Assembly: GCF_030013595.1 (NCBI RefSeq)
Contig: NZ_CP122768.1
Source: Escherichia coli
Lineage (GTDB): Bacteria > Pseudomonadota > Gammaproteobacteria > Enterobacterales > Enterobacteriaceae
Reading direction: 5' to 3' (one strand)
Length of the DNA: 64,000 bases
Shown: in pieces, positions 1 through 64,000 of the stretch
How the letters are laid out: each line of letters starts with the position of its first letter
How positions within the stretch are numbered: position 1 is the first letter of the stretch
Notes under the pieces: model-generated
Databases searched by the model: none
What the model was told of the DNA's origin: nothing
Seen by the model: the letters and a program-made list of their open reading frames with translations, nothing else
Program-made: the position numbers and the translations under genes

Positions 1-1389
1 CGTGCTCGCATCCTCAAGCGCCACGGCGGACGCAATATCCTCTGCCCGTTTTGCCGCTGTCTCGGCGCGCGTTGCCGCGGATTCCGCCGTACTTTTGCTC
101 TGTGCTGCCGCCGTCGCACTGCCAGCTGCCTCTGTCGCCTTCGTGGATGCTGTCGTGGCGCTGCCCTTCGCTGCGGACGCTTGTCTGGTCGCCTCATCTT
201 TTGAAGCAGACGCCGATGATGCCGATGACGCCGCCGAACTGGCGGACGATGCCGCTGCCGTTTTTGAGGATTCTGCACGGGTTTCCGACGCTTTCGCGTT
301 CGTTTCGGATGTCTTCGCTGCGGAAGCTGACCTCGCTGCTGCCGTGGCCTGCTCAGTGGCTTCGCCAGCCTTCGTTGTGGCTGTTGAAGCGGATGATGCG
401 GCGCTTTCTGCCGATTTTCCGGCGGCGGTGGCACTGGCTGAGGCCTGCCCGGCACTTGTTGACGCGGCACTGGCAGACGACGCAGCCGCTGTTTTTGAGC
501 CTGCCGCAGCTGAGGCGCTCTGTCCCGCTGCCGTCTCAGAAGACCTGGCGTTCGTCTCGGACGTTTTTGCCGCCTTCGCGGAATTTCCTGCCGCCGTTGC
601 CGAGGAAGCTGCGCTACTGGCGCTCAAGGATGCGTTCGTTTCTGATGATTTCGCTGCCTCTTTTGAGGCCGCCGCATCCCGGGCTGAGGTGGCAGCTTCT
701 GACGCCTTTGTGGTCGCTGCGGATGCAGAAGTGGCTGCAGATTTTTGTGACGCTGCCGCATTCGTTTCTGACGTTTTCGCCGCAGCGGCACTGGTGGCCG
801 CCGCGCTTTTTGAGGACTCTGCAGCGGCAGCACTTTTTGATGCTTCAGTGGCCTTTGTTGATGCCGTTCCTGCGCTGGAAGACGCTGACTGAGCCGACGA
901 AGCGGCCTGTCCGGCTGACGTGCTGGCTGCGCGTGCTGAGCCTGCAGCATCAGTCGCATGGGTTGCCGCCTCACGGGCAGATGTGCCGGCATCGCCGGCT
1001 GACTTCTTCGCGGCTGCCGTGTTCTGTGCCACCACGGACGCGTTACGCGCCACCTCTTCCACCATCAGCTCAAAACGGCGCAGTGCCTCCGGACGGGCAT
1101 CATCCTCCGTCATGGCACCGAGAAAATCATTCAGCGTACCGGGTCGGGAATCTTCATACACTGTGATAGTCCCGGCATGTGACGGCGGGAATCCTTCCAC
1201 CAACAGAATAACGCTGTACTGACCGTACTCAACGTCCATACTGTAACGCCCGGCTTCATCCGGATTTTCTGAGGCCAGCGTGTTCACCACCACCGTGGTG
1301 CTGTTACGTTTTGCTTTCAGCTGGATTGTGCAGTTCTGTACCGGTTTTCCTGTGCCGTCTTTCAGTACACCTGAAATCTTTACTGCCAT
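1..1389 (-). CDS. stf: Side tail fibre protein Stf, N-terminal 463 codons (gene runs off the window)
   Basis: My own translation from the ATG at 1389 gives MAVKISGVLKDGTGKPVQNCTIQLKAKRNS..., followed by Ala/Ser-rich repeats. I saw no tta/cta/tca triplet in this frame down to position 1. It is absent from the ORF track because there is no stop in the window. Confidence 0.85.
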   Translation of the reverse strand, partial: MAVKISGVLKDGTGKPVQNCTIQLKAKRNSTTVVVNTLASENPDEAGRYSMDVEYGQYSVILLVEGFPPSHAGTITVYEDSRPGTLNDFLGAMTEDDARPEALRRFELMVEEVARNASVVAQNTAAAKKSAGDAGTSAREAATHATDAAGSARAASTSAGQAASSAQSASSSAGTASTKATEASKSAAAAESSKSAAATSAAAAKTSETNAAASQKSAATSASAATTKASEAATSARDAAASKEAAKSSETNASLSASSAASSATAAGNSAKAAKTSETNARSSETAAGQSASAAAGSKTAAASSASAASTSAGQASASATAAGKSAESAASSASTATTKAGEATEQATAAARSASAAKTSETNAKASETRAESSKTAAASSASSAASSASSASASKDEATRQASAAKGSATTASTKATEAAGSATAAAQSKSTAESAATRAETAAKRAEDIASAVALEDAST

Positions 1390-1400
1390 ATTCACCCCAC

Positions 1401-1427
1401 AAAAAAGCCCGCCTGAACCGGCGGGCT
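1401..1427 (-). terminator. Rho-independent terminator downstream of lom
   Basis: The minus strand reads AGCCCGCC-GGTTCA-GGCGGGCT followed by T6. Confidence 0.7.
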
Positions 1428-1453
1428 GTCATAACACTGTGTTACCTGGCTAA

Positions 1454-2053
1454 TCAGAATTTATAACCGACACCCACGATGAACCCGTCAGTGCGCCAGT
1501 CACCGCTGCCGGAGCCTTCATAAGCGACGTCAACGGCCACGGATTCGGTCGGGTTAAACTGCACGCCAGCTCCCCACGCCAGAGACGTGTTGCTGTGGCG
1601 ACCGTCATCACTTCCGGTCAGCACATCGTGCGTTTTCCCCTTGTTGTCAGTTACGCGGATATAATCTCCGGAGAAAGTCGACACACGGCTGTAAGCCATA
1701 CCCGCCATCGCATACGCGCTGAACCATTCATTCACGCGCACAGACGGCCCCGCCATCACGCTGAACCAGCGGTTACGCACGGAATCTTCATGCCAGCGGG
1801 TATCGCTGTAATGCGTTTTTTGCTCATCTTCAGCGTTGGTATAACTGAATGACGTAATCAGCCCCAGCGTGTCCGTAAACTCATAACGGTATTTCACGTT
1901 AATCCCGTTCAGATTATCGCTGCCGGGAGCGTTCGTACGGGCATGAAGATACCCTGCGCTCAGTGTGGCCTGCTGCTCAGACGCCCATGCAGGCGCACCG
2001 GATACGGCCAGACAGATGGCTGCGGACAAAATGGCTGCACAAACTTTACGCAT
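1454..2053 (-). CDS. lom: Lom/Ail/OmpX-family outer-membrane beta-barrel protein (divergent Lom allele)
   Basis: It has the signal peptide MRKVCAAILSAAICLAVSGAPAWA. The C-terminus AYEGSGSGDWRTDGFIVGVGYKF matches lambda Lom, and the gene sits between J and stf. Confidence 0.85.
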   Translation of the reverse strand: MRKVCAAILSAAICLAVSGAPAWASEQQATLSAGYLHARTNAPGSDNLNGINVKYRYEFTDTLGLITSFSYTNAEDEQKTHYSDTRWHEDSVRNRWFSVMAGPSVRVNEWFSAYAMAGMAYSRVSTFSGDYIRVTDNKGKTHDVLTGSDDGRHSNTSLAWGAGVQFNPTESVAVDVAYEGSGSGDWRTDGFIVGVGYKF

Positions 2054-2120
2054 AATTACCTCTCGCTTTTCTGCAATAAAAAAGGCGCCATTTCTGGCGC
2101 CCGTATATGGGTTATAAAAT

Positions 2121-5100
2121 TCAGCTGATACTGATGCCTGCGGTGGCTTTCTTCATCACCACAACCAGCAAATCGCTGATACTTGCTGTGGGATACCAGT
2201 TATTTACCAGCCATGCTGACACCGAAAACTCCAGTGTCATGTGACCGTGACCGGCAGGCATATCAATAACACCACTGTAAATCAGCGTATTATCCAGCGC
2301 GGTACGGTTATAAATTTCAGCACCGTTTTTCCGTACTATCAGACGGCATGAGGAGTAAATATCAGTATGCTCTTTCTCATGTTTAGCGCCGCTGAATGCC
2401 ACCGCCGGAATAACAATCTGCCGGTCAAACGGCTGATCGTCATAAACCCTGACGGTGATGGTCCCTGATGGCCACCGTTCCGGTGCACGGGAGTCCCGGG
2501 GGAAAGCTTTGCCCACTGTTTTAACGAGATCGCCTTCAATCTGGTTCGCGGACAGTTTTCCCAGAACCCGACAGTTCTCGTTAATCGTGACGTTGTTGAG
2601 CGTCCCGGAGTTCGCATTCACGTTACCGCTGATATCGGCATTTTTCGCCGTCAGCCGCCCGTCCGGTGTCAGGGAAAATGCCGGTGGATTTCCGCCGCTG
2701 GTAATGGTGGGAGCCGTCAGGCGTTTCAGGAACACGTCGTTCATGAATATCTGATCGCCCTGACCAACAAACATCGGCTTTGTGTTGCCATTCGCAGGAT
2801 TAATCATCGCAATCCGGTCAGCAGCCAGAAGCACCTGACTCTGCATACCTGCTGGCGTATTCTCAATACCGGCTCCGATACCCGCAATATAAAGGCGTCC
2901 GTCCTTCATCTGCTGCAGTTTCACGGCCCACATGCTGTTCAGGTTATTATTTGTATCAACCTGAACTTTCTGTATCTGCTGGATTGCCGCGCTCTGATTT
3001 TCCAGTTTCTTATTGACGGTCTGTGTGATTTCATTGCTGACATCCGTAATGGACGTCCTGATTTCAGCCAGGTCAGGCGCAAGCTGATCGTTATCAATCT
3101 GCGTCCACAGCTCCTGAGCCAGATGGGTTTTCCCTATCTCGCCTTTGAAAAAATCCAGATAGCCGGATGCGTCATCACTCGGCTGACCGACAGCCTCCAC
3201 GAATGCCGATTTGCCAACAGTGTTCACACTGCGAACGTAAAAATAATAATCATGGCCCGGCTTAATATTGATACTGGCAGCTATCCAGTACAGCGCCGTA
3301 CCAAGATAGCGCGCTGTGGTTTCAACCTGCCTGATATCCGCAATCCGCTTTTCCGAGAACCAGAACTCAAACTGTACCGTCGGATCATAAACGGCAAGAT
3401 GCGGCGTGGCGGTTATCTGAAAATAGCCCGGCGTCAGCTCAATCCGCGACGGTGCTGCCGGTGCGGCAATCCGGAACGATACCGATGCCGGATCGCCCTG
3501 CTGTCCCCACGCATTTACCGCCCGGACTGTCAGCCTGTAGTTCCCCAGCGCCAGCTGCCTGAAGCGGTATGTGGTTTCCGTCGTCCGGGCCGTGCTGACC
3601 AGCCGCTCACTGCCGTCATCGGCGGCCACGGTCAGGCGAAGCATAAAGCTCACACCCTTCACCACCTTCGGCGTGTCCCAGCGCGCCAGCACCTGATACT
3701 CCCCACTGTCTGCGGTGACTTCTGCGGTCAGGTGCTGCACCGCTGGCGGCGTGACACCATTCACCGTGCCGCTCTGGTCGCCGTCAAAGTGCGCCCCGTT
3801 ATCCACGATGGCTTCTTTCTCCGGTACATGCTGCACGGCAGTGATGGCATACGTGCCGTCATCGTTCTCACGGATACTCACACAGCGGAACAGGCGCTGG
3901 CGCAACGTCGGCAGCTTCAGCCCCCACACGCTGTATTCTGCAACGCCGTCAGGAACACGGCTCACTTTCACCTTCACACCGTCGGTGACGGACTGAACCT
4001 CCACGCTGACCGGATTGCCACTTCCGTCAACCAGGCTTATCAGCGTGGTACCGGAGGATGGCAGCGTGATTTCACGGTCGAGCGTCAGCGTCCGGGTCTG
4101 GCTGTTCACCGCCAGCACGCGCCCGCCGGTGCTGATACCGGCATAGTCATCATCGCAGATTTCAATGACATCGCCCGGCACATGGCGAAGCCCTTCTGCG
4201 CCCACGCTGAAATCCACGGTCTGCGTTTCCAGCAGTTCCGTTTTAATCAGCCACAGCCCGGCGCGGTGTGCCTGCCCCCGGCTGGTACAGCCAAAGGCAT
4301 CCATCTTCGTAACATTACGACCGTAACGGGCAATGGCCTGCGTATCTTCAACAAGCTCTGTCGCCGTCTCCCAGCCGTTATCCGGGTCAATCCAGTTCAC
4401 CTCAACGGCATTATGGCGGTCCTTCAGGGCGCTGAAGCTGTAGCGGAACGGCGCGCCATCATCCGGCATCACCACATTACTGCGGTTATAGGTCCACACC
4501 TTATCCGACGGTCGGTCCTGCACGAACGTCAGCGTCTGCCCGTTCCATACCGGCATACAGCGCATCGCCGAGCAGAAATCGCTGAGCACATCCCACGCCT
4601 TACGTTGTGTGGTCAGCCAGGCATTACAGGTGATGCGCGGCTCCGTGCCGCCAAAACCGTCCGGCACCGACTGGTCGCAGTACTGGCCGATGACATACAG
4701 CGCCCATTTATCCACATCTGCCGCACCAAGACGTTTCCCCATGCCGTAGCGCGGATGGGTCAGCATATCCCACAGACACCAGGCCATGTTGTTGCTGTAT
4801 GCTGGCTTAAACGTTCCATCCCAGATACCGCTGTATTGCCGCGTCTGCGGGTTATAGTTCGACGGCACCTGCAGAATGCGCCCGCGCAGATGATAATTAC
4901 GGCTCACCTGCTGGCTGCCGAACTGCTCCGAGTCCACCTGCACGCCGACCAGTGCCGTGTTCGGGTAGCACTGTTTCACATCTATAATTTCGGTGTATGA
5001 CGACCAGAGCGTTTTGTTCTGCAGCTGGTCTGTGGTGCTGTCCGGCGTCATCCTGCGCATCCGGATACTGAACGGGCGCGGCGGCAGGTTATCCACCACC

Positions 5101-5600
5101 ACCGAGGCCAGATACTGCGAGGTGGTTTTGCCCTTAATGGTGATGTCTTTTTCCGTCACCCAGCCACCGTTACGTTGTATCTGAACCAGCAGGCGGACTT
5201 CCGATGGATTCCTGTCACCCTTTGAGGTGGTTTCCACCAGTGCCTGCACACCGAAGGTAAAGCGCAGTCGGTCGATGTTTGCCGACGTGATGGCGCGGGT
5301 GATCGGCGTGTCGTATTTCACTTCCGTACCCAGCACCGTCTCGGAGCCGGAGGATTCAAATCCCTCCGGCGGAGTCTGCTCCTGCTCACCAGCCCGGAAC
5401 ACCACCGTGACACCGGCGATGTTGGTATTCCCCTCACTGTCCAGCACCGGCGTACTGTTCAGCAGCACGCTTTTTAATCCATCCACCGGACCTTCAATCG
5501 GCCCTTCACTGATGGCATCAATCACACTCAGCAACTGCGTGGATTTCAGGTTGTCCTTCGCTTCGCGCGGGGTATGCCCCTTACTGCTGCCTTTACCCAT
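2121..5600 (-). CDS. J: Tail tip / host-specificity protein J
   Basis: 1159 aa, starting [42 protein letters not shown]... and ending ...[17 protein letters not shown], lambda J-like. Position after I. Confidence 0.95.
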
Positions 5601-5660
5601 TCGTCACGCTCCATAAACGACAAAACCGCCCGCAGGCGGTTTCACATAAAACATTTTTCA

Positions 5661-6331
5661 TCAGCGACCAATCACCACAACCTGACCACCATCACCTTCA
5701 TCTGCTGTGCTGATCTCCTGAGATACCACCCGCGACCCCACACGCATTTCACCGTACAGAACGGGCAGGACATTGCCCTGGGCAACCATATTATCCAGTG
5801 AAGAAAAATAGGTGTTCTGTTTGCCGTTATCCGTTGTCTGTGTGCGGGGGTTTTGGGTTTAGGGGCCAGCATCTGCGCCACACCACCGAGCACCATACTG
5901 GCACCGAGAGAAAACAGGATACCGGTCATACCACCGGCCCCAATGGCTGCCCCCCATGCTGCAAGGGTGGCTCCGGCAGTAAAGAATGATCCGGCAATGG
6001 CGGCAGCCCCCAGAACAATCTGGAATACGCCCCCTGACTTGGCCCCGGCGACTCTGGGAACAATATGAATCACAGCGCCGTCAGGCAGAGTCTCATGTAA
6101 CTGCGCCGTTAACCCGGACGTGCTGACGTCCCGCCCGGCAATCCGTACCTGATACCAGCCGTCGCTCAGTTTCTGACGAAACGCCGGGAGCTGTGTGGCC
6201 AGTGCGCGGATGGCTTCAGCCCCCGTTTTCACACGAAGGTCGATGCGGCGGCCAAATCGTTGCAAATCCCCGTAAAGGCAGATGCGTGCCATTCCCGGTG
6301 ACGCCAGAGGGAGTGTGTGCGTCGCTGCCAT
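5661..6331 (-). pseudogene. I: Tail assembly protein I with apparent frameshift in an A4C5 tract (5846-5854)
   Basis: The N-terminal roughly 160 aa match lambda I (MAATHTLPLASPGMARICLYGDLQRFGRR...). After APKPKTP the listed frame becomes W/C/R-rich. The other frame (5661-5858) encodes QTTDNGKQNTYFSSLDNMVAQGNVLPVLYGEMRVGSRVVSQEISTADEGDGGQVVVIGR, which I recall as the lambda I C-terminus. Confidence 0.6.
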
Positions 6332-6972
6332 TTGTCGGTGTACCTCTCTCGTTTGCTCAGTTGTTCAGGAATATGGTGCAGCAGCTCGCTGTCACCACAG
6401 TAAATGGCGGCATGATTCGGCACCGATGAACCAAAACAGCACAGCAGCACATCGCCCGGCTGCGCCGCTGACAACGGCACCTGATACAGCCCTGTGGCCT
6501 CCAGATTATCCAGATAGAGATTCTGACCGTTACGCCACCAGTCATCCTCGCGATGAAAATCCGGCATCTCAATCCCCGCCAGATGGTAAGCATCCCGGAA
6601 CAGCGTGTAACAGTCCGTCACCCCGTGCTCAAAGCGCCGCCCGGTGAGATGCGGCACACAGCGGAACTTGTGAATCGCCCCCCGGCAGACCAGCCACCAC
6701 GGCAAATCACTCTGCACCTGCAGCCGCCGGTCAGCCTCACTCAGCCAGGGCAGACCACCGGGATGACTGTGGACCAGTGCCACAATCTCACCCTGCATCT
6801 CTGCCTGCAGCCAGTCCTCCGGAGCCATCCGGAAATAATCCTCCGGCTCACCGGAAATATTCACGCAGGGAAAATATCTTTCCCCCTCCGGCGCTCTCAC
6901 CACGAAGCCGCACGACTCCGCTGGCGCACATCGCCGGGCGTGCGCCAGAATCGCTGATTCTGTCTCTGTCAT
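6229..6972 (-). CDS. K: Tail assembly protein K (NlpC/P60 plus JAB-like)
   Basis: The start is refined to MTETESAILAHARRCAPAESCGF..., 4 nt after the L stop. Lambda K-like. Confidence 0.9.
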   Translation of the reverse strand: MTETESAILAHARRCAPAESCGFVVRAPEGERYFPCVNISGEPEDYFRMAPEDWLQAEMQGEIVALVHSHPGGLPWLSEADRRLQVQSDLPWWLVCRGAIHKFRCVPHLTGRRFEHGVTDCYTLFRDAYHLAGIEMPDFHREDDWWRNGQNLYLDNLEATGLYQVPLSAAQPGDVLLCCFGSSVPNHAAIYCGDSELLHHIPEQLSKRERYTDKWQRRTHSLWRHREWHASAFTGICNDLAAASTFV

Positions 6973-6976
6973 GGGA

Positions 6977-7675
6977 TTACTGCGAAAGTTTGTTAATGGA
7001 AAGGAAGCCGCCAAAGTTGCCGACGTTATTGCGAAACTTACAGCCGCTCAGGCATTTGCTGCATTTATCCTTCGTGATATCGGACGTCGGCTGGTCATAT
7101 TCATCCGCGACTGCCGGACCGTGATAACCGCACTCATCACCGCGATAGGTCCAGGTGCAGGTGTTGGCCAGCATGATACGTCCCGGAAAAACAGCGCCAT
7201 CCGTTTCCGTCGGCGTGGACAGTACAAAGGAGGCACTCACCGCGCTCAGTTCGCTGCACTGCTCGATGCGCCAGCGGCTGATCACCTCCTGCTCCGGATC
7301 GGCGTCACTGTTTCCGTTGACGAAGTTCACCGCATCCAGAAAACGGGCGTAAACCTTACGCCGGACCACCGTTCCGCCGACCAGACTCTGCAGATCTTCC
7401 GCCATCCCGGTGACCATACCGTACAGGTTAGAAACCGTCAGCGTGGGGCGCGTACTGGTGCCTTTGCCATTCAGTTCAAAACCACTCCCCTGAATGGGAT
7501 ACGGCTGATACTGTCGCCCCTGCCAGGTGACCGGCACACCTTTTTCGTTCTGCTCATTACAGAAAAAATAACGTTCTCCACCGACCTCTGTCAGGTCGAT
7601 TTCCCAGAGCACCACGCTGGCCGACTGCTCCGCACGGGTGCATTCATTCAGTGTTTCCTGCCGGATATCCTGCAT
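6977..7675 (-). CDS. L: Minor tail protein L
   Basis: 232 aa, MQDIRQETLNECTRAEQSASVVLWEIDLTEVGGERYFFCNEQNEKG..., the same length as lambda L. Confidence 0.95.
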   Translation of the reverse strand: MQDIRQETLNECTRAEQSASVVLWEIDLTEVGGERYFFCNEQNEKGVPVTWQGRQYQPYPIQGSGFELNGKGTSTRPTLTVSNLYGMVTGMAEDLQSLVGGTVVRRKVYARFLDAVNFVNGNSDADPEQEVISRWRIEQCSELSAVSASFVLSTPTETDGAVFPGRIMLANTCTWTYRGDECGYHGPAVADEYDQPTSDITKDKCSKCLSGCKFRNNVGNFGGFLSINKLSQ

Positions 7676-8004
7676 CAGTTCACCACCTGTTCAAACTCTG
7701 CGCTGAACTCAACACGCAGCATACTGACCCGCGACGACCATTTTGCGCAGGTCACCTTTATCTGCCGCCACTCATAAGGCGGCGTCCACAGAAAGGCTTT
7801 CCAGCCCCCGTGCTCTTCCAGAAACGACTCCAGTACCGTGGCCTCCTCACGGGGGACAGAAAGCGTCACGCTGTACGTTTTCAGGTTGGCATTCAGCCCG
7901 GCAGGCGCTCGCTGGGAATAGCCATCACCAAAGCGCACCTTTCTTACAGAAGGGGCCGAAGCCACATCCATACCGGGTTTCACTTTCCAGCGGAAGGTTT
8001 TCAT
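7675..8004 (-). CDS. M: Minor tail protein M
   Basis: 109 aa, MKTFRWKVKPGMDVASAPSVRKVRFGDGYSQ..., with lambda order H-M-L. Confidence 0.95.
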   Translation of the reverse strand: MKTFRWKVKPGMDVASAPSVRKVRFGDGYSQRAPAGLNANLKTYSVTLSVPREEATVLESFLEEHGGWKAFLWTPPYEWRQIKVTCAKWSSRVSMLRVEFSAEFEQVVN

Positions 8005-10562
8005 CGTCCACCTCCGGAGAACAGTCCACCATCACGCATCTGTGTCTGAATTTCATCACGGGCACCCTTGCGGGCCATGTCATACACCGCCTTCAGAGCA
8101 GCCGGACCTATCTGCCCGTTCGTGCCGTCGTTGTTAATCACCACATGGTTATTCTGCTCAAACGTCCCGGACGCCTGCGACCGGCTGTCAGCCAGACTGC
8201 CCGGTGTACCGACATAACCACCGGTGGCATAGCCGCGCATCAGCCGGTAGAGATTCCCCACGCCAATCCGGCTGGTTGCCTCCTTTGTGAAGACAAATTC
8301 ACCACGGTGAACAATCCCCGCTGGCTCATATTTGCCGCCGGTTCCCGTAAATCCTCCGGTTGCAAAATGGAATTTCGCCGCAGCGGCCTGAATGGCTGTA
8401 CCGCCTGACGCGGATGCGCCGCCACCAACAGCCCCGCCAATAGCGCTGCCGATACTCCCGACAATCCCCACCATTGCCTGCTTAAGCAGAATTTCTGTCA
8501 TCATGGACAGCACGGAACGGGTGAAGCTGCGCCAGTTCTGCTCACTGCCGGTCAGCATCGCCGCCATATTCTGTGCAATACCATCAAAGGTCTGCGTGGC
8601 TGCACTTTTTACCTGCGACATACTGTCCGTGGCGCTCTCTTCCCACTCACTCCAGCCGGACTTCAGGCCTGCCATCCAGCTCCCGCGAAGCTGGTCTTCA
8701 GCCGCCCAGGTCTTTTTCTGCTCTGACATGACGTTATTCAGCGCCAGCGGATTATCGCCATACTGTTCCTTCAGGCGCTGTTCCGTGGCTTCCCGTTCTG
8801 CCTGCCGGTCAGTCAGCCCCCGGCTTTTCGCATCAATGGCGGCCCGTTTTGCCCGTTGCTGCTGTGCGAATTTATCCGCCTGCTGCGCCAGCGCGTTCAG
8901 GCGCTCCTGATACGTAACCTTGTCGCCAAGTGCAGCCAGCTGGAGTTTGTACTCCAGCGTCTCATCTTTATGCGCCAGCAGGGATTTCTCCTGTGCAGAC
9001 AGCTGGCGACGTTGCGCCGCCTCCTCCAGTACCGCGAACTGACTCTCCGCCTTCCACAAATCCCGGCGCTGCTGGCTGATTTTCTCATTTGCTCCGGCAT
9101 GCTTCTCCAGCGTCCGGAGTTCAGCCTGAAGCGTCAGCAGGGCAGCATGAGCACTGTCTTCCTGACGATCGCCCGCAGACACCTTCACGCCGGACTGTTT
9201 CGGCTTTTTCAGCGTCGCTTCATAGTCCTTTTTCGCCGCCGCCATCAGCGTGTTGTAATCTGCCTGCAGAATTTTCCCGTCCTTCAGTGCCTTGTTCAGT
9301 TCTTCCTGACGGGCGGTATATTTCTCCAGCGGCGTCTGCAGCCGTTCGTAAGCTTTCTGCGCCTCTTCGGTATATTTCAGCCGTGACGCTTCAGTATCGC
9401 TCTGCTGCTGCGCATTTTTGTCCTGTTGACTCTGCTGTTCAGCCTTCTTTCTCGCGGCTTCAAGCGCAAGACGGGCCTTTTCACGATCATCCCAGTAACG
9501 CGCCCGCGCTTCATCGTTAACAAAATAATCATCCTTGCGCAGACTCCAGATGTCGTCCGCTTTCTTAAACGCAGCCTCTGCCTTAATCAGCATCTCCTGA
9601 GCGGTATCAGGACGACCAATATCCAGCACCGCATCCCACATGGATTTGAATGCCCGCGCTGTCCTGTCTGCCCAGGTCTCCAGCGTACCCATGTTCTCTT
9701 TCAGGCGGCGGGTCTGGTCATCAAACCCTTTCGTCGCGGCCTCGTTCGCCGCCTGCAATGCCCCGGCTTCATCGCCGGAACGCTGCAACTGAGCAACATA
9801 CGCAATCTGCTCCGCCGTCACGTTATGGAACTGGCGTGCCATCGCTGTCAGCCCTGACGTCGGGTCTGTGGTCAGCTTCCCGAAGGCTTCAGCGACCTTG
9901 TCCACCTCCACGCCGGATGCAGAGGAGAAACGCGCCACACTCTGGCTGATGGATGCAATCTGAGCCTCACCGCTTACTCCCGCCTTAACCAGTGCGCTGA
10001 GTGACTCGCTGGTCTGGTTAAACGTCAGCCCTGCCGCCTGCCCGGCTCTGGACAGGACCAGCATACGATCTGCCGTCAGACCCGACTGATTGCCGGAAAG
10101 GACCAGCGTTTTGTTGAAATCGGACAGGGTTGAGTTGCCCTGATACCAGGCATACGCCAGCGCACCGGTCGCCACCGCCAGCGAGGTGGCCCCGACCATC
10201 GGCAGGGTGATCGCACCGGCAAGCCCCCTGAACATGGGGATCATCCCGCCGAAGGAGTCCTTCACCTGACCACCCTGTTGCAGCAGGATCAGCCACGGAC
10301 TTTGCCCGCCTGCAAGCTGCGTGGCCACGTCGGTGAACTGCGCAGGCAGCATACGCATGGCAGCTTTATACTGCCCGACGGAAATCCCCGCTTTCTGTGC
10401 AGCCAGCGCCTGTCGGCTCAGCGACTGTTCAACGACTGCCGCTGTTTTTTTCGCATCACTTTCCGTACCGGAAAAATGACGCCTGACTCTGGCCATCTGC
10501 TCGTCAAATCTGGCCGCATCCAGACTTAAATCAACGACCAGATCGCCTACCGGTTCAGCCAT
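8001..10562 (-). CDS. H: Tail tape-measure protein H
   Basis: 853 aa, coiled-coil rich, the same length as lambda H. Position after G/T. Confidence 0.95.
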   Translation of the reverse strand: MAEPVGDLVVDLSLDAARFDEQMARVRRHFSGTESDAKKTAAVVEQSLSRQALAAQKAGISVGQYKAAMRMLPAQFTDVATQLAGGQSPWLILLQQGGQVKDSFGGMIPMFRGLAGAITLPMVGATSLAVATGALAYAWYQGNSTLSDFNKTLVLSGNQSGLTADRMLVLSRAGQAAGLTFNQTSESLSALVKAGVSGEAQIASISQSVARFSSASGVEVDKVAEAFGKLTTDPTSGLTAMARQFHNVTAEQIAYVAQLQRSGDEAGALQAANEAATKGFDDQTRRLKENMGTLETWADRTARAFKSMWDAVLDIGRPDTAQEMLIKAEAAFKKADDIWSLRKDDYFVNDEARARYWDDREKARLALEAARKKAEQQSQQDKNAQQQSDTEASRLKYTEEAQKAYERLQTPLEKYTARQEELNKALKDGKILQADYNTLMAAAKKDYEATLKKPKQSGVKVSAGDRQEDSAHAALLTLQAELRTLEKHAGANEKISQQRRDLWKAESQFAVLEEAAQRRQLSAQEKSLLAHKDETLEYKLQLAALGDKVTYQERLNALAQQADKFAQQQRAKRAAIDAKSRGLTDRQAEREATEQRLKEQYGDNPLALNNVMSEQKKTWAAEDQLRGSWMAGLKSGWSEWEESATDSMSQVKSAATQTFDGIAQNMAAMLTGSEQNWRSFTRSVLSMMTEILLKQAMVGIVGSIGSAIGGAVGGGASASGGTAIQAAAAKFHFATGGFTGTGGKYEPAGIVHRGEFVFTKEATSRIGVGNLYRLMRGYATGGYVGTPGSLADSRSQASGTFEQNNHVVINNDGTNGQIGPAALKAVYDMARKGARDEIQTQMRDGGLFSGGGR

Positions 10563-10989
10563 ACCGGACTCCTCCTGCGATCCCTTCTGATACTGTCATC
10601 AGCATTACGTCATCCTCCGTCATGTCCGCCACATCCGGGGAAACGGGGATAACTTCATTCACGTCCGGGCCAAAGCGGACGCCTCCGGCAAGCCCTGCCG
10701 CTTTCTGCATCAGCACATCATCTTCAGGCTCTTCGTCAGCCTCACGCCGGTTCAGCAGACTGAAATCCAGCGGATGCATATCCGGATCGCTGAAAAACAG
10801 GCTGAGCACGGTGTACGTCAGCCCGGAAAAGTGCATATCCAGCAGAACATCATGAAAATAATGGGTACTGTAAAAGCGGTGCCAGTCGGCATACTCCGTG
10901 GATGACATCCCGGCAAGCATGGCACGCCAGTCGGGTCGCCCCATCTCGCGCGCCAGTTTCAGGGCAAAGCTCAGCTCACCGTCGAACAC
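10555..10989 (-). CDS. T: Tail assembly chaperone T segment (expressed as a G-T fusion by -1 frameshift)
   Basis: The ORF VFDGELSFALKLAREMGRPDWRAML... begins at the slippery site and overlaps the G 3' end. Confidence 0.9.
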   Translation of the reverse strand: MFDGELSFALKLAREMGRPDWRAMLAGMSSTEYADWHRFYSTHYFHDVLLDMHFSGLTYTVLSLFFSDPDMHPLDFSLLNRREADEEPEDDVLMQKAAGLAGGVRFGPDVNEVIPVSPDVADMTEDDVMLMTVSEGIAGGVRYG

Positions 10990-11393
10990 TTTCCCGCAGA
11001 AACAGGCTCTGCAGGCCCGGCGTCCTCTGCCTGTTCAGGGGCATCATTCACCACAAACTCATACATACCGGACAGCCGGTACACCACGTTTTCAGCATGA
11101 GAAATTGCCTCTGTGGGCCAGGTGGTAAGCACTTCCTGCTCAATCTGTTTAACGGCTTCATTCATGGAAGGCTGCTTTGTCTTCTGCGGATGGTTATGCC
11201 ACAGGGACATAGCCACCACAAAAGCACCGGTTCTGATGGCGTCTTCCACAGTAAACTTCCGGTTGCTGTCTGACTCCGCCTGTTCTGCCTGCCGTTTCAT
11301 CAGGGCGAGATGCTCAATACGCTGCAGGGCTGACAGTTCAGAAAGCGTGACGGTCACGCCGTTATGTTCAAATGATTCGGTTTTCAGGAACAT
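10971..11393 (-). CDS. G: Tail assembly chaperone G
   Basis: 140 aa, MFLKTESFEHNGVTVTLSELSALQRIEHLALMKRQ..., lambda G. Confidence 0.95.
   Translation of the reverse strand: MFLKTESFEHNGVTVTLSELSALQRIEHLALMKRQAEQAESDSNRKFTVEDAIRTGAFVVAMSLWHNHPQKTKQPSMNEAVKQIEQEVLTTWPTEAISHAENVVYRLSGMYEFVVNDAPEQAEDAGPAEPVSAGKCSTVS
10989..10995 (-). other. Programmed -1 ribosomal frameshift heptamer G GGA AAG (G to G-T)
   Basis: The minus strand reads GCG GGA AAG TGT in the G frame. After slippage the frame reads VFDGELSF, which is the start of T. Confidence 0.85.
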
Positions 11394-11408
11394 CGCTGAC
11401 TCTCCGGA

Positions 11409-12149
11409 TTAACTGTCGGTGACAGTGATTTCTGCAACCGCAGCAAGTTCACCATTACCGGATACAACCGGAATGTTGACCTTACCTGCAGCAACGCCTT
11501 TCACGGTGATGGTCATACCACTGACCGACACGGTGGCTTTTGTTTTATCCGCAGACACCGCACGAAAGCTCTTGTCGGTTACGCCCTCCGGCTGGAAGGC
11601 CACGGTCAGCGTGGTGCTCTGCCCTTTCACCACCGAGGTGCTGGCAGGCGTCACGGTCATGCCGGTTGCCGCTGTTACCGTGCTGCGATCTTCTGCCATC
11701 GACGGACGTCCCACATTGGTGACTTTCACCGTGCGGGTGATCACTTCCTTCGCCGTCACCGCCTTACCGATACTGCTGACCCAGCCACGGAACACATCGA
11801 CCGTGCCGTTCGGGAAGCGGATTTTATAGGCACGGGTATCGCCTTCATTAAACCACGCCAGCAGCGCCTGCTGCCCCTGCTCTCCGGGCATCCACGCCAG
11901 CGTGAAGCTGGTATCTCCGGCAGATTTCTGCCCCTGCCCGGTCGCAGTCCAGTCTGCATCTTCATCATCGAGATAGCTGTCGTCATAGGACTCAGCGGTC
12001 AGTTCGCCGGGCGTCAGGTCTTTAACTTTTGCCAGACGCGACCAGTCAACGTCTGAAAGCGGATTCGCATAAGGGTCACCGCTCCCCTTATAAACCCACA
12101 GGGTGGTCCCGGCACCTTTCACCGGCATTACAGGATTTGGTACAGGCAT
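11409..12149 (-). CDS. V: Major tail tube protein V
   Basis: The start is refined to [31 protein letters not shown]... It has a C-terminal Ig-like domain, as in lambda V. Confidence 0.95.
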
Positions 12150-12156
12150 AGCGTCC

Positions 12157-12552
12157 TCACATTTCATAGGTAATGACATAAGTCAGATCGGCTGAACTCC
12201 ACAGGCCCGCATCATCGTCGCGCCGGTAGTCATAGCCGCTGGCCACCATACTGGTGATCAAATCTGACAGTGCCGGGATATCGCTCATCACCGGATAAAT
12301 CCGGGACTCCATCCACGCATCCAGCTCTGAATCCGGCACCTGAGCAGGCAGGAAAACTTCGATATGCAGCTCCGCCTGCCAGGTATCGCTGTCCAGCTCT
12401 TCGCCCGTGTATTCAGCGCCGGTGAGATAAACGGCAACTGCCGGAAAATCCGCCTCATCAAAAACAGCGGGGCGACCATCAAAAAACGTCGCCCCGGTGT
12501 CATGCTTCTCCAGTGCATCCAGTACGGCTGCACGGAGTTCAGTATGTTTCAT
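12157..12552 (-). CDS. U: Tail terminator protein U
   Basis: 131 aa, [33 protein letters not shown]... Confidence 0.95.
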
Positions 12553-13127
12553 CGCTTTATTACCATCCTCAGTTGATGCTGCAGCGCATAGCCCAGCTCT
12601 TTCGGAAGACGTTCACGCCGTATCCGCTCAATATTTTGTTTAAACGCCGTGGTCAGCGGCACCGCCATCGGGATTTTCACCACATCAATGGGGTAACGGT
12701 TTTTCCCGGCCACACGCTGCATGACATGCCACCGGCCATTTTTCAGTTGCTGAATAAACGCGCCGGGAATACGACGGTTTCCCACCACAAGCACGCTGCC
12801 GCCACCTTTCAGGGCTGAACGCTGCCCCTTTTTACGACGCCTGCGTCGGGACAGGACAATCCGCGCGTTACCCAGCTTTATTACGGGCAAATCCCCCCGG
12901 TTAACCTTGATTCTGGCCTGCGGATTTTTGACCGTGGCCCTTTTCAGCCTGGCCCTTTCCTTTACCAGTTTCCGGCGTACCTTTGTCTCACGGGCAACCT
13001 GTGACGCCGACTGCGATATCGCGGATGAAGCAACGCGGTTAATGGCCATTGCGGCGGCACCGGGCACCGCCGTTCTGCTGATACGGCTGAGGTTTTCAAC
13101 GGCCTGCTCAAGACCTTTTATGGCCAT
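12549..13127 (-). CDS. Z: Tail completion protein Z
   Basis: 192 aa, MAIKGLEQAVENLSRISRTAVPGAAAMAINRVASS... Confidence 0.95.
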   Translation of the reverse strand: MAIKGLEQAVENLSRISRTAVPGAAAMAINRVASSAISQSASQVARETKVRRKLVKERARLKRATVKNPQARIKVNRGDLPVIKLGNARIVLSRRRRRKKGQRSALKGGGSVLVVGNRRIPGAFIQQLKNGRWHVMQRVAGKNRYPIDVVKIPMAVPLTTAFKQNIERIRRERLPKELGYALQHQLRMVIKR

Positions 13128-13138
13128 ACATCCCCCTT

Positions 13139-13492
13139 TCAGCGGCGACGGTTAACGGCAGGCGGTACGCCCCGCCCAAGCCAGAGATGACAGCTTCCGC
13201 CATCATCCGGCGAAATCCGGTCCACCCAGAAGTTTTCCTCGCCGATGGTCAGTGTGTCTCCACGCCGCAGCTGCCGCACATCATCAGTCCGGACAAACAG
13301 GGACGGGCTGGAGCCTTCAACGCGCACCCCCTGTCCGGCATAGCTGATATTTTCAGGGTCATCAAAAACACCACGTATCACAGCACCGGACAGCTCACCG
13401 GATGTCATGGTGGCTGACGTTCCCATGTACCCGCGTATCGTTTCATCGGCGCGGGCAATGGCAGCATCGAACAGGTTATCGGAATCAGCCAC
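13139..13492 (-). CDS. FII: Head-tail joining protein FII
   Basis: 117 aa, MADSDNLFDAAIARADETIRGYMGTSATM... Confidence 0.95.
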   Translation of the reverse strand: MADSDNLFDAAIARADETIRGYMGTSATMTSGELSGAVIRGVFDDPENISYAGQGVRVEGSSPSLFVRTDDVRQLRRGDTLTIGEENFWVDRISPDDGGSCHLWLGRGVPPAVNRRR

Positions 13493-13503
13493 AGCGCCTC
13501 CCG

Positions 13504-13899
13504 TTATTGCATTCTGGCCAGGCCATGTTCTGTCATTTCGGCTGCCACACCGGCAGAGACACGAAACGCCGTTCCCGGCAGCACAAATGCCACAGGCTCA
13601 TCCCGCGTGGCGTGAAGTGCATCAGTATGCAGCGTCACCAGTGCCACGACCGTGACCAGAGCAGCCGTATCAATCACGGTATCCGGCTGCGCTGATACCA
13701 CCTCATTTTCATGCCCGGTCAGCGCATTTTCCGGGCTGACAGATGTGTCCTGACCGGCAGCGTCATCCGTGTCATCAAGCTCCTCTTCCAGCTCTGCCAC
13801 ACGGAGTGCCAGTTCTTCTTTCGTCCCCGTCAGGCTGACATCACGGTTCAGTTGCTCACCCAGCACCTGAAGACGGGCAATCAGTTCATCTTTCGTCAT
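13504..13899 (-). CDS. FI: DNA packaging accessory protein FI
   Basis: The start is refined to MTKDELIARLQVLGEQLNRDVSLTGTKEELALRVAELEEEL... Confidence 0.9.
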   Translation of the reverse strand: MTKDELIARLQVLGEQLNRDVSLTGTKEELALRVAELEEELDDTDDAAGQDTSVSPENALTGHENEVVSAQPDTVIDTAALVTVVALVTLHTDALHATRDEPVAFVLPGTAFRVSAGVAAEMTEHGLARMQ

Positions 13900-13940
13900 G
13901 GACTCCTCCACAGAGAGAAAATGGCCCCGAAGGGCCATGA

Positions 13941-14966
13941 TTACGCCAGTTGTACGGACACGAACGCATCAGGGTCAGCCAGCAGCATCAGCGGTGCTGA
14001 CTGAATCATGGTGAACTCACGCGCCGGATCGCCGGTGGTCACCCAGTTTTTCGGGTAGCGGGCAGAGGCGTTAATACCTTCGCGCTGTGCGTCCGCATCC
14101 TGAATGCAGCCATAGGTGCGCAGACCGCGTGCCTGAGTGTTCCCCAGCACCATCGTGTTGTCCGGAAGGAAGTTCTTTTTGACGTCGTTTTCCACATACT
14201 GTCCGGAATACACGACGATCGCCGTATCGCCATACATCCCCTTATAGGACACCGCTTCGCCCAGGTCTTTTACCGCTGTCTCCAGCTCGGAATTAGAGCC
14301 GCGACGGGTATCCAGCTTCTCCCTGACGGCTTTGAAGGAACGGAACAGCGCCCAGCCTTTCGGATCAAACACGATGATATTCACCACACCGCTGGCGTTC
14401 AGCGCGTAGGCTTCGATATCGTCGGTCGGGTCATACGTGGACTTGTCACGCTTGCTCCACTCCGTACCGCCGGACTGCGTGATGTTGTTCGCCACACTGC
14501 GGCCCATATCCACTTCAACCGGATCGAAGGCTTCACCGGTCATGGTGTATTTGCCCTTAAGCACGGCAGAAACTGCCTGCATCTCTTCGACCTGAGCAAT
14601 GGCCAGCTCTTCGTCTCGCATGTTCTGCAGGATGATGCGACGGCGGCGGTAAGCCGGGTCCGCCAGATTCTGTGGATCTTCATCCGGCAGGCGACGCAGG
14701 GTCATCTGCGGATTCACCTCATGCTTGGGTTTGACATATCCCGGTGTAAATTCAGAGGTGGAGCCGCCACGGGAGCGGATAACCTCACCGGAAACAATCG
14801 GCGAAACGTACAGCGCCATGTTTACCAGTCCCGGAATTTGTGAGAGATAGACTTTCTCCGTGGTGAAGGGATAGCTCTCACGGAAAAAGAGACGCAGAAA
14901 CAGCGGATCAAACTTAAATTTCTTCTCATTTGCCGCCAGCAGCTGGGCGGTTGTGTACATCGACAT
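13941..14966 (-). CDS. E: Major capsid protein E
   Basis: The start is refined to MSMYTTAQLLAANEKKFKFDPLFLRLFFRESYPF... (341 aa). Confidence 0.95.
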   Translation of the reverse strand: MSMYTTAQLLAANEKKFKFDPLFLRLFFRESYPFTTEKVYLSQIPGLVNMALYVSPIVSGEVIRSRGGSTSEFTPGYVKPKHEVNPQMTLRRLPDEDPQNLADPAYRRRRIILQNMRDEELAIAQVEEMQAVSAVLKGKYTMTGEAFDPVEVDMGRSVANNITQSGGTEWSKRDKSTYDPTDDIEAYALNASGVVNIIVFDPKGWALFRSFKAVREKLDTRRGSNSELETAVKDLGEAVSYKGMYGDTAIVVYSGQYVENDVKKNFLPDNTMVLGNTQARGLRTYGCIQDADAQREGINASARYPKNWVTTGDPAREFTMIQSAPLMLLADPDAFVSVQLA

Positions 14967-15021
14967 AAAAAAATCCCGTAAAAAAAGCCGCACAGGCGGC
15001 CTTTAGTGATGAAGGGTAAGG

Positions 15022-15354
15022 TTAAACGATGCTGATTGCCGTTCCGGCAAACGCGGTCCGTTTTTTCGTCTCGTCGCTGGCAGCCTCCGGCCAGAGCACA
15101 TCCTCATAACGGAACGTGCCGGACTTGTAGTACGTCAGCGTGGTGCTGGTCTGGTCAGCATCAACCGCCAGAATGCCAACGGCAGCACCGTCGGTGGTGC
15201 CATCCCACGCAACCAGCTTACGGGTGGAGGTATCCAGCATCAGCGGGGTCATTGCAGGCGCTTTCGCACTCAATCCGCCGGGCGCGGTTGCCGTATGTGC
15301 CGGGTCACTGTTGCCCAGCGGCTGGTAATGGGTAAAGGTTTCTTTGCTCGTCAT
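15022..15354 (-). CDS. D: Capsid decoration protein D
   Basis: The start is refined to [41 protein letters not shown]... Confidence 0.95.
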
Positions 15355-15363
15355 AAACATCCC

Positions 15364-16663
15364 TTACACTGGTGTGTTCAGCAAATCGTTAACGGCATCA
15401 GATGCCGGGTTACCTGCAGCCAGCGGTGCCGGTGCCCCCTGCATCAGACGATCCAGCGCAGTGTCACTGCGCGCCTGTGCACTCTGTGGTGCAGCTGCCA
15501 GAATGCGGCGGGCCGTTTCCACGGTCATACCGGGGGTTTCGGCCAGCACGCGTGCCTGTTCTTCACGTCCGTGAGCCTCCTCACAGTTGAGGATCCCCAT
15601 AATGCGACTGTTTTCTGCCGCAACCGCTGCGGTGATCTGCGCGTTTACGTCCGGCTGCGCCGCGCTGGCGTTCTCGCCCTCCGTCGCTTGCACCACGCCA
15701 GTAACGTCAGCCTGCGAAGCAGTGGCTGAAACAGTTGTTGATTGAGTCTCTTTGGTCATTCGCCCTCCTGAGAGACGGGATTTACGTGCATCCAGTGCAT
15801 CACGCATGACGGTGATCGCATCGGTACTGTTAACAAGTTCATCAGCCAGTCCGGCATCAATGGCCTCCTGACCGCTGTACACTGCAGCCTCGGTATCCAG
15901 CACAGCCTGCACAGACAGGCCGGTATATGCCGACACCTTCTGTGCAAACATCCGGCGGGTTGCATCCATCCGGGACTGCAGTGTTTCCCGGACATCATCC
16001 GGTAGATGGCTGTAGGGGTTGCCATCCACCTTATGGCTGCCGCTGTAAATCAGCGTGATTTCCACGCCCTGTTTCTCCAGCGCAGCGCCGTAATTACTGT
16101 GAGCCATCATGACGCCGATGGAGCCTGTCCGGGCGGTCTGCGTGACCAGACGCCGGGAGGCGGCACTGGCAAGCAGCTGACCTGCGCTGCAGTTCATGTC
16201 ATTGGCCAGCGCCCATACCGGCTTTATGTCACGCACACGGGCGATGATGTCAGCGCAGTCAAATGCCCCCGCCACCATTCCGCCTGGCGTATCCATATCG
16301 AGCAGAATGCCGTCCACCATCGGGTCACTGGCAGCCTGTTGCAGACGGGCGATAATGCCGTTGTAACCGGTCATTCCCGAATACGGCTGCAGCGCCCGCG
16401 TCCGACTGACCAGCGTACCGGACACCGGCAGCACGGCGATGCCGTTCATGACCTGATAACTGCGGGCCTGTCGTGGTCCGTCATCATCACCGGATAACGC
16501 CAGCGCCGCGGGTGCCTCTCCGGCAGTCAGGCTGTCGCCGGATACTGCATCCGTCAGGCGGCTGATCCCAAGCTGGCCTGCAAGCGCACAAAAGAAAACC
16601 CGCGCATAGGCGGGTTCAAGCATCAGCGGCTCATTAAAAGCCATGCTGGCAATATGCGGGAGA

Positions 16664-16683
<20 letters not shown>
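15364..16683 (-). CDS. C: Head maturation protease C (ClpP/SppA-type), with scaffold Nu3 nested in-frame in its 3' part
   Basis: A GTG start at 16683 gives (M)TAELRNLPHIASMAFNEPLMLEPAYARVFF... The C-terminal portion corresponds to lambda Nu3. Confidence 0.9.
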
Positions 16684-20364
<3,681 letters not shown>

Positions 20365-20390
<26 letters not shown>

Positions 20391-20910
20391 TCAGCAACCC
20401 CGGTATCAGTTCATCCAGCGCGGCTGCTTTGTTCATGGCTTTGATGATATCCCGTTTCAGGAAATCAACATGTCGGTTTTCCAGTTCCGGAAAACGCCGC
20501 TGCACCGACAGGGGGATCCCGTCGAGAATACTGGCAATTTCACCTGCGATCCGCGACAGCACGAAAGTACAGAATGCGGTTTCCACCACTTCAGCGGAGT
20601 CTCTGGCATTCTTCAGTTCCTGTGCGTCGGCCTGCGCACGCGTAAGTCGATGGCGTTCGTACTCAATAGTCCCTGGCTGGAGATCTGCCTCGCTGGCCGC
20701 CCTGTAATCCTCAACCTCTTTACGGAGTTTTTCATTTTCGATATCAGCTTCCCTCTGCGCATACCACTGAATTGCCATGGCGGTATCAAATACAGATTCA
20801 ACGCCCTTACCACCTCCGGAGACGCAAGGGAGTCCCTGAGACTGCCAGCGTTCAATCGTTCGCGGATCCACGTTGAAAATTTCGGCAAGTTTCTTTTTAT
20901 TAACCTTCAT
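20365..20910 (-). CDS. Nu1: Terminase small subunit Nu1
   Basis: 181 aa, [29 protein letters not shown]... (winged HTH). Confidence 0.95.
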
Positions 20911-21110
20911 GAAACAGTCTCACAATAAATACAGGGTCCGACATGAAAGTGCCCGAAAATGACTTTTTTATGCGTTTTCATGTCGGACCTTTTACGGATT
21001 CGATATTAGAAAAAACAAATAGTTATGTTCGAGAAGTACCGACATGATTTTCCCCGGAAAATTTTCATAAATAGCGAAAACCCGCGAGGTCGCCGCCCCG
21101 TAACCTGTTG
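20911..21110 (-). other. cos region: cosB (three (T/A)CCGACATGA R-type repeats) and cosN
   Basis: The R-like repeats are near 20934, 20975 (inverted) and 21037, upstream of Nu1, as in lambda cosB. Confidence 0.85.
21087..21098 (-). other. cosN 12-nt cohesive end sequence GGGCGGCGACCT
   Basis: The plus strand reads aggtcgccgccc, which is the reverse complement of the lambda cohesive end. Confidence 0.9.
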
Positions 21111-21252
21111 GATCGACGGAAAGGACCCGTAAATGAGATGCTTTGTTGTTTTCTTGTTGGCTGTTCAACTACATGCAAGCATATGGCATAATATTTAATT
21201 GATAATCTAATAGTTATAAAAACTTGCCCCAAAACCTTAACGGAGACTAAGA

Positions 21253-21945
21253 ATGTCCAGAGAAGGAACGTTAGATTTATTGCAAGAAGTTGAAGAAACC
21301 GTTGAAATATTAAAAGATACGCAACAAATAAAACCAGTAAAGGTTAAATCAATACTTGAAAATTTAAGAAGCGCATTAGAATACGTTGCGAATGATAGTT
21401 ATGAAAAACATACCACTAACCAATCAACCCCTCGGCCAAAAATTTATTTCCCATACGGCGAGAAAAAATTTTTAGATGCTTTCTTTATTAAAAAATTAAA
21501 CTGCCAGCAACCTGAATTATCTCCATTATATGCAGTTTTTGTTTCAATCCAAGACTATCAAACTGGTAATAACTGGCTTGGAATGATGTGTAACCTCACG
21601 AACGAAGCAAAACATAGGCAACCAATCCCATTGAGTGAAGATAGTATTGTTCGAGGAATAGATGTTAATATCAATGGGTTTGGATTAATTAAGGCAGATG
21701 CTACATCAAAAATCATTTTCAGAGATAATTTCACCAATGGACAGAGAATTGAAGACTTCACCATTGAAAATGGTAAAGTTGAAAAATCAGGGAACGGAAT
21801 ACCCATCAATATTAACATGACCGAAGAGAAAAAAATAAGATTCCACGGTACAGATTATGAGGTTATTCCTTTTGTAGAGTTATGTCTAAAAGAAATAAGA
21901 GATTTTGTTAATGAAGCATATGAAATTTTAGATGCCATTGAATAA
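21253..21945 (+). CDS. Hypothetical 230-aa protein, AT-rich moron in the bor position, antisense to the late operon
   Basis: The long ORF lies in a markedly AT-rich segment. A GGAG is 7 nt upstream of the ATG. An upstream TTCAAC-17-CATAAT promoter-like element lies at about 21163-21191. I recognise no family. Confidence 0.7.
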   Translation: MSREGTLDLLQEVEETVEILKDTQQIKPVKVKSILENLRSALEYVANDSYEKHTTNQSTPRPKIYFPYGEKKFLDAFFIKKLNCQQPELSPLYAVFVSIQDYQTGNNWLGMMCNLTNEAKHRQPIPLSEDSIVRGIDVNINGFGLIKADATSKIIFRDNFTNGQRIEDFTIENGKVEKSGNGIPININMTEEKKIRFHGTDYEVIPFVELCLKEIRDFVNEAYEILDAIE

Positions 21946-22040
21946 TAATGATTAAGTAACATGGCAGGTAATCTATTTAAACCGGCCATGTTACAAATCA
22001 TTGACGTAGAGAAAAAATGTAAAGTATATCCTTTATATAC

Positions 22041-22562
22041 TCAATTGTAATTTGATGTCCTCACCGACTCATAAACGCGCTCACACGTCATTCCAGCCCG
22101 GTAGCTTTCGTCAGATCGCTCAGCATAATATCGAGCTTCTTCTGCAAGGCGGCCGAGCATGTCGGCGAGCACTGCGGCGTCGGCTCCGGCTGTTTTGCTT
22201 CTGACGGCAGCGGCAAGATCTGCGGTGTGCTTTGCGGCGTCCAGGCGGGCGGCAAGCTTTGTTGCTTCGGTGCGCAGCTGGTTAACAGTGGCAGACAGGC
22301 CAGCAGCAGTGGCAGCAGATTTAGCTGCTTGTGCTTGTGCATCTTTTACAGCCTCATCACGGGCAATTATGCGCCCTTGTTCAATCATGCGGGCTGCGGT
22401 CTGCGCGTTCGCTGTTTGCGATGATTCCGCGCTGTCACGTTCCGCCCACTTTTTTTCCCAACCGCGGCTACACCATATATTTCCAGCGATAAACGCACTG
22501 GTCACTAGTACCGCGGCAACAATAAGCTGGGAGCACAGGCTCACTGGTCTATCCCCCAGCAC
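22041..22562 (-). CDS. Rz: i-spanin Rz
   Basis: It has an N-terminal TMD ([18 protein letters not shown]) and an Ala/Gln-rich coiled coil. It overlaps the endolysin stop. Confidence 0.85.
22088..22342 (-). CDS. Rz1: o-spanin Rz1 (lipoprotein embedded in the +1 frame of Rz)
   Basis: It has the lipobox LPLLTSC and a Pro-rich mature part, and lies entirely within Rz. The true start may be internal. Confidence 0.75.
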
Positions 22563-23074
22563 GTCAACGCGCTTTCCTGATCACGGCGAATAACCTGACC
22601 GTAACAGTTATTTGAACGAATGCGGCAATCACGCCCCCTGTCCTTAATCCACCAGCGAATCGCCTCGCATGCACCTTTACGATCACCAGCATTCAGCCGC
22701 TTATAAAACGTCGACGGAAAACACTTACCGGGGCCAATGTTATAGGGACAAAATGACGCGATACCCGCTTTCTGCGGTTCGGTCAGTGGTACTTTAATAT
22801 TGCGCTCCACCCATGCCAGCGCCTTATCACGTTCAATGGCGTTCACACGGTTGCATTTTTCCCTAGACAACTTCATGCCGGGAACAACAGGCTTACCGTC
22901 CACCAGAATGGCACCACGGCAGATGGTCCAGATACCAGTACCATCACGGTATGCCGTGGTGTGGTTACCTTCTTTTTCGTCCAGAAACTGGTCGAGAATA
23001 TCAGGCGCAGGCGCACCGACGGCAATCAGTGCCAGAACGGCAGCTGACAGGCCGTATTTGATTTTTGCATTCAT
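22541..23074 (-). CDS. R: SAR (signal-anchor-release) endolysin, T4-lysozyme fold
   Basis: 177 aa with a weakly hydrophobic Gly/Ala-rich N-terminus, [17 protein letters not shown]. The motif [16 protein letters not shown] fits the E-D-T triad spacing. It is paired with a pinholin. Confidence 0.85.
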
Positions 23075-23201
23075 GGATATTTATCAGGATTTATCAGTTT
23101 CTAATCTATAGATATGTTAAGCACTCAGCCCGTCAGTGGTGGATACTGGCGTATGTAATAAAGGGGGGATGGCTGATTACCTCTGATAAGGGAATGTAAC
23201 T

Positions 23202-23498
23202 ATGAACGGTATAGATCCATTCAAACCAATCAGTAAGCAACTTGATGTGGTATTACCACAACTGATAAAACACGACGACCTTCTGGATAAAGTGTTGCCT
23301 TTTTATATTGCTGTTACCGCAAAATTATCAGGTAAAACTCGAGAAGAGGTTCTCAAATATAACATGCTGGCTTTAGAAACAATTTTTGGCTCAGAAAAAG
23401 CGGGAAAATCACCCAAAGAGCTGGCAGAATCTCAATTTGCTTATATGACAAATATAAGAGTATCCGAAATCTTTGATAAGCTACCAGACATTGAATAA
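23202..23498 (+). CDS. Hypothetical 98-aa protein (between endolysin and holin, opposite strand)
   Basis: AAGGGA lies 8 nt upstream of the ATG. The sequence is AT-rich and looks helical. A hairpin plus T-tract starts 6 nt after the stop. Confidence 0.55.
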   Translation: MNGIDPFKPISKQLDVVLPQLIKHDDLLDKVLPFYIAVTAKLSGKTREEVLKYNMLALETIFGSEKAGKSPKELAESQFAYMTNIRVSEIFDKLPDIE

Positions 23499-23503
23499 TT
23501 TCT

Positions 23504-23523
23504 AAGCGGCAGTAATGCCGCTT
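23504..23523. terminator. Hairpin shared by the convergent orf98 and orf72
   Basis: AAGCGGC-agtaat-GCCGCTT is followed on the plus strand by tatatttttt. Confidence 0.6.
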
Positions 23524-23741
23524 TATATTTTTTCAGCCAAATTTTTCAAGAACTGTTTGGCATGTTTTACCGCAGTAACTTCATAATAATCCAAGCCAGC
23601 TCCTTCAAGTCGCTCAAGGGTGATGTTCAGATCAAAAATTTCACCGGCAAAATGTTCTTTGTCCTGTAACGTTAAGATTACCGTAACTTTATTCTCAAAA
23701 TTGCGGATCCCTTTCACAATCAGTTCATAGTTTTGAGTCAT
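23523..23741 (-). CDS. Hypothetical 72-aa protein immediately downstream of the holin
   Basis: The ATG is 4 nt after the holin stop and is preceded by GGGGAGAG, the SD position normally used by the endolysin gene. MTQNYELIVKGIRNFENKVTVILTLQDKEHF... Confidence 0.6.
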   Translation of the reverse strand: MTQNYELIVKGIRNFENKVTVILTLQDKEHFAGEIFDLNITLERLEGAGLDYYEVTAVKHAKQFLKNLAEKI

Positions 23742-23745
23742 TGAA

Positions 23746-23961
23746 TTACTCTCCCCGTGCAGCCTTTCGTCTGTCTTCTCTGATTTTGAAATACAGATTT
23801 GTCAGATAAGTCAAAAAGCCCAGAACTAGACTTCCCAGCACACCAATTGCAGCCCACTGTGACGGACTGACCTGATCCAACCACTGCAAAAACCAGTATC
23901 CCGCACTACCAGCGGATGTTCCGTAGGCAATGCCAGTTGAGATTTTGTCCATTGATTTCAT
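23746..23961 (-). CDS. S: Phage-21-type pinholin S (dual-start S71/S68)
   Basis: [71 protein letters not shown] matches S21 as I recall it. It has Met1/Met4 dual starts and a GGAGG SD. Confidence 0.9.
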
Positions 23962-24079
23962 AGCAACGCCTCCGCCAGTAACGGATTGCGTAGTTCTTAT
24001 ATTGGGAAGGGAGAAAAAGAAGACCGCAGCATAACTATCACTGATGAATTCAGGATAGCCAGTGGCTACGGCTCAGTTA

Positions 24080-24155
24080 TGGTGCTGGTTAACGGACTTG
24101 AACCGCTACCCATTCGCTTACAAGGCGACCGCTCTACCATTGGAGCTAAACCAGC
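24080..24155 (-). tRNA. tRNA, hand-folded anticodon UGU (Thr)
   Basis: 76 nt. GCTGGTT acceptor; GCTC/GAGC D-stem; anticodon loop CTTGTAA; T-arm AGCGG-TTCAAGT-CCGTT; AACCAGC-A-CCA 3' end encoded. There is one G:A mismatch at 27:43. Confidence 0.75.
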
Positions 24156-24160
24156 ATATT

Positions 24161-24235
24161 TGGCGGGACAGCGTGGACTCGAACCACGATAAGAAGGTTA
24201 ACAGCCTTCCGTAATGACCTTTATACGACTGACCC
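24161..24235 (-). tRNA. tRNA, hand-folded anticodon GUU (Asn)
   Basis: 75 nt. Anticodon arm GAAGG-CTGTTAA-CCTTC; T-arm CGTGG-TTCGAGT-CCACG; CCA encoded. The acceptor stem has a T:T mismatch at 4:69 and the D-stem is weak. Confidence 0.65.
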
Positions 24236-24298
24236 AAATAAAAAATCCCGAAACCGTTGTGCAGGCTCTAACTATTACCTGCGAACTGTTTCGGGATT
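24236..24298 (-). terminator. tR-prime late terminator
   Basis: AATCCCGAAAC ... GTTTCGGGATT stem followed by a U-tract. The sequence is as in lambda tR-prime. Confidence 0.85.
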
Positions 24299-24432
24299 GC
24301 ATTTTGCAGACCTCTCAGCCTGCTATGGTTGGAGTTCCAGACGATACGTCGAAGTGACCAACTAGGCGGAATCGGTAGTAAGCGCCGCCTCTTTTCATCT
24401 CACTACCACAACGAGCGAATTAACCCATCGTT
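24239..24432 (-). ncRNA. 6S late leader RNA (pR-prime to tR-prime transcript, contains qut)
   Basis: The region is nearly identical to my recollection of the lambda 6S region. The length from the predicted start to the U-tract is about 194 nt. Confidence 0.7.
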
Positions 24433-24438
24433 GGGTCA

Positions 24439-24467
24439 AATTTACCCAACTTTATTCAAAAAGTCAA
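24439..24467 (-). promoter_or_regulatory. Late promoter pR-prime (TTGACT-17-TAAATT)
   Basis: The minus strand reads ttgactttttgaataaagttgggtaaattt directly downstream of Q. Confidence 0.85.
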
Positions 24468-24509
24468 TATCATGCCGTTAATATGTTGCCATCCGTGGCA
24501 ATCATGCTG

Positions 24510-25133
24510 CTAACGTGTGACCGCATTCAAAATGTTGTCTGCGATTGACTCTTCTTTGTGGCATTGCACCACCAGAGCGTCATACAGCGGCTTAACAGTG
24601 CGTGACCAGGTGGGTTGAGTAAGGTTTGGGATTAGCATCGTTACAGCGCGATATGCGGCGCTTGCTGGCATTCTTGAATAGCCGACACCTTTGCATCTTC
24701 CGCACTCTTTCTCAACAACTCTCCCCCACTGCTCTGTTTTGGCTATATCAACCGCACGGCCTGTACCGTGGCAATCTCTGCATCTTGCGCCCGGCGTCGC
24801 GGCACTACGGCAATAATCCGCATAAGCGAATGTTGCGAGCACTTGCAGTACCTTTGCCTTAGTATTTCCTTCAAGCTTTGCCACACCACGGTATTTCCCC
24901 GATACCTTGTGTGCAAATTGCATCAGATAGTTGATAGCCTTTTGTTTGTCGTTCTGGCTGAGTTCATGCTTACCGCAGAATGCAGCCATACCGAATCCGG
25001 CTTGTGATTGCGCCATCCCCATAGCAGCCATCACATCAGTACCGGAAAGAGAGTCAGAAGCTGTAGCCCGTGGTGAGTCGCTCATCATCGGGCTTTTTGG
25101 AGAATGAAATTTAGCTACGCTTTCGAGTCTCAT
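24510..25133 (-). CDS. Q: Late antiterminator Q (lambda type)
   Basis: 207 aa, MRLESVAKFHSPKSPMMSDSPRATASDSLSGTDVMAAMGMAQSQ..., with the zinc motif CRDCHGTG...CGRCKG. Confidence 0.95.
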   Translation of the reverse strand: MRLESVAKFHSPKSPMMSDSPRATASDSLSGTDVMAAMGMAQSQAGFGMAAFCGKHELSQNDKQKAINYLMQFAHKVSGKYRGVAKLEGNTKAKVLQVLATFAYADYCRSAATPGARCRDCHGTGRAVDIAKTEQWGRVVEKECGRCKGVGYSRMPASAAYRAVTMLIPNLTQPTWSRTVKPLYDALVVQCHKEESIADNILNAVTR

Positions 25134-25318
25134 CGTCTTCCCCTCTTGCCCTGTTTGACCATCAGGACGCCGTTAACTATTGCGTGACGCTCGCCTTTGC
25201 TGTCTCTGTTGTACTTGAGCACTGTTCCTCTTGCACAGGAAAGCCTCCTCGCCACTTCGGTCTGATTGCCTCGTGTCTGGATAAGAAGTTCTGGTATCGT
25301 TTGAATTGTGGCGTTCAT
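25130..25318 (-). CDS. ninH: NinH-like small DNA-binding protein
   Basis: TIPELLIQTRGNQTEVARRLSCARGTVLKYNRD resembles lambda NinH. Position just upstream of Q. Confidence 0.7.
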   Translation of the reverse strand: MNATIQTIPELLIQTRGNQTEVARRLSCARGTVLKYNRDSKGERHAIVNGVLMVKQGKRGRR

Positions 25319-25677
25319 ACGTTCTCCAGTTCGGTGATTTTTATTCCAAGCCTTCCGCCTGGTACTTTCACACCACGAATTACGCGAATGTCATCGAATT
25401 GCTCGTCGTCTTCCGCAAATCCGGCGTGGATAAGGGAGTCGAGTAAACCTTTCAGGATGTTGTCGAGGTCGCGGCGGCGGGAGTCTGGAACGTCTGCGAT
25501 GACTTTGATACGGAGTCGTGATTTGGTGAAAATGTCTAACTTGAGTTGGCGAATGATTTGCTGAACGTCTTTTCGGTATTTCTGGCCTTTATCGCTGATG
25601 TAGTATTGGCTTCCCCGTCTTCGCCAGTAGGTATTCACCGACGGCGGGTAAGGAAGCACAAACTGATATTCGTTCAT
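25315..25677 (-). CDS. rusA: RusA-family Holliday junction resolvase
   Basis: 120 aa. The motifs LPYPPSVNTYWRRRG and PDSRRRDLDNILKGLLDSL match RusA. Confidence 0.85.
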   Translation of the reverse strand: MNEYQFVLPYPPSVNTYWRRRGSQYYISDKGQKYRKDVQQIIRQLKLDIFTKSRLRIKVIADVPDSRRRDLDNILKGLLDSLIHAGFAEDDEQFDDIRVIRGVKVPGGRLGIKITELENV

Positions 25678-25964
25678 GGCTTAATCTTCCCCTCCTTCAG
25701 CAGTATCGCCTGCGTCCTGATCACGCCTTCGAGGTGGTAAAGTCTGGCGTCTTTGTTGTCGAGATTATGGGTGCGTCGGTCGATTTCATCGTGACACGCG
25801 CTACAAGCCCATGCGCCGATCAGGTCGTCAGGCTTCATTCCCGTTCCGCAAATTCCAGCCATCCGGTAATGTGCCAGAACTGTAGTTTCAGGATTGCCAT
25901 TGCATACGCCGTAAATACGTACCTGACATTCTCTGCCGCGTGCTTCTTTGCGTAGATTGGCCAT
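25674..25964 (-). CDS. DUF1364/YbcO-like Cys-rich nin-region protein
   Basis: 96 aa with CQVRIYGVC ... CSACH motifs. It sits directly upstream of rusA, as in DLP12 (ybcO-rusA). Confidence 0.55.
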   Translation of the reverse strand: MANLRKEARGRECQVRIYGVCNGNPETTVLAHYRMAGICGTGMKPDDLIGAWACSACHDEIDRRTHNLDNKDARLYHLEGVIRTQAILLKEGKIKP

Positions 25965-26686
25965 TAAGCAGCCTCCCCTGTTACTTTCAGCATTCCGTTA
26001 TCGAGCAGCTTTCTGGTCAGCCACTGTTGGCCACGCCCGGTGATTTTTGTGGTGAACGATATCTGTATTCCGTGATTTGTATTGACCGCTGTTTCTTTCA
26101 CTGTGAAATAGCCGCGATCCATATATTCCTGCATTGGCACATTGCGCCGGGAACCTGAAGCAATAAGGATTTTGTGATCGCGCATCCACGCAAACAGTTT
26201 GTTTTGACCAATTCCAACAACCTTTGCAAAGTTTCCAATCAAAATTCCGCTGGCCTCGCCAACGCGATCGGCAAACTCAACTTTAGGTGCGGCAATTGCG
26301 AGCTGGTTTTCCAGTTGCATTTTCTGCTCAGCAAGATCAGCAGCAAGGCGCAACGCTTCTGGTAGCGTTTTGGGGATATTAGCCGCAGTTTCTTCAAGCT
26401 CTCGCCAGCGGTCAACAAGGCGAGCGGTGAACTCTGGCGACAACTGGGCAACAACAACAATACTATCTCGCTTACCTTGTTCGCCTTCGAAGACGTAATG
26501 CTCGTACTGAACATTGAACCCTAAGTTATTGATTCTTTCGGAAACCTCAATTTGAGGAAGCCGGATAACACCATTTTTAGCCAGCGTTTCGATGGTACGT
26601 TTCACATTGTCATGACGCTTACCCACCAACTCAGCGATTTCAATGCTTGTCATTTTGATGGCATTGCCATTTATTAACTCATTCAT
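25964..26686 (-). CDS. Roi/antirepressor-like DNA-binding protein (Rha-type N-domain plus KilA-C/ANT-type C-domain)
   Basis: 240 aa. The N-terminus has TSIEIAELVGKRHDNVKRTIETL and the C-terminus has FAKVVGIGQNKLFAWMRDHKIL. The family is assigned from memory. Confidence 0.6.
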   Translation of the reverse strand: MNELINGNAIKMTSIEIAELVGKRHDNVKRTIETLAKNGVIRLPQIEVSERINNLGFNVQYEHYVFEGEQGKRDSIVVVAQLSPEFTARLVDRWRELEETAANIPKTLPEALRLAADLAEQKMQLENQLAIAAPKVEFADRVGEASGILIGNFAKVVGIGQNKLFAWMRDHKILIASGSRRNVPMQEYMDRGYFTVKETAVNTNHGIQISFTTKITGRGQQWLTRKLLDNGMLKVTGEAA

Positions 26687-26855
26687 CGTCTTCTTCCTCG
26701 TACATTGAGCTATTCGGATCGCTCATCAGTTCTGCGCAGCAGTGCTCACACACATGAACTTCAAGCACATGCAGCTTCTGACCGCAGTTAGCGCACGTTA
26801 AAGCTCGCTCGACGCTTTCTTTCTGGTATTGAAGGGTTTGGGATGGGCTAAGCAT
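26679..26855 (-). CDS. ninF: NinF
   Basis: The internal start [58 protein letters not shown] is lambda NinF-like (58 aa). Confidence 0.85.
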   Translation of the reverse strand: MLSPSQTLQYQKESVERALTCANCGQKLHVLEVHVCEHCCAELMSDPNSSMYEEEDDE

Positions 26856-27255
26856 GGCTTTCACCATTAAAAAGTCGCTTGTAAGCATCAATGTCTCGTT
26901 TTGCTTCACCAAGCTTTCGTCTTAATTCCATGTTTTCTGATTCAAGCTTTTCCATGTCTTGCTGGTATCGATCGCGGTGTTCTTTCCATGCTTTTCGATA
27001 CGCCTTCATGTATGTCGTATTGGCCTTTCTCTTTGCCTGACGAACCGCATGGTGGTTTTTCACAAACCAGTCAGGGTCGTTAAATGCTGCTCTGGCGCAT
27101 GTATACCAATAATTTGTTGCCTCCCTGTTTAGCCAATAAATACTGATAAATGGCAACCGGATAGACACCATTTTTCGTTGTGACTCTTTCTCGCCAAACA
27201 TGTGTCCTTTTTTGATGCTAAGGCCAAATCCAGGTTGAATTAAAAGCATTGTCAT
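26848..27255 (-). CDS. Hypothetical 135-aa nin-region protein between ninE and ninF (NinX position)
   Basis: The start [12 protein letters not shown] overlaps the ninE stop (ATGA). The C-terminus is coiled-coil ([31 protein letters not shown]). Lambda has no gene here. Confidence 0.55.
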
Positions 27256-27428
27256 TTCCTCGCACGATGTCTTAGCCACCGGATATCCCACAGGTGAGCC
27301 GTGTAGTTGAAGGTTTTTACGTCAGATTCTTTTGGGATTGGCTTGCGTTTATTTCTGGAGCGTTTCGTTGGAAGGTATTTGCAGTTTTCGCAGATGATGT
27401 CGGTGAAACTTCGTCGCTGTCGCCTCAT
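27252..27428 (-). CDS. ninE: NinE
   Basis: The internal start [58 protein letters not shown] is lambda NinE-like. Confidence 0.85.
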
Positions 27429-27952
27429 GCCGCCCTCCTGACGCCCTGCCCGATCGCTATCAATGCCGCTTTGGATACGGTAGTAAACATCCGTCGAGGA
27501 CTGATGAACGGTCGCCAAATCAGCAGCATGGAGCCTTTGCTGTTTCCCTTCTTCTCCAGCCCCGTCGATGGTTCGATAAAATTAATCCGTCCATCAGTGA
27601 TAATGCGAACTTCGTCGACACTCTCCAGAGCCTTGCTGAACCATCCGACTGACATATCCTCTGGCACAAGCATCACTACCGTCTGTCGCTGTTGTATGCA
27701 CTGCTCAGCGGCTTTTTCCACCCACGGCCTGATATTGCTGTACGGTGGGTTATTCCAGATTGCACCGTGGCTTACCCACTCAGAATTGAGCGCGTCGTCG
27801 GCCTCAGTTAGCCAGTGAGCACACAGAGCATTTTTGTCGCTCGCTGCCGAATCCAGCCAGAATCCAAACTCAATATCCAGTGCATCAAAAAGCCAAAGCG
27901 GCGTTTGCCAGCAGTCCTTGTCGTGTGCTGGCGTATTTGATTTGATAGTCAT
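27425..27952 (-). CDS. Phage Dam-family DNA N6-adenine methyltransferase
   Basis: The start is refined to [25 protein letters not shown]. It has the catalytic motif WNNPPYS and sits in the ninC/ninD position. Confidence 0.75.
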
Positions 27953-28389
27953 GCAGCCCGATCTCCCCATCTCGCTTTCCACTCCAGAGCCAGTCTCGCT
28001 TCGTCTGACCACTTAACGCCACGCTCTGTACCGAATGCCTGTATAAGCTCTAATAGCTCCGCAAATTCGTTTACACGCATCCTGCTGGTTGACTGGCCTA
28101 TTACCACAAAGCCATTCCCGGCAAGGTTAGGAACAACATCCTGCTGCTTTAATGCTGCGGTAAACACACACTTCCAGCTTTCTGCATCCAGCCAGCGACC
28201 ATGCCATTCAACCTGACGCGAAACGTCACCAAGGCAAGCCCAAAGCTTCCGATTTTGGTCTAAGCTGCGGTTGCGCTCCTGAATGGTTACTACGATTGGT
28301 TTGGTTGGGTCTGGAAGGATTTGCTGTACTGCGTGAATAGCGTTTTGCTGATGTGCTGGAGATCGAATTTCAAAGGTTAGTTTTTTCAT
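27949..28389 (-). CDS. ninB: NinB (Orf) recombination mediator
   Basis: The start is refined to MKKLTFEIRSPAHQQNAIHAVQQILPDPTKPIVVTIQERNRSLDQNRKLWA... (146 aa). Confidence 0.9.
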   Translation of the reverse strand: MKKLTFEIRSPAHQQNAIHAVQQILPDPTKPIVVTIQERNRSLDQNRKLWACLGDVSRQVEWHGRWLDAESWKCVFTAALKQQDVVPNLAGNGFVVIGQSTSRMRVNEFAELLELIQAFGTERGVKWSDEARLALEWKARWGDRAA

Positions 28390-28405
28390 GACTTCCCTCT
28401 CCCCC

Positions 28406-28437
28406 AAATAAAAAGGCCTGCGATTACCAGCAGGCCT
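28406..28437 (-). terminator. tR2-type rho-independent terminator between ren and ninB
   Basis: The minus strand reads AGGCCTGC-tggtaatc-GCAGGCCT followed by TTTTTATTT. Confidence 0.75.
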
Positions 28438-28462
28438 GTTATTAGCTCAGTAATGTAGATGG

Positions 28463-28753
28463 TCATCTTTTAACTCCATATACCGCCAATACCCGTTTCA
28501 TCGCGGCACTCTGGCGACACTCCTTAAAAATCAGGTTCGTGCTCATCTTTCCTTCCCGTTCTTCCCTGGTAGCAAACCGGTAATACACCGTTCGCCAGAC
28601 CTTACCTTCGATAACCAGAAGACCTGCCCGTGCCATTTTAGCCGCGGCCTGATTTATGCTGGTTACTGTTGCGCCTGTTAGCGCGGCAACGTCCGGCGCA
28701 CAGAAGCTATTATGCGTCCCCAGGTAATGAATAATTGCCTCTTTGCCCGTCAT
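28463..28753 (-). CDS. ren: Ren (Rex-exclusion resistance protein)
   Basis: 96 aa, MTGKEAIIHYLGTHNSFCAPDVAALTGATVTSINQAAAKMARAGLLV... Confidence 0.9.
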   Translation of the reverse strand: MTGKEAIIHYLGTHNSFCAPDVAALTGATVTSINQAAAKMARAGLLVIEGKVWRTVYYRFATREEREGKMSTNLIFKECRQSAAMKRVLAVYGVKR

Positions 28754-29451
28754 ACACTTGCTCCTTTCAGTCCGAACTTAGCTTTGATTTCTGCGATCTT
28801 CGCCAGAGCCTGTGCACGATTTAGAGGTCTACCGCCCATGACAGGAAGTTGTTTTACTGGTTCAGGGATCGCCTCACCACGGTTAATTCTCGCAGTCATA
28901 TGGACAAGCTCATCTGCGGCCTTACGGCGTAATTCCGCATCAGTAAGCGCATTGGCCCGCATGTTCTGATACAGGTTGGTAACCAGCCAGTAGTGCGCGT
29001 TTGATTTCCACGGATAAGACTCCGCATCCGGATACAGGCCTCGCTTCCGGCAATACTCGTAAACCATATCAACCAGCTCGCTGACGTTTGGCAGTCCGGC
29101 GGTAACGGATGCTTCTTCCCGGCACCATGCAACAAACTGCCCGGGTGATGGCAGAAATGGTCGATTCTGCCGACGGGCTACGCGCATTCCTGCGTTAACC
29201 TGTTCCATCGTGGTGATCCCTTTTTCCCGGAAAGCCAGCACCCACTGGCGGCGGATTTCGTTCAGTTCGTTCTGGTCCCGGTTAGCCAGGCTCGCCGGGA
29301 AAGTTGCCAGTAACTGGCTGAACACACCATTGATGATCTGCGCTACCTGTTGTACCTGCGGCTTTTCGTCGTACTGTTCCGGCATGTTGTTGGCGATCCG
29401 ACGCATCTGCTCACGGTCAAAGTTAACCATCTGTGCGGCGATGTTTTTCAT
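28750..29451 (-). CDS. P: Replication protein P (DnaB loader)
   Basis: 233 aa, MKNIAAQMVNFDREQMRRIANNMPEQYDEKPQVQQVAQIINGVF... Confidence 0.95.
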   Translation of the reverse strand: MKNIAAQMVNFDREQMRRIANNMPEQYDEKPQVQQVAQIINGVFSQLLATFPASLANRDQNELNEIRRQWVLAFREKGITTMEQVNAGMRVARRQNRPFLPSPGQFVAWCREEASVTAGLPNVSELVDMVYEYCRKRGLYPDAESYPWKSNAHYWLVTNLYQNMRANALTDAELRRKAADELVHMTARINRGEAIPEPVKQLPVMGGRPLNRAQALAKIAEIKAKFGLKGASV

Positions 29452-30347
29452 AAATCCACCCCGTAAATCCAGTCAGTGTTTGTCAGGTCGAGTTTTGGTT
29501 TGCTGGCTGTCACGCCTGCCTGTTGCTTGTTACGGTTGATTTCGAGCTGGGTCCACTTGTCGCGGAGTTTGGCCGGACTCAGCACGTTACCGGACCAGAA
29601 GTTGTCCTGGCAGGCCCAGCGGAAAAGCACACACATATCGCGGTGGTTACGTCCGTCACGTTCACGCATCAGGCGGATATCGTTAGCCCACCCAGCAAAA
29701 TTCGGTTTTCTGGCTGATGGCGCGATGGTCTTCACCATGTCAAACATCCACTCTGCGGCGGTCAGGTCTTCTGCTGTTCCCCACTTGCTGCCGCTCTGAA
29801 TTGCAGCATCCGGTTTAACCACAGAAAGATCGTTTTCTGGCTGGTCAGAGGATTCGCCAGAATTCTCTGACGAATAATCTTTTCTTTTTTCTTTTGTATT
29901 AGTGTCTTTTGTGTTCCCCTGTTTTGAGGGATAGCAATCCCCCAATTTGAGGGATGTTTTATCCCTCGTTTTAGGGGATTTTCCCTCGTTTTGAGGGATA
30001 CACCATTCTGAGATGTTTTTATTTGGTCCAAACATGCCGCCTTGCTGCTTGATAATATTCATTCTGACGAGCTCTAACTTGGCTTCATTGCACCGTTTGA
30101 CAGGTAACTTTGTAATCTCGCTAAGTTGAGAATCGGTGATTCTGTCCATTGGTTTATTCCACCCATAGGTTTTACGCAGAATGGCAAGCAGCACTTTAAA
30201 CTGTCGCTTGGTCAGATCTGCGCCTGAATAAGCCTCAAGCAGCATATTTGATAGTCTGGCGTAACCATCATCGAGATCTGCCACATTACGCTCCTGTTCG
30301 GCAAAGTTACCTCTGCAGAAGTTGAGTATTTTTGCTGTATTTGTCAT
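29448..30347 (-). CDS. O: Replication initiator O
   Basis: 299 aa, MTNTAKILNFCRGNFAEQERNVADLDDGYARLSNMLLEAYSGADLTKRQF... It contains the ori iterons. Confidence 0.95.
   Translation of the reverse strand: MTNTAKILNFCRGNFAEQERNVADLDDGYARLSNMLLEAYSGADLTKRQFKVLLAILRKTYGWNKPMDRITDSQLSEITKLPVKRCNEAKLELVRMNIIKQQGGMFGPNKNISEWCIPQNEGKSPKTRDKTSLKLGDCYPSKQGNTKDTNTKEKRKDYSSENSGESSDQPENDLSVVKPDAAIQSGSKWGTAEDLTAAEWMFDMVKTIAPSARKPNFAGWANDIRLMRERDGRNHRDMCVLFRWACQDNFWSGNVLSPAKLRDKWTQLEINRNKQQAGVTASKPKLDLTNTDWIYGVDL
29865..30000. repeat. ori-lambda: four ~18-bp iterons (TCCCTCAAAACGAGGGA-type) plus an adjacent AT-rich tract, inside O
   Basis: The plus strand has four ...cc(c/t)-N-tttgaggga / ttttagggga repeats at about 29915-30000. 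The T-rich tract is at about 29868-29912. Confidence 0.85.
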
Positions 30348-30356
30348 AATGACCCC

Positions 30357-30433
30357 TGTAGATTGATCCAGTAATTCCCTCAGAATTGCATATCAATTTG
30401 CTTAAAATCCTCGGTGGCGGCCGGGGATTTTTT
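30357..30433 (+). ncRNA. oop: oop-like antisense RNA (pO promoter TTGAGT-17-CATAAT at 30322-30350)
   Basis: The sequence gattgatccagtaat...cctcggtggcggccggggatttttt parallels lambda oop. The predicted length is about 77 nt. The terminator CCTCGG-tggcgg-CCGGGG plus T6 lies inside the cII 3' end. Confidence 0.6.
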
Positions 30434-30676
30434 CTTTGTGATTTCATCAAGCGCATACTTAAAAGCCCTGCTAATCGGACTGATGTCTGATGCCATTCCG
30501 AAAGCACACAAGACCGAAGCAATAAATCTCCAGTCCGTTCTGCTTATCTTCGATTCATGACAGCCAATCATCTTTGCCAGACCGCGCTGGGTAAGCGTTG
30601 ATAGGTTGATGAGTAAATCTGTTTCTGCGCGATCAACGTCACGCTGTGATAGTTTGCTGTAACTTGTTCGTTCCAT
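30380..30676 (-). CDS. cII: CII-family transcriptional activator (non-lambda allele)
   Basis: 98 aa between cro and O. It has an HTH-like LAKMIGCHESKISR and a C-terminus KKKSPAATEDFKQIDMQF that parallels lambda CII (KKRPAATERSEQIQMEF). Confidence 0.75.
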   Translation of the reverse strand: MERTSYSKLSQRDVDRAETDLLINLSTLTQRGLAKMIGCHESKISRTDWRFIASVLCAFGMASDISPISRAFKYALDEITKKKSPAATEDFKQIDMQF

Positions 30677-30686
30677 TTCTTAAGAT
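30654..30686 (+). promoter_or_regulatory. Candidate pRE (CII box TTGC-N6-TTGT, then TAAGAT -10)
   Basis: It lies at the 5' end of cII, directed towards cI. Its geometry is like lambda pRE (TTGC-N6-TTGC ... TAAGTA). Confidence 0.45.
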
Positions 30687-30761
30687 TTCCAATAGTGAAT
30701 AGTTAGTTGAAAGGTATGCGTGGAAACGCATATGGCCTTAGTTGGTCAGATATCTTGGGAC

Positions 30762-30807
30762 TCGCTTTTCAGCGACGTAGGACGAATGTCCGTTGTTACA
30801 AAGAGCG
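30762..30807 (-). promoter_or_regulatory. nutR: boxA CGCTCTTTGTAACAA (30793-30807) and boxB TCGCT-GAAA-AGCGA (30762-30775)
   Basis: Read on the minus strand just downstream of cro. The boxB design is the same as at nutL. Confidence 0.7.
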
Positions 30808-30817
30808 GCTCCGCTTA

Positions 30818-31033
30818 TTAAGCGGCTTTGTGTTCCGGCGGGAACACGTCATCAAGACTTACTTTTGCGCCTAACTTATTTAGGCACGCAACAAGAGCAC
30901 GGCATGTTTTAAGGTCTGGGAAGCGACGACCAGATTCCCAATGTCCGATAGCTCCCTGTGTGCATCCAACTGCCTTAGCAAGTGTTGTTTGAGAGATATT
31001 CAGTGACTCTCGATATTTTCGTAGGTTGCTCAT
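30818..31033 (-). CDS. cro: Cro-type HTH repressor (XRE family, non-lambda specificity)
   Basis: The start is refined to MSNLRKYRESLNISQTTLAKAVGCTQGAIGHWESG, with a GGAG SD. It is divergent from cI. Confidence 0.8.
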   Translation of the reverse strand: MSNLRKYRESLNISQTTLAKAVGCTQGAIGHWESGRRFPDLKTCRALVACLNKLGAKVSLDDVFPPEHKAA

Positions 31034-31143
31034 ATGCCCTCCATAGTAACCTCGAATAAAAAATACAATATGTACTTTCCAAATACAAGCAAAAATACAC
31101 ATTGTGCATTGATGGTTCCAGTACAGAGCGTAATAATAAGGAC
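31034..31143. promoter_or_regulatory. OR/pR/pRM divergent control region with A(A/G)TAC-N5-GTAYT-type operators
   Basis: AATACAATATGTACT at 31062-31076, with related copies at 31082-31096 and 31094-31110. TTGATG-16-TAATAA ends 7 nt before the cI ATG, which suggests a leaderless cI mRNA as in lambda. Confidence 0.6.
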
Positions 31144-31803
31144 ATGAAAATGAAATGGTATGAACTGGCTAGATCCAGAATGAAAGAGCTCGGCATAACT
31201 CAAGAGAAGTTAGCCGAAGAGCTAGGTATGACGCAGGGTGGGATTGGACACTGGTTGCGCGGATCTCGTCATCCATCTCTTAGTGATATTGGTGTGGTGT
31301 TTAAATACCTTGGTATTGATAACATATCATTCAACCACGACGGGACATTTTCACCTGTTGGCGAATACTCATCGGCCCCAGTTAAAAAACAATATGAGTA
31401 CCCTGTATTTTCTCATGTTCAGGCTGGGATGTTCTCTCCAGAACTCAGAACCTTTACCAAAGGCGATGCGGAGAGATTGGTAAGCACAACCAAAAAAGCC
31501 AGTGGCTCTGCATTCTGGCTTGAGGTTGAAGGTAATTCCATGACCGCACCAACAGGATCCAAGCCCAGCTTTCCTGACGGGATGTTAATTCTGGTTGACC
31601 CTGAGCAGGCTGTTGAGCCAGGCGATTTCTGTATAGCCAGACTTGGTGGTGATGAGTTTACCTTCAAGAAACTGATCAGGGATAGCGGTCAGGTGTTTCT
31701 ACAGCCACTAAACCCACAATACCCAATGATCCCATGCAATGAGAGTTGTTCCGTTGTGGGGAAAGTTATCGCTAGTCAGTGGCCTGAAGAGACGTTTGGG
31801 TGA
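31144..31803 (+). CDS. cI: CI repressor: non-lambda N-terminal HTH domain fused to a lambda-type C-terminal LexA-like autocleavage domain
   Basis: The start is [37 protein letters not shown]. From [21 protein letters not shown] onward it is essentially lambda CI, including the Ala-Gly cleavage site, GNSM Ser and FKKL Lys. Confidence 0.9.
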
Positions 31804-31821
31804 TAGGAAGTAAGTTTTATG

Positions 31822-31850
31822 TTGACGGCACAGTCAACTTGGCATAGATT
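31822..31850 (+). promoter_or_regulatory. Promoter-like element TTGACG-17-TAGATT between cI and the NYN gene
   Basis: The hexamers and 17-bp spacing were read directly from the sequence. No experimental support. Confidence 0.4.
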
Positions 31851-31860
31851 AATTAAACCA

Positions 31861-31921
31861 AGCCCAGCCCCGTTCGCAGACAATTGTTAATATCTGCATA
31901 ACGGCTCTGGGCTATTTTTTT
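31861..31921 (+). terminator. Long imperfect hairpin followed by T7 (terminator/attenuator-like), 9 nt upstream of the NYN ATG
   Basis: AGCCCAG..CCGTT..GCAGA-caattgttaatat-TCTGC..AACGG..CTGGGCT, then ATTTTTTT. Confidence 0.6.
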
Positions 31922-31930
31922 GGGACTCTT

Positions 31931-32788
31931 ATGAAGAAAGCAGCAATTTTAATTGATGCGGGTTTTTTCATGCAGCGTGTTCATGCTACGCATCGTAAAC
32001 ACTTCGCCGAGCATGAACTGACTGCGCAATGCATAATGAAAGTAATATGGTCAATGGTTCTTTCCCATCTTAATGGAAAACGTCAATCACAAGAACGTAG
32101 GGAACCGCTTGAGCTTTATAGAATTTACTTCTATGACTGTCCACCACTCGACATTCAAACACGCCTTCCACTTCCTGAGCCTGGCAATAAGACGCCTGGT
32201 CGCAAGAATTTCAAACTCGAAAAATCATATATTCTGAGAACGGAGCTGCATGAAGAGTTAAGAAAAACTCGAAAAACAGCCTTAAGATTAGGGAATCTTG
32301 TTGATAATAAGCGATGGCAACTAACTACATTCTCCCTTGATGCTCTGATGAAAGGAACGAAAAAATGGGATGAACTGACAAATGATGATTTTTACTATGA
32401 CATCAAACAAAAACAAGTTGATATCAAGCTAGGGATGGATATCACGACTTTAGCTTATGAAAAACTTGTTGATGTAATTGTCCTTGTTGCTGGGGACTCA
32501 GACTTTGTGCCTGCCGCCAAACACGCCAGAATTAAAGGTATTGATTTTATTCTTGATCCACTAAGACAGAATGTTACCCCATCACTGTCAGAGCACATTG
32601 ATGGAGTTCAGTCATACAGCTTGATATCAGGACTTGCCGATGCTTTACATGTTGAGCCAGACCCGGCACCTGACTGGTGGGAAGATCGAAAAAAAGGCAA
32701 GCCTAGAGGAAAAAACAATAGCGGTAAACGCAGGTATGGAAACACTCAAGCTGAGTCAGCAAAGAAACATCAAAGAAATAAACGATAA
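31931..32788 (+). CDS. NYN/LabA-like (PIN-fold) putative ribonuclease with a Lys/Arg-rich C-terminal tail, in the rexAB position
   Basis: 285 aa with the motifs AAILIDAGFF, VDIKLGMDITT and VIVLVAGDSDFVPAAKHARIKGIDFIL. The tail is KKGKPRGKNNSGKRRYGNTQAESAKKHQRNKR. AT-rich. The family was assigned by eye only. Confidence 0.7.
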   Translation: MKKAAILIDAGFFMQRVHATHRKHFAEHELTAQCIMKVIWSMVLSHLNGKRQSQERREPLELYRIYFYDCPPLDIQTRLPLPEPGNKTPGRKNFKLEKSYILRTELHEELRKTRKTALRLGNLVDNKRWQLTTFSLDALMKGTKKWDELTNDDFYYDIKQKQVDIKLGMDITTLAYEKLVDVIVLVAGDSDFVPAAKHARIKGIDFILDPLRQNVTPSLSEHIDGVQSYSLISGLADALHVEPDPAPDWWEDRKKGKPRGKNNSGKRRYGNTQAESAKKHQRNKR

Positions 32789-32795
32789 TCCCATC

Positions 32796-32824
32796 AACCC
32801 GGCCACCGAGCCGGGTTTTCTTTG
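32796..32824 (+). terminator. Rho-independent terminator after the NYN gene
   Basis: AACCCGGC-caccga-GCCGGGTT followed by TTCTTT. Confidence 0.75.
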
Positions 32825-32996
32825 CCTCACGCCCCCACCTAAAGACACATAACCAAATGTATTTATTGAAAAATAAATAGATACAACTCACTAAACCACG
32901 CAATTCTGATCTCTCCTTACATCGCCGAGGCGATACACCCACGCTAAAAAACAACACTATTAAATACAAAGCGTTATAAAAAATCACCCCATTTTA

Positions 32997-33037
32997 GAAC
33001 AAATTGTATTGACCCAATAAAGTACATATCGTACTAT
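32997..33037 (+). promoter_or_regulatory. pL (TTGACC-17-TACTAT) with overlapping OL operators
   Basis: -35 at 33009-33014 and -10 at 33032-33037. The perfect inverted repeat AGTAC-atatc-GTACT lies at 33021-33035, and GAACAAATTGTATTG at 32997-33011. Confidence 0.7.
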
Positions 33038-33082
33038 TTAACCGTCAGCAGGACGCTGTAAGCCAAACGGAGCAGACTGGCA

Positions 33083-33129
33083 GGCTCTTTAAACAACGTC
33101 GAACACTCGACTACGTGGCTGAAAAGCCA
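33083..33129 (+). promoter_or_regulatory. nutL: boxA GGCTCTTTAAACAA (33083-33096) and boxB TGGCT-GAAA-AGCCA (33116-33129)
   Basis: It lies between pL and N. The CTACG spacer precedes boxB at both nut sites. Confidence 0.7.
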
Positions 33130-33227
33130 GATCACCCAACCATATAAGCTGTGGGATGCAATGCCGAAGCAACCGTCTCAGGAGGAGCTTCGAGATTGCA
33201 TCGCCAAAGTTTATTCGGGAGGAATCT

Positions 33228-33500
33228 ATGTCCAGAAAAACAGAATTTAAAGGCACCGCAGCTTCTCGCCGTAGAGCTCGTCGTGCAAACCTGCAAAGTC
33301 AGGAGGCGATCAGCTCTGACAAGCTACACAGGCCAACCCCTTCACGAGTGGTCTTACAATGCAAACGCAAACCAGTAATGAGAGCAGAAGTAATAACACT
33401 GACAACGTTGACCAGAAAATATGAAGGCTCAACTTGTCTTCCAAATGTAGCCATTTACGCGGCAGGCTACAGGAAATCCAAACAGCTGACAGCAAGATGA
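33228..33500 (+). CDS. N: N-type antitermination protein (Arg-rich motif; P22 gp24-like C-terminus)
   Basis: The start is refined to MSRKTEFKGTAASRRRARRANLQSQ, with a GGAGG SD. The C-terminus LPNVAIYAAGYRKSKQLTAR resembles P22 gp24 as I recall it. Confidence 0.75.
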   Translation: MSRKTEFKGTAASRRRARRANLQSQEAISSDKLHRPTPSRVVLQCKRKPVMRAEVITLTTLTRKYEGSTCLPNVAIYAAGYRKSKQLTAR

Positions 33501-33558
33501 CTTGTGTTGGTCGCCAGAAAATGAAATTAGGCAGCAAACCACTTATTTGAGGTGAGAT

Positions 33559-33645
33559 ATGGAAGAAGAATTTGAAGAGTTCGAAGAGCATCCTCAGGAT
33601 GTGATGGAACAATACCAGGACTATCCGTATGACTACGACTATTGA
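33559..33645 (+). CDS. Candidate 28-aa highly acidic/aromatic peptide overlapping the ral start
   Basis: MEEEFEEFEEHPQDVMEQYQDYPYDYDY. A GAGGTGA SD lies 5-11 nt upstream. It is below the ORF-track size cut-off. Confidence 0.35.
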   Translation: MEEEFEEFEEHPQDVMEQYQDYPYDYDY

Positions 33646-33829
33646 TACAAATCAATGGTGTGGACAATTCAAACGATGCAATGGATGCAAGCTGCAATCG
33701 GAATGCATGGTTAAGCCTGAAGAAATGTTTCCTGTAATGGAAGATGGGAAATATGTCGATAAATGGGCAATACGAACGACGGCAATGATTGCCAGAGAAC
33801 TTGGTAAACAGAACAACAAAGCTGCCTGA
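33629..33829 (+). CDS. ral: Ral restriction-alleviation protein
   Basis: 66 aa, MTTTIDTNQWCGQFKRCNGCKLQSECMVKPEEMFPVMEDGKYVDKWAIRTTAMIARELGKQNNKAA. Confidence 0.9.
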   Translation: MTTTIDTNQWCGQFKRCNGCKLQSECMVKPEEMFPVMEDGKYVDKWAIRTTAMIARELGKQNNKAA

Positions 33830-34011
33830 TAGTGGCCTTTATTTTTGGCATAAATAACAGAATAAACACTGCACTGTGTATTCATTCCAACGAGTGAATA
33901 CACGGAGCAATGTCGCTCGTAACTAAACAGGAGCCGACTTGTTCTGATTATTGGAAATCTTCTTTGCCCTCCAGTGTGAGGGCGATTTTTTATCTATGAG
34001 GATATGAATAG

Positions 34012-34380
34012 ATGTCAAACATCAAAAAATACATCATTGATTACGACTGGAAAGCATCAATAGAAATTGAAATCGACCATGACTTAATGACAGAGGAAAA
34101 ACTTCACAAGATTAATAATTTCTGGTCAGACTCTGAATACCGACTCAATAAACACGGCTCTGTATTAAATGCTGTATTAATCATGCTGGCGCAACATGCT
34201 CTGCTTATAGCAATTTCAAGCGACTTAAATGCATATGGTGTTGTGTGTGAGTTCGACTGGAATGATGGAAATGGTCAGGAAGGATGGCCTACAATGGATG
34301 GTAGCGAAGGAATAAGAATTACCGATATCGATACATCAGGAATATTTGATTCAGATGATATGACTATCAAAGCCGCCTGA
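34012..34380 (+). CDS. ea10: Ea10 (lambda early-left protein, 122 aa)
   Basis: MSNIKKYIIDYDWKASIEIEIDHDLMTEEKLHKINNFWSDSEYRLNKHG... Confidence 0.85.
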   Translation: MSNIKKYIIDYDWKASIEIEIDHDLMTEEKLHKINNFWSDSEYRLNKHGSVLNAVLIMLAQHALLIAISSDLNAYGVVCEFDWNDGNGQEGWPTMDGSEGIRITDIDTSGIFDSDDMTIKAA

Positions 34381-34452
34381 GCGCGGCGTTACCGCATACC
34401 AATAACGCTTCACTCGAGGCGTTTTTCGTTATGTATAAATAAGGAGCACACC

Positions 34453-34617
34453 ATGCAATATGCCATTGCAGGGTGGCCTGTTGCTGGCTGCCCTTCCGAA
34501 TCTTTACTTGAACGAATCACCCGTAAATTACGTGACGGATGGAAACGCCTTATCGACATACTTAATCAGCCAGGAGTCCCAAAAAATGGATCAAACACTT
34601 ATGGCTATCCAGACTAA
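34453..34617 (+). CDS. cIII: CIII (FtsH inhibitor)
   Basis: My own translation gives [54 protein letters not shown] (54 aa), with an AGGAG SD. It is below the ORF-track cut-off. Confidence 0.9.
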   Translation: MQYAIAGWPVAGCPSESLLERITRKLRDGWKRLIDILNQPGVPKNGSNTYGYPD

Positions 34618-34729
34618 ATTCACTATCGCCACTTTTATTGGCGATGAAAAGATGTTTCGTGAAGCCGTCGACGCTTATAAAAAATGGATATTAATGCTGA
34701 AACTGAGATCAAGCAAAAGCATTCACTAA
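34586..34729 (+). CDS. kil: Kil (FtsZ-ring inhibitor)
   Basis: The internal start gives [47 protein letters not shown] (47 aa). Confidence 0.9.
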
Positions 34730-34804
34730 CCCCCTTTCCTGTTTTCCTAATCAGCCTGGCATTTCGCGGGCGCTATTTTCACAGCCATTTTCAGGAGTTC
34801 AGCC

Positions 34805-35101
34805 ATGAACGCTTATTACATTCAGGATCGTCTTGAGGCTCAGAGCTGGGCGCGTCACTACCAGCAGATCGCCCGTGAAGAGAAAGAGGCAGAACTGGCA
34901 GACGACATGGAAAAAGGCCTGCCCCAGCACCTGTTTGAATCGCTATGCATCGATCATTTGCAACGCCACGGGGCCAGCAAAAAAGCCATTACCCGTGCGT
35001 TTGATGACGATGTTGAGTTTCAGGAGCGCATGGCAGAACACATCCGGTACATGGTTGAAACCATTGCTCACCACCAAGTTGATATTGATTCAGAGGTATA
35101 A
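34805..35101 (+). CDS. gam: Gam (RecBCD inhibitor), 98-aa form
   Basis: [56 protein letters not shown]... Confidence 0.95.
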
Positions 35102-35106
35102 AACGG

Positions 35107-35892
35107 ATGAGTACAGCACTCGCAACGCTGGCAGGGAAGCTGGCTGAACGTGTCGGCATGGATTCTGTCGACCCACAGGAACTGATCACCACTCTTCGCC
35201 AGACGGCATTTAAAGGTGATGCCAGCGATGCGCAGTTCATCGCATTGTTGATCGTCGCCAACCAGTACGGCCTTAATCCGTGGACGAAAGAAATTTACGC
35301 CTTCCCTGATAAGCAGAACGGCATCGTTCCGGTGGTGGGCGTTGATGGCTGGTCCCGCATCATCAATGAAAACCAGCAGTTTGATGGCATGGACTTTGAG
35401 CAGGACAATGAATCCTGTACATGCCGGATTTACCGCAAGGACCGTAATCATCCGATCTGCGTTACCGAATGGATGGATGAATGCCGCCGCGAACCATTCA
35501 AAACTCGCGAAGGCAGAGAAATCACGGGGCCGTGGCAGTCGCATCCCAAACGGATGTTACGGCATAAAGCCATGATTCAGTGTGCCCGTCTGGCCTTCGG
35601 ATTTGCTGGTATCTATGACAAGGATGAAGCCGAGCGCATTGTCGAAAATACTGCATACACTGCAGAACGCCAGCCGGAACGCGACATCACTCCGGTTAAC
35701 GATGAAACCATGCAGGAGATTAACACTCTGCTGATCGCCCTGGATAAAACATGGGATGACGACTTATTGCCGCTCTGTTCCCAGATATTTCGCCGCGACA
35801 TTCGCGCATCGTCAGAACTGACACAGGCCGAAGCAGTGAAAGCTCTTGGATTCCTGAAACAGAAAGCCTCTGAACAGAAGGTGGCTGCATGA
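35107..35892 (+). CDS. bet: Bet single-strand annealing recombinase
   Basis: 261 aa, [48 protein letters not shown]... Confidence 0.95.
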
Positions 35893-36569
35893 CACCGGAC
35901 ATTATCCTGCAGCGTACCGGGATCGACGTGAGAGCTGTCGAACAGGGGGATGATGCGTGGCACAAATTACGGCTCGGCGTCATCACCGCTTCAGAAGTTC
36001 ACAATGTGATAGCAAAACCCCGCTCCGGAAAGAAATGGCCTGACATGAAAATGTCCTACTTCCACACCCTGCTTGCCGAGGTTTGCACCGGTGTGGCTCC
36101 GGAAGTTAACGCTAAGGCGCTGGCCTGGGGAAAACAGTACGAGAACGACGCCAGAGCCCTCTTTGAGTTCACTTCCGGCGTGAATGTTACTGAATCCCCG
36201 ATCATCTATCGCGACGAAAGTATGCGCACCGCCTGCTCTCCCGATGGTTTATGCAGTGACGGCAACGGCCTTGAACTGAAATGCCCGTTTACCTCCCGGG
36301 ATTTCATGAAATTCCGGCTCGGTGGTTTCGAGGCCATAAAGTCGGCTTACATGGCCCAGGTGCAGTACAGCATGTGGGTGACGCGAAAAGATGCCTGGTA
36401 CTTTGCCAACTATGACCCACGAATGAAGCGTGAAGGCCTGCATTATGTCGTGGTTGAGCGGGATGAAAATTACATGGCGAGTTTTGACGAGATGGTGCCG
36501 GAGTTCATCGAAAAAATGGACGAGGCACTGGCTGAAATTGGTTTTGTATTTGGGGAGCAATGGCGATGA
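35889..36569 (+). CDS. exo: Exo 5'-3' exonuclease (Red alpha)
   Basis: 226 aa, [50 protein letters not shown]... Confidence 0.95.
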
Positions 36570-36748
36570 AGCATCCTCACGATAATATCCGGGTAGGTGC
36601 GATCACTTTCGTCTACTCCGTTACAAAGCGAGGCTGGGTATTTCCCGGCCTTTCTGTTACCCGAAATCCCCTGAAAGCACAGCGGCTGGCTGAGGAGATA
36701 AATAATAAACGGGGAGCTGTATGCACAAAGCATCTCCTGTTGAGTTAA
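36560..36748 (+). CDS. lambda orf60a-like protein
   Basis: 62 aa, [33 protein letters not shown]..., immediately after exo as in lambda. Confidence 0.75.
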
Positions 36749-36912
36749 GAACGAGCATTGAGATGGCACATAGCCTCGCTCAAATTGGAGTCAGGTTTGT
36801 GCCAATACCAGTAGAAACAGACGAAGAATTTCATACGTTAGCCGCATCCCTTTCACAAAAGCTGGAAATGATGGTGGCGAAAGCAGAAGCAGATGAGAGA
36901 GACCAGGTATGA
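36721..36912 (+). CDS. lambda orf63-like protein
   Basis: 63 aa, [44 protein letters not shown]... Confidence 0.75.
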   Translation: MHKASPVELRTSIEMAHSLAQIGVRFVPIPVETDEEFHTLAASLSQKLEMMVAKAEADERDQV

Positions 36913-36988
36913 CAACCACTGAATGCATTTTTCTGGCAGCGGGCTTCATATTCTGTGTGCTTATGCTTGCCGACATGGGACTTGTTCA

Positions 36989-37204
36989 ATGACACATCAG
37001 CAAGAAAACGCCCTTCGCAGTATTGCCCGTCAGGCTAATTCTGAAATCAAAAAAGCCAGACAGCAGTTTCCGGATAAAAACGTCGATGACATTTGCCGTA
37101 GCGTACTGAAGAAGCACCGCGAAACGGTAACGCTGATGGGATTCACACCGACTCATTTAAGCCTGGCGATCGGCATGTTAAACGGCGTCTTTAAGGAACG
37201 GTGA
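36989..37204 (+). CDS. lambda orf61-like protein
   Basis: The internal start gives MTHQQENALRSIARQANSEIKKARQQFPDKNVDDICRSVLKKHRETV... Confidence 0.7.
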   Translation: MTHQQENALRSIARQANSEIKKARQQFPDKNVDDICRSVLKKHRETVTLMGFTPTHLSLAIGMLNGVFKER

Positions 37205-37226
37205 GCATGAAAAACAAAATCATCAT

Positions 37227-37250
37227 GGAGCTACAGGCTCCTTTTTTATT
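37227..37250 (+). terminator. Rho-independent terminator within the pL operon
   Basis: GGAGC-tacag-GCTCC followed by TTTTTTATT. Confidence 0.65.
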
Positions 37251-37302
37251 ATTCGCATTCACCCTCAAGCGTATTAACCAACAATTCAGGGATTAATGAA
37301 AG

Positions 37303-37524
37303 ATGGCAGACATCATTGATTCAGCATCAGAAATTGAAGAATTACAGCGCAACACAGCAATAAAAATGCGCCGCCTGAACCACCAGGCTATATCTGCCAC
37401 TCATTGTTGTGAGTGTGGCGATCCGATAGATGAACGAAGACGCTTGGCCGTTCAGGGTTGTCGGACTTGTGCAAGTTGCCAGGAGGATCTGGAACTTATC
37501 AGTAAACAGAGAGGTTCGAAGTGA
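37303..37524 (+). CDS. TraR/DksA-family C4 zinc-finger protein (lambda orf73-like)
   Basis: 73 aa with CCECGDPIDERRRLAVQGCRTCASC. Confidence 0.8.
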   Translation: MADIIDSASEIEELQRNTAIKMRRLNHQAISATHCCECGDPIDERRRLAVQGCRTCASCQEDLELISKQRGSK

Positions 37525-38069
37525 GCGAAATTAACTCTCAGGCACTGCGTGAAGCGGCAGAGCAGGCAATGCATGACGACTGGGGATTTGACGCAGACCT
37601 TTTCCATGAATTGGTAACACCATCGATTGTGCTGGAACTGCTGGATGAACGGGAAAGAAACCAGCAATACATCAAACGCCGCGACCAGGAGAACGAGGAT
37701 ATTGCGCTAACAGTAGGGAAACTGCGTGTTGAGCTTGAAACAGCAAAATCAAAACTCAACGAGCAGCGTGAGTATTACGAAGGTGTTATCTCGGATGGGA
37801 GTAAGCGTATTGCTAAACTGGAAAGCAACGAAGTCCGTGAAGACGGAAACCAGTTTCTTGTTGTTCGCCATCCTGGGAAGACTCCTGTTATCAAGCACTG
37901 CACTGGTGACCTGGAAGAGTTTCTGCGGCAGTTAATCGAACAAGACCCGTTAGTAACTATCGACATCATTACGCATCGCTATTACGGGGTTGGAGGTCAA
38001 TGGGTTCAGGATGCAGGTGAGTATCTGCATATGATGTCTGACGCTGGCATTCGCATCAAAGGAGAGTGA
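37521..38069 (+). CDS. ea22: Ea22
   Basis: 182 aa, MSEINSQALREAAEQAMHDDWGFDADLFHELVTPSIVLELLDERERNQQY... Confidence 0.85.
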   Translation: MSEINSQALREAAEQAMHDDWGFDADLFHELVTPSIVLELLDERERNQQYIKRRDQENEDIALTVGKLRVELETAKSKLNEQREYYEGVISDGSKRIAKLESNEVREDGNQFLVVRHPGKTPVIKHCTGDLEEFLRQLIEQDPLVTIDIITHRYYGVGGQWVQDAGEYLHMMSDAGIRIKGE

Positions 38070-38260
38070 GATCGGTTTTGTAAAAGATAACGCTTGTGAA
38101 AATGCTGAATTTCGCGTCGTCTTCACAGCGATGCCAGAGTCTGTAGTGTCAGATGATGACCGTACTCAAACATCGGGTTGAGTATTATCTTACTGTTTCT
38201 TTACATAAACATTGCTGATACCGTTTAGCTGAAACGACATACATTGCAAGGAGTTTATAA

Positions 38261-38542
38261 ATGAGTATCAATGAGTTAGAGTCTGAGCAAAAAGATTGGG
38301 CGTTATCAATGTTGTGCAGATCCGGTGTCTTGTCTCCATGCAGACATCACGAAGGTGTTTATGTAGATGAAGGTATAGATATAGAGTCGGCATACAAATA
38401 TTCCATGAAGGTTTATAAGTCTAATGAAGACAAATCCCCATTCTGCAATGTGCGAGAAATGACTGATACCGTGCAAAATTATTATCACGAGTACGGTGGA
38501 AACGATACTTGCCCTCTCTGTACAAAACATATAGATGATTAA
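38261..38542 (+). CDS. ea8.5: Ea8.5
   Basis: 93 aa, MSINELESEQKDWALSMLCRSGVLSPCRHHEGVYVDEGIDIESAYKYS... Confidence 0.85.
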   Translation: MSINELESEQKDWALSMLCRSGVLSPCRHHEGVYVDEGIDIESAYKYSMKVYKSNEDKSPFCNVREMTDTVQNYYHEYGGNDTCPLCTKHIDD

Positions 38543-38630
38543 ACCCAATATTACATAACAATCCTCGCACTCGCGGGGATTTATTTTATCTGAACTCGCT
38601 ACGGCGGGTTTTGTTTTATGGAGATGATAA

Positions 38631-38798
38631 ATGCACTTCCGAGTCACAGGAGAATGGAATGGAGAGCCATTCAACAGAGTTATCGAAGCGGAGAACATCA
38701 ACGACTGCTACGACCACTGGATGATATGGGCGCAGATAGCACATGCAGACATAACCAATATTCGAATTGAAGAACTGAAAGAACACCAAGCCGCCTGA
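38631..38798 (+). CDS. lambda orf55-like protein
   Basis: My own translation gives MHFRVTGEWNGEPFNRVIEAENINDCYDHWMIWAQIAHADITNIRIEELKEHQAA. It is followed by a GCCGCC/GGCGGT hairpin plus T-tract. Confidence 0.65.
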   Translation: MHFRVTGEWNGEPFNRVIEAENINDCYDHWMIWAQIAHADITNIRIEELKEHQAA

Positions 38799-38837
38799 TG
38801 GCGGTTTTTTCTTGCGTGTAATTGCGGAGACTTTGCG

Positions 38838-39056
38838 ATGTACTTGACACTTCAGGAGTGGAACGCTCGCCAGCGACGCCCAAGAAGCCTTGAAACAGTT
38901 CGTCGATGGGTGCGCGAATGCAGGATATTCCCTCCTCCGGTTAAGGATGGAAGAGAATATCTGTTCCACGAATCAGCGGTAAAGGTTGACTTAAATCGAC
39001 CAGTAACAGGTAGCCTTTTGAAGAGGATCAGAAATGGGAAGAAGGCGAAGTCATGA
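38838..39056 (+). CDS. xis: Excisionase Xis
   Basis: 72 aa, MYLTLQEWNARQRRPRSLETVRRWVRECRIFPPPVKDGREYLFHESAVKVDL... Confidence 0.95.
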   Translation: MYLTLQEWNARQRRPRSLETVRRWVRECRIFPPPVKDGREYLFHESAVKVDLNRPVTGSLLKRIRNGKKAKS

Positions 39057-40104
39057 GCGCCGGGATTTACCCCCTAACCTTTATATAAGAAACAATGGAT
39101 ATTACTGCTACAGGGACCCAAGGACGGGTAAAGAGTTTGGATTAGGCAGAGACAGGCGAATCGCAATCACTGAAGCCATACAGGCCAACATTGAGTTATT
39201 TTCAGGACACAAACACAAGCCTCTGACAGCGAGAATCAACAGTGATAATTCCGTTACGTTACATTCATGGCTTGATCGCTACGAAAAAATCCTGGCCAGC
39301 AGAGGAATCAAGCAGAAGACACTCATAAATTACATGAGCAAAATTAAAGCAATAAGGAGGGGTCTGCCTGATGCTCCACTTGAAGACATCACCACAAAAG
39401 AAATTGCGGCAATGCTCAATGGATACATAGACGAGGGCAAGGCGGCGTCAGCCAAGTTAATCAGATCAACACTGAGCGATGCATTCCGAGAGGCAATAGC
39501 TGAAGGCCATATAACAACAAACCCTGTCGCTGCCACTCGCGCAGCAAAATCAGAGGTAAGGAGATCAAGACTTACGGCTGACGAATACCTGAAAATTTAT
39601 CAAGCAGCAGAATCATCACCATGTTGGCTCAGACTTGCAATGGAACTGGCTGTTGTTACCGGGCAACGAGTTGGTGATTTATGCGAAATGAAGTGGTCTG
39701 ATATCGTAGATGGATATCTTTATGTCGAGCAAAGCAAAACAGGCGTAAAAATTGCCATCCCAACAACATTGCATGTTGATGCTCTCGGGATATCAATGAA
39801 GGAAACACTTGATAAATGCAAAGAGATTCTTGGCGGAGAAACCATAATTGCATCTACTCGTCGTGAACCGCTTTCATCCGGCACAGTATCAAGGTATTTT
39901 ATGCGCGCACGAAAAGCATCAGGTCTTTCCTTCGAAGGGGATCCGCCTACCTTTCACGAGTTGCGCAGTTTGTCTGCAAGACTCTATGAGAAGCAGATAA
40001 GCGATAAGTTTGCTCAACATCTTCTCGGGCATAAGTCGGACACCATGGCATCACAGTATCGTGATGACAGAGGCAGGGAGTGGGACAAAATTGAAATCAA
40101 ATAA
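39034..40104 (+). CDS. int: Tyrosine integrase Int (lambda type)
   Basis: 356 aa, MGRRRSHERRDLPPNLYIRNNGYYCYRDPRTGKEFGLGRDRRIAITEAIQ... with ...HELRSLSARLYE...LLGHKSDTMASQYRDD. Confidence 0.95.
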   Translation: MGRRRSHERRDLPPNLYIRNNGYYCYRDPRTGKEFGLGRDRRIAITEAIQANIELFSGHKHKPLTARINSDNSVTLHSWLDRYEKILASRGIKQKTLINYMSKIKAIRRGLPDAPLEDITTKEIAAMLNGYIDEGKAASAKLIRSTLSDAFREAIAEGHITTNPVAATRAAKSEVRRSRLTADEYLKIYQAAESSPCWLRLAMELAVVTGQRVGDLCEMKWSDIVDGYLYVEQSKTGVKIAIPTTLHVDALGISMKETLDKCKEILGGETIIASTRREPLSSGTVSRYFMRARKASGLSFEGDPPTFHELRSLSARLYEKQISDKFAQHLLGHKSDTMASQYRDDRGREWDKIEIK

Positions 40105-40177
40105 TGATTTTATTTTGACTGATAGTGACCTGTTCGTTGCAACAAATTGATAAGCAATGCTTTTTTATAATGCCAAC

Positions 40178-40192
40178 TTAGTATAAAAAAGC
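40178..40192 (-). other. att core (GCTTTTTTATACTAA), attL-type junction B-O-P'
   Basis: The minus strand reads tgaagcct-GCTTTTTTATACTAA-GTTGGCATTA. The P' arm is on the int side and the bacterial arm is on the ybhC side. Confidence 0.9.
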
Positions 40193-40238
40193 AGGCTTCA
40201 ACGGATTCATTTTTCTATTTCATAGCCCGGAGCAACCT

Positions 40239-41522
40239 GTGAACACATTTTCAGTTTCCCGTCTGGCGCTGGCATTGGCTTTTGGCGTGACGCTGACCGC
40301 CTGTAGCTCAACACCGCCCGATCAACGTCCTTCTGATCAAACCGCGCCTGGTACCTCTTCTCGCCCGATTCTGTCGGCAAAAGAAGCGCAGAATTTCGAT
40401 GCTCAACACTATTTTGCATCCCTGACACCAGGTGCGGCAGCGTGGAATCCTTCCCCGATTACCCTGCCTGCGCAACCTGACTTTGTTGTCGGCCCGGCGG
40501 GTACTCAAGGTGTAACGCATACCACGATTCAGGCGGCGGTAGATGCGGCAATTATCAAGCGCACCAACAAGCGCCAGTATATTGCCGTGATGCCTGGTGA
40601 GTATCAGGGAACGGTGTATGTCCCTGCCGCTCCGGGTGGAATTACTCTGTACGGTACAGGTGAAAAACCGATTGATGTGAAGATTGGGCTTTCCCTTGAT
40701 GGTGGCATGAGCCCTGCCGACTGGCGTCACGACGTCAACCCGCGCGGCAAATATATGCCAGGTAAACCGGCGTGGTATATGTACGATAGCTGCCAGAGCA
40801 AACGCAGCGACAGTATCGGCGTTCTCTGCTCTGCGGTCTTCTGGTCACAAAACAATGGCCTGCAACTGCAAAACCTGACCATCGAAAACACGCTGGGCGA
40901 TAGCGTAGATGCGGGTAACCATCCGGCGGTGGCACTGCGTACTGATGGCGACAAAGTGCAGATCAATAACGTCAACATTCTCGGTCGTCAGAACACCTTC
41001 TTTGTCACCAACAGCGGTGTGCAGAACCGTCTGGAAACCAACCGTCAGCCGCGTACTCTGGTGACCAACAGTTACATTGAAGGGGATGTGGATATCGTTT
41101 CTGGTCGCGGCGCAGTGGTGTTCGATAACACCGAATTCCGCGTGGTGAACTCACGTACTCAGCAAGAAGCGTATGTGTTTGCACCGGCAACACTGTCTAA
41201 CATCTATTACGGTTTCCTCGCCGTAAACAGCCGTTTCAATGCTTCCGGTGATGGCGTGGCGCAACTGGGCCGCTCGCTGGATGTTGATGCCAATACCAAC
41301 GGTCAGGTGGTGATCCGTGATAGCGCCATCAACGAAGGTTTTAACACAGCCAAACCGTGGGCTGATGCGGTGATCTCTAATCGTCCGTTTGCGGGTAACA
41401 CCGGCAGCGTTGATGATAACGACGAAGTACAGCGTAATCTGAATGACACTAACTACAACCGCATGTGGGAATACAATAACCGCGGCGTGGGTAGCAAAGT
41501 GGTTGCAGAGGCGAAGAAGTAA
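40239..41522 (+). CDS. ybhC: YbhC, pectinesterase-family outer-membrane lipoprotein
   Basis: GTG start. MNTFSVSRLALALAFGVTLTACSS contains a lipobox. 427 aa. Confidence 0.9.
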   Translation: MNTFSVSRLALALAFGVTLTACSSTPPDQRPSDQTAPGTSSRPILSAKEAQNFDAQHYFASLTPGAAAWNPSPITLPAQPDFVVGPAGTQGVTHTTIQAAVDAAIIKRTNKRQYIAVMPGEYQGTVYVPAAPGGITLYGTGEKPIDVKIGLSLDGGMSPADWRHDVNPRGKYMPGKPAWYMYDSCQSKRSDSIGVLCSAVFWSQNNGLQLQNLTIENTLGDSVDAGNHPAVALRTDGDKVQINNVNILGRQNTFFVTNSGVQNRLETNRQPRTLVTNSYIEGDVDIVSGRGAVVFDNTEFRVVNSRTQQEAYVFAPATLSNIYYGFLAVNSRFNASGDGVAQLGRSLDVDANTNGQVVIRDSAINEGFNTAKPWADAVISNRPFAGNTGSVDDNDEVQRNLNDTNYNRMWEYNNRGVGSKVVAEAKK

Positions 41523-41537
41523 GAGCTATTAACTATT

Positions 41538-42309
<772 letters not shown>

Positions 42310-42413
42310 ATCAGCATACTTGTCCTTAGCCTTCTGCAGTGACAGCTGGTAGTACAGCGTGCTTCTGGCCAGCCCTGCAGCCTTTAACAGGTCAGACTGG
42401 CAGTGTCCGCACC

Positions 42414-42944
42414 TCAGGCTCCGGATGACTTTCGTTTTTTCTCCAGCTCCTGGCGCTTTTTTTCCAGGAGATGCTCCTGCATGGCTTTCAGATATGCATT
42501 TTCTGCGCGAAGATAACGCAGCTCATTCTTCATCTCTTCCGGCGTCATGTTTGCCTCGTTTTCATGGGTATCATCAGAACGGGTCATGCTTTTCTCCTTC
42601 CTGCGCCTGATAAAGGCCTCATTACCAGATTTGCGGTAGCCTTTTATCCAGTTTTTAACCGTGTTGTGGCTGGGAATGTTAAACCGGGCAGCTACCCGGG
42701 GTAGAGACTCAGAATGCCCGAGAGCATAAAGAACCACGCAAAGTTTATCTTCAGGAGAATAGCTACGCTTGTGTCTGCAATCCAGTGCACGAGGACCGTG
42801 AAGAAGAAAAAGATTAATCCAGTGTGAGAGGCTGGTGTGAGAAAGTTGAAAGAGTTTTGCCGTAGAAATGATGCCTGCATGACCAGCCAGGTAATGATTT
42901 ACAGCGGCAAGTTTTACTTCAAATGAATGTTTCATAAACTGCAC
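42414..42944 (-). CDS. IS transposase OrfA (HTH)
   Basis: 176 aa (alternative start MKHSF at 42935). Near the 3' end is the A AAA AAG slippery heptamer (42456-42463 is an 8-nt span that includes one extra 5' A). Confidence 0.85.
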   Translation of the reverse strand: MQFMKHSFEVKLAAVNHYLAGHAGIISTAKLFQLSHTSLSHWINLFLLHGPRALDCRHKRSYSPEDKLCVVLYALGHSESLPRVAARFNIPSHNTVKNWIKGYRKSGNEAFIRRRKEKSMTRSDDTHENEANMTPEEMKNELRYLRAENAYLKAMQEHLLEKKRQELEKKRKSSGA

Positions 42945-42986
42945 CTTCAGATGTCAGATTATGTCCAACATTTGGGGTGCAGTTCA

Positions 42987-43085
42987 GTAAACGCCTTATC
43001 CGGCCTACGGTTCGATGCGATTTGTAGGTCGGATAAGATGCGCCAGCATCGCATCCGACAATAAGTGCCGAATGCGACCTACATT
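42987..43085. repeat. REP/BIME cluster (right half of the split PU plus further PUs)
   Basis: gtaaacgccttatccggcctac, gtaggtcggataagatgcgccagcatcgcatccgaca and gccgaatgcgacctac. Confidence 0.8.
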
Positions 43086-43098
43086 CACATGGCGCTTT

Positions 43099-45360
43099 TT
43101 ACATCTGACGGTTTTTATTGAAGTTAATCAAACTACCCGCCTTGATAATCTCGCGCTCTTCGGCCGTCAGGCTTTCCATGTAAAGCGTAATTTCCGTTAC
43201 CGGCGCATCTTCATGGATCACATAACCTTTAAACGTCGTACCCGGATTATCCAGCGCTGCTTTAATGCCAGGGATGTAAATGTAATCCCCCACTTCAAAC
43301 GTTGGTGCTTCCGCCATCTGCAGCGGTAACATCCCCCAGTTGATGACGTTAGAACGGTAGCGTTTAGTCGCGTACTCCTCGGCAATATTCGCCAGACCGC
43401 CAATCACACGCTGGCAGCTCGCCGCCTGCTCACGCGCAGAACCATCGCCTGGTTTCACCGCATAGACCATGCTGCCAATTTCAGTTTGCAGCGGATCAAT
43501 ATGCTCCTGACCAGCAATCTGCTTAATGCGCGCAAACACCTCTGTCAGCTCGCTGACATTCCCCGCCAGACGCTGATTTTCCAGCTCAGCAGTCGCTTTA
43601 CTTCTGCCAACATAACCTGGATCGCGGCGTGACAGGGTAAACTCCGCCAGACCAATCGGATTTGAACGATAAGAAGAGGTTTCACCGGAAGGGATCAGTT
43701 CGTCGGTGGTGGTCACTTCGTCGAGGATCTTCGAGCACACTTTGAGGACGATATTGTCAGTTAGCGCCCCCAATTCTGGCCAGTCTTTTATGTTCGGTCC
43801 GTAAATCAATGGTTGCTGGGTCGCCCCTTTCACAAAGCCCTGATAAACACGGTTTTTATACGGAGTTACATCGAAGGCGTACTCCGGTACGTTGTCCCAG
43901 CAATCAAGTTCGCTGGCAGAGGTTAAATAGCCACCGTTTGCCGCAGTCGCAGCGATAGAACGAGCGTCCATCAACGCCACCGCTGACATCTGCCCATTGG
44001 CTGGCTTAGAGCCTTCGCGGTTCGGGAAGTTACGCGTGGTGTGGCGAATACTCAAACCGTTGTTGATTGGCGTATCGCCCGCGCCAAAGCATGGGCCGCA
44101 GAACGCGGTTCTGATGATTGCGCCTGCGCCAATCAAATCTGCTACCACGCCTTTTTTGGCTAAATCCATAAACACCGGCTGTGATGACGGGTAAACCGCT
44201 AACGAGAAGGTGTCATTGCCACAGGATTGACCGCGCAGCGCATTCGCCGCCGCGATGACGTTTTCATAGTTACCGCCAGAACAGCCCGCGATAATCCCCT
44301 GCTGCACTTTCAGGCGACCATTTTCCACTTTATCCAGCAGCGAGAGTTTGGCTTTACCGTGCGCCACGCGTTCGGACTCAATTTCAATCTCACGCAGAAT
44401 ATCGGTCAGGTTCTGGTTCAGCGTGTCGATTTCATATACGTTGCTCGGGTGGAACGGCAGCGCAATCATTGGTTTGATGGCGCTTAAATCAACGCTGATG
44501 CAGCCATCGTAGTATGCCATCGGTTGAGGGTTAAGCTGGCAGTAATCCTGGCCGCGTCCGTGCAGCGCCAGCCAGTTATGGACTTCTTCATCGGTTTGCC
44601 AGACAGAACTTAAACAGGTCGTTTCAGTGGTCATAACGTCAACGCTGTTACGGAAATCGGTAGAGAGCGCAGCAACACCGGGACCTACGAATTCCATCAC
44701 TTTGTTTTTGACGTAGCCGTTTTTGAACACGGCACCGATGATAGCCAGCGCCACATCCTGTGGCCCCACATACGGCGCAGGCTTTCCGGTCAAATGCACC
44801 GCAACAACTCCCGGATAGTCGATATCCCATGTGTCATTAAGCAGCTGTTTTACCAACTCACCGCCACCCTCACCGACTGCCATTGTCCCTAATGCACCGT
44901 AACGGGTGTGGCTGTCTGACCCGAGGATCATTTTGCCGCCGCCTGCCATCATCTCACGCATATATTGATGGATGACCGCAATATGCGGAGGCACAAAAAT
45001 ACCGCCATAACGCTGAGCCGCCGATAAACCAAAAACATGGTCATCACCGTTAATGGTGCCGCCGACGGCGCAAAGTGAGTTATGGCAGTTGGTCAGCACA
45101 TACGGCAGCGGGAAACGTTCCATACCGGACGCTTTAGCGGTCTGTACAATACCAACAAAGGTAATATCGTGAGAGGCTAATGAATCAAACTTAATTTTAA
45201 GTTTATCCATATTTCCGGACGTATTATGAGAAGAGAGAATAGACCAGGCAATAGTGCCTTTTTTTGCTTCTTCTTTTTTAATTTCGCCGGTGAAATGTTC
45301 TTCGGCAATTATTTCGTTATTACTGGCGAGAAACACGCCTTTTTCAGATAACTTGATCAT
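43099..45360 (-). CDS. ybhJ: YbhJ, aconitase-family protein
   Basis: The start is refined to [23 protein letters not shown] (753 aa). It has aconitase motifs (GSDSHT..., CGPCFG). Confidence 0.85.
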
Positions 45361-45419
45361 CAAATGCTCCAGATATCTGCGCACCGTGAAGTGCGCAGAA
45401 AGATAATAAATGGATATAC

Positions 45420-45540
45420 TCTAAATAATTCGAGTTGCAGGAAGGCGACAAGCGAGTGAATCCCCAGGAGCTTACATAAGTAAGTGACTGGGGTGAGCGA
45501 ACGCAGACGCAGCACATGCAACTTGAAGTATGACGAGTAT
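45420..45540. repeat. ERIC/IRU intergenic repeat
   Basis: It contains GTGAATCCCCAGGAGCTTACATAAGTAAGTGACTGGGGTGAGCG, the ERIC core. Confidence 0.85.
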
Positions 45541-45542
45541 AT

Positions 45543-46976
45543 TTACAGCATGTTCCAGCCGATCAGCATATTCCACCACCACACGCCGAGGGTGATATGC
45601 ACCAGGAAGGTTAATATCGTCAGTACCGCACCGACCAACCACCAGGATTTAATATCGTTGTAACCCACGCCAAAGATGACCGGACCTGCCGCGCCGCCAT
45701 AGTGAGTAACCATGCCGCCATAGGAGTTAGAGAACAACAGTGCCAGCGCGGTTAACATTAACGGTGCGCCGGAGACGTTCGCCAGCATGGCAAATACCGG
45801 TAACATAGCAACGATATAGGCACTACCGGAAGCGAAGAAATAACGAACGATGATGCTGAGGAAAATAATAACGAAGAAAGCAACGTTACCGTGACCATCA
45901 AATGCCAGGTTATTTTTAAAGACTTCAGCTAACCATTCGAAAAATTTAACTTTCGATAATAAGGAGCTTAAGCCGATAATACCGCCGTACCAGATTAAGG
46001 TATTCCATCCGCCTTTATTTTTAACCACGTCTTCCCAGGTAACGATACCCAGCAGCAGCATGGTCGCCATAACAACGATTGCCACGGTGGATTCATCAAC
46101 CCCCAGAGACTTACTGAAAATCCAGCCCAGTAGCGCCAGCACAAAGACACCGAGCAGCATTTTTTCGCGGATTTTCATCGGTCCCAGTTCGGCAAGGCCC
46201 GCTTTGGCGATGGTTTTGTTATCCACCTTCTTAATTTCTGGCGGATACATGGTGTAAATCACCAGCGGGGTGACCAGCAGCATAATGATGCCCGGCAATC
46301 CGGCTGCCAGCGCCCATCCACCCCAGCTAATTTGCAGGTGCAGAATGTCGTTGATCATTTTCAGCGCCAGAATGTTCCCCGCCATTGCGGTAAAGAACAT
46401 ATAGCTGGTGGTTTTGGTGACCATGTAAATGGACATCATCAGGTAATGTCCGACACGACGCGGACTTTTTTCCGGTTCGGACCCCAAAGCCACCGCCACG
46501 CTGTTGATGATCGGTAACACAATGCCGCCCGCACGCGCGGTGTTAGACGGTGTTGCCGGAGCCAGTACCAGATCGAGGAATACCGTAACGTAACCCAGAC
46601 CCAGCGTGGTGTTACCGATTTTACCAATCAGCAGATAGGCTATACGTTTACCTAAGCCGGTGGTCACAAATGCGGCGCTTAAGGTAAACGCCGAGAACAC
46701 CAGCCAGGTGGTACCTGAAGAGTAACCGCTTAATACGGCGGTGGTCTTAAACGCACCGTCGGATAAGTTACCGACCACCACCATTGAGGCAGCAACGGCA
46801 ATTAACAGTACGACAGGTTCCGGGAAAGGCTTGATAACCAGCCCCACAATGGCCGCCAGGTAAATACCAAAAAGCACCCACGCCAGTTCGCTTAATCCTG
46901 CCGGAGCTGGCATAAAGCCAATAATACATGGGATCGCTAATATCAGAATTAGCTTCCATAACGATTTTTTATTCAT
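45543..46976 (-). CDS. ybhI: YbhI, DASS-family anion:sodium symporter
   Basis: A 477-aa polytopic membrane protein in K-12 order ybhH-ybhI-ybhJ. Confidence 0.85.
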   Translation of the reverse strand: MNKKSLWKLILILAIPCIIGFMPAPAGLSELAWVLFGIYLAAIVGLVIKPFPEPVVLLIAVAASMVVVGNLSDGAFKTTAVLSGYSSGTTWLVFSAFTLSAAFVTTGLGKRIAYLLIGKIGNTTLGLGYVTVFLDLVLAPATPSNTARAGGIVLPIINSVAVALGSEPEKSPRRVGHYLMMSIYMVTKTTSYMFFTAMAGNILALKMINDILHLQISWGGWALAAGLPGIIMLLVTPLVIYTMYPPEIKKVDNKTIAKAGLAELGPMKIREKMLLGVFVLALLGWIFSKSLGVDESTVAIVVMATMLLLGIVTWEDVVKNKGGWNTLIWYGGIIGLSSLLSKVKFFEWLAEVFKNNLAFDGHGNVAFFVIIFLSIIVRYFFASGSAYIVAMLPVFAMLANVSGAPLMLTALALLFSNSYGGMVTHYGGAAGPVIFGVGYNDIKSWWLVGAVLTILTFLVHITLGVWWWNMLIGWNML

Positions 46977-47051
46977 TTAAAATCCTGTTCTTTCTGTATG
47001 ACTCATACAGAAGTCCTTTATTGATTGTCCTTATCCTGACAACGAATTTTT

Positions 47052-48104
47052 TCAGGGAAGAAAAACTTCACCGGAAAATATTTTTCTGGTTGTCCGAATA
47101 ACAGATGCGCGTAACGTCGTGGCATCCTGACCTTCATTACTTAAATGAACGTCGAGCGCACCACTGGGGTGTTCAATATTGATATTGCCGTATCCTACAG
47201 AAGGGACGATTTGTCGGGTGACGGTGCCTTCCAATGCACAACTACTGGAAATGGCAATAGCACCGGTTATCGCCAGCGCGCGATGGCAAGAATGCGGCAT
47301 AAAATAACGCACATTAATTGCTCCGCCTTTCTGCGCTGGAGAAATAAGCACAGGTTTAGGGATAACCATATTACTGACATCGCCTAAGCCCATTGCTTTA
47401 CCCGCTTGTAGACGGATAGATTCAATGCGGGCTAATAATGCTTTGTCGGCATCCAGCTCCGCCGGTAATTCATAGCCTGTTTTTCCCAGATATTCAGCAG
47501 GAATAATGACAACTGGCATCGCCATATCGATACAGGTCACCGGGACATCGTCAAAATAATCAATCTGATTATCCGTCGGGAAGACTTTTCCGGTTTTGGT
47601 TCCGGCGGCATTCAGGAAAGTGAGCGCAACCGGTGCGGCAGTACCCGGTACGCCGTCAATTCTGGCGCAACCCTCGTACTCGACAACACCATTTGGCGTT
47701 TGCACATCAGCTTCGATGAACGTACCCGTATTGACGTTGCGGATACGTACGCGGGTAACTGGCGAAGTCGCTGCAATCAAACCATTTTCAATGGCGAATG
47801 CCCCAACGCCAGACAGCATATTGCCGCAGTTAGGCGTGGTATCGACACGTTGCTCATGGACGATAACTTGAGCAAACAGATAATCGACATCTGCACGCGG
47901 ATCGCTGGAGCGGCTAATAATGGCGACTTTACTGGTCAGCGGATTACCGCCGCCAATACCGTCAATTTCCAGATCGTTACCGGAACCCATAATTGCCATC
48001 AATATTTTATCGCGCTGCGTTTGATCTTCGGGTAGATGTTCCGCTAACAGGAACGCGCCCCTCGAGGTTCCACCTCGCATCATCACGCAGGGTATTTTTT
48101 TCAT
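47052..48104 (-). CDS. ybhH: YbhH, PrpF-family isomerase
   Basis: 350 aa, MKKIPCVMMRGGTSRGAFLLAEHLPED... Confidence 0.85.
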   Translation of the reverse strand: MKKIPCVMMRGGTSRGAFLLAEHLPEDQTQRDKILMAIMGSGNDLEIDGIGGGNPLTSKVAIISRSSDPRADVDYLFAQVIVHEQRVDTTPNCGNMLSGVGAFAIENGLIAATSPVTRVRIRNVNTGTFIEADVQTPNGVVEYEGCARIDGVPGTAAPVALTFLNAAGTKTGKVFPTDNQIDYFDDVPVTCIDMAMPVVIIPAEYLGKTGYELPAELDADKALLARIESIRLQAGKAMGLGDVSNMVIPKPVLISPAQKGGAINVRYFMPHSCHRALAITGAIAISSSCALEGTVTRQIVPSVGYGNINIEHPSGALDVHLSNEGQDATTLRASVIRTTRKIFSGEVFLP

Positions 48105-48287
48105 AATAATGCCCTCAATTTAAAAACATAACTTATTGCGATATGGTTACATTAAGGGCAAAGCATCTCTAATGACTTTAGCTCAACGATTAATAACATT
48201 TTTTCATTAATTTAAGTTGGCTAAATGCAGTTAAAATTTTTAACGGCCAGCTACCCAAAATCGACGCTTCCATTTTCCGGAGTAATA

Positions 48288-49241
48288 ATGAAGCATGAAT
48301 TATCAAGTATGAAGGCATTTGTCATACTGGCAGAGTCCAGTTCATTTAACAATGCCGCTAAATTACTCAATATTACGCAACCTGCATTAACGCGAAGAAT
48401 AAAAAAGATGGAGGAAGATTTACATATCCAACTATTTGAGCGTACAACTCGCAAGGTTACGTTAACAAAAGCAGGAAAAAGATTGCTCCCGGAGGCGCGG
48501 GAATTAATAAAGAAACTCGATGAAACGCTTTTTAATATTCGTGATATGAATGCTTATCATCGTGGTATGGTGACGTTAGCGTGTATTCCGACTGCAGTAT
48601 TTTATTTTTTACCGCTGGCAATCGGTAAATTTAATGAGCTGTATCCCAATATTAAAGTGCGAATTCTGGAACAAGGCACGAATAATTGCATGGAATCGGT
48701 GCTGTGTAACGAATCAGACTTTGGCATAAACATGAACAACGTCACAAATTCATCCATTGATTTTACCCCACTGGTCAACGAGCCGTTCGTGCTGGCCTGT
48801 CGGCGTGACCATCCATTGGCCAAAAAGCAGCTTGTTGAATGGCAGGAGTTAGTGGGTTACAAAATGATTGGCGTACGTTCCTCCAGCGGCAACCGATTGT
48901 TGATAGAACAACAGCTAGCCGACAAGCCCTGGAAGCTGGACTGGTTTTACGAAGTGCGTCATCTTTCGACGTCATTAGGACTGGTGGAGGCAGGACTGGG
49001 GATTTCGGCGCTTCCTGGTCTGGCAATGCCCCATGCGCCCTATTCTTCGATTATTGGTATCCCACTGGTGGAACCCGTTATACGTCGGACATTGGGGATT
49101 ATTCGCCGCAAAGATGCCGTGCTTTCTCCGGCAGCTGAACGCTTTTTTGCCTTGCTGATTAATTTGTGGACTGACGATAAAGACAATTTGTGGACCAATA
49201 TCGTCGAACGCCAGAGACATGCGTTACAGGAGATAGGTTAA
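48288..49241 (+). CDS. ybhD: YbhD, LysR-family transcriptional regulator
   Basis: The start is refined to MKHELSSMKAFVILAESSSFNNAAKLLNITQPALTRRIKKMEEDL (317 aa). It is divergent from ybhH. Confidence 0.85.
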   Translation: MKHELSSMKAFVILAESSSFNNAAKLLNITQPALTRRIKKMEEDLHIQLFERTTRKVTLTKAGKRLLPEARELIKKLDETLFNIRDMNAYHRGMVTLACIPTAVFYFLPLAIGKFNELYPNIKVRILEQGTNNCMESVLCNESDFGINMNNVTNSSIDFTPLVNEPFVLACRRDHPLAKKQLVEWQELVGYKMIGVRSSSGNRLLIEQQLADKPWKLDWFYEVRHLSTSLGLVEAGLGISALPGLAMPHAPYSSIIGIPLVEPVIRRTLGIIRRKDAVLSPAAERFFALLINLWTDDKDNLWTNIVERQRHALQEIG

Positions 49242-49281
49242 TACACCGGCGCAGGAGAGACTGCGCCGGGTAAATCAGCGG

Positions 49282-50313
<1,032 letters not shown>

Positions 50314-50431
50314 CTAAAATTAGTCGCTTTTGGCGGTGAATGCTGAATTAAAACGCAGAATTTTGTCCGATAGTGGTATCGGTGTACCATTCGCGCAGAC
50401 GAAAATTCTTAACCTTAATCTGGAATACGCC

Positions 50432-51250
50432 ATGACCACACGCGTGATTGCTCTCGACTTAGACGGCACCTTATTGACCCCGAAAAAGACCCTGCTTCCT
50501 TCATCGATAGAAGCTCTGGCCCGTGCTCGCGAAGCAGGCTATCAATTAATCATCGTCACAGGTCGCCATCACGTCGCTATTCATCCTTTTTATCAGGCGC
50601 TGGCGCTGGATACACCTGCTATTTGCTGTAATGGCACCTATTTGTATGATTATCATGCAAAAACAGTGCTGGAAGCGGACCCAATGCCCGTTAATAAAGC
50701 CCTGCAACTCATTGAGATGCTGAATGAACACCACATTCACGGTCTGATGTATGTGGATGATGCGATGGTCTATGAGCACCCGACCGGGCATGTCATTCGC
50801 ACGTCTAACTGGGCGCAAACCCTGCCGCCGGAACAGCGTCCGACTTTCACACAAGTCGCTTCTCTGGCTGAAACGGCGCAACAAGTTAACGCCGTATGGA
50901 AGTTCGCCCTGACGCACGACGACCTGCCGCAATTGCAGCATTTTGGTAAGCATGTCGAACATGAACTGGGACTGGAGTGTGAATGGTCCTGGCACGATCA
51001 GGTTGATATTGCACGCGGCGGCAACAGCAAAGGTAAACGTTTGACGAAATGGGTTGAGGCACAAGGTTGGTCGATGGAAAACGTCGTGGCATTCGGCGAT
51101 AACTTTAATGATATCAGTATGCTGGAAGCCGCTGGTACAGGCGTGGCGATGGGCAACGCCGATGACGCGGTAAAAGCGCGCGCCAACATTGTGATTGGTG
51201 ATAACACCACCGACAGCATTGCCCGGTTCATTTATAGCCACCTGATTTAA
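50432..51250 (+). CDS. ybhA: YbhA, HAD/Cof-type pyridoxal phosphate phosphatase
   Basis: The start is refined to MTTRVIALDLDGTLLTPKK (272 aa). Confidence 0.9.
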   Translation: MTTRVIALDLDGTLLTPKKTLLPSSIEALARAREAGYQLIIVTGRHHVAIHPFYQALALDTPAICCNGTYLYDYHAKTVLEADPMPVNKALQLIEMLNEHHIHGLMYVDDAMVYEHPTGHVIRTSNWAQTLPPEQRPTFTQVASLAETAQQVNAVWKFALTHDDLPQLQHFGKHVEHELGLECEWSWHDQVDIARGGNSKGKRLTKWVEAQGWSMENVVAFGDNFNDISMLEAAGTGVAMGNADDAVKARANIVIGDNTTDSIARFIYSHLI

Positions 51251-52309
51251 TCAGGCAGTTATCGACACACTTTTAATTTGCGCGTACAGCCACAGGCCAG
51301 GTTTGATCGCCAGTTCATCCCTGGCCCACGGGCTGATACGCGCCCACAGCGTTTTACCGCCGACTTCCAGCTCCACTTCCACCTGGCCGTTGTCGTCATA
51401 ACTATTAACAACTTTTGCCCGCAATACGTTACGAATGCTGGTTTGCTGCGGCGGTTGTAAAACCAGCGAGACATCGGAAGCCTGAATGCGGATGCGTAGC
51501 GCAGCTTGCAGCGGTTCGTCCAGCTTATTGACCCACAAATGCTGATCGCCCAGCGCCAGCGCGGTCATCGCGTAATGCGGATGATGCTCAAGCACCGTCA
51601 CTTTCAGAATGCTACTTTGTTGCTCTTTCGGCAGCCACGGATTCATCACGCTACTGCCCCACACTTCCTCCAGCGCGCCAAAGGCTTTCACCTGACCGTT
51701 TTCCAGTACCATCACTCTGTCTGCCAGATGGAGGATCTCATCCAGCGAATGGCTGACATACAACATCGGAATGTTGATTTCCCGTGTCAGCCGTTGCAGA
51801 TAAGGCAACAGTTCGCGTTTACGCGGAATATCCAGTGACGCCAGCGGTTCATCCAGCAACAGCAATTCCGGTGCTGTCAGCAAAGCCCGACCAATCGCCA
51901 CGCGCTGTTTTTCGCCTCCGGACAGGCTGCCTGGTAAACGGTCAAGCAACGGTTCAATGCCTAAAAGCGCCACCAGCTTATCGAACTGAACGACCATACT
52001 TTTCGACATGCCGTAGCGCAGATTGCCACGCACTTTGTAATGCGGGAACAGCCGCGCATCCTGAAAAACATAGCCAACGCGACGCTTTTCCGGCGTCAGG
52101 CAGATACCTTTTTCGGCATCATTTAGTACCCGCCCATTGAGGACAATCCGCCCTTTTTGCGGGCGCGTCAGTCCACTGATGGCGTTAATCAGCGAAGTTT
52201 TTCCGGCACCGGAGACGCCAAAGATAGCAGTGATGCCATTGGCGGGCAGCGTTTCATTAATGATCAGGCAATGGTTGCCCAACGTCTGGGAAAAATTCAG
52301 TTCCAGCAT
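51251..52309 (-). CDS. modC: Molybdate ABC transporter ATPase
   Basis: 352 aa with Walker [10 protein letters not shown] and signature LSGGEKQR. Confidence 0.95.
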
Positions 52310-52311
52310 GA

Positions 52312-53001
52312 TTAGCGCCCCGCCCGTTCACGGCTGATTCTGGCCAGCCATTCTGAAATCAACAGGGAGATCATCGCCAGCGCAATAGAAATAATGCACA
52401 GTCTCGCCGCGCCACTTTCCCCGCCGGGGGTCTGGATCAGGGTATACATGGCAGAAGGAATGGTTCGCGTTTCACCAGGAATGTTCGACACAAAGGTGAT
52501 GGTTGCACCAAACTCACCGAGAGAACGAGCAAAAGCCAGTACCGTACCAACAATAATGCCCGGTAAGGTCAGCGGTAACGTGATAGTAAAGAAAACGCGC
52601 CAGCGCCCGGCACCCAGTGTTCTTGCGGCCTGTTCCAGTTTGACATCAACCCCTTCCAGCGCCAGACGAATTGCCCGCACCATCAGCGGAAACGACATGA
52701 CGGCGGCAGCGAGAACCGCGCCGCGCCAGCTAAAGGCGAAGGTAATGCCAAACCAGTCATACAGACGTTCACCGATAAATCCGCGCCGTCCCATCGAAAC
52801 TAATAATAAGTAACCGACGACCACGGGCGGTAACACCAGCGGTAGATGCAGTACGCTATCGAGCAGAGCTTTGCCCGGAAACGTGCAACGCACCAGTAAC
52901 CAGGCAAAAAAGATCCCAAACGGCAGGCTAAACAGCACAGCCAGGGAAGAAACTTTCAGGCTTAGTAAAACCGCCTGCCATTCTGGATCGGTCAGTATCA
53001 T
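52312..53001 (-). CDS. modB: Molybdate ABC transporter permease
   Basis: 229 aa membrane protein between modA and modC. Confidence 0.95.
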
Positions 53002-53774
53002 TACTTGGTTGTAAATCCGTAACGTTTAAAGATTTCCGCAGCCTGCGGCCCCTTCAGATAATCATAAAATGCTTTCACTGTCGCATTGTTATGCCCTTCC
53101 ACAACTGCAACCGGATATTCCACTTTTTTATGTGAATCTTCCGGGAAGGTGGCAACCACTTTTACCCCTTTGCTGGCAACTGCGTCAGAACCGTAAACAA
53201 TACCCAGCGGCGCTTCATTGCGTTCGACCAACGCCAGCGCGCCACGAACATCTTCCGCCGGAGCCAGTTTCGGGGAGAGCGTATCCCATGCGCCCAGTTT
53301 TTGCAGTGCTTCTTTTGCATAAATGCCAGCGGGAACATGTTCCGGATCGCCAACCGCCAGGCGACCGCCATTCAGCAGTGAAGTCCAGTTGGTTTTGCTG
53401 TCGATGGTGAAATCTTTCTGCTCGCTGGCTTTCGGTGCTACAACGACCAGGCTATTGCCGAGCAGTGTCTGACGCGTAGCTGTATCGATCGCTTTTTTAT
53501 CAACCGCATAATCCATCCATTTCTGATCGGCAGAAATAAACAGATCCGCAGGGGCACCCGCTTCAATCTGACGGGCGAGAGTAGATGACGAAGCGAAAGA
53601 AGAAACCACATCCACGCCTTTCTCTTTTTTATACTGCGTAGCAATGTCCTGCATTGCGTTAGTCAGTGATGCGGCGGCGAACACCGTGATTTTCCCTTCA
53701 TCTGCCACTGCATTGCCAGCAACAGCGAAAGAGAGTGCCGCCCCGGCAAACAAGTTCAACCATTTACGAGCCAT
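53001..53774 (-). CDS. modA: Molybdate-binding periplasmic protein
   Basis: 257 aa with a signal peptide, MARKWLNLFAGAALSFAVAGNAVA. Confidence 0.95.
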   Translation of the reverse strand: MARKWLNLFAGAALSFAVAGNAVADEGKITVFAAASLTNAMQDIATQYKKEKGVDVVSSFASSSTLARQIEAGAPADLFISADQKWMDYAVDKKAIDTATRQTLLGNSLVVVAPKASEQKDFTIDSKTNWTSLLNGGRLAVGDPEHVPAGIYAKEALQKLGAWDTLSPKLAPAEDVRGALALVERNEAPLGIVYGSDAVASKGVKVVATFPEDSHKKVEYPVAVVEGHNNATVKAFYDYLKGPQAAEIFKRYGFTTK

Positions 53775-53793
53775 TGGTAACCCCTTAATGTAA

Positions 53794-53817
53794 CGTTATG
53801 TAGGCGACAATATAACG
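53794..53817 (-). promoter_or_regulatory. ModE operator at the modA promoter
   Basis: The minus strand reads CGTTATAT-TGTCGCC-TACATAACG, an inverted repeat just upstream of modA. Confidence 0.75.
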
Positions 53818-53940
53818 ACTAACTCGGAATTTTCCCAGCAGTTATTGCTAACCTTTGTGAGGTAGTTAAGAAAAAATATCGGCAGGAAAAGCAGGAAGTT
53901 GAGAAAAAGAAAATGCCCGACTAAGCGGGCATTCAGGGAA

Positions 53941-54108
<168 letters not shown>

Positions 54109-54218
54109 TCATGAGACTATTCTAACCGCTAAGCACAGAAAAGCACTCCCCTTTTGTGCGGTCAGCTTTGCGTGGCGTTCGTTTTCCGTCACAATAAGAC
54201 TTTTGCCAGGACATTGTT

Positions 54219-55007
54219 ATGCAGGCCGAAATCCTTCTCACCCTTAAGCTCCAACAAAAATTATTCGCCGACCCGCGCCGCATTTCGCTACTAAAACACA
54301 TTGCGCTTTCCGGTTCCATTAGCCAGGGAGCGAAAGATGCCGGTATCAGCTATAAAAGCGCCTGGGATGCCATTAACGAGATGAATCAGTTAAGTGAGCA
54401 TATTCTGGTCGAGCGCGCAACAGGCGGTAAAGGTGGCGGCGGCGCAGTACTGACCCGCTATGGTCAGCGACTGATTCAGCTCTATGACTTACTGGCGCAA
54501 ATCCAGCAAAAAGCCTTTGATGTGTTAAGTGACGATGACGCCCTGCCGCTGAACAGCCTGCTGGCCGCGATCTCACGTTTTTCACTGCAAACCAGCGCCC
54601 GTAACCAGTGGTTCGGTACCATCACCGCCCGCGATCATGATGACGTTCAACAGCATGTTGATGTCTTACTGGCTGATGGAAAAACACGCCTGAAAGTCGC
54701 AATTACCGCACAAAGCGGCGCGCGTCTGGGGCTGGATGAAGGCAAAGAAGTGTTGATATTGCTAAAAGCGCCGTGGGTAGGCATTACTCAGGACGAAGCT
54801 GTCGCACAAAACGCCGACAACCAATTACCGGGTATTATTAGTCATATTGAGCGCGGCGCAGAGCAGTGCGAAGTATTAATGGCGCTACCCGACGGGCAAA
54901 CACTGTGCGCCACAGTGCCGGTAAATGAAGCGACTTCTCTTCAGCAAGGACAGAATGTCACGGCCTACTTTAATGCCGACAGCGTGATTATCGCCACGCT
55001 GTGCTAA
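54219..55007 (+). CDS. modE: Molybdate-responsive transcriptional regulator ModE
   Basis: 262 aa, MQAEILLTLKLQQKLFADPRRISLLKHIALSGSISQGAKDAGISYKSAWD... Confidence 0.95.
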   Translation: MQAEILLTLKLQQKLFADPRRISLLKHIALSGSISQGAKDAGISYKSAWDAINEMNQLSEHILVERATGGKGGGGAVLTRYGQRLIQLYDLLAQIQQKAFDVLSDDDALPLNSLLAAISRFSLQTSARNQWFGTITARDHDDVQQHVDVLLADGKTRLKVAITAQSGARLGLDEGKEVLILLKAPWVGITQDEAVAQNADNQLPGIISHIERGAEQCEVLMALPDGQTLCATVPVNEATSLQQGQNVTAYFNADSVIIATLC

Positions 55008-55074
55008 GCGTGTTGACAATTTGTTATGAAACACGTATCCCTGTCAGTAATCGCTGCACAAAATGGGATATAAA

Positions 55075-56547
55075 ATGTCATCGTTGCAAATTTTGCAAGG
55101 CACGTTTCGTCTTGGCGACACAAAAACGCTGCAATTGCCTCAGCTAACGTTAAACGCGGGTGATAGTTGGGCGTTTGTCGGTTCGAATGGAAGCGGGAAA
55201 TCGGCCCTGGCCCGTGCGCTGGCGGGGGAACTTCCGCTTTTGAAAGGTGAACGGCAAAGCCAGTTTTCCCACATCACTCGTCTCTCCTTCGAGCAATTGC
55301 AAAAGCTCGTCAGCGACGAATGGCAGCGGAATAATACCGATATGCTTAGTCCTGGCGAAGATGACACCGGGCGTACCACGGCTGAGATCATTCAGGATGA
55401 AGTAAAGGATACTCCGCGTTGCATGCAACTGGCGCAGCAGTTCGGTATTACCGCCCTCCTCGACCGACTCTTTAAATACCTTTCCACTGGCGAGACGCGA
55501 AAAACCCTGCTGTGTCAGGCGCTGATGTCGGAGCCTGACTTGTTGATTCTTGATGAGCCGTTCGATGGCCTGGATGTTGCCTCACGTCAGCAGCTGGCTG
55601 AGCTACTCGCCTCGTTACATCAGTCCGGTATTACTCTGGTAATGGTGCTCAATCGCTTCGATGAGATCCCAGAATTTGTCCAGTTTGCTGGCGTGCTGGC
55701 GGATTGTACGTTAGCGGAAACTGGCGCTAAAGAGGAACTGCTCCAGCAAGCACTCGTCGCGCAACTGGCGCATAGCGAACAGCTTGAAGGTGTACAACTG
55801 CCGGAGCCGGATGAACCTTCAGCACGTCACGCCTTACCCGCCAACGAACCGCGCATTGTGCTGAACAACGGCGTGGTTTCTTATAACGATCGCCCCATTC
55901 TTAATAACCTTAGCTGGCAGGTGAATCCAGGCGAGCACTGGCAAATTGTCGGGCCAAATGGCGCGGGAAAATCGACGTTATTAAGCCTGATTACTGGCGA
56001 TCATCCGCAAGGTTACAGCAACGATTTGACGCTTTTCGGACGACGTCGCGGCAGCGGCGAAACCATCTGGGATATCAAAAAGCATATCGGTTACGTCAGC
56101 AGTAGTTTGCATCTGGATTACCGGGTCAGCACTACCGTGCGTAATGTGATCCTTTCTGGCTATTTTGATTCGATTGGCATTTATCAGGCCGTTTCGGATC
56201 GCCAGCAAAAACTGGTGCAGCAGTGGCTGGATATTCTCGGCATTGATAAACGCACGGCTGACGCTCCTTTCCATAGTCTTTCCTGGGGGCAACAACGCCT
56301 GGCGCTGATCGTCCGTGCACTGGTGAAACATCCGACGTTGCTTATTCTCGATGAACCACTACAGGGGCTTGATCCGCTCAATCGCCAGCTTATCCGCCGG
56401 TTTGTTGATGTGCTGATTAGCGAAGGTGAAACGCAATTGTTGTTTGTTTCGCACCACGCTGAAGATGCGCCTGCCTGTATTACCCATCGTCTTGAGTTCG
56501 TGCCAGACGGCGGACTCTATCGCTATGTGCTGACAAAAATAAATTGA
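55075..56547 (+). CDS. modF: ModF, tandem ABC ATPase
   Basis: The start is refined to MSSLQILQGTFRLGDTKTLQLPQ (490 aa). It has two Walker A motifs (GSNGSGKS and GPNGAGKS). Confidence 0.9.
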   Translation: MSSLQILQGTFRLGDTKTLQLPQLTLNAGDSWAFVGSNGSGKSALARALAGELPLLKGERQSQFSHITRLSFEQLQKLVSDEWQRNNTDMLSPGEDDTGRTTAEIIQDEVKDTPRCMQLAQQFGITALLDRLFKYLSTGETRKTLLCQALMSEPDLLILDEPFDGLDVASRQQLAELLASLHQSGITLVMVLNRFDEIPEFVQFAGVLADCTLAETGAKEELLQQALVAQLAHSEQLEGVQLPEPDEPSARHALPANEPRIVLNNGVVSYNDRPILNNLSWQVNPGEHWQIVGPNGAGKSTLLSLITGDHPQGYSNDLTLFGRRRGSGETIWDIKKHIGYVSSSLHLDYRVSTTVRNVILSGYFDSIGIYQAVSDRQQKLVQQWLDILGIDKRTADAPFHSLSWGQQRLALIVRALVKHPTLLILDEPLQGLDPLNRQLIRRFVDVLISEGETQLLFVSHHAEDAPACITHRLEFVPDGGLYRYVLTKIN

Positions 56548-56604
56548 GTCGGTAGTGCTGACCGTGCCGGAGGCGGCCTAAGCGCCCTCTCCGGCCAACG
56601 GTTC

Positions 56605-56637
56605 GACGCATCCAGGCATGAAACCGCGTCTTTTTTT
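56605..56637 (+). terminator. Rho-independent terminator after modF
   Basis: GACGC-...-GCGTC followed by T7. Confidence 0.7.
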
Positions 56638-56714
56638 CAGATAAAAAGCGCAATCATTCATAAACCCTCTGTTTTATAATCACTTAATCGCACATAAAAA
56701 AAGGTTAAACTCTT

Positions 56715-56730
56715 GTGTAAACGATTCCAC
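56715..56730 (+). promoter_or_regulatory. gal operator OE (GalR/GalS site), upstream of the P1/P2 promoters
   Basis: GTGTAAACGATTCCAC, followed by the CRP-site/promoter sequence aatttattccatgtcacacttttcgcatctttgttatgctatggttat. Confidence 0.85.
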
Positions 56731-56808
56731 TAATTTATTCCATGTCACACTTTTCGCATCTTTGTTATGCTATGGTTATTTCATACCATAAGCCTAATGG
56801 AGCGAATT

Positions 56809-57825
56809 ATGAGAGTTCTGGTTACCGGTGGTAGCGGTTACATTGGAAGTCATACCTGTGTGCAATTACTGCAAAACGGTCATGATGTCATCATTCTTGA
56901 TAACCTCTGTAACAGTAAGCGCAGCGTACTGCCTGTTATCGAGCGTTTAGGCGGCAAACATCCAACGTTTGTTGAAGGCGATATCCGTAACGAAGCGTTG
57001 ATGACCGAGATCCTGCACGATCACGCTATCGATACCGTGATCCACTTCGCCGGGCTGAAAGCCGTTGGCGAATCGGTACAAAAACCGCTGGAATATTACG
57101 ACAACAATGTTAACGGTACTCTGCGCCTGATTAGCGCCATGCGCGCCGCGAACGTCAAAAACTTTATTTTTAGCTCCTCCGCCACCGTCTATGGCGATCA
57201 GCCCAAAATTCCATACGTTGAAAGCTTCCCGACCGGCACACCGCAAAGCCCTTACGGCAAAAGCAAGCTAATGGTGGAACAGATCCTCACCGATCTGCAA
57301 AAAGCCCAGCCGGACTGGAGCATTGCCCTGCTGCGCTACTTCAACCCGGTTGGCGCGCATCCGTCGGGCGATATGGGCGAAGATCCGCAAGGCATTCCGA
57401 ATAACCTGATGCCATACATCGCCCAGGTTGCTGTAGGCCGTCGCGACTCGCTGGCGATTTTTGGTAACGATTATCCGACCGAAGACGGTACTGGCGTGCG
57501 CGATTACATCCACGTAATGGATCTGGCGGACGGTCACGTCGTGGCGATGGAAAAACTGGCGAACAAGCCAGGCGTACACATCTACAACCTCGGCGCTGGC
57601 GTAGGCAGCAGCGTGCTGGACGTGGTTAATGCCTTCAGCAAAGCCTGCGGCAAACCGGTTAACTATCATTTTGCACCGCGTCGCGAGGGCGACCTTCCGG
57701 CCTACTGGGCGGACGCCAGCAAAGCCGACCGTGAACTGAACTGGCGCGTGACGCGCACACTCGATGAAATGGCGCAGGACACCTGGCACTGGCAGTCACG
57801 CCATCCACAGGGATATCCCGATTAA
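56809..57825 (+). CDS. galE: UDP-glucose 4-epimerase
   Basis: The start is refined to MRVLVTGGSGYIGSHTCVQLLQNGHDVIILDNL (338 aa). Confidence 0.95.
   Translation: MRVLVTGGSGYIGSHTCVQLLQNGHDVIILDNLCNSKRSVLPVIERLGGKHPTFVEGDIRNEALMTEILHDHAIDTVIHFAGLKAVGESVQKPLEYYDNNVNGTLRLISAMRAANVKNFIFSSSATVYGDQPKIPYVESFPTGTPQSPYGKSKLMVEQILTDLQKAQPDWSIALLRYFNPVGAHPSGDMGEDPQGIPNNLMPYIAQVAVGRRDSLAIFGNDYPTEDGTGVRDYIHVMDLADGHVVAMEKLANKPGVHIYNLGAGVGSSVLDVVNAFSKACGKPVNYHFAPRREGDLPAYWADASKADRELNWRVTRTLDEMAQDTWHWQSRHPQGYPD
56828..56843 (+). promoter_or_regulatory. gal internal operator OI
   Basis: GTGGTAGCGGTTACAT, within the galE 5' end. Confidence 0.85.
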
Positions 57826-57834
57826 GGAACGACC

Positions 57835-58881
57835 ATGACGCAATTTAATCCCGTTGATCATCCACATCGCCGCTACAACCCGCTCACCGGGCAATGGATT
57901 CTGGTTTCACCGCACCGCGCTAAGCGCCCCTGGCAGGGGGCGCAGGAAACGCCAGCCAAACAGGTGTTACCTGCGCACGATCCAGATTGCTTCCTCTGCG
58001 CAGGTAATGTGCGGGTGACAGGCGATAAAAACCCCGATTACACCGGGACTTACGTTTTCACTAATGACTTTGCGGCCTTGATGTCTGACACGCCAGATGC
58101 GCCAGAAAGCAACGATCCGCTGATGCGTTGCCAGAGCGCGCGCGGTACCAGCCGGGTGATCTGCTTTTCACCGGATCACAGTAAAACGTTGCCAGAACTG
58201 AGCGTTGCGGCATTGACGGAAATCGTCAAAACCTGGCAGGAGCAAACCGCAGAACTGGGGAAAACATACCCATGGGTGCAGGTCTTTGAAAACAAAGGTG
58301 CGGCGATGGGCTGCTCTAACCCGCATCCGCACGGACAGATTTGGGCAAATAGCTTCCTGCCTAACGAAGCTGAGCGTGAAGACCGCCTGCAAAAAGAATA
58401 TTTTGCCGAACAGAAATCACCAATGCTGGTGGATTATGTTCAGCGCGAGCTGGCAGACGGTAGCCGTACCGTTGTCGAAACCGAACACTGGTTAGCCGTC
58501 GTGCCTTACTGGGCTGCCTGGCCGTTCGAAACGCTACTGCTGCCCAAAGCCCACGTTTTACGGATCACCGATTTGACCGACGCCCAGCGCAGCGATTTGG
58601 CACTGGCGTTGAAAAAGCTGACCAGTCGTTATGACAACCTCTTCCAGTGCTCCTTCCCCTACTCTATGGGCTGGCACGGCGCACCATTTAATGGCGAAGA
58701 GAATCAACACTGGCAGCTGCACGCGCACTTTTATCCGCCTCTGTTGCGCTCCGCCACCGTACGTAAATTTATGGTTGGTTATGAAATGCTGGCAGAGACC
58801 CAGCGAGACCTGACCGCAGAACAGGCAGCAGAGCGTTTGCGCGCAGTCAGCGATATCCATTTTCGCGAATCCGGAGTGTAA
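57835..58881 (+). CDS. galT: Galactose-1-phosphate uridylyltransferase
   Basis: 348 aa with the HPHGQ active-site motif. Confidence 0.95.
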
Positions 58882-58884
58882 GAA

Positions 58885-60033
58885 ATGAGTCTGAAAGAAA
58901 AAACACAATCTCTGTTTGCCAACGCATTTGGCTACCCTGCCACTCACACCATTCAGGCGCCTGGCCGCGTGAATTTGATTGGTGAACACACCGACTACAA
59001 CGACGGTTTCGTTCTGCCCTGCGCGATTGATTATCAAACCGTGATCAGTTGTGCACCACGCGATGACCGTAAAGTTCGCGTGATGGCAGCCGATTATGAA
59101 AATCAGCTCGACGAGTTTTCCCTCGATGCGCCCATTGTCGCGCATGAAAGCTATCAATGGGCGAACTACGTTCGTGGCGTGGTGAAACATCTGCAACTGC
59201 GTAACAACAGCTTCGGCGGTGTGGACATGGTGATCAGCGGCAATGTGCCGCAGGGTGCCGGGTTAAGTTCTTCCGCTTCACTGGAAGTCGCGGTCGGAAC
59301 CGTATTGCAGCAGCTTTATCATCTGCCGCTGGACGGCGCACAAATCGCGCTTAACGGTCAGGAAGCAGAAAACCAGTTTGTTGGCTGTAACTGCGGGATC
59401 ATGGATCAGCTAATTTCCGCACTCGGCAAGAAAGATCATGCCTTGCTGATTGACTGCCGCTCACTGGGGACTAAAGCAGTTTCCATGCCGAAAGGTGTGG
59501 CTGTCGTCATCATTAACAGTAACTTCAAACGTACCCTGGTTGGCAGCGAATACAACACCCGTCGTGAACAGTGCGAAACCGGTGCGCGTTTCTTCCAGCA
59601 GCCAGCCCTGCGCGATGTCACCATTGAAGAGTTCAACGCTGTTGCGCATGAACTGGACCCAATCGTGGCGAAACGCGTGCGTCATATCCTGACTGAAAAC
59701 GCCCGCACCTTTGAAGCTGCCAGCGCGCTGGAGCAAGGCGACCTGAAACGTATGGGCGAGTTGATGGCGGAGTCTCATGCCTCTATGCGCGATGATTTCG
59801 AAATCACCGTGCCGCAAATTGACACTCTGGTAGAAATCGTCAAAGCTGTGATTGGCGACAAAGGTGGCGTACGCATGACCGGCGGCGGATTTGGCGGCTG
59901 TATCGTCGCGCTGATCCCGGAAGAGCTGGTGCCTGCCGTACAGCAAGCTGTCGCTGAACAATATGAAGCAAAAACAGGTATTAAAGAGACTTTTTACGTT
60001 TGTAAACCATCACAAGGAGCAGGACAGTGCTGA
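58885..60033 (+). CDS. galK: Galactokinase
   Basis: 382 aa with GHMP kinase motifs ([16 protein letters not shown]). Confidence 0.95.
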
Positions 60034-61067
60034 ACGAAACTCCCGCACTGGCACCCGATGGTCAGCCGTACCGACTGTTAACTTTGCGTAACAACGCAGG
60101 GATGGTAGTCACGCTGATGGACTGGGGTGCGACTTTACTTTCAGCCCGTATTCCGCTTTCCGATGGCAGCGTCCGCGAGGCGCTGCTCGGCTGTGCCAGC
60201 CCGGAATGCTATCAGGAGCAGGCCGCGTTTCTGGGGGCCTCTATTGGTCGTTATGCCAACCGCATCGCCAATAGCCGTTATACCTTTGACGGTGAAACCG
60301 TGACGCTTTCGCCAAGTCAGGGCGTCAACCAATTGCACGGCGGCCCGGAAGGGTTCGACAAACGTCGCTGGCAGATTGTGAACCAGAACGATCGTCAGGT
60401 GCTGTTTGCCCTGAGTTCAGATGATGGCGATCAGGGCTTCCCGGGTAATCTCGGCGCGACGGTGCAATATCGTCTGACCGACGATAACCGTATCTCCATT
60501 ACTTATCGCGCCACAGTTGATAAACCTTGCCCGGTGAATATGACTAATCACGTCTATTTCAATCTTGACGGCGAGCAGTCTGACGTGCGCAATCACAAGT
60601 TGCAGATTCTGGCGGACGAATATCTGCCGGTTGATGAAGGCGGCATTCCCCACGACGGCCTGAAATCTGTCGCCGGAACGTCTTTTGATTTCCGCAGCGC
60701 CAAAATCATCGCCAGTGAGTTTCTTGCCGACGACGATCAGCGCAAAGTGAAAGGTTACGATCACGCGTTCTTGTTACAGGCCAAAGGCGATGGCAAGAAA
60801 GTGGCGGCGCATGTCTGGTCAGCAGATGAAAAATTGCAGCTGAAGGTCTACACCACCGCTCCGGCTCTGCAATTCTACTCCGGCAACTTCCTCGGCGGCA
60901 CACCGTCGCGGGGAACCGAACCTTACGCCGACTGGCAAGGGCTGGCTCTGGAAAGCGAATTTCTGCCGGACAGCCCGAACCACCCTGAATGGCCGCAACC
61001 AGACTGCTTCCTGCGTCCTGGCGAAGAGTATTCCAGCCTGACGGAATATCAGTTTATTGCTCAGTAA
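60027..61067 (+). CDS. galM: Aldose 1-epimerase (mutarotase)
   Basis: 346 aa. It overlaps the galK stop. Confidence 0.95.
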
Positions 61068-61223
61068 TGTTAAGCCCTCGTCATGAGGGCTTTATCCTCA
61101 TATTGTTCAAATCACCAGCAAACACCGACATATTTGCAACTCAATATTCACAACAACCTTACACTGCGACACTATTTTCGCTATGGTTATGCGTAAGCAT
61201 TGCTGTTGCTTCGTCACGGCAAT

Positions 61224-61243
61224 ATAATGAGAATTATTATCAT
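61224..61243 (+). promoter_or_regulatory. Fur-box-like sequence upstream of gpmA
   Basis: ATAATGAGAATTATTATCATT is close to the GATAATGATAATCATTATC consensus. Confidence 0.5.
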
Positions 61244-61269
61244 TAAAAGATGATTTGAGGAGTAAGTAT

Positions 61270-62022
61270 ATGGCTGTAACTAAGCTGGTTCTGGTTCGTC
61301 ATGGCGAAAGTCAGTGGAACAAAGAAAACCGTTTCACCGGTTGGTACGACGTGGATCTGTCTGAGAAAGGCGTAAGCGAAGCAAAAGCAGCAGGTAAGCT
61401 GCTGAAAGAGGAAGGTTACAGCTTTGACTTTGCTTACACCTCTGTGCTGAAACGCGCTATTCATACCCTGTGGAATGTGCTGGACGAACTGGATCAGGCA
61501 TGGCTGCCCGTTGAGAAATCCTGGAAACTGAACGAACGTCACTACGGTGCGTTGCAGGGTCTGAACAAAGCGGAAACTGCTGAAAAGTATGGCGACGAGC
61601 AGGTGAAACAGTGGCGTCGTGGTTTTGCAGTGACTCCGCCGGAACTGACTAAAGATGATGAGCGTTATCCGGGTCACGATCCGCGTTACGCGAAACTGAG
61701 CGAGAAAGAACTGCCGCTGACGGAAAGCCTGGCGCTGACCATTGACCGCGTGATCCCTTACTGGAATGAAACTATTCTACCGCGTATGAAGAGCGGTGAG
61801 CGCGTAATCATCGCTGCACACGGTAACTCGTTACGTGCGCTGGTGAAATATCTTGATAACATGAGCGAAGAAGAGATTCTTGAGCTGAATATCCCGACCG
61901 GCGTGCCGCTGGTTTATGAGTTTGACGAGAACTTCAAACCGCTGAAACGCTATTATCTGGGTAATGCTGACGAGATCGCGGCGAAAGCAGCAGCCGTTGC
62001 GAACCAGGGTAAAGCGAAGTAA
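61270..62022 (+). CDS. gpmA: 2,3-bisphosphoglycerate-dependent phosphoglycerate mutase
   Basis: The start is refined to [25 protein letters not shown] (250 aa). Confidence 0.95.
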
Positions 62023-62046
62023 ACGTCATTCGTTTAAAAATGAGAA

Positions 62047-62075
62047 AGCCGACTGCAAGTGAGTCGGCTTTTTTG
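62047..62075 (+). terminator. Rho-independent terminator after gpmA
   Basis: AGCCGACT-gcaagtg-AGTCGGCT followed by TTTTTTG. Confidence 0.8.
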
Positions 62076-62102
62076 TTTGTCGTTGCTAACAATGGAGCAC
62101 AT

Positions 62103-62179
62103 TGCCTGATGCGACGCTGCGCGTCTTGCCAGGGCTACGGTGATTCATCGGATACGCCACTCTGACGGCGCATCCGACA
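62103..62179. repeat. REP elements between gpmA and aroG
   Basis: tgcctgatgcgacgctgcgcgtcttgccagggctac and tcggatacgcc...ggcgcatccga. Confidence 0.7.
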
Positions 62180-62187
62180 ATTAAACC

Positions 62188-63240
62188 TTACCCGCGACGC
62201 GCTTTTACTGCATTCGCCAGTTGACGTAACAGAGCATCGGTATCATCCCAGCCAATGCAGGCATCGGTGATGCTCTTGCCATAGGCCAGCGGTTCCCCAC
62301 TCTCGAGGCTCTGATTGCCTTCCACCAGATGGCTTTCCACCATCACGCCAATAATGGCCTTTTCGCCACCGGCAATCTGCTGGCAAACGTCAGTACAAAC
62401 ATCCATCTGCTTTTTGAATTGTTTGGACGAATTAGCATGGCTGAAATCGATCATCACCTGTGCTGGCAGGCCTGCTTTGTTCAGCCCTTCTTTCACTTCA
62501 GCAACGTGCTTCGCGCTGTAGTTAGGCTCTTTACCGCCGCGCAGAATGATATGGCAATCGCCGTTACCGCTGGTATTCACAATCGCCGAATGCCCCCATT
62601 TCGTTACGGACAGGAAGCAGTGCGGCGCACCGGCGGCATTAATGGCATCGATAGCCACTTTAATCGTACCATCAGTGCCATTTTTGAAGCCTACCGGGCA
62701 AGAAAGACCAGACGCCAGTTCGCGGTGCACCTGCGATTCCGTGGTACGTGCGCCAATTGCGCCCCAGCTCATCAGGTCAGCGAGATACTGCGGGGTGATC
62801 ATATCGAGAAATTCACCCGCCGCTGGCAGACCGCTATCGTTAATATCGAGCAGCAATTTACGGGCGATTCGCAAACCGTCGTTGATCTGGAAGCTGTTAT
62901 CCATATGTGGATCGTTAATCAGCCCTTTCCAGCCCACCGTGGTGCGCGGCTTTTCAAAATAGACGCGCATCACGATTTCCAGCTCATCTTGCAGCTCTTC
63001 ACGCAGCGCCAGCAAGCGAGTGGCATACTCTTTAGCAGCGACAGGATCATGAATTGAGCACGGACCAATCACAACCAACAGGCGATCATCATTACCTTTC
63101 AGGATCTTATGGATCGCTTTTCGGGCATGGGCGACCGTATTCGCGGCATTTTCAGTAGCGGGGAATTTTTCCAGCAATGCGACAGGAGGAAGTAACTCTT
63201 TGATTTCTTTGATGCGTAAATCGTCGTTCTGATAATTCAT
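62188..63240 (-). CDS. aroG: DAHP synthase, Phe-sensitive
   Basis: 350 aa, MNYQNDDLRIKEIKELLPPVALLEKFPATENAANTVAHARKAIHKILKGND... Confidence 0.95.
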   Translation of the reverse strand: MNYQNDDLRIKEIKELLPPVALLEKFPATENAANTVAHARKAIHKILKGNDDRLLVVIGPCSIHDPVAAKEYATRLLALREELQDELEIVMRVYFEKPRTTVGWKGLINDPHMDNSFQINDGLRIARKLLLDINDSGLPAAGEFLDMITPQYLADLMSWGAIGARTTESQVHRELASGLSCPVGFKNGTDGTIKVAIDAINAAGAPHCFLSVTKWGHSAIVNTSGNGDCHIILRGGKEPNYSAKHVAEVKEGLNKAGLPAQVMIDFSHANSSKQFKKQMDVCTDVCQQIAGGEKAIIGVMVESHLVEGNQSLESGEPLAYGKSITDACIGWDDTDALLRQLANAVKARRG

Positions 63241-63555
63241 GTCTGTTCCAGTGTTGCCATACTTATCTTAGTGAATGCAATACTTCCAATCTATATCTTC
63301 CGTCAGAATGTGTAAACGGGGTTTTACACTATGAACGGATTAATCCTGGAATTAGCAAGAAAAACGCCAGATTGTCGCGAAAAACGAGATCTCTCCTACA
63401 ATTTCTAACTGTAACTCCTTTGTTTGTTAATTATTTCAAGATTCTCTGCTGGGTATCTTTGCCTGGCTGAAATCTTAAACCATTGCCTTATATTCACCTG
63501 CAAATGCACTGTTGGAAGAGGTTATCCGACATAACGACCATAACAGGAGCATCCT

Positions 63556-63936
63556 ATGAAAATGACAAAACTGGCCACACTATTTTTGACTGCCACTCTA
63601 AGCCTTGCCAGCGGTGCCGCACTGGCTGCCGATAGCGGAGCGCAAAGCAATAACGGCCAGGCAAACGCCGCAGCTGATGCGGGCCAGGTAGCCCCTGATG
63701 CCCGTGAAAATGTCGCGCCAAATAACGTCGACAATAACGGGGTAAATACCGGTTCTGGCGGCACAATGCTGCATCCGGATGGTTCTTCAATGAACAATGA
63801 CGGCATGACCAAAGATGAAGAGCACAAGAACACCATGTGCAAAGATGGTCGCTGTCCGGATATCAATAAAAAGGTACAAACTGGTGATGGCATCAACAAT
63901 GATGTCGATACCAAAACCGACGGTACCACGCAGTAA
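63556..63936 (+). CDS. ybgS: YbgS, secreted Asn/Gly/Asp-rich protein
   Basis: 126 aa with the signal peptide [24 protein letters not shown]. Confidence 0.85.
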
Positions 63937-64000
63937 CCCTGCGAAATAGCCAATAATGGGAGAGCGGAGTCTCTCCCTTTTAATTTTTCCCTTCTAAAAG

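Follow-up and report, generated by a model that had tools for sequence, protein, structure and literature searches.

Among described systems, the one closest to the gene analysed here is HepS (STM14_3211) of the Salmonella prophage Gifsy-1, a solo HEPN abortive-infection anticodon nuclease which is inactive until bound to a phage tail-tip protein (PMC13043305). In HEPN domains, helix 3 closes with an Rx4-6H motif, in which a polar residue (N, D or H) directly follows the arginine, and helix 2 contributes a second acidic residue that is conserved, usually as part of E-x3-[KR] (PMC3710099). Some HEPN families keep the histidine but lack the arginine, and domains devoid of the motif can be binding domains (PMC3710099). 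RnlA/LsoA, PrrC/RloC and HepT have the canonical motif and are accompanied by partners (an antitoxin, an R-M system and MNT, respectively), unlike the protein described below. With regard to genomic position, the closest counterparts are the bor/iss genes of lambda, phage 21 and E. coli prophages and the locus between the portal gene gpQ and gpA of P2, an experimentally validated old/tin defence hotspot (Rousset et al. 2022, PMC9122126).

Our gene lies in a lambda-like prophage within a window of 64,000 nucleotides of E. coli DNA (Table 1), and we regard its product as a reasonable candidate for a single-gene anti-phage defence, judging largely from the predicted structure. Like HepS, it is a single gene of a lambdoid prophage without a partner, occupies an accessory-gene slot and encodes fewer than 250 residues, predicted here to form a HEPN-type bundle; by analogy, it may also follow the same logic of a constitutively present protein that stays inactive as long as it senses no phage protein. 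HepS has the canonical R100-x4-H105, whereas the family of the cargo protein has T/N/V-N-x2-K-H and no arginine, and the cargo protein differs further in a 70-residue beta insert after the motif and in that its activity is only proposed. The resemblance to Bor/Iss is one of position, both being AT-rich single-gene cargo next to cos, after Rz and on the opposite strand. Bor and Iss are outer-membrane lipoproteins of ~97 aa with a signal peptide and a lipobox, to which our cytoplasmic protein has no similarity.

Table 1. The cargo gene, its sequence signals and the genes around it; positions refer to the window
Feature	Position	Strand	Remarks
gpA	18465-20390	-	
Nu1	20365-20910	-	
cosN, 12-nt cohesive end GGGCGGCGACCT	21087-21098	-	left limit of cargo slot
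cosQ-containing right-end segment	21100-21138	.	common to phage 21 and ~1100 E. coli prophages
AT-rich cargo island, ~32% GC	21140-22040	.	cos to Rz stop; from composition profile
Candidate sigma-70 promoter TTCAAC-17-(TGg)CATAAT, extended -10	21164-21192	+	best-scoring in upstream 180 nt
ATAGTTATAAAAA box	21210-21222	+	alternative -10 candidate, ~35 nt upstream of ATG
Shine-Dalgarno GGAG	21242-21245	+	7 nt before ATG
CDS of cargo protein, 230 aa, 26.4 kDa, pI 5.0, cytoplasmic	21253-21945	+	PHROG 13652; UniProt A0A2S8JK74
Helix-2 motif K-x3-E-x2-R-S-x-L-[DE]-Y, residues 32-44	21346-21384	+	from 126 diverse members
Helix 3, residues 108-121, ends in T-N-x-x-K-H	21574-21615	+	limits from AF2 model
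Inserted beta-rich module, residues 127-197, ~70 residues	21631-21843	+	most variable part of protein
Strong hairpin right after stop codon	21946-22003	+	core arms 21956-21969 and 21981-21994; inverted repeat I4
Rz i-spanin, DUF2514 type	22041-22562	-	right limit of slot; convergent with cargo gene
Rz1 lipoprotein	22088-22342	-	embedded in Rz
Endolysin	22541-23074	-	

The cargo slot between Rz and cos

The left limit of the slot is set by GGGCGGCGACCT, the cohesive end of lambda (cosN); it has a single exact match in the window and none in 100 shuffles. The adjoining segment (21100-21138) is 94.9% identical to phage 21, whose annotated cosQ falls inside the match. On the other side the slot ends at Rz, which is annotated as DUF2514 in the near-identical locus of E. 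coli S43. The preliminary description of this DNA, made from the sequence alone, had noted that the segment between cosN and the Rz stop is AT-rich, and the composition profile confirms it: GC is 0.30-0.34 over 21150-22050 as opposed to 0.52-0.58 in the flanks, which delimits an island of ~900 bp. The comparison with backbone genes that the same description had proposed agrees, the cargo gene having a GC of 0.326 and a GC3 of 0.255 and Nu1, gpA, Rz and R a GC of 0.51-0.56. In a set of 5426 complete E. coli genomes, only four have near-identical copies of the island, as opposed to ~1100 with the cosQ segment next to it. In three of these four genomes the cargo gene is intact within a decayed prophage remnant, and in the fourth the copy is split by IS1. 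The gene as such is well conserved.

The Rz-to-cos slot is a variable cargo position. In phage 21 and in a Nissle 1917 prophage, bor/iss is located right after Rz, on the opposite strand and ahead of cos, in agreement with what the preliminary description had stated for lambda, and other prophages have in the slot bor/iss, a kinase together with a PP2C phosphatase, or DUF6575. The view of the gene as opposite-strand cargo at a module junction fits these observations well, since it too is antisense in a slot shared with bor/iss, the kinase/phosphatase pair and other genes of unknown function.

The long ORF opposite to the late genes was found as described, with its ATG start and ribosome-binding site; AAGG, GGAG or GAGG is present within 20 nt before the ATG in all 20 orthologous loci inspected. 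The promoter-like sequence TTCAAC-17-CATAAT is also present, one base away from the position given earlier (21163-21191). It is not listed by a stricter promoter scan, which found five promoter-like sites against 4.6 expected (such motifs are common in AT-rich DNA), and it shows no conservation in orthologous loci. Closer to the start codon lies the ATAGTTATAAAAA box, which is conserved: its TAGnTATAAnAT element can be aligned between the orthologous loci of E. coli, Enterobacter and Cronobacter despite differing flanks. Both promoter candidates are putative, their function not being decidable from sequence alone. Downstream, the 106-nt segment 21940-22045, which contains the hairpin, has a dG of -29 kcal/mol (z -6.6), and none of 200 shuffles folds as well. 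A consensus terminator scan returned no sites and the hairpin is without a U tract; it is possibly a terminator or a 3' stabiliser. Scanning 20800-22200 against Rfam gave nothing beyond a chance match to a miRNA, far under its threshold. These signals suggest that the gene may be expressed in the lysogen.

An unnamed protein family with a HEPN-like predicted fold

The preliminary description had called the gene an orphan, which turned out to be wrong. The protein matches PHROG 13652, annotated as 'unknown function', over its full length (residues 1-229 on positions 1-230 of the 230 in the profile, E 8.7e-107). Enterobacteriaceae contain 59 close homologues of it, and a profile search retrieved at least 759 representatives of clusters formed at 50% identity. 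Other searches found family members in Proteobacteria, Bacteroidota and Bacillus. On the strength of these matches the gene belongs to a widespread, unnamed protein family. No member of it is annotated by Pfam, NCBIfam or PADLOC, and searches against the 5027 defence protein models of PADLOC-DB v2.0 gave only chance-level matches (BrxC, E 0.0077, 45 residues), none of which recurs among 126 members. The earlier statement that no family could be recognised holds in the sense that no characterised conversion or defence family was matched. Likewise, the distinction from Bor drawn earlier stands: hydropathy (Kyte-Doolittle, 19 residues) reaches at most 0.77, the N-terminus is acidic, sequence analysis found no signal peptide, lipobox or membrane helix, and there is no match to the Lambda_Bor family of Pfam.

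The cargo ORF is a real gene under purifying selection, with alleles that share 62% identity. Among 11 orthologues, pN/pS is 0.36 overall (pN 0.28, pS ~0.78, with synonymous sites saturated), falling to 0.11-0.12 in helices 2 and 3 (helix 2, 0.11) and rising to 0.48 in the beta insert. Conserved residues across 126 diverse members include K32 (0.91), E36 (0.85), R39 (0.95), S40 (0.93), L42 (1.0), D/E43 (1.0) and Y44 (0.92) in helix 2, and W108 (0.91), N117 (0.93), K120 (0.99) and H121 (1.0) in helix 3. At position 116 all 126 members have T, N or V, and none has R.

The AF2 model (pLDDT 89.6) has a predicted HEPN-like four-helix bundle that resembles HEPN RNA-cutting toxins. Structural matches to HEPN proteins align 111-120 residues, whereas those to HPt domains align only ~90 and rank under the top HEPN matches. 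HPt histidines sit in the middle of a helix, in an H-x-x-K-G context. The family histidine instead closes helix 3 after N-x-x-K, as in HEPN, and two-component genes are not among the conserved neighbours. We therefore see only the slightest chance that the bundle is of the HPt/CheA-P1 type or some other unrelated four-helix bundle, in which the conserved histidine would serve a different chemistry. Sequence comparisons were less productive: neither the query nor any of the 126 members had a match to a HEPN family of Pfam at E <=0.1, phmmer and hmmsearch profile searches of the PDB returned no HEPN chain at E <=10, and hhalign against E. coli RnlA gave a probability of 0.06. Membership in the HepS family found no support either, there being no sequence match to any PDB chain, and Foldseek against the PDB gave nothing significant.

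The T-N-x-x-K-H sequence occupies the position of Rx4-6H, with the invariant H121 closing helix 3 and N117 at -4. In addition, helix 2 contains an invariant acidic residue and is separated from helix 3 by a long insert. Since all of these have been described for HEPN domains (PMC3710099), they support the placement of the motif. The canonical arginine is absent, and no conserved basic residue is found at positions 114-115; judged from the alignment, the Rx4-6H motif is only partly present in the family. The helix-2 acidic residue was found in every member (D/E43, 126 of 126), with the spacing E-x2-R and R-x3-[DE] rather than the typical E-x3-[KR]. None of the described HEPN families showed similarity to it in sequence or profile comparisons. 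A close comparison is with the HEPN families lacking the arginine, which also keep the histidine at the end of helix 3, have an acidic helix-2 residue and an insert separating this helix from helix 3, and in which other conserved basic residues could substitute for the arginine (PMC3710099); K120, R39 and K32 are the ones conserved here. No sequence or profile relation of the cargo protein to these families emerged, and it differs from them in its large beta module after the motif, a place at which only Csx1 has been described with a beta hairpin (PMC3710099).

The missing catalytic arginine also invites a different explanation, which we consider rather unlikely: a HEPN-like protein that does not cut RNA at all, whose bundle and beta module would bind nucleic acid or protein and act stoichiometrically, in superinfection exclusion, in modulation of a host pathway or in protecting the prophage from another defence system. 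Motif-less HEPN domains can indeed serve for binding (PMC3710099), and the homologues stand alone on mobile elements: most loci lack an antitoxin-like partner, and a toxicity-limiting neighbour is not evident. Against this explanation, 14 polar or charged positions are invariant or nearly so across phyla (among them H121, K120, Q100 at 0.99, R39 and D/E43), a pattern that fits an enzyme better than a binding surface, and the Parep1/8 HEPN proteins, which also lack the arginine, are still predicted to be active (PMC3710099).

Genomic settings of the homologues

Related loci were collected with a search based on a 30-member alignment. In prophages of six genera, among them lambda-like and HK97-like ones, homologues occupy the junction of lysis and terminase genes and are encoded on the opposite strand. 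In a Rouxiella P2-like prophage and in one IMG/VR contig, a homologue lies between P2 portal gpQ and gpA, so that a family member (32% identity) is found at exactly the old/tin locus (PMC9122126), which, like the slot studied here, adjoins cos. The parallel has its limits, as the cargo protein does not match the systems of that hotspot modelled in PADLOC and the element in the window is lambda-like, not P2-like. Other contexts include the early region of a Pseudomonas prophage, a Cupriavidus island with an integrase and Mrr, Bacillus plasmids, and a Siccibacter contig that also has an IncFII RepA gene, i.e. a plasmid context. Some homologues are found amid housekeeping genes, e.g. in Acinetobacter and Neisseria. 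A location of the Rouxiella and Neisseria homologues in type I R-M operons, similar to that of prrC, was considered and rejected after Pfam analysis of the neighbours, which are P2 terminase, portal and gpA in the former and an AMP-binding enzyme and an ABC ATPase in the latter. No conserved partner gene was found among the related loci; a 485-aa neighbour (function unknown) and an 86-aa downstream ORF are present only in subsets of them.

Because the gene consistently adjoins lysis and packaging genes in many prophages, it might be an accessory of the lytic cycle (packaging, lysis timing or take-over) that is found on the other strand by chance. This seems highly improbable. The gene runs against the Q-dependent late transcript and converges with Rz, and the flanking modules are of unrelated types (lambda gpA/Nu1 or HK97 TerL/HNH on one side; lysozyme, GH19 or GH108 on the other), which implies that there is no conserved partner. 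In addition, homologues reside on plasmids, in islands and in prophage early regions, and tblastn detected no match to the gene in 50,697 sequenced GenBank phage genomes, so that it is dispensable.

A factor that serves lysogenic conversion or host fitness and has nothing to do with phages, such as a cytoplasmic protein modulating stress response or growth, would account for the slot and orientation shared with bor/iss (serum resistance), for the persistence of an intact gene in the decayed remnant and for the homologues in housekeeping neighbourhoods. It is nevertheless improbable in our judgement: lacking a signal peptide, lipobox and membrane segment, the protein is not a surface factor, its occurrence in environmental bacteria of several phyla argues against a role specific to host animals, and the HEPN-like fold and P2 hotspot context point to conflict systems. 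It is on this fold and this context that, of the two functions offered in the preliminary description, defence is favoured over host interaction.

A possible route to abortive infection

The explanation we tentatively prefer, while giving it somewhat less than an even chance, is that the gene encodes an abortive-infection effector which is expressed in the lysogen, has a non-canonical HEPN-like core and is comparable to HepS. Counting against it are the missing arginine, the negative HEPN sequence searches, the Foldseek and PADLOC results, the homologues amid housekeeping genes, the chance-level frequency of promoter-like sites, the copy split by IS1 and the absence of the gene from sequenced phage genomes. 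The island would be a self-contained 'moron': one gene, equipped with a translation start, promoter-like sites and a 3' hairpin of its own, that sits in the cos-proximal slot of a lambda-like prophage in the orientation opposite to the late genes. The protein would be a cytoplasmic 26-kDa HEPN-like four-helix bundle with a fast-evolving beta module of ~70 residues right after the motif. We suppose that the protein is made in the lysogen and kept inactive, as in the logic shown for HepS; that the variable beta module senses a component of a superinfecting phage; and that sensing turns on the conserved core, most likely a metal-independent RNase, whereupon translation would stop and the infection abort.

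A bolder version of the effector reading, which we hold to be doubtful, sees in the gene the first representative of a family of single-gene anti-phage effectors that is phylogenetically widespread and has not been described before. Here, the nuclease core would dispense with the arginine and consist of N-x2-K-H and the R/acidic pair of helix 2, the beta module directly after the catalytic histidine would be a built-in phage sensor or autoinhibitor, and the family would ride the cos-proximal cargo slots of unrelated prophage types.

Should the gene encode an anti-phage effector, it would represent a compact new family wholly missed by PADLOC, Pfam and NCBIfam, and the HEPN scaffold would be able to function in the absence of its signature arginine, adding a variant to the known HEPN chemistry. 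With a sensor module beside the active site, the mapping of escape mutants could show how the trigger is recognised. The lysis-packaging junction from Rz to cos would then be a cargo hotspot of lambdoid and HK97-like prophages, comparable to the cos-proximal hotspots of P2 and P4 that have already been mined. If its role is not in defence, the gene is all the same conserved, mobile and on the lysogen side; one or the other of the two alleles used as queries is present in ~2% of complete E. coli genomes.

An AT-rich prophage island and its single gene

The prophage on this piece of E. coli chromosome is lambda-like, encoding a lambda-type integrase, cI, cII, N, RecT, Q, a Rha/ANT antirepressor and lom. 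The chromosomal flank, ybhJ/ybhI, matched E. coli genomes at 100% identity in sequence searches; these two genes are located close to the lambda attachment site. As stated in the preliminary description, an AT-rich segment separates cosN from the Rz stop: the composition profile delimits an island of ~900 bp with 30−34% GC, whereas the surrounding DNA has 52−58% GC. Next to cosN, 39 bases align with phage 21 at its cosQ end. All neighbours of the cargo gene, namely, Nu1, gpA, Rz with embedded Rz1, and endolysin, are on the minus strand. The long opposite-strand ORF and its GGAG, both read earlier from the sequence, were recovered, and the promoter-like element, previously placed at about 21163−21191, is present with a small shift (see table). 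A strong hairpin lies 3′ of the stop codon; the 106-nt segment containing it (21940−22045) has dG of −29 kcal/mol (z −6.6).

Comparison of codon usage with prophage genes, proposed earlier as a check, gave a GC3 of 0.255 for the cargo gene versus 0.50−0.62 for flanking late genes. The 11 orthologues with DNA available are under purifying selection, with pN of 0.28 against pS of about 0.78, at which synonymous sites are saturated; this excludes the reading that the ORF is not a gene. An 18-nt inverted repeat within the beta-module coding sequence (21662−21679/21801−21818; 89% complementary, 121 nt apart) may be a chance product of AT-rich DNA.

Features of the cargo gene, its protein and related loci. 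Positions refer to the window, to residues of the AlphaFold2 model, or locally to loci from other genomes (L numbers)
Feature	Position	Strand	Remark
Cargo gene CDS	21253-21945	+	sole long ORF in island, 230 aa
GGAG	7 nt upstream of ATG	+	sequence read
Promoter-like TTCAAC-17-CATAAT, extended -10 TG	21164-21192	+	sequence read
cosN GGGCGGCGACCT	21087-21098	−	single occurrence in window
Rz stop	22041	−	
Helix 1	residues 3-23		AlphaFold2 model
Helix 2	residues 28-53		AlphaFold2 model
Partly helical insert	residues 54-107		AlphaFold2 model
Helix 3	residues 108-121		AlphaFold2 model
Beta-rich module	residues 127-197		AlphaFold2 model
Helix 4	residues 204-227		AlphaFold2 model
485-aa neighbour gene	L003 4455-5912	−	likewise in L027, L051, L052, L058
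86-aa ORF	L027 5690-5950; L028 1627-1887	+	
Protein kinase + PP2C phosphatase pair	L073 1755-3259		Rz-to-terminase slot, E. coli 99RCEF

The protein family and its predicted fold

The preliminary description recognised no family for the 230-aa protein and called the gene an orphan. Pfam, NCBIfam and PADLOC returned no match, and the protein matches PHROG 13652, a family without known function, over its full length (E = 8.7e−107). The term orphan has to be abandoned. An identical sequence, UniProt A0A2S8JK74 (‘uncharacterized’), is found on 52 contigs, and its 90% cluster has members in E. coli, E. fergusonii and Citrobacter freundii. A search of 5.8 billion proteins yielded 59 homologues in Enterobacteriaceae (225−244 aa, 33−96% identity), all labelled hypothetical, and an exhaustive profile search collected 759 cluster representatives at E ≤ 0.001 (323 at ≤ 1e−10), nearly all of 220−250 aa. 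Members with a named source are from Acinetobacter, Neisseria, Rouxiella, Siccibacter, Rheinheimera, Marinospirillum, Chryseobacterium, Bacteroidales, Cupriavidus, Caballeronia, Pseudomonas, Vibrio and Bacillus plasmids. No Pfam or PADLOC model was matched by any of 126 diverse members, and full-text literature searches with the near-identical homologue accession WP_073528137 and the PHROG number found no paper.

An AlphaFold2 model built with a 30-sequence alignment is confident (pLDDT 89.6, pTM 0.75). Among the 126 members conservation has two foci, helix 2 (K32, E36, R39, S40, L42, D/E43 in 126/126, and Y44) and a run into and through helix 3 (F66-P67, Q100, W108, L109, N117, K120 in 125/126 and H121 in 126/126). 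Variability is highest in the beta module (entropy of 3.12 bits, one conserved column out of 71), in agreement with the codon analysis, where pN/pS is 0.11−0.12 for helices 2 and 3 versus 0.48 for this module. With a pI of 5.0 the protein is acidic, and it lacks any hydrophobic segment; it is therefore cytoplasmic, and its earlier description as unlike Bor holds.

HEPN domains are four-helix bundles in which helices 2 and 3 are often separated by inserts; helix 2 carries a conserved acidic residue, and helix 3 ends in an Rx4-6H motif whose R is followed by a polar residue (N, D or H); in Csx1 a beta hairpin immediately follows the motif, and Parep1/8 families have kept H and lost R, other conserved basic residues being present (PMC3710099). 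The family matches every HEPN feature listed there except the arginine: D/E43 of helix 2 is invariant, and helix 3 closes with T-N-x-x-K-H, whose N stands four residues before the invariant H. Either K120 or R39 might take the place of the missing Arg. In the structure search proposed earlier, Foldseek found nothing significant in the PDB. Sequence and profile methods, including Pfam on the 126 members, PDB profile searches and hhalign against RnlA, revealed no link between the family and HEPN. In view of these negative results we call the protein HEPN-like, without counting it among established HEPN proteins: it has the predicted fold and, of three sequence hallmarks, two, but it lacks the canonical motif. 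A non-catalytic binding protein with this core is an unlikely alternative, and a different four-helix chemistry, e.g. HPt-like, is very improbable.

Genomic placement of homologues

The distribution and neighbourhood of homologues, a further check proposed at the outset, showed a gene that always stands alone in the loci examined. In prophages of Enterobacter, Cronobacter, Citrobacter and Raoultella, and in metagenomic ones, it lies between spanin/endolysin and HNH/small-terminase genes, on the opposite strand. The flanking lysis enzymes (lysozyme, GH19, GH108) and terminases (lambda gpA versus HK97-type TerL) differ between these prophages, and a role as a lytic-cycle accessory appears very unlikely. 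In 35 IMG/VR viral contigs carrying the family the commonest neighbours are HNH, GH19, Terminase_4, Nu1/gpA and Rz. In a P2-like Rouxiella prophage and one IMG/VR contig the homologue is positioned between portal gpQ and replication gene A, corresponding to the cos-proximal P2 old/tin locus, an experimentally shown anti-phage hotspot (PMC9122126). Other homologues are found in a Pseudomonas veronii prophage (early-left region, opposite strand), on a Cupriavidus island that also carries integrase, resolvase and Mrr, at a prophage end in Caballeronia, about 3 kb from an integrase in Chryseobacterium, on Bacillus pseudomycoides plasmids, and on a Siccibacter contig whose IncFII RepA gene suggests a plasmid. 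A few copies in Acinetobacter and Neisseria sit amid housekeeping genes.

Within E. coli, a second allele (62% identity) is present in 98 of 5426 complete genomes and occupies the same Rz-to-Nu1-like slot in one locus examined. The window's own allele is found in four of the 5426, each time near paoCD in the remnant of a decayed prophage whose Nu1 is joined to tail-fibre fragments (e.g. in strains S43 and MB06022). IS1 splits one of these copies, with IS3 adjoining, and the other three are intact; none of the four genomes carries the intact prophage of the window. The family is present in the IMG/VR contigs and many prophages, whereas tblastn found no homologue in 50,697 deposited phage genomes (GenBank/INPHARED), which may be due to biased sampling or to loss of the gene when phages are propagated.

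The preliminary description had assigned the gene to the bor moron position. Indeed, phage 21 and a Nissle 1917 prophage carry bor/iss in the same slot and orientation, together with TonB-like ORFs; position and orientation are all that Bor/Iss shares with the cargo gene, and a phage-independent conversion or fitness factor seems improbable. The content of the slot is variable: in other E. coli prophages with related Rz it is a pair of kinase and PP2C phosphatase genes, a gene for a DUF6575 protein, or small ORFs of unknown function. Prophage Ser/Thr-kinase exclusion systems exist, e.g. 933W Stk, which the pair recalls, and its presence supports the view of this junction as a cargo hotspot.

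Two neighbours of homologues were also observed. A divergent 485-aa gene without Pfam or PADLOC match, about 90−280 bp upstream in HK97-like Enterobacter-type prophages, is missing from some loci and therefore cannot be an obligate partner, but may be additional cargo. One clade, 51% identical to the query, has an 86-aa ORF without PADLOC match that overlaps the homologue's stop by 4 nt on the same strand and could be a clade-specific partner, e.g. antitoxin or modulator. In the window, the 95 nt between the cargo gene stop and Rz are too few for such an ORF.

Proposed role and other prophage cargo

The solo HEPN protein HepS, encoded by prophage Gifsy-1, is produced constitutively, forms an inactive tetramer, is activated by Siphoviridae tail-tip proteins and cuts tRNA anticodon loops (PMC13043305). 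The split between conserved core and variable insert, the HEPN-like fold, the occurrence as a mobile solo gene in cargo slots, one of them a validated defence hotspot, and the HepS precedent lead us to favour, tentatively, a lysogen-expressed single-gene abortive-infection effector. Its conserved HEPN-like core would probably be an RNase, released once the variable beta module senses a phage product. Lysogen expression, chemistry, sensing role and phenotype are what we infer for the 230-aa protein. As predicted, it would be closest in working to HepS and to HEPN toxins in general, but it has neither the canonical motif nor a detected sequence relation to HepS. Solo HEPN defences in prophages are already documented, and the cargo gene may add prophage cargo with a HEPN-like effector; even so, the family is large, unannotated in Pfam, NCBIfam and PADLOC, unusual in a motif that lacks arginine, equipped with a variable module as an insert, and directly testable.

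The prophage has other features of note. A second AT-rich island (23100−23750, GC 0.35−0.40), between endolysin and holin in the lysis cassette, holds a 98-aa ORF antisense to the lysis genes (23202−23498, plus strand; PHROG 25324, function unknown) and a 72-aa ORF of the DUF1327/YdfR family (23523−23741, minus strand). Tandem phage-borne tRNA-Thr(TGT) and tRNA-Asn(GTT) genes (24080−24235, minus strand) lie at the late transcript start, between the Q antiterminator gene (24510−25133) and holin. Directly 3′ of cI (31102−31803) and on the same strand, in what is the rexAB position in lambda, a 285-aa ORF (31931−32788, plus strand) encodes an NYN (RNase) domain; it weakly matches the PADLOC hotspot candidate HEC-09 (E = 2e−4) and could be a second lysogen-expressed defence candidate of this prophage.

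Follow-up and report, generated by a model that had tools for sequence, protein, structure and literature searches.

A YdfR-family gene, a convergent reverse gene and a structured RNA leader between the holin and endolysin genes of an Escherichia coli lysis cassette

What separates the holin gene from the endolysin gene in this lysis cassette, and do the intervening genes take part in lysis? The cassette lies in a 64,000-nucleotide stretch of Escherichia coli DNA (contig NZ_CP122768.1; “the window” refers to the whole of this stretch). An earlier note on it had described a 670-bp insertion with two small convergent genes, one made with the lysis proteins as a possible timing factor and the other positioned for expression in the lysogen. 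All of the features listed there were recovered where the note had placed them (Table 1), including the convergence of the 98-aa ORF on the 72-aa ORF. The holin gene has 95.5% DNA identity to S of phage 21, and the lysozyme R begins with a hydrophobic SAR-like segment (maximum Kyte-Doolittle value 1.87, residues 9-27). The two small ORFs have a GC content of 36.0-36.1% compared with 46.8-56.3% for S, R and Rz.

Table 1. Features of the interval from holin to endolysin, in coordinates of the window
Feature	Position	Strand	Evidence or remark
S21-type class II holin (pinholin)	23746..23961	(-)	71 aa; Pfam Phage_holin_2_1, PF04971, E 8.6e-36
Holin stop TAA	23746-23748	(-)	
SD GGGGAGAG in last holin codons	23749-23756	(-)	serves next gene (72-aa ORF)
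72-aa ORF, short-form DUF1327/YdfR-family	23523..23741	(-)	PF07041, E 1.2e-26
Intrinsic terminator of 98-aa gene	23504..23533	(+)	8-bp stem, 4-nt loop, then TATATTTTTT; terminator scan
98-aa reverse-oriented moron gene	23202..23498	(+)	phrog_25324, E 1.6e-60
Structured 5' leader of 98-aa gene	23123..23204	(+)	RNAalifold, pair counts, covariance model
Upstream block of reverse gene, overlapping 5' flank of R	23075..23122	(+)	alignments of upstream regions
rrrQ-type lysozyme R (endolysin)	22541..23074	(-)	Phage_lysozyme PF00959, E 4.6e-23

Composition of the interval between S and R

The 72-aa ORF starts at an ATG 4 nt past the holin stop, 9 nt from the GGAG core of GGGGAGAG; it does use this Shine-Dalgarno sequence, as had been proposed, and phage 21 uses the same one for R. 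Its product matches PF07041 at 93.2 bits (cutoff 25, profile positions 1-71 of 93) and is identical to residues 1-72 of K-12 YdfR at 42 of 72 positions, and the relationship between the two proteins, which the earlier note could not verify, is one of homology (DUF1327, E 1.2e-26). The note's placement of ydfR between essQ and rrrQ in the K-12 prophage Qin was likewise correct: there, as in the window, the gene directly follows a class II holin gene and precedes an rrrQ-type lysozyme gene, with the same junction of SD, S stop and ATG, and the shared region spans the domain that binds the N-terminal half of RNase E (PMC13232886). Qin YdfR, however, has 103 aa, its stop overlaps the rrrQ ATG, and there is neither a spacer nor a reverse gene, whereas the protein of the window consists of the 72-aa domain alone, and its last helix differs (...FLKNLAEKI). 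This shorter protein is soluble by sequence, without a transmembrane or signal segment, and its predicted fold consists of three β-strands and a C-terminal helix (AF2 pLDDT 83.5).

In E. coli lambdoid prophages the place between an S21-type holin gene and an rrrQ-type lysozyme gene is usually taken by a ydfR-family gene: a match to the S-ydfR junction is present in 2198 of the 5426 complete E. coli genomes compared (roughly 40%), and 56 of the 5426 have the full form seen in the window. We compared the S-ydfR-R slot of mEp460, 606R7, BL21, APEC and Qin, and also phage 21, which is without a ydfR gene. The 98-aa gene is missing from phage 21, mEp460, 606R7, Qin and most S-ydfR-R cassettes. A recurrent cargo slot between holin and endolysin, suggested in the earlier note, is borne out, with at least four alternative contents. 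DNA homology of the 72-aa gene to the standard cassettes stops at 23581, and a Cronobacter module aligns to positions 23733-23125 with 78% DNA identity over 609 bp. For the module as a whole, the analysis shows its anatomy and mobility, the selection on its genes and the structure of its RNA.

The interval is best explained as a mosaic of two layers, in which a common YdfR-family gene has been fused to a mobile, low-GC forward/reverse cassette; together with the working proposed for the pair below, we think this explanation somewhat more probable than an even chance. Extra genes do part the holin from the endolysin relative to phage 21, whose S and R overlap, but the layers are two and not a single insertion of 670 bp; the variable module measures merely ~450-600 bp (roughly 23581 to 23090-23133) and appears to have entered by recombination inside ydfR, which is the common resident. 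On this reading one crossover fell inside the DUF1327 coding sequence, near 23581, and the other in the conserved moron upstream block beside R, at 23090-23133. The import replaced the last ~19 codons of the resident ydfR and the spacer to R. It brought in the C-terminus of a short-form DUF1327 gene, a terminator that works in one direction, and the reverse 98-aa gene with its upstream block and structured 5' leader. Codons 1 to ~54 of the 72-aa gene resemble resident ydfR, and codons ~54-72 are part of the imported module. The flanks of the module have ~52% GC, compared with 36% inside.

Both ORFs are, as judged by substitution patterns, real genes under purifying selection. The 72-aa gene has a dN/dS of 0.19-0.38, and the 98-aa gene a dN/dS of 0.08 against its Cronobacter homologue; for more distant pairs of the latter dS is saturated, with dN at 0.24-0.38. 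The earlier note had held that frame-disrupting changes in related cassettes would speak against the genes; among 16 protein clusters and ~35 loci there were none.

The reverse gene and its RNA leader

The 98-aa protein is soluble, with a predicted four-helix fold (AF2 pLDDT 84.5), and its family forms 16 clusters at 90% identity; a profile search among 1.8 billion proteins found 6 representative clusters. These searches and the substitution rates mark it as a narrow orphan family subject to strong purifying selection. One of the 6 clusters is a eukaryotic FF-domain protein (E 8.5e-5), which we take as a chance match, the 98-aa protein having no Pfam FF match. Remote homology to the HK97 gp23 family is possible (hhalign probability 64.7%, E 6.2e-5, 65 columns); tblastn gave nothing beyond phage Evi. 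Searches with both small proteins found no match among PDB sequences, nothing meaningful in NCBIfam and no family of the PADLOC-DB defence models at E up to 1.

The hairpin AAGCGGC-AGTAAT-GCCGCTT at 23504-23523, which the earlier note had described as common to both ORFs, is present, but it is not a symmetric shared terminator: the terminator scan scores it on the (+) strand alone, where it is followed by TATATTTTTT, and it therefore ends the 98-aa gene only. Since the (-) strand has no U-tract, late transcription should read through it. All the other copies have an analogous GC hairpin separating the two genes. Given its absence from related genomes, its deviant GC content and its own terminator, the 98-aa gene can be classed as a moron. 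Its placement for expression in the lysogen agrees with these hallmarks (its own terminator, a conserved upstream block, 36% GC against ~52% in the flanks), and we infer that it is expressed there.

Its promoter would lie in the upstream block, where a putative -10 element, TATGTT (23113-23118), is found 6 nt ahead of the leader hairpin; a sigma-70 consensus scan of the block gave no 9/12 match, the best being TTATCA-16-TATGTT with 8/12. The tandem repeat ATTTATCAG-G-ATTTATCAG occupies precisely 23079-23097, and its first copy corresponds to a family-wide ATATCAGG block. The repeat exists as described earlier but is not specific to this locus, being conserved ahead of R in nearly all S21-ydfR-R cassettes, whether these carry a reverse gene or not. 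The endolysin start is indeed devoid of a recognisable SD (upstream ...CTGATAAATCCTGATAAATATCC-ATG, no GGAG-like motif), and this, like the repeat, is a conserved trait of the whole cassette family. Two further candidate features were rejected: a LexA box in TACTG-N9-CAGG, where the spacing is 9 and not 10 and the left half is missing in the window, and a conserved upstream ORF from the ATG of ATGGCTGA, which is GTG or CTG in some copies, with varying stops and frames.

The leader contains a single long hairpin with strong covariation. In its helix P1, TCAGCC (23125-23130) pairs with GGCTGA (23171-23176), in P2 23131-23138 pairs with 23144-23151, and a purine-rich 3' bulge of 19 nt spans 23152-23170. 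Then come an anti-SD-like CCTCT (23180-23184), the SD AAGGGA (23188-23193) and the ATG of the 98-aa gene at 23202. Across copies, 97% of cells are paired (RNAalifold and pair counts), P1 is invariant in sequence, and P2 shows compensatory changes at 6 of its 8 pairs; cells with double changes number 72, whereas shuffles gave 17.9 and slid controls no more than 10. The bulge holds an SD-like GGAGG that, with the anti-SD-like CCUCU, flanks the true SD. Pairing of the two as P3, a pseudoknot or alternative pairing, is a possibility (88% paired, almost no covariation).

The covariance model R1 scores the window copy at 81.5 bits (E 1e-18) and those of HK022, ES18 and HK97 at 85.1, 76.6 and 66.8 bits. 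A permissive Rfam cmscan (E up to 10) of 22800-24300 returned two tRNAs and chance-level matches, with none in 23100-23204. The window has a single copy; phi80, the Qin region of K-12 and the cassettes with a 90-aa reverse gene showed none. Elsewhere the leader precedes more than 15 unrelated small genes in reverse orientation, among them HK97 gene 23, HK022 gene 23 and ES18 gene 25, and many of the genes it accompanies are without a small convergent partner. Opposite-strand genes flank both sides of 45 of the 63 distinct copies found by a search with an exact-pattern pre-filter. A search of the accessible literature found no described moron leader and no function for HK97 gp22/gp23; the leader is apparently an undescribed, conserved RNA hairpin that dozens of prophage cargo genes, unrelated to one another, have in common. 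In lying at or close to the predicted 5' end it resembles the ompA-type 5' stem-loops that stabilise E. coli mRNAs, and SD-sequestering leaders, with neither of which it has a sequence or Rfam relationship.

Forward partners and alternative explanations

The two ORFs do not behave as independent cargo: the 98-aa family moves with a small forward partner, and into tail operons too. A convergent partner, either a short DUF1327 protein or a member of a 93-95-aa family, accompanies ~12 of ~14 distinct lineages, and the pairs are found between the tail genes H/M, M/L and I/J, and also ahead of a holin, behind an Rz-like fragment, or separating S from R. Pairing is not obligatory, as three lineages (L018, L043/L045) have no small partner. 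Short DUF1327 genes also occur in tail operons far from any holin, always beside a reverse moron (L020, L041, L044, ES18 gp24). Homology between DUF1327 and the 93-95-aa partners is unproven (hhalign probability 0.65%, and only weak phmmer matches, in a tiny database); a homology search with the 94-aa partner found one cluster only.

The pairs annotated in the deposited genomes of HK97 (22/23), HK022 (22/23 “srb”) and ES18 (24/25) are organised like that of the window, with convergent small forward and reverse genes breaking a late operon, a terminator between them, and a shared upstream block and leader hairpin (R1 67-85 bits). Cassettes of this kind were first seen in HK97 and ES18. ES18 gp24 is a DUF1327 protein, as is the 72-aa protein. 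These pairs lie in tail operons (I/J or M/L), whereas the window module is in the lysis cassette and fused in frame to the resident ydfR, and the HK022 and ES18 reverse genes encode proteins of families other than that of the 98-aa protein. An architectural precedent, and only that, is offered by phi80, in which a reverse-oriented defence gene, expressed in the lysogen, breaks up the Q-dependent late operon beside a late-expressed counter-defence gene (TaiEcA/AtiEcA; He et al. 2024, PMC11364771). This non-contiguous operon encodes a tail-assembly-inhibition defence, the small forward late gene neutralises the reverse gene, and Q expression lowers the reverse gene's product (PMC11364771). The phi80 genes overlap head to head (divergent) whereas those of the window are tail to tail (convergent), Tai has 204 aa, phi80 has no leader motif, and no sequence similarity was seen between the window proteins and TaiEcA/AtiEcA (phmmer E above 0.5 for all pairs).

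Could the pairing have arisen from insertion-site preference alone, the region 3' of small forward morons tolerating a cassette of promoter, leader, gene and terminator while the proteins have no functional connection? The range of unrelated genes behind the same leader, many of them unpartnered, the 98-aa lineages that stand alone, and the two partner families without detectable homology would all fit. We nevertheless consider it unlikely, for the 98-aa family keeps its forward partner in most lineages, across five kinds of genomic position, E. coli and Cronobacter share the pair as one conserved stretch of DNA, and short DUF1327 genes pair with leader-bearing reverse genes of at least two unrelated families; a third reverse gene, this one without the leader, is found paired with long YdfR. 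That the hairpin works in the late (-) transcript or as DNA, whether as an RNase processing site freeing the R mRNA or as a recombination site, is very improbable. It abuts an R gene without an SD, the invariance of P1 is as expected of a site recognised by a protein or nuclease, and recombination junctions fall at the edges of the element; yet it always stands at a fixed distance upstream of the SD and ATG of the reverse gene, whatever adjoins its other side, and on the (+) strand G-U/U-G pairs far exceed C-A (15 G-U compared with 4 C-A cells in an independent set; U-G at one pair in 26 sequences). Action as sense (+) RNA is favoured because the G-U/U-G pairs, which are mismatches on the (-) strand, so outnumber C-A.

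Phage 21 has no ydfR gene and lyses normally, and this speaks against the proposal that the 72-aa protein sets lysis timing or is an accessory factor on the pinholin/SAR-endolysin pathway, with the 98-aa gene as unrelated cargo in the same slot. Such a role would suit a gene kept in strict S-R synteny across thousands of cassettes and linked to the S stop, the presence of long-form ydfR without any reverse gene, and a genetic screen, cited in PMC13232886, that tied ydfR to envelope integrity. It is less easily reconciled with a soluble protein devoid of membrane or signal segments and with the short DUF1327 genes found away from holins beside reverse morons. The sole experimental data on the family point to binding of RNase E and RNA (PMC13232886), and we regard the lysis-timing role raised in the earlier note as quite improbable.

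Possible working of the pair

Timing of expression and protein function in the module are inferred. A fragment of K-12 YdfR, residues 1-72, binds the N-terminal domain of RNase E and is co-purified with RNA, and overexpression of ydfR has little effect on the transcriptome (PMC13232886). [quoted passage not shown] DUF1327 also has a function that does not depend on the 98-aa protein, since ~2000 genomes carry long-form YdfR genes and no reverse gene beside them.

In the lysogen, the 98-aa gene would be transcribed from its own upstream block, on an mRNA beginning at or just before the leader hairpin, which may stabilise the message, gate its translation, or both, and ending at the terminator. 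After induction, Q-modified polymerase would transcribe S and the 72-aa gene, cross the 98-aa gene in antisense, and go on into R and Rz. Translation of the ydfR-family gene starts from the SD in the last codons of S, and the late transcript would yield the 72-aa protein with the lysis proteins and cover the 98-aa mRNA with antisense RNA. Such an arrangement would constitute a non-contiguous operon. By analogy with Tai/Ati of phi80, the reverse gene most likely encodes a prophage-expressed protein of benefit to the host (defence or exclusion), and its forward partner a lytic-phase counter-measure or modulator.

A bolder reading joins two claims: that the 82-nt leader is a new, widespread class of cis-regulatory RNA that marks and controls a population of reverse prophage morons in Enterobacterales, including HK97 gene 23, HK022 gene 23 and ES18 gene 25, and that the DUF1327/98-aa pair is a two-state switch, in which a hairpin-protected mRNA gives a defence or exclusion protein in the lysogen and, in the lytic phase, antisense late transcription and the RNase E-binding YdfR-type protein remove or neutralise it. 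Taken together, we judge these unlikely to hold.

Roughly 40% of complete E. coli genomes have a YdfR-family gene in a lysis cassette. The short DUF1327 domain travels with reverse morons into tail operons and corresponds to the RNase E-binding fragment, and for these reasons the question about YdfR shifts from lysis timing to the control of RNA and RNase E or the neutralising of a prophage-expressed partner. If the pair behaves like Tai/Ati of phi80, it would add a defence/counter-defence pair carried in lysis cassettes. The leader hairpin offers a sequence handle for finding lysogen-expressed cargo genes, with more than 15 unknown families in a small sample.

The interval between S and R

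Minus-strand reading of 22400-24200 and a listing of the ORFs located every feature of the earlier note. The hairpin that it described as shared by the two small ORFs is indeed present, but a terminator scan scored it on the + strand only, with TATATTTTTT next; it is therefore the terminator of the 98-aa gene and not a symmetric one serving both. The N-terminus of lysozyme R is hydrophobic and SAR-like; membrane segments are absent from both small proteins. As in phage 21, tRNA-Thr, tRNA-Asn and a Q gene lie upstream of the lysis genes. Beyond Rz/Rz1, the position of the 230-aa reverse ORF is occupied by bor in phage 21 and lambda; this ORF has no NCBIfam match, and PADLOC returned only a chance-level BrxC hit (E 0.008).

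Features of the lysis region, and elements at loci compared with it
Feature	Position	Strand	Remark
Holin S	23746-23961	-	Stop 23746-23748; Pfam Phage_holin_2_1, E 8.6e-36
GGGGAGAG	23749-23756		SD serving the 72-aa ORF (ydfR)
72-aa ORF	23523-23741	-	ATG 4 nt past holin stop
Hairpin AAGCGGC-AGTAAT-GCCGCTT	23504-23523		Between 98-aa and 72-aa ORFs
98-aa ORF	23202-23498	+	Convergent on 72-aa ORF
Leader P1	23125-23130 with 23171-23176	+	Invariant TCAGCC pairs with GGCTGA
Leader upper stem	23131-23138 with 23144-23151	+	8 bp continuing P1
Leader bulge		+	19 nt, purine-rich, 3' side, …AGGGGGGAU
Leader 3' end		+	UUA-CCUCU, then SD, ATG
Tandem repeat ATTTATCAG-G-ATTTATCAG	23079-23097
Lysozyme gene R	22541-23074	-	No SD; Pfam Phage_lysozyme, E 4.6e-23
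230-aa reverse ORF	21253-21945	+	Just downstream of Rz/Rz1
TCAGCC-N(30-60)-GGCTGA match	10736-10805	+	Sole other match in the window
ydfR stop/rrrQ start overlap, K-12 Qin (L171)	4055-4058		ATGA
Two leader copies, viral contig L079	4296-4377; 2244-2325
Two leader copies, viral contig L081	3174-3258; 12156-12235
Two leader copies, viral contig L089	6470-6552; 4342-4422
Late-strand terminator, HK022 (L173)	1497-1525
Late-strand terminator, ES18 (L174)	1501-1522

In phage 21, S and R overlap with no gene between them and the SD serves R, whereas in the window and in Qin the corresponding SD serves ydfR. The 72-aa ORF matches DUF1327 (PF07041; E 1.2e-26). The gene order essQ-ydfR-rrrQ that the earlier note gave for K-12 Qin is correct, and the two proteins are related, K-12 YdfR and the 72-aa protein being identical at 42 of 72 residues. 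Qin has neither a spacer nor the 9-bp repeat between ydfR and rrrQ; the stop of one overlaps the start of the other, and R is translationally coupled to ydfR there. At least four kinds of content occupy the S-R interval among annotated relatives, including YdfR alone, of 103-116 aa (mEp460, 606R7, APEC 16-1068, S10, K-12 Qin); a 114-aa YdfR with an overlapping reverse 90-aa gene, phrog_2411 (783R2, BL21); and a 185-aa gene with a 75-aa DUF1327 gene and a reverse 95-aa gene. Conservation across DUF1327 proteins (P0018-P0132; loci L002-L009) extends over the first ~70 residues; the C-terminal tails are highly polymorphic, giving lengths of 72, 84, 99, 103, 104, 114, 116 and 119 aa; several clusters resemble frameshift variants.

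With an 801-bp probe across the region, the S/ydfR junction was matched in 2198 of 5426 complete E. coli genomes, and at least 80% of the probe was present in just 56 of them. From S to codon ~54 of the 72-aa ORF the DNA resembles that of standard cassettes; the similarity ends at 23581 and restarts at 23090-23133, immediately ahead of R. In Cronobacter, the stretch 23733-23125 is matched at 78% by a locus in a different lysis cassette, one with a GH108 endolysin, and the match takes in the short DUF1327 gene, the hairpin, and the 98-aa gene together with its 5' region. GC content is 36% in both small ORFs, against 47% in S, 52% in R and 56% in Rz. What varies is a module, smaller than the insertion of about 670 bp proposed earlier; the simplest account is that the module was gained by recombination, with putative crossovers inside the DUF1327 coding sequence and in the conserved block adjoining R.

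The 98-aa family and its forward partners

The 98-aa gene is a real gene of an orphan family (dN/dS 0.08 against the Cronobacter copy). Its 16 clusters at 90% identity come from E. coli, Cronobacter, Serratia, Escherichia sp., Buttiauxella and Yersinia, with lengths of 97-100 aa throughout and 27 invariant positions; a profile search of 1.8 billion representatives yielded six clusters only. Of 14 distinct lineages, about 12 have the gene convergent on a small late-oriented gene, whose product is a DUF1327 protein of 71-73 aa in some and in others belongs to a 93-95-aa family which looks unrelated to DUF1327; three lineages (L018, L043/L045) have no partner. The pairs are found in the H/M, M/L and I/J tail-gene gaps, before a holin, after an Rz-like fragment, and between S and R. 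An AF2 model of the 98-aa protein has four helices (pLDDT 84.5), and a search for structural neighbours returned nothing informative. The family profile also matched weakly (E 8.5e-5) four FF domains of a eukaryotic 1077-aa PRPF40-like protein (P0136); the 98-aa protein itself has no Pfam FF match, and this is probably a chance resemblance of short helical units.

A leader hairpin common to many cargo genes

Aligned 5' regions of the 98-aa homologues, gathered independently of any RNA pattern, revealed a conserved element for which RNAalifold predicts a 14-bp hairpin. In this set compensatory changes occur at six of the eight upper-stem pairs, with 25 double-change cells against 9.9 in shuffled and at most 8 in slid controls. 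A covariance model found 67 copies (64 distinct) among the collected loci, with 97% of cells paired, up to six pair types at some pairs, and 72 double-change cells (17.9 shuffled, at most 10 slid). Many of these loci were collected by the exact pattern TCAGCCYR…ATGGCTGAT, so that the invariance of P1 there is by construction; P1 is equally invariant in the independent sets (98-aa homologues and blastn hits). The U-G at one pair in 26 sequences and the excess of G-U over C-A cells (15 against 4, independent set) point to the leader acting as RNA from the sense strand of the reverse gene. A second pairing, between CCUCU and the GGAGG of the bulge, is 88% paired with hardly any covariation; the likeness of its 3' arm to the 3' end of 16S suggests that SD/anti-SD competition may operate. 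The leader has no Rfam match, and RefSeq holds no annotation under leader-only matches in other E. coli genomes. Within the window, the match at 10736 lacks covariance-model support and was taken as chance, and no copy of the motif stands at the 230-aa ORF.

Downstream of the copies lie ORFs of at least 15 PHROG families, every one of unknown function (DUF1883, retropepsin-like, Zn-ribbon, small beta/alpha and several helical families). In 45 of 63 distinct copies the large ORFs on both sides are on the opposite strand, and most copies have three upstream blocks in common: an intrinsic terminator for the opposite strand, TACTG-N9-CAGGAT, and CCCTGG(T/A)TA(A/T)NGT 6-8 nt ahead of the hairpin. 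Three single viral contigs (L079, L081, L089) each carry two copies before different cargo genes, so one phage is able to hold several such cassettes. A canonical late-strand intrinsic terminator, GTAGCCRCC-N4-GGYGGCTTTTTT, stands just upstream of the moron upstream block in most copies, inside a Q-antiterminated operon. The HK97 and ES18 annotations list it as a putative terminator. The window lacks it and has the start of R in its place.

The 9-bp repeat and the SD-less start of R, likewise present as reported, are features of the cassette family and not a mark of insertion, since CAGAAAC(C/T)GATAAATCCTGATAAATATCC-ATG precedes R in nearly all S-ydfR-R cassettes with or without the reverse gene. 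The first + strand repeat copy corresponds to ATATCAGG, a block found family-wide in moron upstream regions, and the R ATG stands where other leader copies carry TACTG. Cassettes without the reverse gene keep a degenerate -10-like block and look like deletion derivatives. Cassettes with the 90-aa reverse gene overlapping the 3' end of a long YdfR (L004, L006, L009) have a -10-like block in common with the window, and their leader is only a short CAGCCTG/CAGGCTG hairpin which the covariance model did not detect.

Precedents and possible function

Whole-element blastn against deposited phages matched HK022, HK97, ES18, HK633, mEp043/213/506, SPN3UB and others. The element lies upstream of HK97 gene 23, annotated as 'reverse moron product', of HK022 gene 23 ('srb') and of ES18 gene 25, and each of these reverse genes converges on a forward 'moron' gene. 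ES18 gp24 is a DUF1327 protein, HK97 gp22 groups with the 93-95-aa partner family, and the 98-aa family aligns with that of HK97 gp23 (hhalign probability 65%, E 6e-5). The window module is thus a lysis-cassette member of the HK97/ES18-type forward/reverse moron pairs.

The sole experimental data on DUF1327 are from a 2026 study (PMC13232886), in which a two-hybrid screen baited with RNase G yielded a clone of the first 72 codons of K-12 ydfR. [quoted passage not shown] The 72-aa protein of the window consists of exactly the domain encoded by those 72 codons. Our AF2 model of it has three strands and a helix (pLDDT 83.5), with weak RNase H-like and dsRBD-like neighbours.

A tested parallel for the architecture comes from phi80, where taiEcA is reverse-oriented within the Q operon and lysogen-expressed, its forward neighbour atiEcA counteracts it during the lytic phase, and Tai is lowered by Q expression (PMC11364771). 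The phi80 proteins are unrelated in sequence to the window pair, their genes overlap head-to-head whereas the window genes converge, and no leader is present; the window pair resembles Tai/Ati in its layout without being a member of that family. We infer that the 98-aa gene would be expressed in the lysogen and shut off by antisense late transcription, that the 72-aa protein may bind RNase E, and that the two may stand in a defence/counter-measure relationship.

Most of the earlier reading holds, but the locus belongs to kinds already known, the YdfR slot and, within a non-contiguous operon, a moron pair of the HK97/ES18 type. Three findings appear to be new: a moron module joined in frame to a resident ydfR, a 98-aa family that is consistently paired with a small forward gene, and a conserved leader hairpin common to many prophage cargo genes.

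Follow-up and report, generated by a model that had tools for sequence, protein, structure and literature searches.

[quoted passage not shown] ToxIN, CptIN and TenpIN are anti-phage systems borne by mobile elements (PMC12373285). In lambda, cI is followed on its own strand by rexA-rexB, which fills the slot up to OL/pL as phage-dispensable cargo and is co-transcribed with cI. In lambdoid and P22-like phages, BstA is a single-gene prophage determinant in a repressor-adjacent cargo slot, for which abortive infection has been experimentally tested and self-immunity resides in a DNA element, aba (PMC8585504).

We analyzed a window of 64,000 nucleotides of Escherichia coli DNA (contig NZ_CP122768.1), in which the original prediction had placed a single nuclease-like gene in the rexAB slot of a prophage and proposed it as an exclusion or abortive-infection determinant. 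Our preferred reading, to which we assign a probability of about 45%, is that the slot encodes a terminator-gated, probably toxic RNase with a leader RNA as its specific partner, used in phage-phage conflict. In this lambda-like prophage the slot is delimited by the following features:

31144..31803, + strand: cI-type repressor gene, left slot boundary (Pfam Peptidase_S24, 1.8e-28; HTH_3, 2e-10; ORF list)
31804..31821, + strand: left edge of the exchangeable unit (blastn alignments with phages 1717 and 2G7b break off at 31801-31804)
32796..32824, + strand: intrinsic terminator of the slot (terminator scan; dG -14.5, z -3.5; backbone homology regained at 32792-32796)
32963..33040, + strand: OL operator-like palindromes (AATACA..TGTAYT), right slot boundary (inverted repeats also present in OR, 31057-31078)
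33009-33037, + strand: pL-like promoter (promoter scan)
33228..33500, + strand: antiterminator N gene (Pfam N_peptide, 2.2e-32)

The cI frame is open from a TTG at 31102, with ATG 31144 or 31150 as the likely start. Between the cI stop at 31803 and OL/pL, the ORF list and the sequence agree with the original prediction on one ORF of 285 aa (31931-32788, + strand), which is AT-rich as described, with a GC content of 0.38-0.43 against about 0.5 in the adjacent phage genes. In blastn comparisons with phages 1717 and 2G7b, which have the same cI and N genes and other cargo, homology is lost at 31801-31804 and regained at 32792-32796; the unit swapped by those junctions comprises promoter, leader and ORF (31804-32791). 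We read 31804-32791 as a self-contained cargo cassette that prophages exchange horizontally and that here fills the cI-to-OL/pL slot. The ORF had also been credited with a strong terminator of its own. Its hairpin and T-run are real (a G+C stem of 8 bp and a loop of 6 nt, followed by UUUUCUUUG), but the return of homology with 1717 and 2G7b at 32792-32796 makes the terminator part of the shared backbone and not specific to the ORF. In sibling phages the slot holds other cargo, for example a DUF3024 gene that corresponds to the PADLOC candidate PDC-S43.

The cassette shares with rexAB its slot, its strand and its standing as cargo that the phage can dispense with. RexAB, however, is encoded by two genes, is not homologous to the gene in the window and is not a nuclease, and no Rex family was found among the Pfam, PADLOC and PHROG matches of the slot. 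Whereas rexAB is transcribed together with cI, the cassette has a terminator and a separate predicted promoter after cI. With BstA it shares the single-gene organization and the repressor-adjacent location, but the two proteins are unrelated, and BstA self-immunity depends on a DNA element and not on a leader RNA (PMC8585504).

The gene itself occupies most of the cassette:

31931..32788, + strand: NYN-fold (PIN-like) nuclease gene, 285 aa (ORF list; profile and fold matches)

The protein motifs listed in the original prediction, AAILIDAGFF, QVDIKLGMDITT, VIVLVAGDSDFVPAAKHARIKGIDFIL and a Lys/Arg-rich tail, are all present exactly, and the proposed NYN/PIN-like identity was upheld by both profile and structure. 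The match to Pfam PF01936 (NYN) exceeds the curated cut-off (36.8 vs 24.2 bits; E 6.8e-9), with the aligned part limited to profile positions 72-119, and the same family is present in all homologues listed. The predicted structure has a three-layer alpha/beta/alpha PIN-like fold that superposes on solved NYN domains; residues 1-258 form a structured core and the Lys/Arg C-terminal tail (~259-285) is disordered. Across 37 sequences with identities down to 41%, D9, D164, D170, D189 and D191 are invariant and are candidate catalytic or metal-site aspartates. A PDB sequence search with the 285-aa protein gave no significant match, and sequence identity to the NYN domains of MARF1 (5yaa) and the LabA-like VPA0982 (2qip) is just 15-18%. 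Relative to these two structures, the family in the window adds about 100 structured residues and the basic tail, the extra residues including an insert at ~70-160 with an invariant RKxALRxG motif, and its genomic context is phage cargo. By family membership, this NYN-fold protein is most likely a metal-dependent endonuclease and RNase. Its PHROG match, phrog_5783, is a family without functional annotation. Split RefSeq annotations raised the question of a frameshift or pseudogene; at DNA level, however, only 1 substitution and 0 indels separate strain 214-4 from the window, and the split is an annotation artefact; in O157:H7, copies of the gene are truncated in reality, by IS1203.

As the original prediction had supposed, the protein does not belong to a named defence system. 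Its PADLOC matches are weak and cover 40-46 residues (HEC-09, E 2e-4 over 46 residues; "NYN" PDLC01154, E 1.4e-3), the best PADLOC E value among 37 members of the family is 5e-6, and neither the window protein nor those 37 members has a full-length match to a PADLOC defence family. HEC-09, which belongs to a different NYN family, is the sole NYN defence candidate that we found tested in the literature, and it failed to protect against any of the phages used. It resembles the window protein in its NYN domain and candidate defence context, but differs in having an N-terminal IF2B/5-like domain and in being embedded in Hma loci. One further literature match for NYN in phage defence was set aside, since "NYN" there meant codons.

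The spacer between cI and the ORF measures 127 nt and holds a promoter-like site and a strong hairpin, neither of which was mentioned in the original prediction:

31822..31850, + strand: predicted sigma-70-type cassette promoter (consensus scan)
31859..31921, + strand: leader RNA, a three-tier hairpin followed by A+U7 (fold, covariation, covariance model)
31922..31925, + strand: weak Shine-Dalgarno-like GGGA, directly after the U-tract and 5 nt 5' of the ATG

The predicted promoter has a -35 element TTGACG (31822-31827), a 17-nt spacer and a -10 element TAGATT (31845-31850), which would place the transcription start at about 31857, some 4 nt 5' of the hairpin. In 29/29 representative cassettes the pattern TTGACx-17(+/-1)-TAnnnT lies 8-12 nt 5' of the hairpin (17-18 nt in one clade), while the remaining upstream sequence has diverged. 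Inverted-repeat comparison found no cI operators at this promoter, operators being confined to OR and OL, and no qut- or nut-like element was recognised. A palindrome at the -35 element (TTGAC-N6-GTCAA) was considered as an operator and rejected as not conserved, occurring in just ~9/29 cassettes. The predicted order is promoter, RNA, terminator, ORF; no promoter is predicted between terminator and ORF, and the U-run is separated by 9 nt from the ATG at 31931. Relatives preserve the same succession of U-run, GG(G)A, 5-8 nt and ATG.

The leader hairpin spans 53 nt and comprises stems P1 (31861-31867/31907-31913), P2 (31870-31874/31900-31904) and P3 (31876-31880/31893-31897), a 12-nt loop (CAAUUGUUAAUA) and the A+U7 at 31914-31921. 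Its folding energy is -25 kcal/mol (z -5.7), and the aligned leaders have 95.9% of cells paired with compensatory changes at 13/17 pairs, against 25-44% paired in slid controls. A covariance model (R1) built from the NYN leaders alone scores the window leader at 83.2 bits. The hairpin stands singly and directly 5' of the ORF in all 76 of the 76 type-A loci examined, and in IMG/VR a NYN gene follows 33/33 leader-type hairpins. Sequence identity within the hairpin is 92-100%, compared with 37-46% at codon position 3, 78-90% at positions 1+2 and 50-67% in the upstream 60 nt; the nucleotides of the loop and internal loop are included in this conservation, at a distance where synonymous sites are saturated. 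This conservation of the interior, unpaired loops included, goes far past what termination needs and suggests a further role for the leader, as a ligand that the nuclease binds specifically; we presume it to be the candidate RNA partner. At the same position, distant homologues from elements of Firmicutes, Bacteroidota, Acidobacteria and Betaproteobacteria keep a hairpin whose internal loop is conserved. In these "type B" leaders the internal loop is kept across phyla and the U-tracts are weak in some; covariation supports P1 (89% paired, compensatory changes at 5/8 pairs), while MAFFT aligned the inner stem only roughly. No Rfam family, the abiF motif included, matched at the leader of the window or of 9 diverse loci (E<=1), and no tandem repeats were found in 31600-33000. 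AU5Stx1 and the IS-truncated O157 copies have lost an intact ORF but still carry the leader. The leader is a separate element from the prophage sRNA svsR, which maps to the 3' end of cI and lies within that gene (PMC12803456). In the Hfq-CRAC sRNA table of O157 Sakai there is no entry whose coordinates start with the digits 3055-3057, the presumed position of the truncated CP-933H-like copy.

The same covariance model identified a second hairpin in the window, on the opposite strand:

24237..24299, - strand: late-operon terminator tR', the 3' end of lambda 6S RNA (covariance model R1, 63.9 bits, E 1e-14; dG -26.9)

In lambda, tR' is an efficient intrinsic terminator. Applied to the lambda genome (NC_001416), model R1 finds 44720-44782 at 62.4 bits. 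The copy in the window lies downstream of a lambda-type Q gene (24510-25133, - strand) and upstream of tRNA-Asn, tRNA-Thr and holin genes, with no NYN gene after it; its stability is close to that of the leader (dG -26.9 vs -25), and a U run follows both. Within IMG/VR the two settings are separate: 81/81 tR'-type copies are downstream of a lambda-type Q, which is found upstream of 0/33 NYN leaders. On covariance-model evidence the leader hairpin and lambda tR' are one RNA family, and the leader is, by homology, an intrinsic terminator of the tR' class. A short PR'-tR' transcript has been described in lysogens (PMC7547250). Like the cassette as predicted here, lambda tR'/6S RNA and StxS, an sRNA from Stx phages (PMC7547250), pair a constitutive promoter with a short terminated RNA in lysogens. 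They differ in layout: about 130 nt separate tR' from PR' upstream, qut-bound Q overrides termination at tR', and lysis genes follow, whereas the cassette promoter is 8-12 nt from its hairpin and the leader precedes the NYN gene. Phage ev099 has an identical cassette, another Q and no second copy of the hairpin, and on these grounds we rejected both Q-dependent gating of the cassette and targeting of the phage's own tR'.

The NYN family comprises 7034 protein clusters, many in prophages, among them the Stx2a phages of E. coli O121, and 558 confirmed stretches in IMG/VR. Its distribution in E. coli is patchy, with 73 full-length copies in 5426 complete genomes. On viral contigs, an S24/HTH (cI-type) repressor on the same strand accounts for 21/40 distinct upstream neighbours, in agreement with the slot assignment of the original prediction, and in P22-like, P2-like and streptococcal phages the family's place is in the lysogeny module, beside repressor or integrase genes. 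Temperate-phage cargo slots hold the gene in Enterobacterales, Pseudomonas, Firmicutes and Bacteroidota. It is seen with different immunity regions, the O121 Stx2a phages carrying the cassette with others than that of the window, and the hairpin accompanies the ORF into slots without an upstream repressor, beside holin, Q, integrase and methylase genes. In Rhodanobacteraceae a chromosomal, syntenic NYN clade without a U-run leader is found near a pseudouridine synthase, and this suggests that some family members process RNA for the cell.

In the following model, the activity of the promoter, the efficiency of termination, the RNA substrate, toxicity, binding of the RNA by the protein and a part in defence are all inferred. 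In a lysogen, the cassette promoter would be constitutive and most of its transcripts would end at the hairpin, giving a ~65-nt leader RNA, and those arriving from cI should end there as well. Nuclease mRNA would arise from rare read-through only, so that a potentially toxic RNase is held at a very low level. The leader could serve as an autoregulatory operator, or as an RNA antitoxin with both cis and trans action, as has been shown of AbiF-RCd22 and of type III toxin-antitoxin systems. Were this balance upset, as when an infecting phage shuts down host transcription, the nuclease might be freed, RNA cut and the infection aborted.

Other explanations share parts of this evidence. The leader may be an insulator or terminator only, which ends the cI transcript and throttles the NYN RNase without any specific RNA-protein partnership, and this would leave an exclusion role possible. 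The hairpin is very stable and followed by U7, it outlives the ORF in AU5Stx1 and in the truncated O157 copies as a cI terminator would, and lambda tR' functions without any NYN protein, so a hairpin of this family can be a mere terminator. A terminator alone, however, would not be expected to hold its loop and internal-loop nucleotides at 92-100% where synonymous sites are saturated, to accompany the ORF to places where no repressor gene lies upstream, or to keep its internal loop across phyla where the U-tract is weak, and we regard this explanation as possible but doubtful. The model of the original prediction, a constitutive single-gene exclusion nuclease transcribed with cI from pRM/pRE in lysogens, fits the rexAB-like strand and slot and the recurrent position directly after cI-type repressors. 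Its central element, expression together with cI, finds no support, with a tR'-class terminator (dG -25, U7) between cI and the ORF and a predicted promoter that lacks cI operators and is conserved in position in 29/29 cassettes; the cassette is also found away from any repressor gene, and this model appears very unlikely.

A function within the prophage, or within the host cell, would dispense with conflict altogether. The cassette could be an addiction or regulatory module, in which an RNA antitoxin and RNase toxin stabilise the prophage or the RNase cuts back lytic or late transcripts of the phage itself (e.g. tR'-type leaders) to tune lysogeny and induction. An architecture like that of type III toxin-antitoxin systems and AbiF-RCd22, the location in a lysogeny module and the same-family hairpin in the late leader of the window all agree with such a role. 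Yet ev099, with its different Q and single hairpin, and the O121 Stx2a phages, with their other immunity regions, mean that self-targeting of tR' cannot be general, and we consider a prophage-serving role unlikely. The enzyme might instead process host tRNA, rRNA or mRNA, as a lysogenic-conversion or housekeeping-type function with no part in conflict. The NYN enzymes PRORP and Rae1 are processing RNases, and the Rhodanobacteraceae clade adjoining pseudouridine synthase is vertically inherited and syntenic; against this, the family resides in temperate-phage cargo slots (the 558 IMG/VR stretches), behind a terminator gate, and its patchiness in E. coli is that of the 73 copies noted above, so that host RNA processing seems quite unlikely to be its role here. 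The terminator-gated RNase with a leader partner, used in phage-phage conflict, remains our preferred reading.

Under that reading, AbiF-RCd22 (abiF RNA motif, Rfam RF03085) offers a close parallel. Both are prophage cargo and single-protein modules with an RNA motif conserved alongside the protein family, and in both, as predicted here for the cassette, a constitutive sigma-A/sigma-70 promoter gives a structured, terminated RNA with rare read-through into a toxic, RNA-targeting protein. The folds differ, AbiF being Abi_2/HEPN-like and the window protein NYN/PIN-like, and the RNA motifs are unrelated: RCd22 has two motifs and a separate terminator, whereas in the cassette a single 53-nt hairpin is both leader and terminator. 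Type III toxin-antitoxin loci have the same order as the cassette, with a promoter, an antitoxic RNA, an intrinsic terminator that sets the RNA:mRNA ratio and an endoribonuclease toxin (PMC12373285). The antitoxins of ToxIN, CptIN and TenpIN, however, are tandem repeats processed by the toxin, and type III toxins have ToxN/Kid-like folds, unlike the NYN protein of the cassette; with no tandem repeat and one hairpin per locus, the cassette is not a classical type III member. AbiF-RCd22 likewise departs from the tandem-repeat feature.

More broadly, and only tentatively, the cassette may represent an undescribed, type III-like RNA-gated toxin/abortive-infection system of temperate phages in Proteobacteria, Firmicutes, Bacteroidota and other phyla, in which a single hairpin is both gate and antitoxin and of which lambda tR' would be a domesticated orphan copy of the RNA. 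The standard model terminator would then join a leader family that is otherwise always 5' of NYN genes. RefSeq genomes split or mis-annotate the intact NYN gene, and the leader carries no annotation and is matched by no Rfam family. If the leader does control or neutralise the nuclease, a NYN/PIN-like effector with a new RNA motif would be added to the few RNA-regulated abortive-infection modules, such as ToxIN and AbiF-RCd22, and, with 7034 protein clusters, such an RNA-gated NYN system would be widespread.

The prophage in the window is lambdoid, with its orientation reversed relative to the usual lambda map, and the 127-nt spacer between cI and the ATG of the following gene contains a putative promoter and then a hairpin with a U7 run, both missed by the original prediction. 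The layout is as follows.

Minus strand: P, O, cII and cro
Ending at 31803, plus strand: cI (S24 peptidase and HTH; domain search, ORF list)
31822-31850, plus strand: cassette promoter TTGACG-17-TAGATT (predicted; consensus scan)
31859-31921, plus strand: leader, three-tier hairpin and U7 (dG -25 kcal/mol, z -5.7)
Immediately 3' of the leader U7, plus strand: GGGA, then ATG (sequence)
31931-32788, plus strand: NYN ORF, 285 aa, the sole long ORF between cI and N
32796-32824, 3' of the NYN ORF: G+C hairpin and T-run (terminator scan, folding)
32963-33040: operator-like palindromes, common to OR, and a pL-like promoter (promoter scan, repeats)
33228-33500, plus strand: N (domain search)
33629-33829, plus strand: Ral antirestriction gene, just 3' of N (Pfam Ral, E 1.7e-48)

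A single 285-aa ORF between cI and N had been proposed, and this is confirmed, every motif quoted for it being present in the ORF at 31931-32788 (GC 0.38-0.43); the analogy with the rexAB slot is also right, as the ORF lies between cI and the N/pL region. Co-transcription with cI in the manner of rexAB was not borne out, since a predicted promoter of its own and a tR'-family terminator hairpin separate the ORF from cI. Apparent cI operators are AATACA-N3-5-TGTAYT palindromes (31057-31110, 32963-33040), of which OR has two or three and OL three; such sites occur only there, and none lies near the cassette promoter.

The order promoter, hairpin, ORF recurs in every type A relative, across a range of 46-100% protein identity and whichever gene lies upstream. 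At these loci a TTGACx-17(+/-1)-TAnnnT promoter ends 8-12 nt 5' of the hairpin (17-18 nt in one clade), and 15-39 nt separate the hairpin end from the ATG. In 20 distinct leaders (Enterobacterales, Pseudomonas, Pasteurellaceae and Acinetobacter), the proportion of paired cells is 95.9%, with compensatory changes in 13 of 17 pairs; in slid controls the proportion is 25-44%. A covariance model built from NYN leaders alone (R1) gives a single strong match at each locus, immediately 5' of the ORF without exception (76/76), and the match persists even at loci with a truncated or deleted ORF. No family in Rfam 15 matches the leader, and RefSeq annotates nothing beneath it in 274 E. coli genomes. Distant homologues, among them those of Bacteroidota, Acidobacteria, Elusimicrobia, Betaproteobacteria, phage phiE202 and the Firmicute phage Javan85, retain a hairpin at the same place. 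Their type B leader (homologue loci L005 3400-3465, L006 3370-3480 and L097-L166 ~2900-3000, local coordinates) has an 8-bp stem, P1, and a U-run, some U-tracts being weak; the stem encloses an internal loop that is conserved, (C)AGUA(M)GC / GCCGA(N)CC. This loop is reminiscent of the loop-E/sarcin-ricin AGUA/GA motif. Between the window and relatives with 70-88% protein identity, identity is 37-46% at third codon positions (saturated), 78-90% at first and second positions, 50-67% in the 60 nt 5' of the hairpin, and 92-100% in the 39-nt hairpin interior (P2, P3 and loops). The identity of this interior and the conservation of the type B loop argue for a sequence-specific partner of the leader, beyond a mere terminator role.

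R1 has a second match in the window, at 24237-24299 (minus strand, 63.9 bits), 3' of a lambda-type Q and 5' of tRNA-Asn, tRNA-Thr and holin genes. In lambda it matches NC_001416 44720-44782 (62.4 bits), the 3' end of 6S RNA, which from the lambda map we take to be the late terminator tR'. Lambda tR' belongs to the leader's RNA family, which otherwise always stands 5' of NYN genes. A pattern scan of IMG/VR yielded 119 hairpins in two clean classes: 33 NYN leaders, all with a NYN gene 3' and no lambda-type Q 5', and about 86 almost invariant tR' hairpins, none with a NYN gene 3', behind a lambda-type Q in 81 (too little upstream sequence in four, no Q in one). Phage ev099 has the identical cassette, a different Q and no second hairpin copy, and so the cassette is not tied to a same-type tR'. 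Given its homology to a terminator established by experiment, the leader is expected to end transcription efficiently; cI transcripts should also stop there, leaving the ORF to be reached by read-through alone. The tRNA genes of the window, tRNA-Asn(GTT) and tRNA-Thr(TGT) (24080-24235, minus strand), immediately follow tR', where Stx phages have their tRNA and stx genes.

The slot between cI and OL/pL is a cargo hotspot. In phages that share cI and N with this prophage, it is occupied by unrelated ORFs of 173 aa (1717/VT2-Sakai) and 283 aa (2G7b), neither with a Pfam or PADLOC family. Homology of 1717 and 2G7b to the window stops at 31801-31804 and restarts at 32792-32796, which sets the exchangeable unit at 31804-32791; the terminator at 32796-32824, originally regarded as the NYN gene's own, is common backbone of phages with other cargo. 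Stx2a phages of O121 carry the cassette after a different cI and a DUF3024 gene (L003 3639-3980; L012 4511-4849) that is the PADLOC defence candidate PDC-S43 (E 7e-42), and in AU5Stx1 a deletion has removed the middle of the cassette, leaving its 5' part (to 32024) and the final ~120 nt of the ORF. Elsewhere in the window, two ORFs opposite in strand to the surrounding lysis genes (21253-21945, 230 aa, and 23202-23498, 98 aa, both plus strand) belong to no Pfam or PADLOC family and are possible additional cargo.

Identical or near-identical NYN copies occur in phages ev099, E212, EC.P3 and 2B8 and in ~48 Stx2a-converting phages; a P22-like Proteus phage has a 74%-identical copy after its repressor, and copies of ~40% identity adjoin integrase or repressor in Burkholderia phiE202 (P2-like) and Streptococcus Javan85. 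At 79 IMG/VR loci, the upstream neighbors are same-strand S24/HTH repressors in 21 of 40 distinct cases and DUF3024 genes, themselves after a repressor, in two; in other cases a holin, Q, methylase or integrase gene stands there. Complete E. coli genomes have a match in 276 of 5426, full length in only 73. In ~200 O157:H7 genomes, IS1203/IS629 cuts the gene after ~127 codons (L002 4128-5750, a CP-933H-like remnant by thrW/proA), with promoter and leader hairpin still 100% identical. RefSeq splits the intact ORF into a "partial hypothetical protein" and a shorter "NYN domain-containing protein" (L001 4128-4985, E. coli 214-4; L003 4128-4985, O121:H19 FWSEC0006); we rejected the frameshift this suggests, since no indel separates this DNA from the window and the split is an artefact of annotation.

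The NYN/PIN-like identity first proposed for the protein holds: Pfam NYN scores 36.8 bits (curated threshold 24.2), TIGR00288 (NYN) matches weakly, and D9, D164, D170, D189, D191 and a basic RKxALRxG motif are invariant in a 37-sequence alignment reaching down to 41% identity, in which the Lys/Arg tail is variable. The protein falls in phrog_5783 (PHROGs, function unknown, E 1.5e-119), and the family is large, with 7034 clusters (E<=1e-5), almost all of them 250-290 aa long. We favor the reading that NYN is an RNA-gated, probably toxic RNase that acts in conflict between phages and for which the leader is also a specific ligand; a defence role is our hypothesis. Several observations count against it. 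No tandem repeats were found at the cassette, and tR' functions without NYN. PADLOC's validated defence families do not match the protein, HEC-09, a tested NYN candidate, gave no protection, and a clade in Rhodanobacteraceae (Rhodanobacter, Dyella, Frateuria; L104-L144, ~2900-5400) is chromosomal, syntenic (LysR-type regulator, NYN, unknown ~350-aa ORF, pseudouridine synthase) and ungated, with only a simple G+C hairpin without U-run after the -10.

The RNA-gated reading draws on known systems. A constitutive promoter would produce a structured, conserved RNA that terminates, and polymerase would only rarely read through into the prophage gene for an RNA-targeting protein. What is new is the family of leader RNAs and its relationship to lambda tR'. 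The same layout, predicted for the cassette, has been experimentally demonstrated for AbiF-RCd22 of C. difficile, where the RNA acts both in cis, lowering transcription of the toxin gene 17-fold, and in trans, binding the toxin directly and neutralising it; the layout is shared by type III toxin-antitoxin systems (PMC12373285). StxS sets the precedent that short terminated prophage transcripts can act as functional sRNAs in lysogens (PMC7547250). It is on this shared layout and precedent that we favor a gated, probably toxic RNase, and we would class the cassette with the RNA-controlled prophage toxin/Abi modules.

Follow-up and report, generated by a model that had tools for sequence, protein, structure and literature searches.

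Within the 64,000-nt stretch of Escherichia coli DNA that we analysed (termed the window), a prophage gene encoding an NYN-domain protein is preceded by a promoter-like element, a conserved three-tier RNA hairpin and a U-rich tail. Comparison with related loci indicates that this leader belongs to the NYN gene and not to the cI-type repressor gene located upstream, and suggests that the leader RNA does more than terminate the repressor gene, being a dedicated control element or partner of NYN. On sequence grounds, we consider it probable that the element is a dedicated promoter-proximal terminator, which would produce a hairpin RNA of ~63 nt, pass little transcription into NYN and probably be recognised by the NYN protein.

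The first-pass annotation, made without database searches, had described a TTGACG-17-TAGATT promoter-like element, an interrupted hairpin, a T-tract and an NYN start codon with a weak Shine-Dalgarno sequence, and inspection of the sequence bears out this anatomy throughout. All leader features lie on the plus strand. The sigma-70-type promoter (31822–31850) comprises a −35 element TTGACG (31822–31827), a 17-nt spacer and a −10 element TAGATT (31845–31850), with 9 of 12 matches, and from its position transcription is predicted to start at about 31856–31858. The 53-nt hairpin (31861–31913) has stems of 7, 5 and 5 bp, formed by the outer arms AGCCCAG (31861–31867) and CTGGGCT (31907–31913), the middle arms CCGTT (31870–31874) and AACGG (31900–31904), and the inner arms GCAGA (31876–31880) and TCTGC (31893–31897). 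A 2 × 2 internal loop and a 1/2 bulge interrupt the stems, and a 12-nt apical loop, CAAUUGUUAAUA (31881–31892), caps them. An A residue (31914) and U7 (31915–31921) follow; this tail (31914–31921) is where a ~63-nt RNA is predicted to end. The 9-nt spacer GGGACTCTT (31922–31930) separates the T7 tract from the NYN start codon at 31931–31933 and carries the weak Shine-Dalgarno sequence GGGA (31922–31925; the translation start region as a whole spans 31922–31933); GGA is seen again at a similar distance from the start in related loci. A dyad, GTTGAC-N6-GTCAAC (31821–31838, either strand), overlaps the −35 hexamer and is possibly a candidate operator. Among 66 distinct regions upstream of NYN, 10, from several clades, contain the core TTGAC-N6-9-GTCAA without a mismatch, and 25 contain it with at most one. 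Tandem repeats within the leader are absent, as the first-pass annotation had noted (Tandem Repeats Finder, 31600–32100, 0 rows), and a repeat search at the locus found no direct repeats around it.

By itself, the promoter match is not above chance, as the surrounding 6-kb region contains seven such sites where 9.4 are expected. It is the comparative evidence, namely covariation and conservation at a fixed distance, that lifts the combination of promoter and hairpin above chance. Among 19 diverged loci with a mean column identity of 58%, the −35 core TTGAC and three positions of the −10 element (T, A and the final T) are invariant or nearly so, and TTGAC and TAnnnT stand at a fixed distance from the hairpin. 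Promoters with at least 9 of 12 matches precede NYN in 40 of 61 distinct loci, and in 35 of these 40 the −10 element ends 8–19 nt before the hairpin. This pattern makes it likely that the local promoter works. Only 9 nt lie between the U-tract and the ATG, which leaves no space for a further promoter; as had been proposed, transcripts reading through from pRM and transcripts from the local promoter both meet the hairpin before they reach NYN.

The hairpin folds with a predicted free energy of −25.9 kcal/mol (z = −3.9), and only 1 of 200 shuffled sequences folds equally well. Folding and covariation across homologous loci, which the first-pass annotation had suggested as a check, support the three-tier structure: RNAalifold recovered it from 17 distinct leaders, with compensatory changes in 12 of its 17 base pairs. 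In this alignment 95.5% of cells are paired, with a covariation score of 0.496 that none of 500 shuffles reached; slid controls scored at most 0.131. An alignment restricted to Coriobacteriia has compensatory changes in 7 of 16 pairs. The full alignment contains eight G·U cells and zero A·C cells, and the plus-strand RNA is therefore the one under selection. A function on the minus strand was considered and rejected, as the wobble pairs across relatives fit the plus strand only and the minus strand scores just 26.5 bits with R1, a covariance model trained on NYN leaders only; in the window sequence alone, the minus strand folds slightly better than the plus strand. We regard the conserved RNA structure as almost certainly real. 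No Rfam family matches the window leader (E up to 1), the tR′ region described below or nine distant leaders. A simple terminator scan skipped the hairpin because its loop limit is 8 nt and the apical loop has 12 nt.

Sequence constraint extends beyond base pairing. The hairpin is identical at 53 of 53 positions among loci where NYN third-codon identity has fallen to 41–69%, and the hairpins of Tatumella, Yersinia and locus L104 differ from that of the window only by compensatory pair changes. That unpaired bases are so strictly kept points to a specific ligand. We also note that the conservation of the hairpin sequence need not derive from NYN, because the same hairpin occurs without NYN at lambda tR′, at the tR′ of locus L040 and in two virulent Chaseviridae phages.

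With model R1, the window hairpin scores 85.6 bits and generic terminators score no more than ~23 bits. A second member of the hairpin family is present in the window on the minus strand (24239–24297; 62.5 bits, E 2.5e-13); this copy is a tR′ of the lambda type, which terminates the pR′ 6S RNA. The Q ORF, encoding 207 aa, precedes it and genes for tRNA-Asn and tRNA-Thr follow closely; it lies within a segment (24225–24470, minus strand) that is 97.4% identical to the pR′-6S-tR′ region of lambda (NC_001416, 44549–44781). The NYN leader and lambda tR′ have the same 53-nt length and register and align without gaps, and they share the three-tier shape, the common sequence GUUCGCAG...AAU.GUUA...CUGCA.AACGG and the U-run. 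They differ in the outer stem and in parts of the loop. A promoter is followed by a tR′-class terminator at both places, and a short RNA is therefore expected from each. Lambda tR′ follows Q and pR′ after an RNA of ~190 nt and precedes tRNA or lysis genes, whereas the NYN leader is situated between cI and NYN, with a predicted start a few nucleotides before the hairpin, and thus neither downstream of Q and pR′ nor leading the late operon. We recognised no Q-utilisation site at the NYN promoter, which resembles one only loosely, through a TTGG in a different register. On this evidence, the leader is a relative of lambda tR′ and not itself a tR′. Locus L040 carries an exact NYN-type hairpin at its tR′ position. 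In the two virulent Chaseviridae phages, which have the hairpin without NYN, the copy takes the place of a tRNA gene, possibly as a descendant of a tR′-tRNA cassette; phage BSBP01 carries the hairpin, and phiEcoM-GJ1 has a tRNA in that slot. The first-pass annotation had captured the anatomy of the leader and missed its relation to lambda tR′, its conservation across the family and the second copy in the window.

We compared NYN homologues down to 30–45% identity from Gamma- and Alphaproteobacteria, Coriobacteriia and IMG/VR phages. A hairpin of 45–85 nt (mostly 51–55 nt) with a U-rich tail no more than 60 nt from the start codon precedes 63 of 72 distinct NYN homologues, and the same test is passed by 6 of 108 control ORFs from the same loci. 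Four Rhodanobacteraceae homologues (L054–L056 and L060) have no qualifying hairpin and U-tail, and the U-run of the Marinomonas leader is weak. The genes upstream of NYN vary between loci and include unrelated repressors and non-phage genes, equivalent hairpins are found in other phyla before NYN homologues that adjoin unrelated genes, and hairpin classes shift along with NYN clades.

The cI-type repressor gene of the window (31144–31803, plus strand) encodes HTH_3 and Peptidase_S24 domains and a C-terminus resembling that of lambda cI, and its transcripts run into the NYN leader. The block from ~31785 through NYN is 99–100% identical in 48 Stx2a phages, where it stands behind a 933W-type cI and a 113-aa ORF. 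The left edge of the mobile NYN module (31785–31821, plus strand), placed where homology to the Stx2a phages begins at 31785, thus consists of the terminal 18 nt of a cI of lambda type and a spacer, and the same cI-tail remnant lies behind a different gene in locus L002. The suggestion that the hairpin is simply the cI terminator accordingly holds as a side effect, in that any pRM transcript meets it, but the leader is not tied to cI, as it moves with NYN behind other repressors and into other phyla. An ordinary intrinsic terminator upstream of pL and N closes the module (about 32796–32827, plus strand; an 8-bp stem with six GC pairs, followed by TTCTTTGCCT). Lambdoid 'morons' in the rexAB slot are known from lambdoid phage genomics. 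Like them, the NYN block has its own promoter and its own end terminator, is inserted between conserved phage genes, here cI and pL, and is mobile as a unit; a plain moron has no terminator between promoter and gene, whereas the NYN module has one.

The NYN gene (31931–32788, plus strand) encodes a protein of 285 aa and occupies the position of rexAB in lambda. The protein matches Pfam NYN (E 6.8e-9) and phrog_5783 (E 1.5e-119) and is TIGR00288-like; its acidic residues and GDSDF motif are invariant in 16 homologues, D9, D189 and D191 are candidate catalytic residues, and 527 relatives are present in viral contigs. Pfam returned NYN only, with no ToxN, CptN, TenpN or Abi_2 domain, and PADLOC gave only weak HEC-09 and NYN matches. 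Our search of the literature on NYN defence systems found nothing specific, and a single-sequence AlphaFold model (pLDDT 32) was unusable. We refer to the protein as a predicted RNase and a putative defence protein.

Three explanations for this layout had been offered at the outset: the cI terminator discussed above, an attenuator that keeps expression of the nuclease low, and a small RNA that counteracts the nuclease. The attenuator is the best supported of the three, as a conserved promoter lies a few bases before a terminator of the lambda tR′ class and no promoter bypasses it. A G+C-rich stem-loop followed by A and U7 on the transcribed strand has the make-up of an intrinsic terminator, and the hairpin is very likely a working one; its homology to lambda tR′ supports this indirectly. 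The A residue between the stem and the U-run may weaken termination.

In the mechanism we propose, the sigma-70 promoter at 31822–31850 would start transcription about 3–5 nt before the 53-nt hairpin and U7. The lambda tR′-family intrinsic terminator would then halt most RNA polymerases at 31915–31921, whether they arrive from the local promoter or from pRM by way of cI, which would set the 3′ end of the cI message and yield the ~63-nt hairpin RNA. NYN would be carried only by read-through transcripts and translated from the weak Shine-Dalgarno sequence, such that the leader would behave as a leaky gate and the nuclease would be scarce relative to the hairpin RNA. The hairpin is probably also a sequence-specific ligand, because its unpaired bases are as strictly conserved as its paired bases, and its likeliest partner would be the NYN RNase, for which it could be a feedback target or an inhibitor. 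The chances that NYN itself recognises the hairpin RNA appear to us evenly balanced. We infer promoter activity, the start site, termination efficiency and contact between NYN and RNA from the sequence comparisons.

Several further arrangements were considered and rejected. The 3–5 nt between the predicted start and the hairpin leave the leader without the layout of a riboswitch or leader-peptide attenuator, in which an alternative antiterminator fold or a conserved ORF lies ahead of the terminator. A 23-codon ORF from 31819 ends in the loop and its start codon is missing in relatives. An antiterminator in which CTTGGC (31838–31843) pairs with the 5′ arm (CTTGGC/CCAAG) fails as the motif stays constant when the stem changes (Tatumella, Yersinia, L104 and L115). 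Pairing of the loop with the NYN start region looked compensatory by eye between E. coli and Proteus, but RNAduplex found it to be no better than with shuffled loops. We also weighed a switch in which NYN remains silent until a processive antiterminator, or some other anti-termination activity, of the induced prophage or of an invading phage lets polymerase past the hairpin, much as AlpA controls the alp lysis genes of Pseudomonas (PMC7969949). The order of promoter, terminator and potentially harmful gene would suit such a switch, the terminator is of the class overridden by lambda Q, and the conserved dyad over the −35 element could load a factor. However, no single antiterminator fits, as NYN modules accompany various Q types and are also found outside lambdoid phages and outside phages altogether; no conserved pause-inducing −10-like element was found after the start, and the TTGGC motif is confined to close E. 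coli relatives. We consider this switch improbable.

The proposal of a counteracting small RNA was drawn from ToxIN-type loci. Type III toxin-antitoxin systems (ToxIN, CptIN and TenpIN) share with the NYN locus the order of promoter, structured RNA, intrinsic terminator and nuclease gene, as well as carriage on mobile elements and a presumed anti-phage role, and to this extent the analogy stands. Their RNAs consist of tandem repeats and their proteins are ToxN, CptN or TenpN, whereas here there is a single hairpin and an NYN/PIN-like domain protein. Lacking both repeats and ToxN, the locus is not a ToxIN-type member, but leader and NYN may work like a type III system. An excess of the ~63-nt hairpin RNA would then bind NYN and hold the nuclease inactive; on shut-off of host transcription by a phage the RNA would decay and NYN would abort the infection, and the lambda-type tR′ and Chaseviridae copies could be natural mimics. 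We hold this antitoxin role to be possible though doubtful. Besides the conserved layout and the invariance of unpaired bases over saturated synonymous divergence, it is favoured by the placement of NYN in the prophage rexAB slot and its spread among viral contigs. It is also favoured by the persistence of leaders where NYN is truncated or deleted (AU5Stx1 and Sakai Sp1), by the occurrence of the hairpin in 274 E. coli genomes compared with 77 for the body of NYN, and by the hairpin that stands alone in the two virulent Chaseviridae phages. Further precedent for a non-repeat RNA comes from AbiF and RCd22 of a Clostridioides difficile prophage; RCd22 reportedly reduces AbiF expression in cis and, when supplied in trans, binds the protein directly and neutralises it (bioRxiv 10.1101/2025.04.15.648962). 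We regard the abiF motif as the closest functional precedent, a conserved non-repeat structured RNA preceding a toxic prophage protein, but that protein is Abi_2 and not NYN, and the RNA motif also differs; the NYN locus has no Abi_2 domain, and Rfam returned nothing for its leader at E values up to 1. Beyond the missing repeats and the different toxin family, the antitoxin role is weakened by the fact that most of the orphan leaders represent a single clonal remnant in O157, and that the Chaseviridae copy simply fills the place of a tRNA gene and may stem from a tR′-tRNA cassette. Phages 2B8 and Brookers carry NYN with the leader copy only in their whole genomes, and self-immunity through a second, tR′-type copy is therefore not general. 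We think it rather unlikely that the hairpin is the cognate RNA of NYN, as inhibitor or specificity element, in a non-repeat type-III-like abortive-infection module spread over several phyla, with the tR′ and Chaseviridae copies as disarming mimics.

Three further readings remain. NYN might cleave or bind the hairpin of its own leader and, by the same specificity, act against late transcripts of lambda-type phages at tR′. RNase III and RNase E are known to regulate their own mRNAs, and the sequence-specific conservation of a hairpin before its own gene, the change of hairpin classes with NYN clades and the close similarity to lambda tR′ would agree with such autoregulation; yet the resident prophage has a tR′ of the same family and would itself become a target on induction, and NYN is also found in phages with unrelated late terminators, such that we view this reading as unlikely. 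A portable and efficient terminator without any NYN-specific role, which ends cI, insulates NYN as a module boundary and is kept uniform by recombination between lambdoid prophages that share a host, would account for the use of the same hairpin as tR′ in lambda-type phages and L040, for the copy in the Chaseviridae tRNA slot and for AU5Stx1, which keeps the hairpin as a terminator after cI although NYN is deleted; the identical 53-mers in E. coli prophages could reflect gene conversion. Recombination leaves unexplained the similar-size hairpins and U-tails before NYN in Alphaproteobacteria and Coriobacteriia (the 63 of 72 against 6 of 108 given above), the compensatory changes confined to paired bases in other genera and the conserved promoter right before the terminator, and we find a generic cassette quite unlikely. 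Finally, the terminated leader could be a trans-acting small RNA of the Hfq type, using its loop to control mRNAs of the host or of phages, as has been reported for StxS and lambda 6S RNA. The leader has a stable 3′ hairpin with U7, the kind of module to which Hfq usually binds. Association with Hfq is described for lambda 6S RNA, whose end is formed by the related hairpin (bioRxiv 10.1101/2024.10.31.621285), and StxS, a short stable RNA produced in Stx lysogens by a constitutive phage promoter and terminator tR′, shows that terminated phage leaders can turn into regulators (PMC7547250). StxS resembles the leader in that a phage promoter followed by a terminator gives a short RNA, but it belongs with a 144-aa type of Q, in contrast to the 207-aa Q of the window, and is processed from a 258-nt transcript; the lambda study reports that it shares no sequence similarity with lambda 6S RNA (bioRxiv 10.1101/2024.10.31.621285). 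In the table of Hfq sites in EHEC Sakai there is no entry at the Sp1 copy (near 301.8 kb; NC_002695, 301813–301939, minus strand), under rules that exclude sites 100 nt or less from a gene. Against a small RNA of this kind, hardly any single-stranded RNA lies outside the hairpin, the loop is no more complementary to the start of NYN than shuffled controls are, and linkage to NYN in bacteria lacking Hfq-type regulation is left unexplained. We judge it very unlikely.

If the reading of the leader as a dedicated terminator and probable NYN ligand holds, a widespread prophage gene family gains a previously undescribed conserved RNA element without an Rfam match, which has the appearance of a regulatory RNA for, or a partner of, the predicted RNase encoded in the rexAB slot, a classic defence position. 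In many prophages of pathogenic E. coli, the leader would also determine where cI messages end. Its tie to lambda tR′ prompts two questions: what keeps the loops and bulges of tR′ conserved, and whether lambda 6S RNA interacts with nucleases of this kind. Should the tR′ copies prove to be mimics, lambda 6S RNA would gain a function.

Comparison across bacterial and viral loci identifies the leader between cI and the NYN gene as a conserved, promoter-proximal terminator hairpin of the tR' class that marks a widespread family of predicted NYN nucleases. All of the leader features described in the first-pass annotation were found. A promoter-like TTGACG-17-TAGATT element at 31822-31850 precedes a hairpin at 31861-31913, built of 7-, 5- and 5-bp stems below a 12-nt loop. 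An A and a T7 tract follow (31914-31921), and the ATG of the NYN gene lies 9 nt further on, at 31931. The hairpin has the sequence features of an intrinsic terminator, and RNA folding, proposed earlier as a check together with covariation, gives -25.9 kcal/mol (z = -3.9). The leader shows no alternative fold of the riboswitch kind and encodes no conserved peptide. By itself the promoter match is within chance (7 sites versus 9.4 expected in 6 kb); the case for a promoter rests on comparison with relatives.

The leader is part of a lambdoid prophage whose map is inverted with respect to that of lambda. The minus strand carries P, O, cII and cro (28750-31030), and the plus strand carries cI (31144-31803), which encodes HTH and S24 peptidase domains. 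The 285-aa NYN-domain gene (31931-32788; Pfam NYN, E 6.8e-9; phrog_5783, of unknown function) is followed by an ordinary terminator (32796-32817), then by a pL-like promoter and N. A lambda cIII thermoregulator at 34440-34498 (RF01804, 88.5 bits) confirms that a lambda-like early-left operon lies downstream of NYN. Because the gene order is cI-NYN-terminator-pL-N-cIII, as it also is in the public annotation of phage 2B8, NYN occupies the rexAB position of lambda. The NYN module is by definition a lambdoid moron, with an extra internal terminator of its own. Enterobacterial NYN proteins carry a Lys/Arg-rich C-terminal tail (...WWEDRKKGKPRGKNNSGKRRYG...KKHQRNKR; 32640-32788 in the window); homologues at 30-56% identity lack this tail and end approximately 35-55 residues earlier.

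To collect NYN homologues we used one genome per species (36 loci) and viral contigs (527 relatives, 79 loci retained), and scored a hairpin with a U-rich tail no more than 60 nt from the NYN start. Such a hairpin, of 45-85 nt (mostly 51-55 nt), is present in 63 of 72 distinct NYN upstream regions, in Tatumella, Yersinia, Photorhabdus, Xenorhabdus, Proteus, Pseudomonas, Rhizobiaceae, Marinomonas, Vibrio, Pasteurellaceae, Moraxella and Coriobacteriia. Applied to other ORFs of these loci, the test was positive for 6 of 108, after removal of two NYN genes from a raw count of 8/110. The genes upstream of the leaders are heterogeneous, and a crude ORF call places 15 of 53 on the opposite strand.

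The suggestion that the element is simply the cI terminator fits poorly with this tie to NYN, as the module stands behind several unrelated repressor types in Enterobacterales. In 48 Stx2a phages a block running from 31785, where the final 18 nt of the lambda-type cI begin, through NYN is 99-100% identical and sits behind a 933W-type cI and a 113-aa ORF. Judged from these arrangements, the cI-tail remnant moves together with the NYN block, and the leader belongs to NYN rather than to cI. The 113-aa ORF, whose function is unknown, ends just before the 18-nt remnant in one such phage (L002, 2658-2999). Another Stx2a phage (L259, LC616031.1 9000-15500; also L002 6630) has a partly duplicated immunity region with an IS element between the copies. 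In one copy a full cI and a 113-aa ORF precede the leader and NYN. In the other, cI is truncated and the second leader apparently has no full-length NYN ORF with it; this copy resembles the AU5Stx1 allele, where NYN residues 248-285 alone persist. The hairpin occurs in 274 of 5426 complete E. coli genomes and the body of this NYN allele in 77; among the hairpin genomes that lack the body, many are O157:H7, with a truncated NYN in an Sp1-type remnant. In the cryptic prophage Sp1/CP-933H of E. coli O157:H7 Sakai (L255, NC_002695 301423-302653; L007), cI (ECs_0274) and the whole leader remain, and NYN is cut down to 129 aa (ECs_0273).

An alignment of 17 distinct leaders recovers the three-tier hairpin, with compensatory changes at 12 of 17 pairs and 95.5% of cells paired. 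Its covariation score of 0.496 was equalled in none of 500 shuffles, and slid registers gave 0.131 at most. Eight wobble pairs and no A·C occur in this alignment, and therefore it is the plus-strand RNA that is under selection; by these comparative measures the leader hairpin is a selected RNA structure. Nine Coriobacteriia leaders alone show compensatory changes at 7 of 16 pairs, and a hairpin also persists, in a poorer alignment, in a third clade (Marinomonas, Vibrio, Pasteurellaceae and others). No Rfam family covers the leader hairpins or the tR'-region hairpin.

Six loci match the window hairpin at 53 of 53 positions, with NYN third-codon positions 41-69% identical and 35-44 of the 57 upstream nucleotides shared. 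Hairpins from Tatumella, Yersinia and locus L104 depart from it only by compensatory pairs (1, 2 and 5, respectively). The Proteus group shows one loop change and one compensatory pair, and a different closing base leaves A31861 unpaired. Since a generic terminator does not need fixed loops and bulges, this pattern points to a sequence-specific partner. In more distant leaders (L152-L160, L070, L074-L081; approximately 30-60 nt before the NYN start), conserved unpaired motifs flank the inner stem (5' GGCGAC..., 3' ...GUG(A/C)CGA(A/C)CC). Their alignment is still rough; being unlike the E. coli type, they suggest recognition elements particular to each clade.

In 19 diverged leaders whose columns are on average 58% identical, the -35 TTGAC and the A of the -10 never vary, and the T at either end of the -10 and the CA just before the stem hardly vary. 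A sigma-70-like match of at least 9/12 occurs in 40 of 61 distinct loci, and in 35 of these 40 the -10 ends 8-19 nt ahead of the hairpin. Transcription is predicted to start at about 31856-31858, 3-5 nt before the hairpin, and the primary product should therefore be an RNA of approximately 63 nt, almost wholly hairpin and U-tail. The Sp1 copy is absent from a table of Hfq sites in Sakai, a table that by design leaves out sites lying up to 100 nt from a gene. The dyad GTTGAC-N6-GTCAAC (31821-31838), which overlaps the -35, may be an operator: TTGAC-N6-9-GTCAA occurs without mismatch in 10 of 66 distinct loci, which belong to several clades (approximately 1% expected by our own estimate), and Tatumella, Yersinia, Lysobacteraceae, Pseudomonas-type and other NYN loci share the symmetry.

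A covariance model trained on NYN leaders alone (R1) scores all of these leaders at 65-86 bits and ordinary terminators at approximately 23 bits at most (557 kb). It also matches 24303-24235 on the minus strand (62.5 bits, E 2.5e-13), within a lambda-type pR'-6S RNA-tR' region (24235-24470, minus; 233 nt, 97.4% identical to lambda 44549-44781) downstream of the 207-aa Q gene (24510-25133). This tR' hairpin and the NYN leader hairpin are equal in length and align without gaps. By this homology the leader hairpin is a relative of lambda tR', but by position the leader is not tR'. Genes for tRNA-Asn (24161-24235) and, behind it, tRNA-Thr (24080-24155) begin directly after the tR' U-run, so that the first tRNA of an antiterminated transcript has the hairpin as its 5' leader. 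In viral contigs, NYN never follows the approximately 85 hairpins of lambda-tR' type and always follows the approximately 110 of NYN types, save in L040 and Chaseviridae. L040 is a lambdoid late region (Q-like gene, 6S-like RNA, tRNA-Arg, holin, lysozyme) whose tR' matches the NYN-type hairpin at every base. Two virulent Chaseviridae phages, BSBP01 and 2KOFFS, carry the hairpin at 98% identity (L004 2501-2562; L005 3-63), upstream of a small ORF and spanin genes, in the slot of a tRNA-Arg gene in phiEcoM-GJ1 (L258), which suggests acquisition from a lambdoid tR'-tRNA region. The hairpin thus doubles as a portable terminator cassette. Lambda 6S RNA has been reported as Hfq-associated and of unknown function (bioRxiv 10.1101/2024.10.31.621285), and StxS is an example of a tR'-terminated RNA that has become a regulator (PMC7547250).

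Most likely, the leader is a leaky transcriptional gate. Transcripts from the local promoter and from pRM would both run into the tR'-class terminator, and the majority would stop at the U-tract, closing the cI message and releasing a small hairpin RNA. Because 9 nt alone separate the U-tract from the ATG, NYN could be expressed only from read-through transcripts, which would be rare and, with a weak Shine-Dalgarno, would give low NYN. Control by an AlpA-like antitermination switch (PMC7969949) is conceivable, but we do not favour it, since NYN accompanies many types of Q and is also found outside phages.

The chances that NYN itself recognises the hairpin seem about evenly balanced, given that size and position before NYN are kept across phyla and the unpaired bases are frozen. 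NYN may cleave its own leader hairpin as feedback. Alternatively, the hairpin RNA may inhibit NYN in a type-III-like manner, for which AbiF/RCd22 (bioRxiv 10.1101/2025.04.15.648962) offers a precedent; the leader itself is not an abiF motif. The analogy to ToxIN drawn in the first-pass annotation holds for gene order, but type III toxin-antitoxin systems have a repeat antitoxin and a defining toxin family, whereas the NYN locus has no tandem repeats at the leader, as already noted there, and its protein lies outside the type III toxin families. The role of the hairpin may also not be purely NYN-specific, since it works at tR' without NYN, four Rhodanobacteraceae homologues (L054-L056 and L060) have no qualifying hairpin and U-tail, and the U-run of the Marinomonas leader is weak. 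Under the leaky gate that we favour, the locus would represent an RNA-leader-controlled nuclease module.
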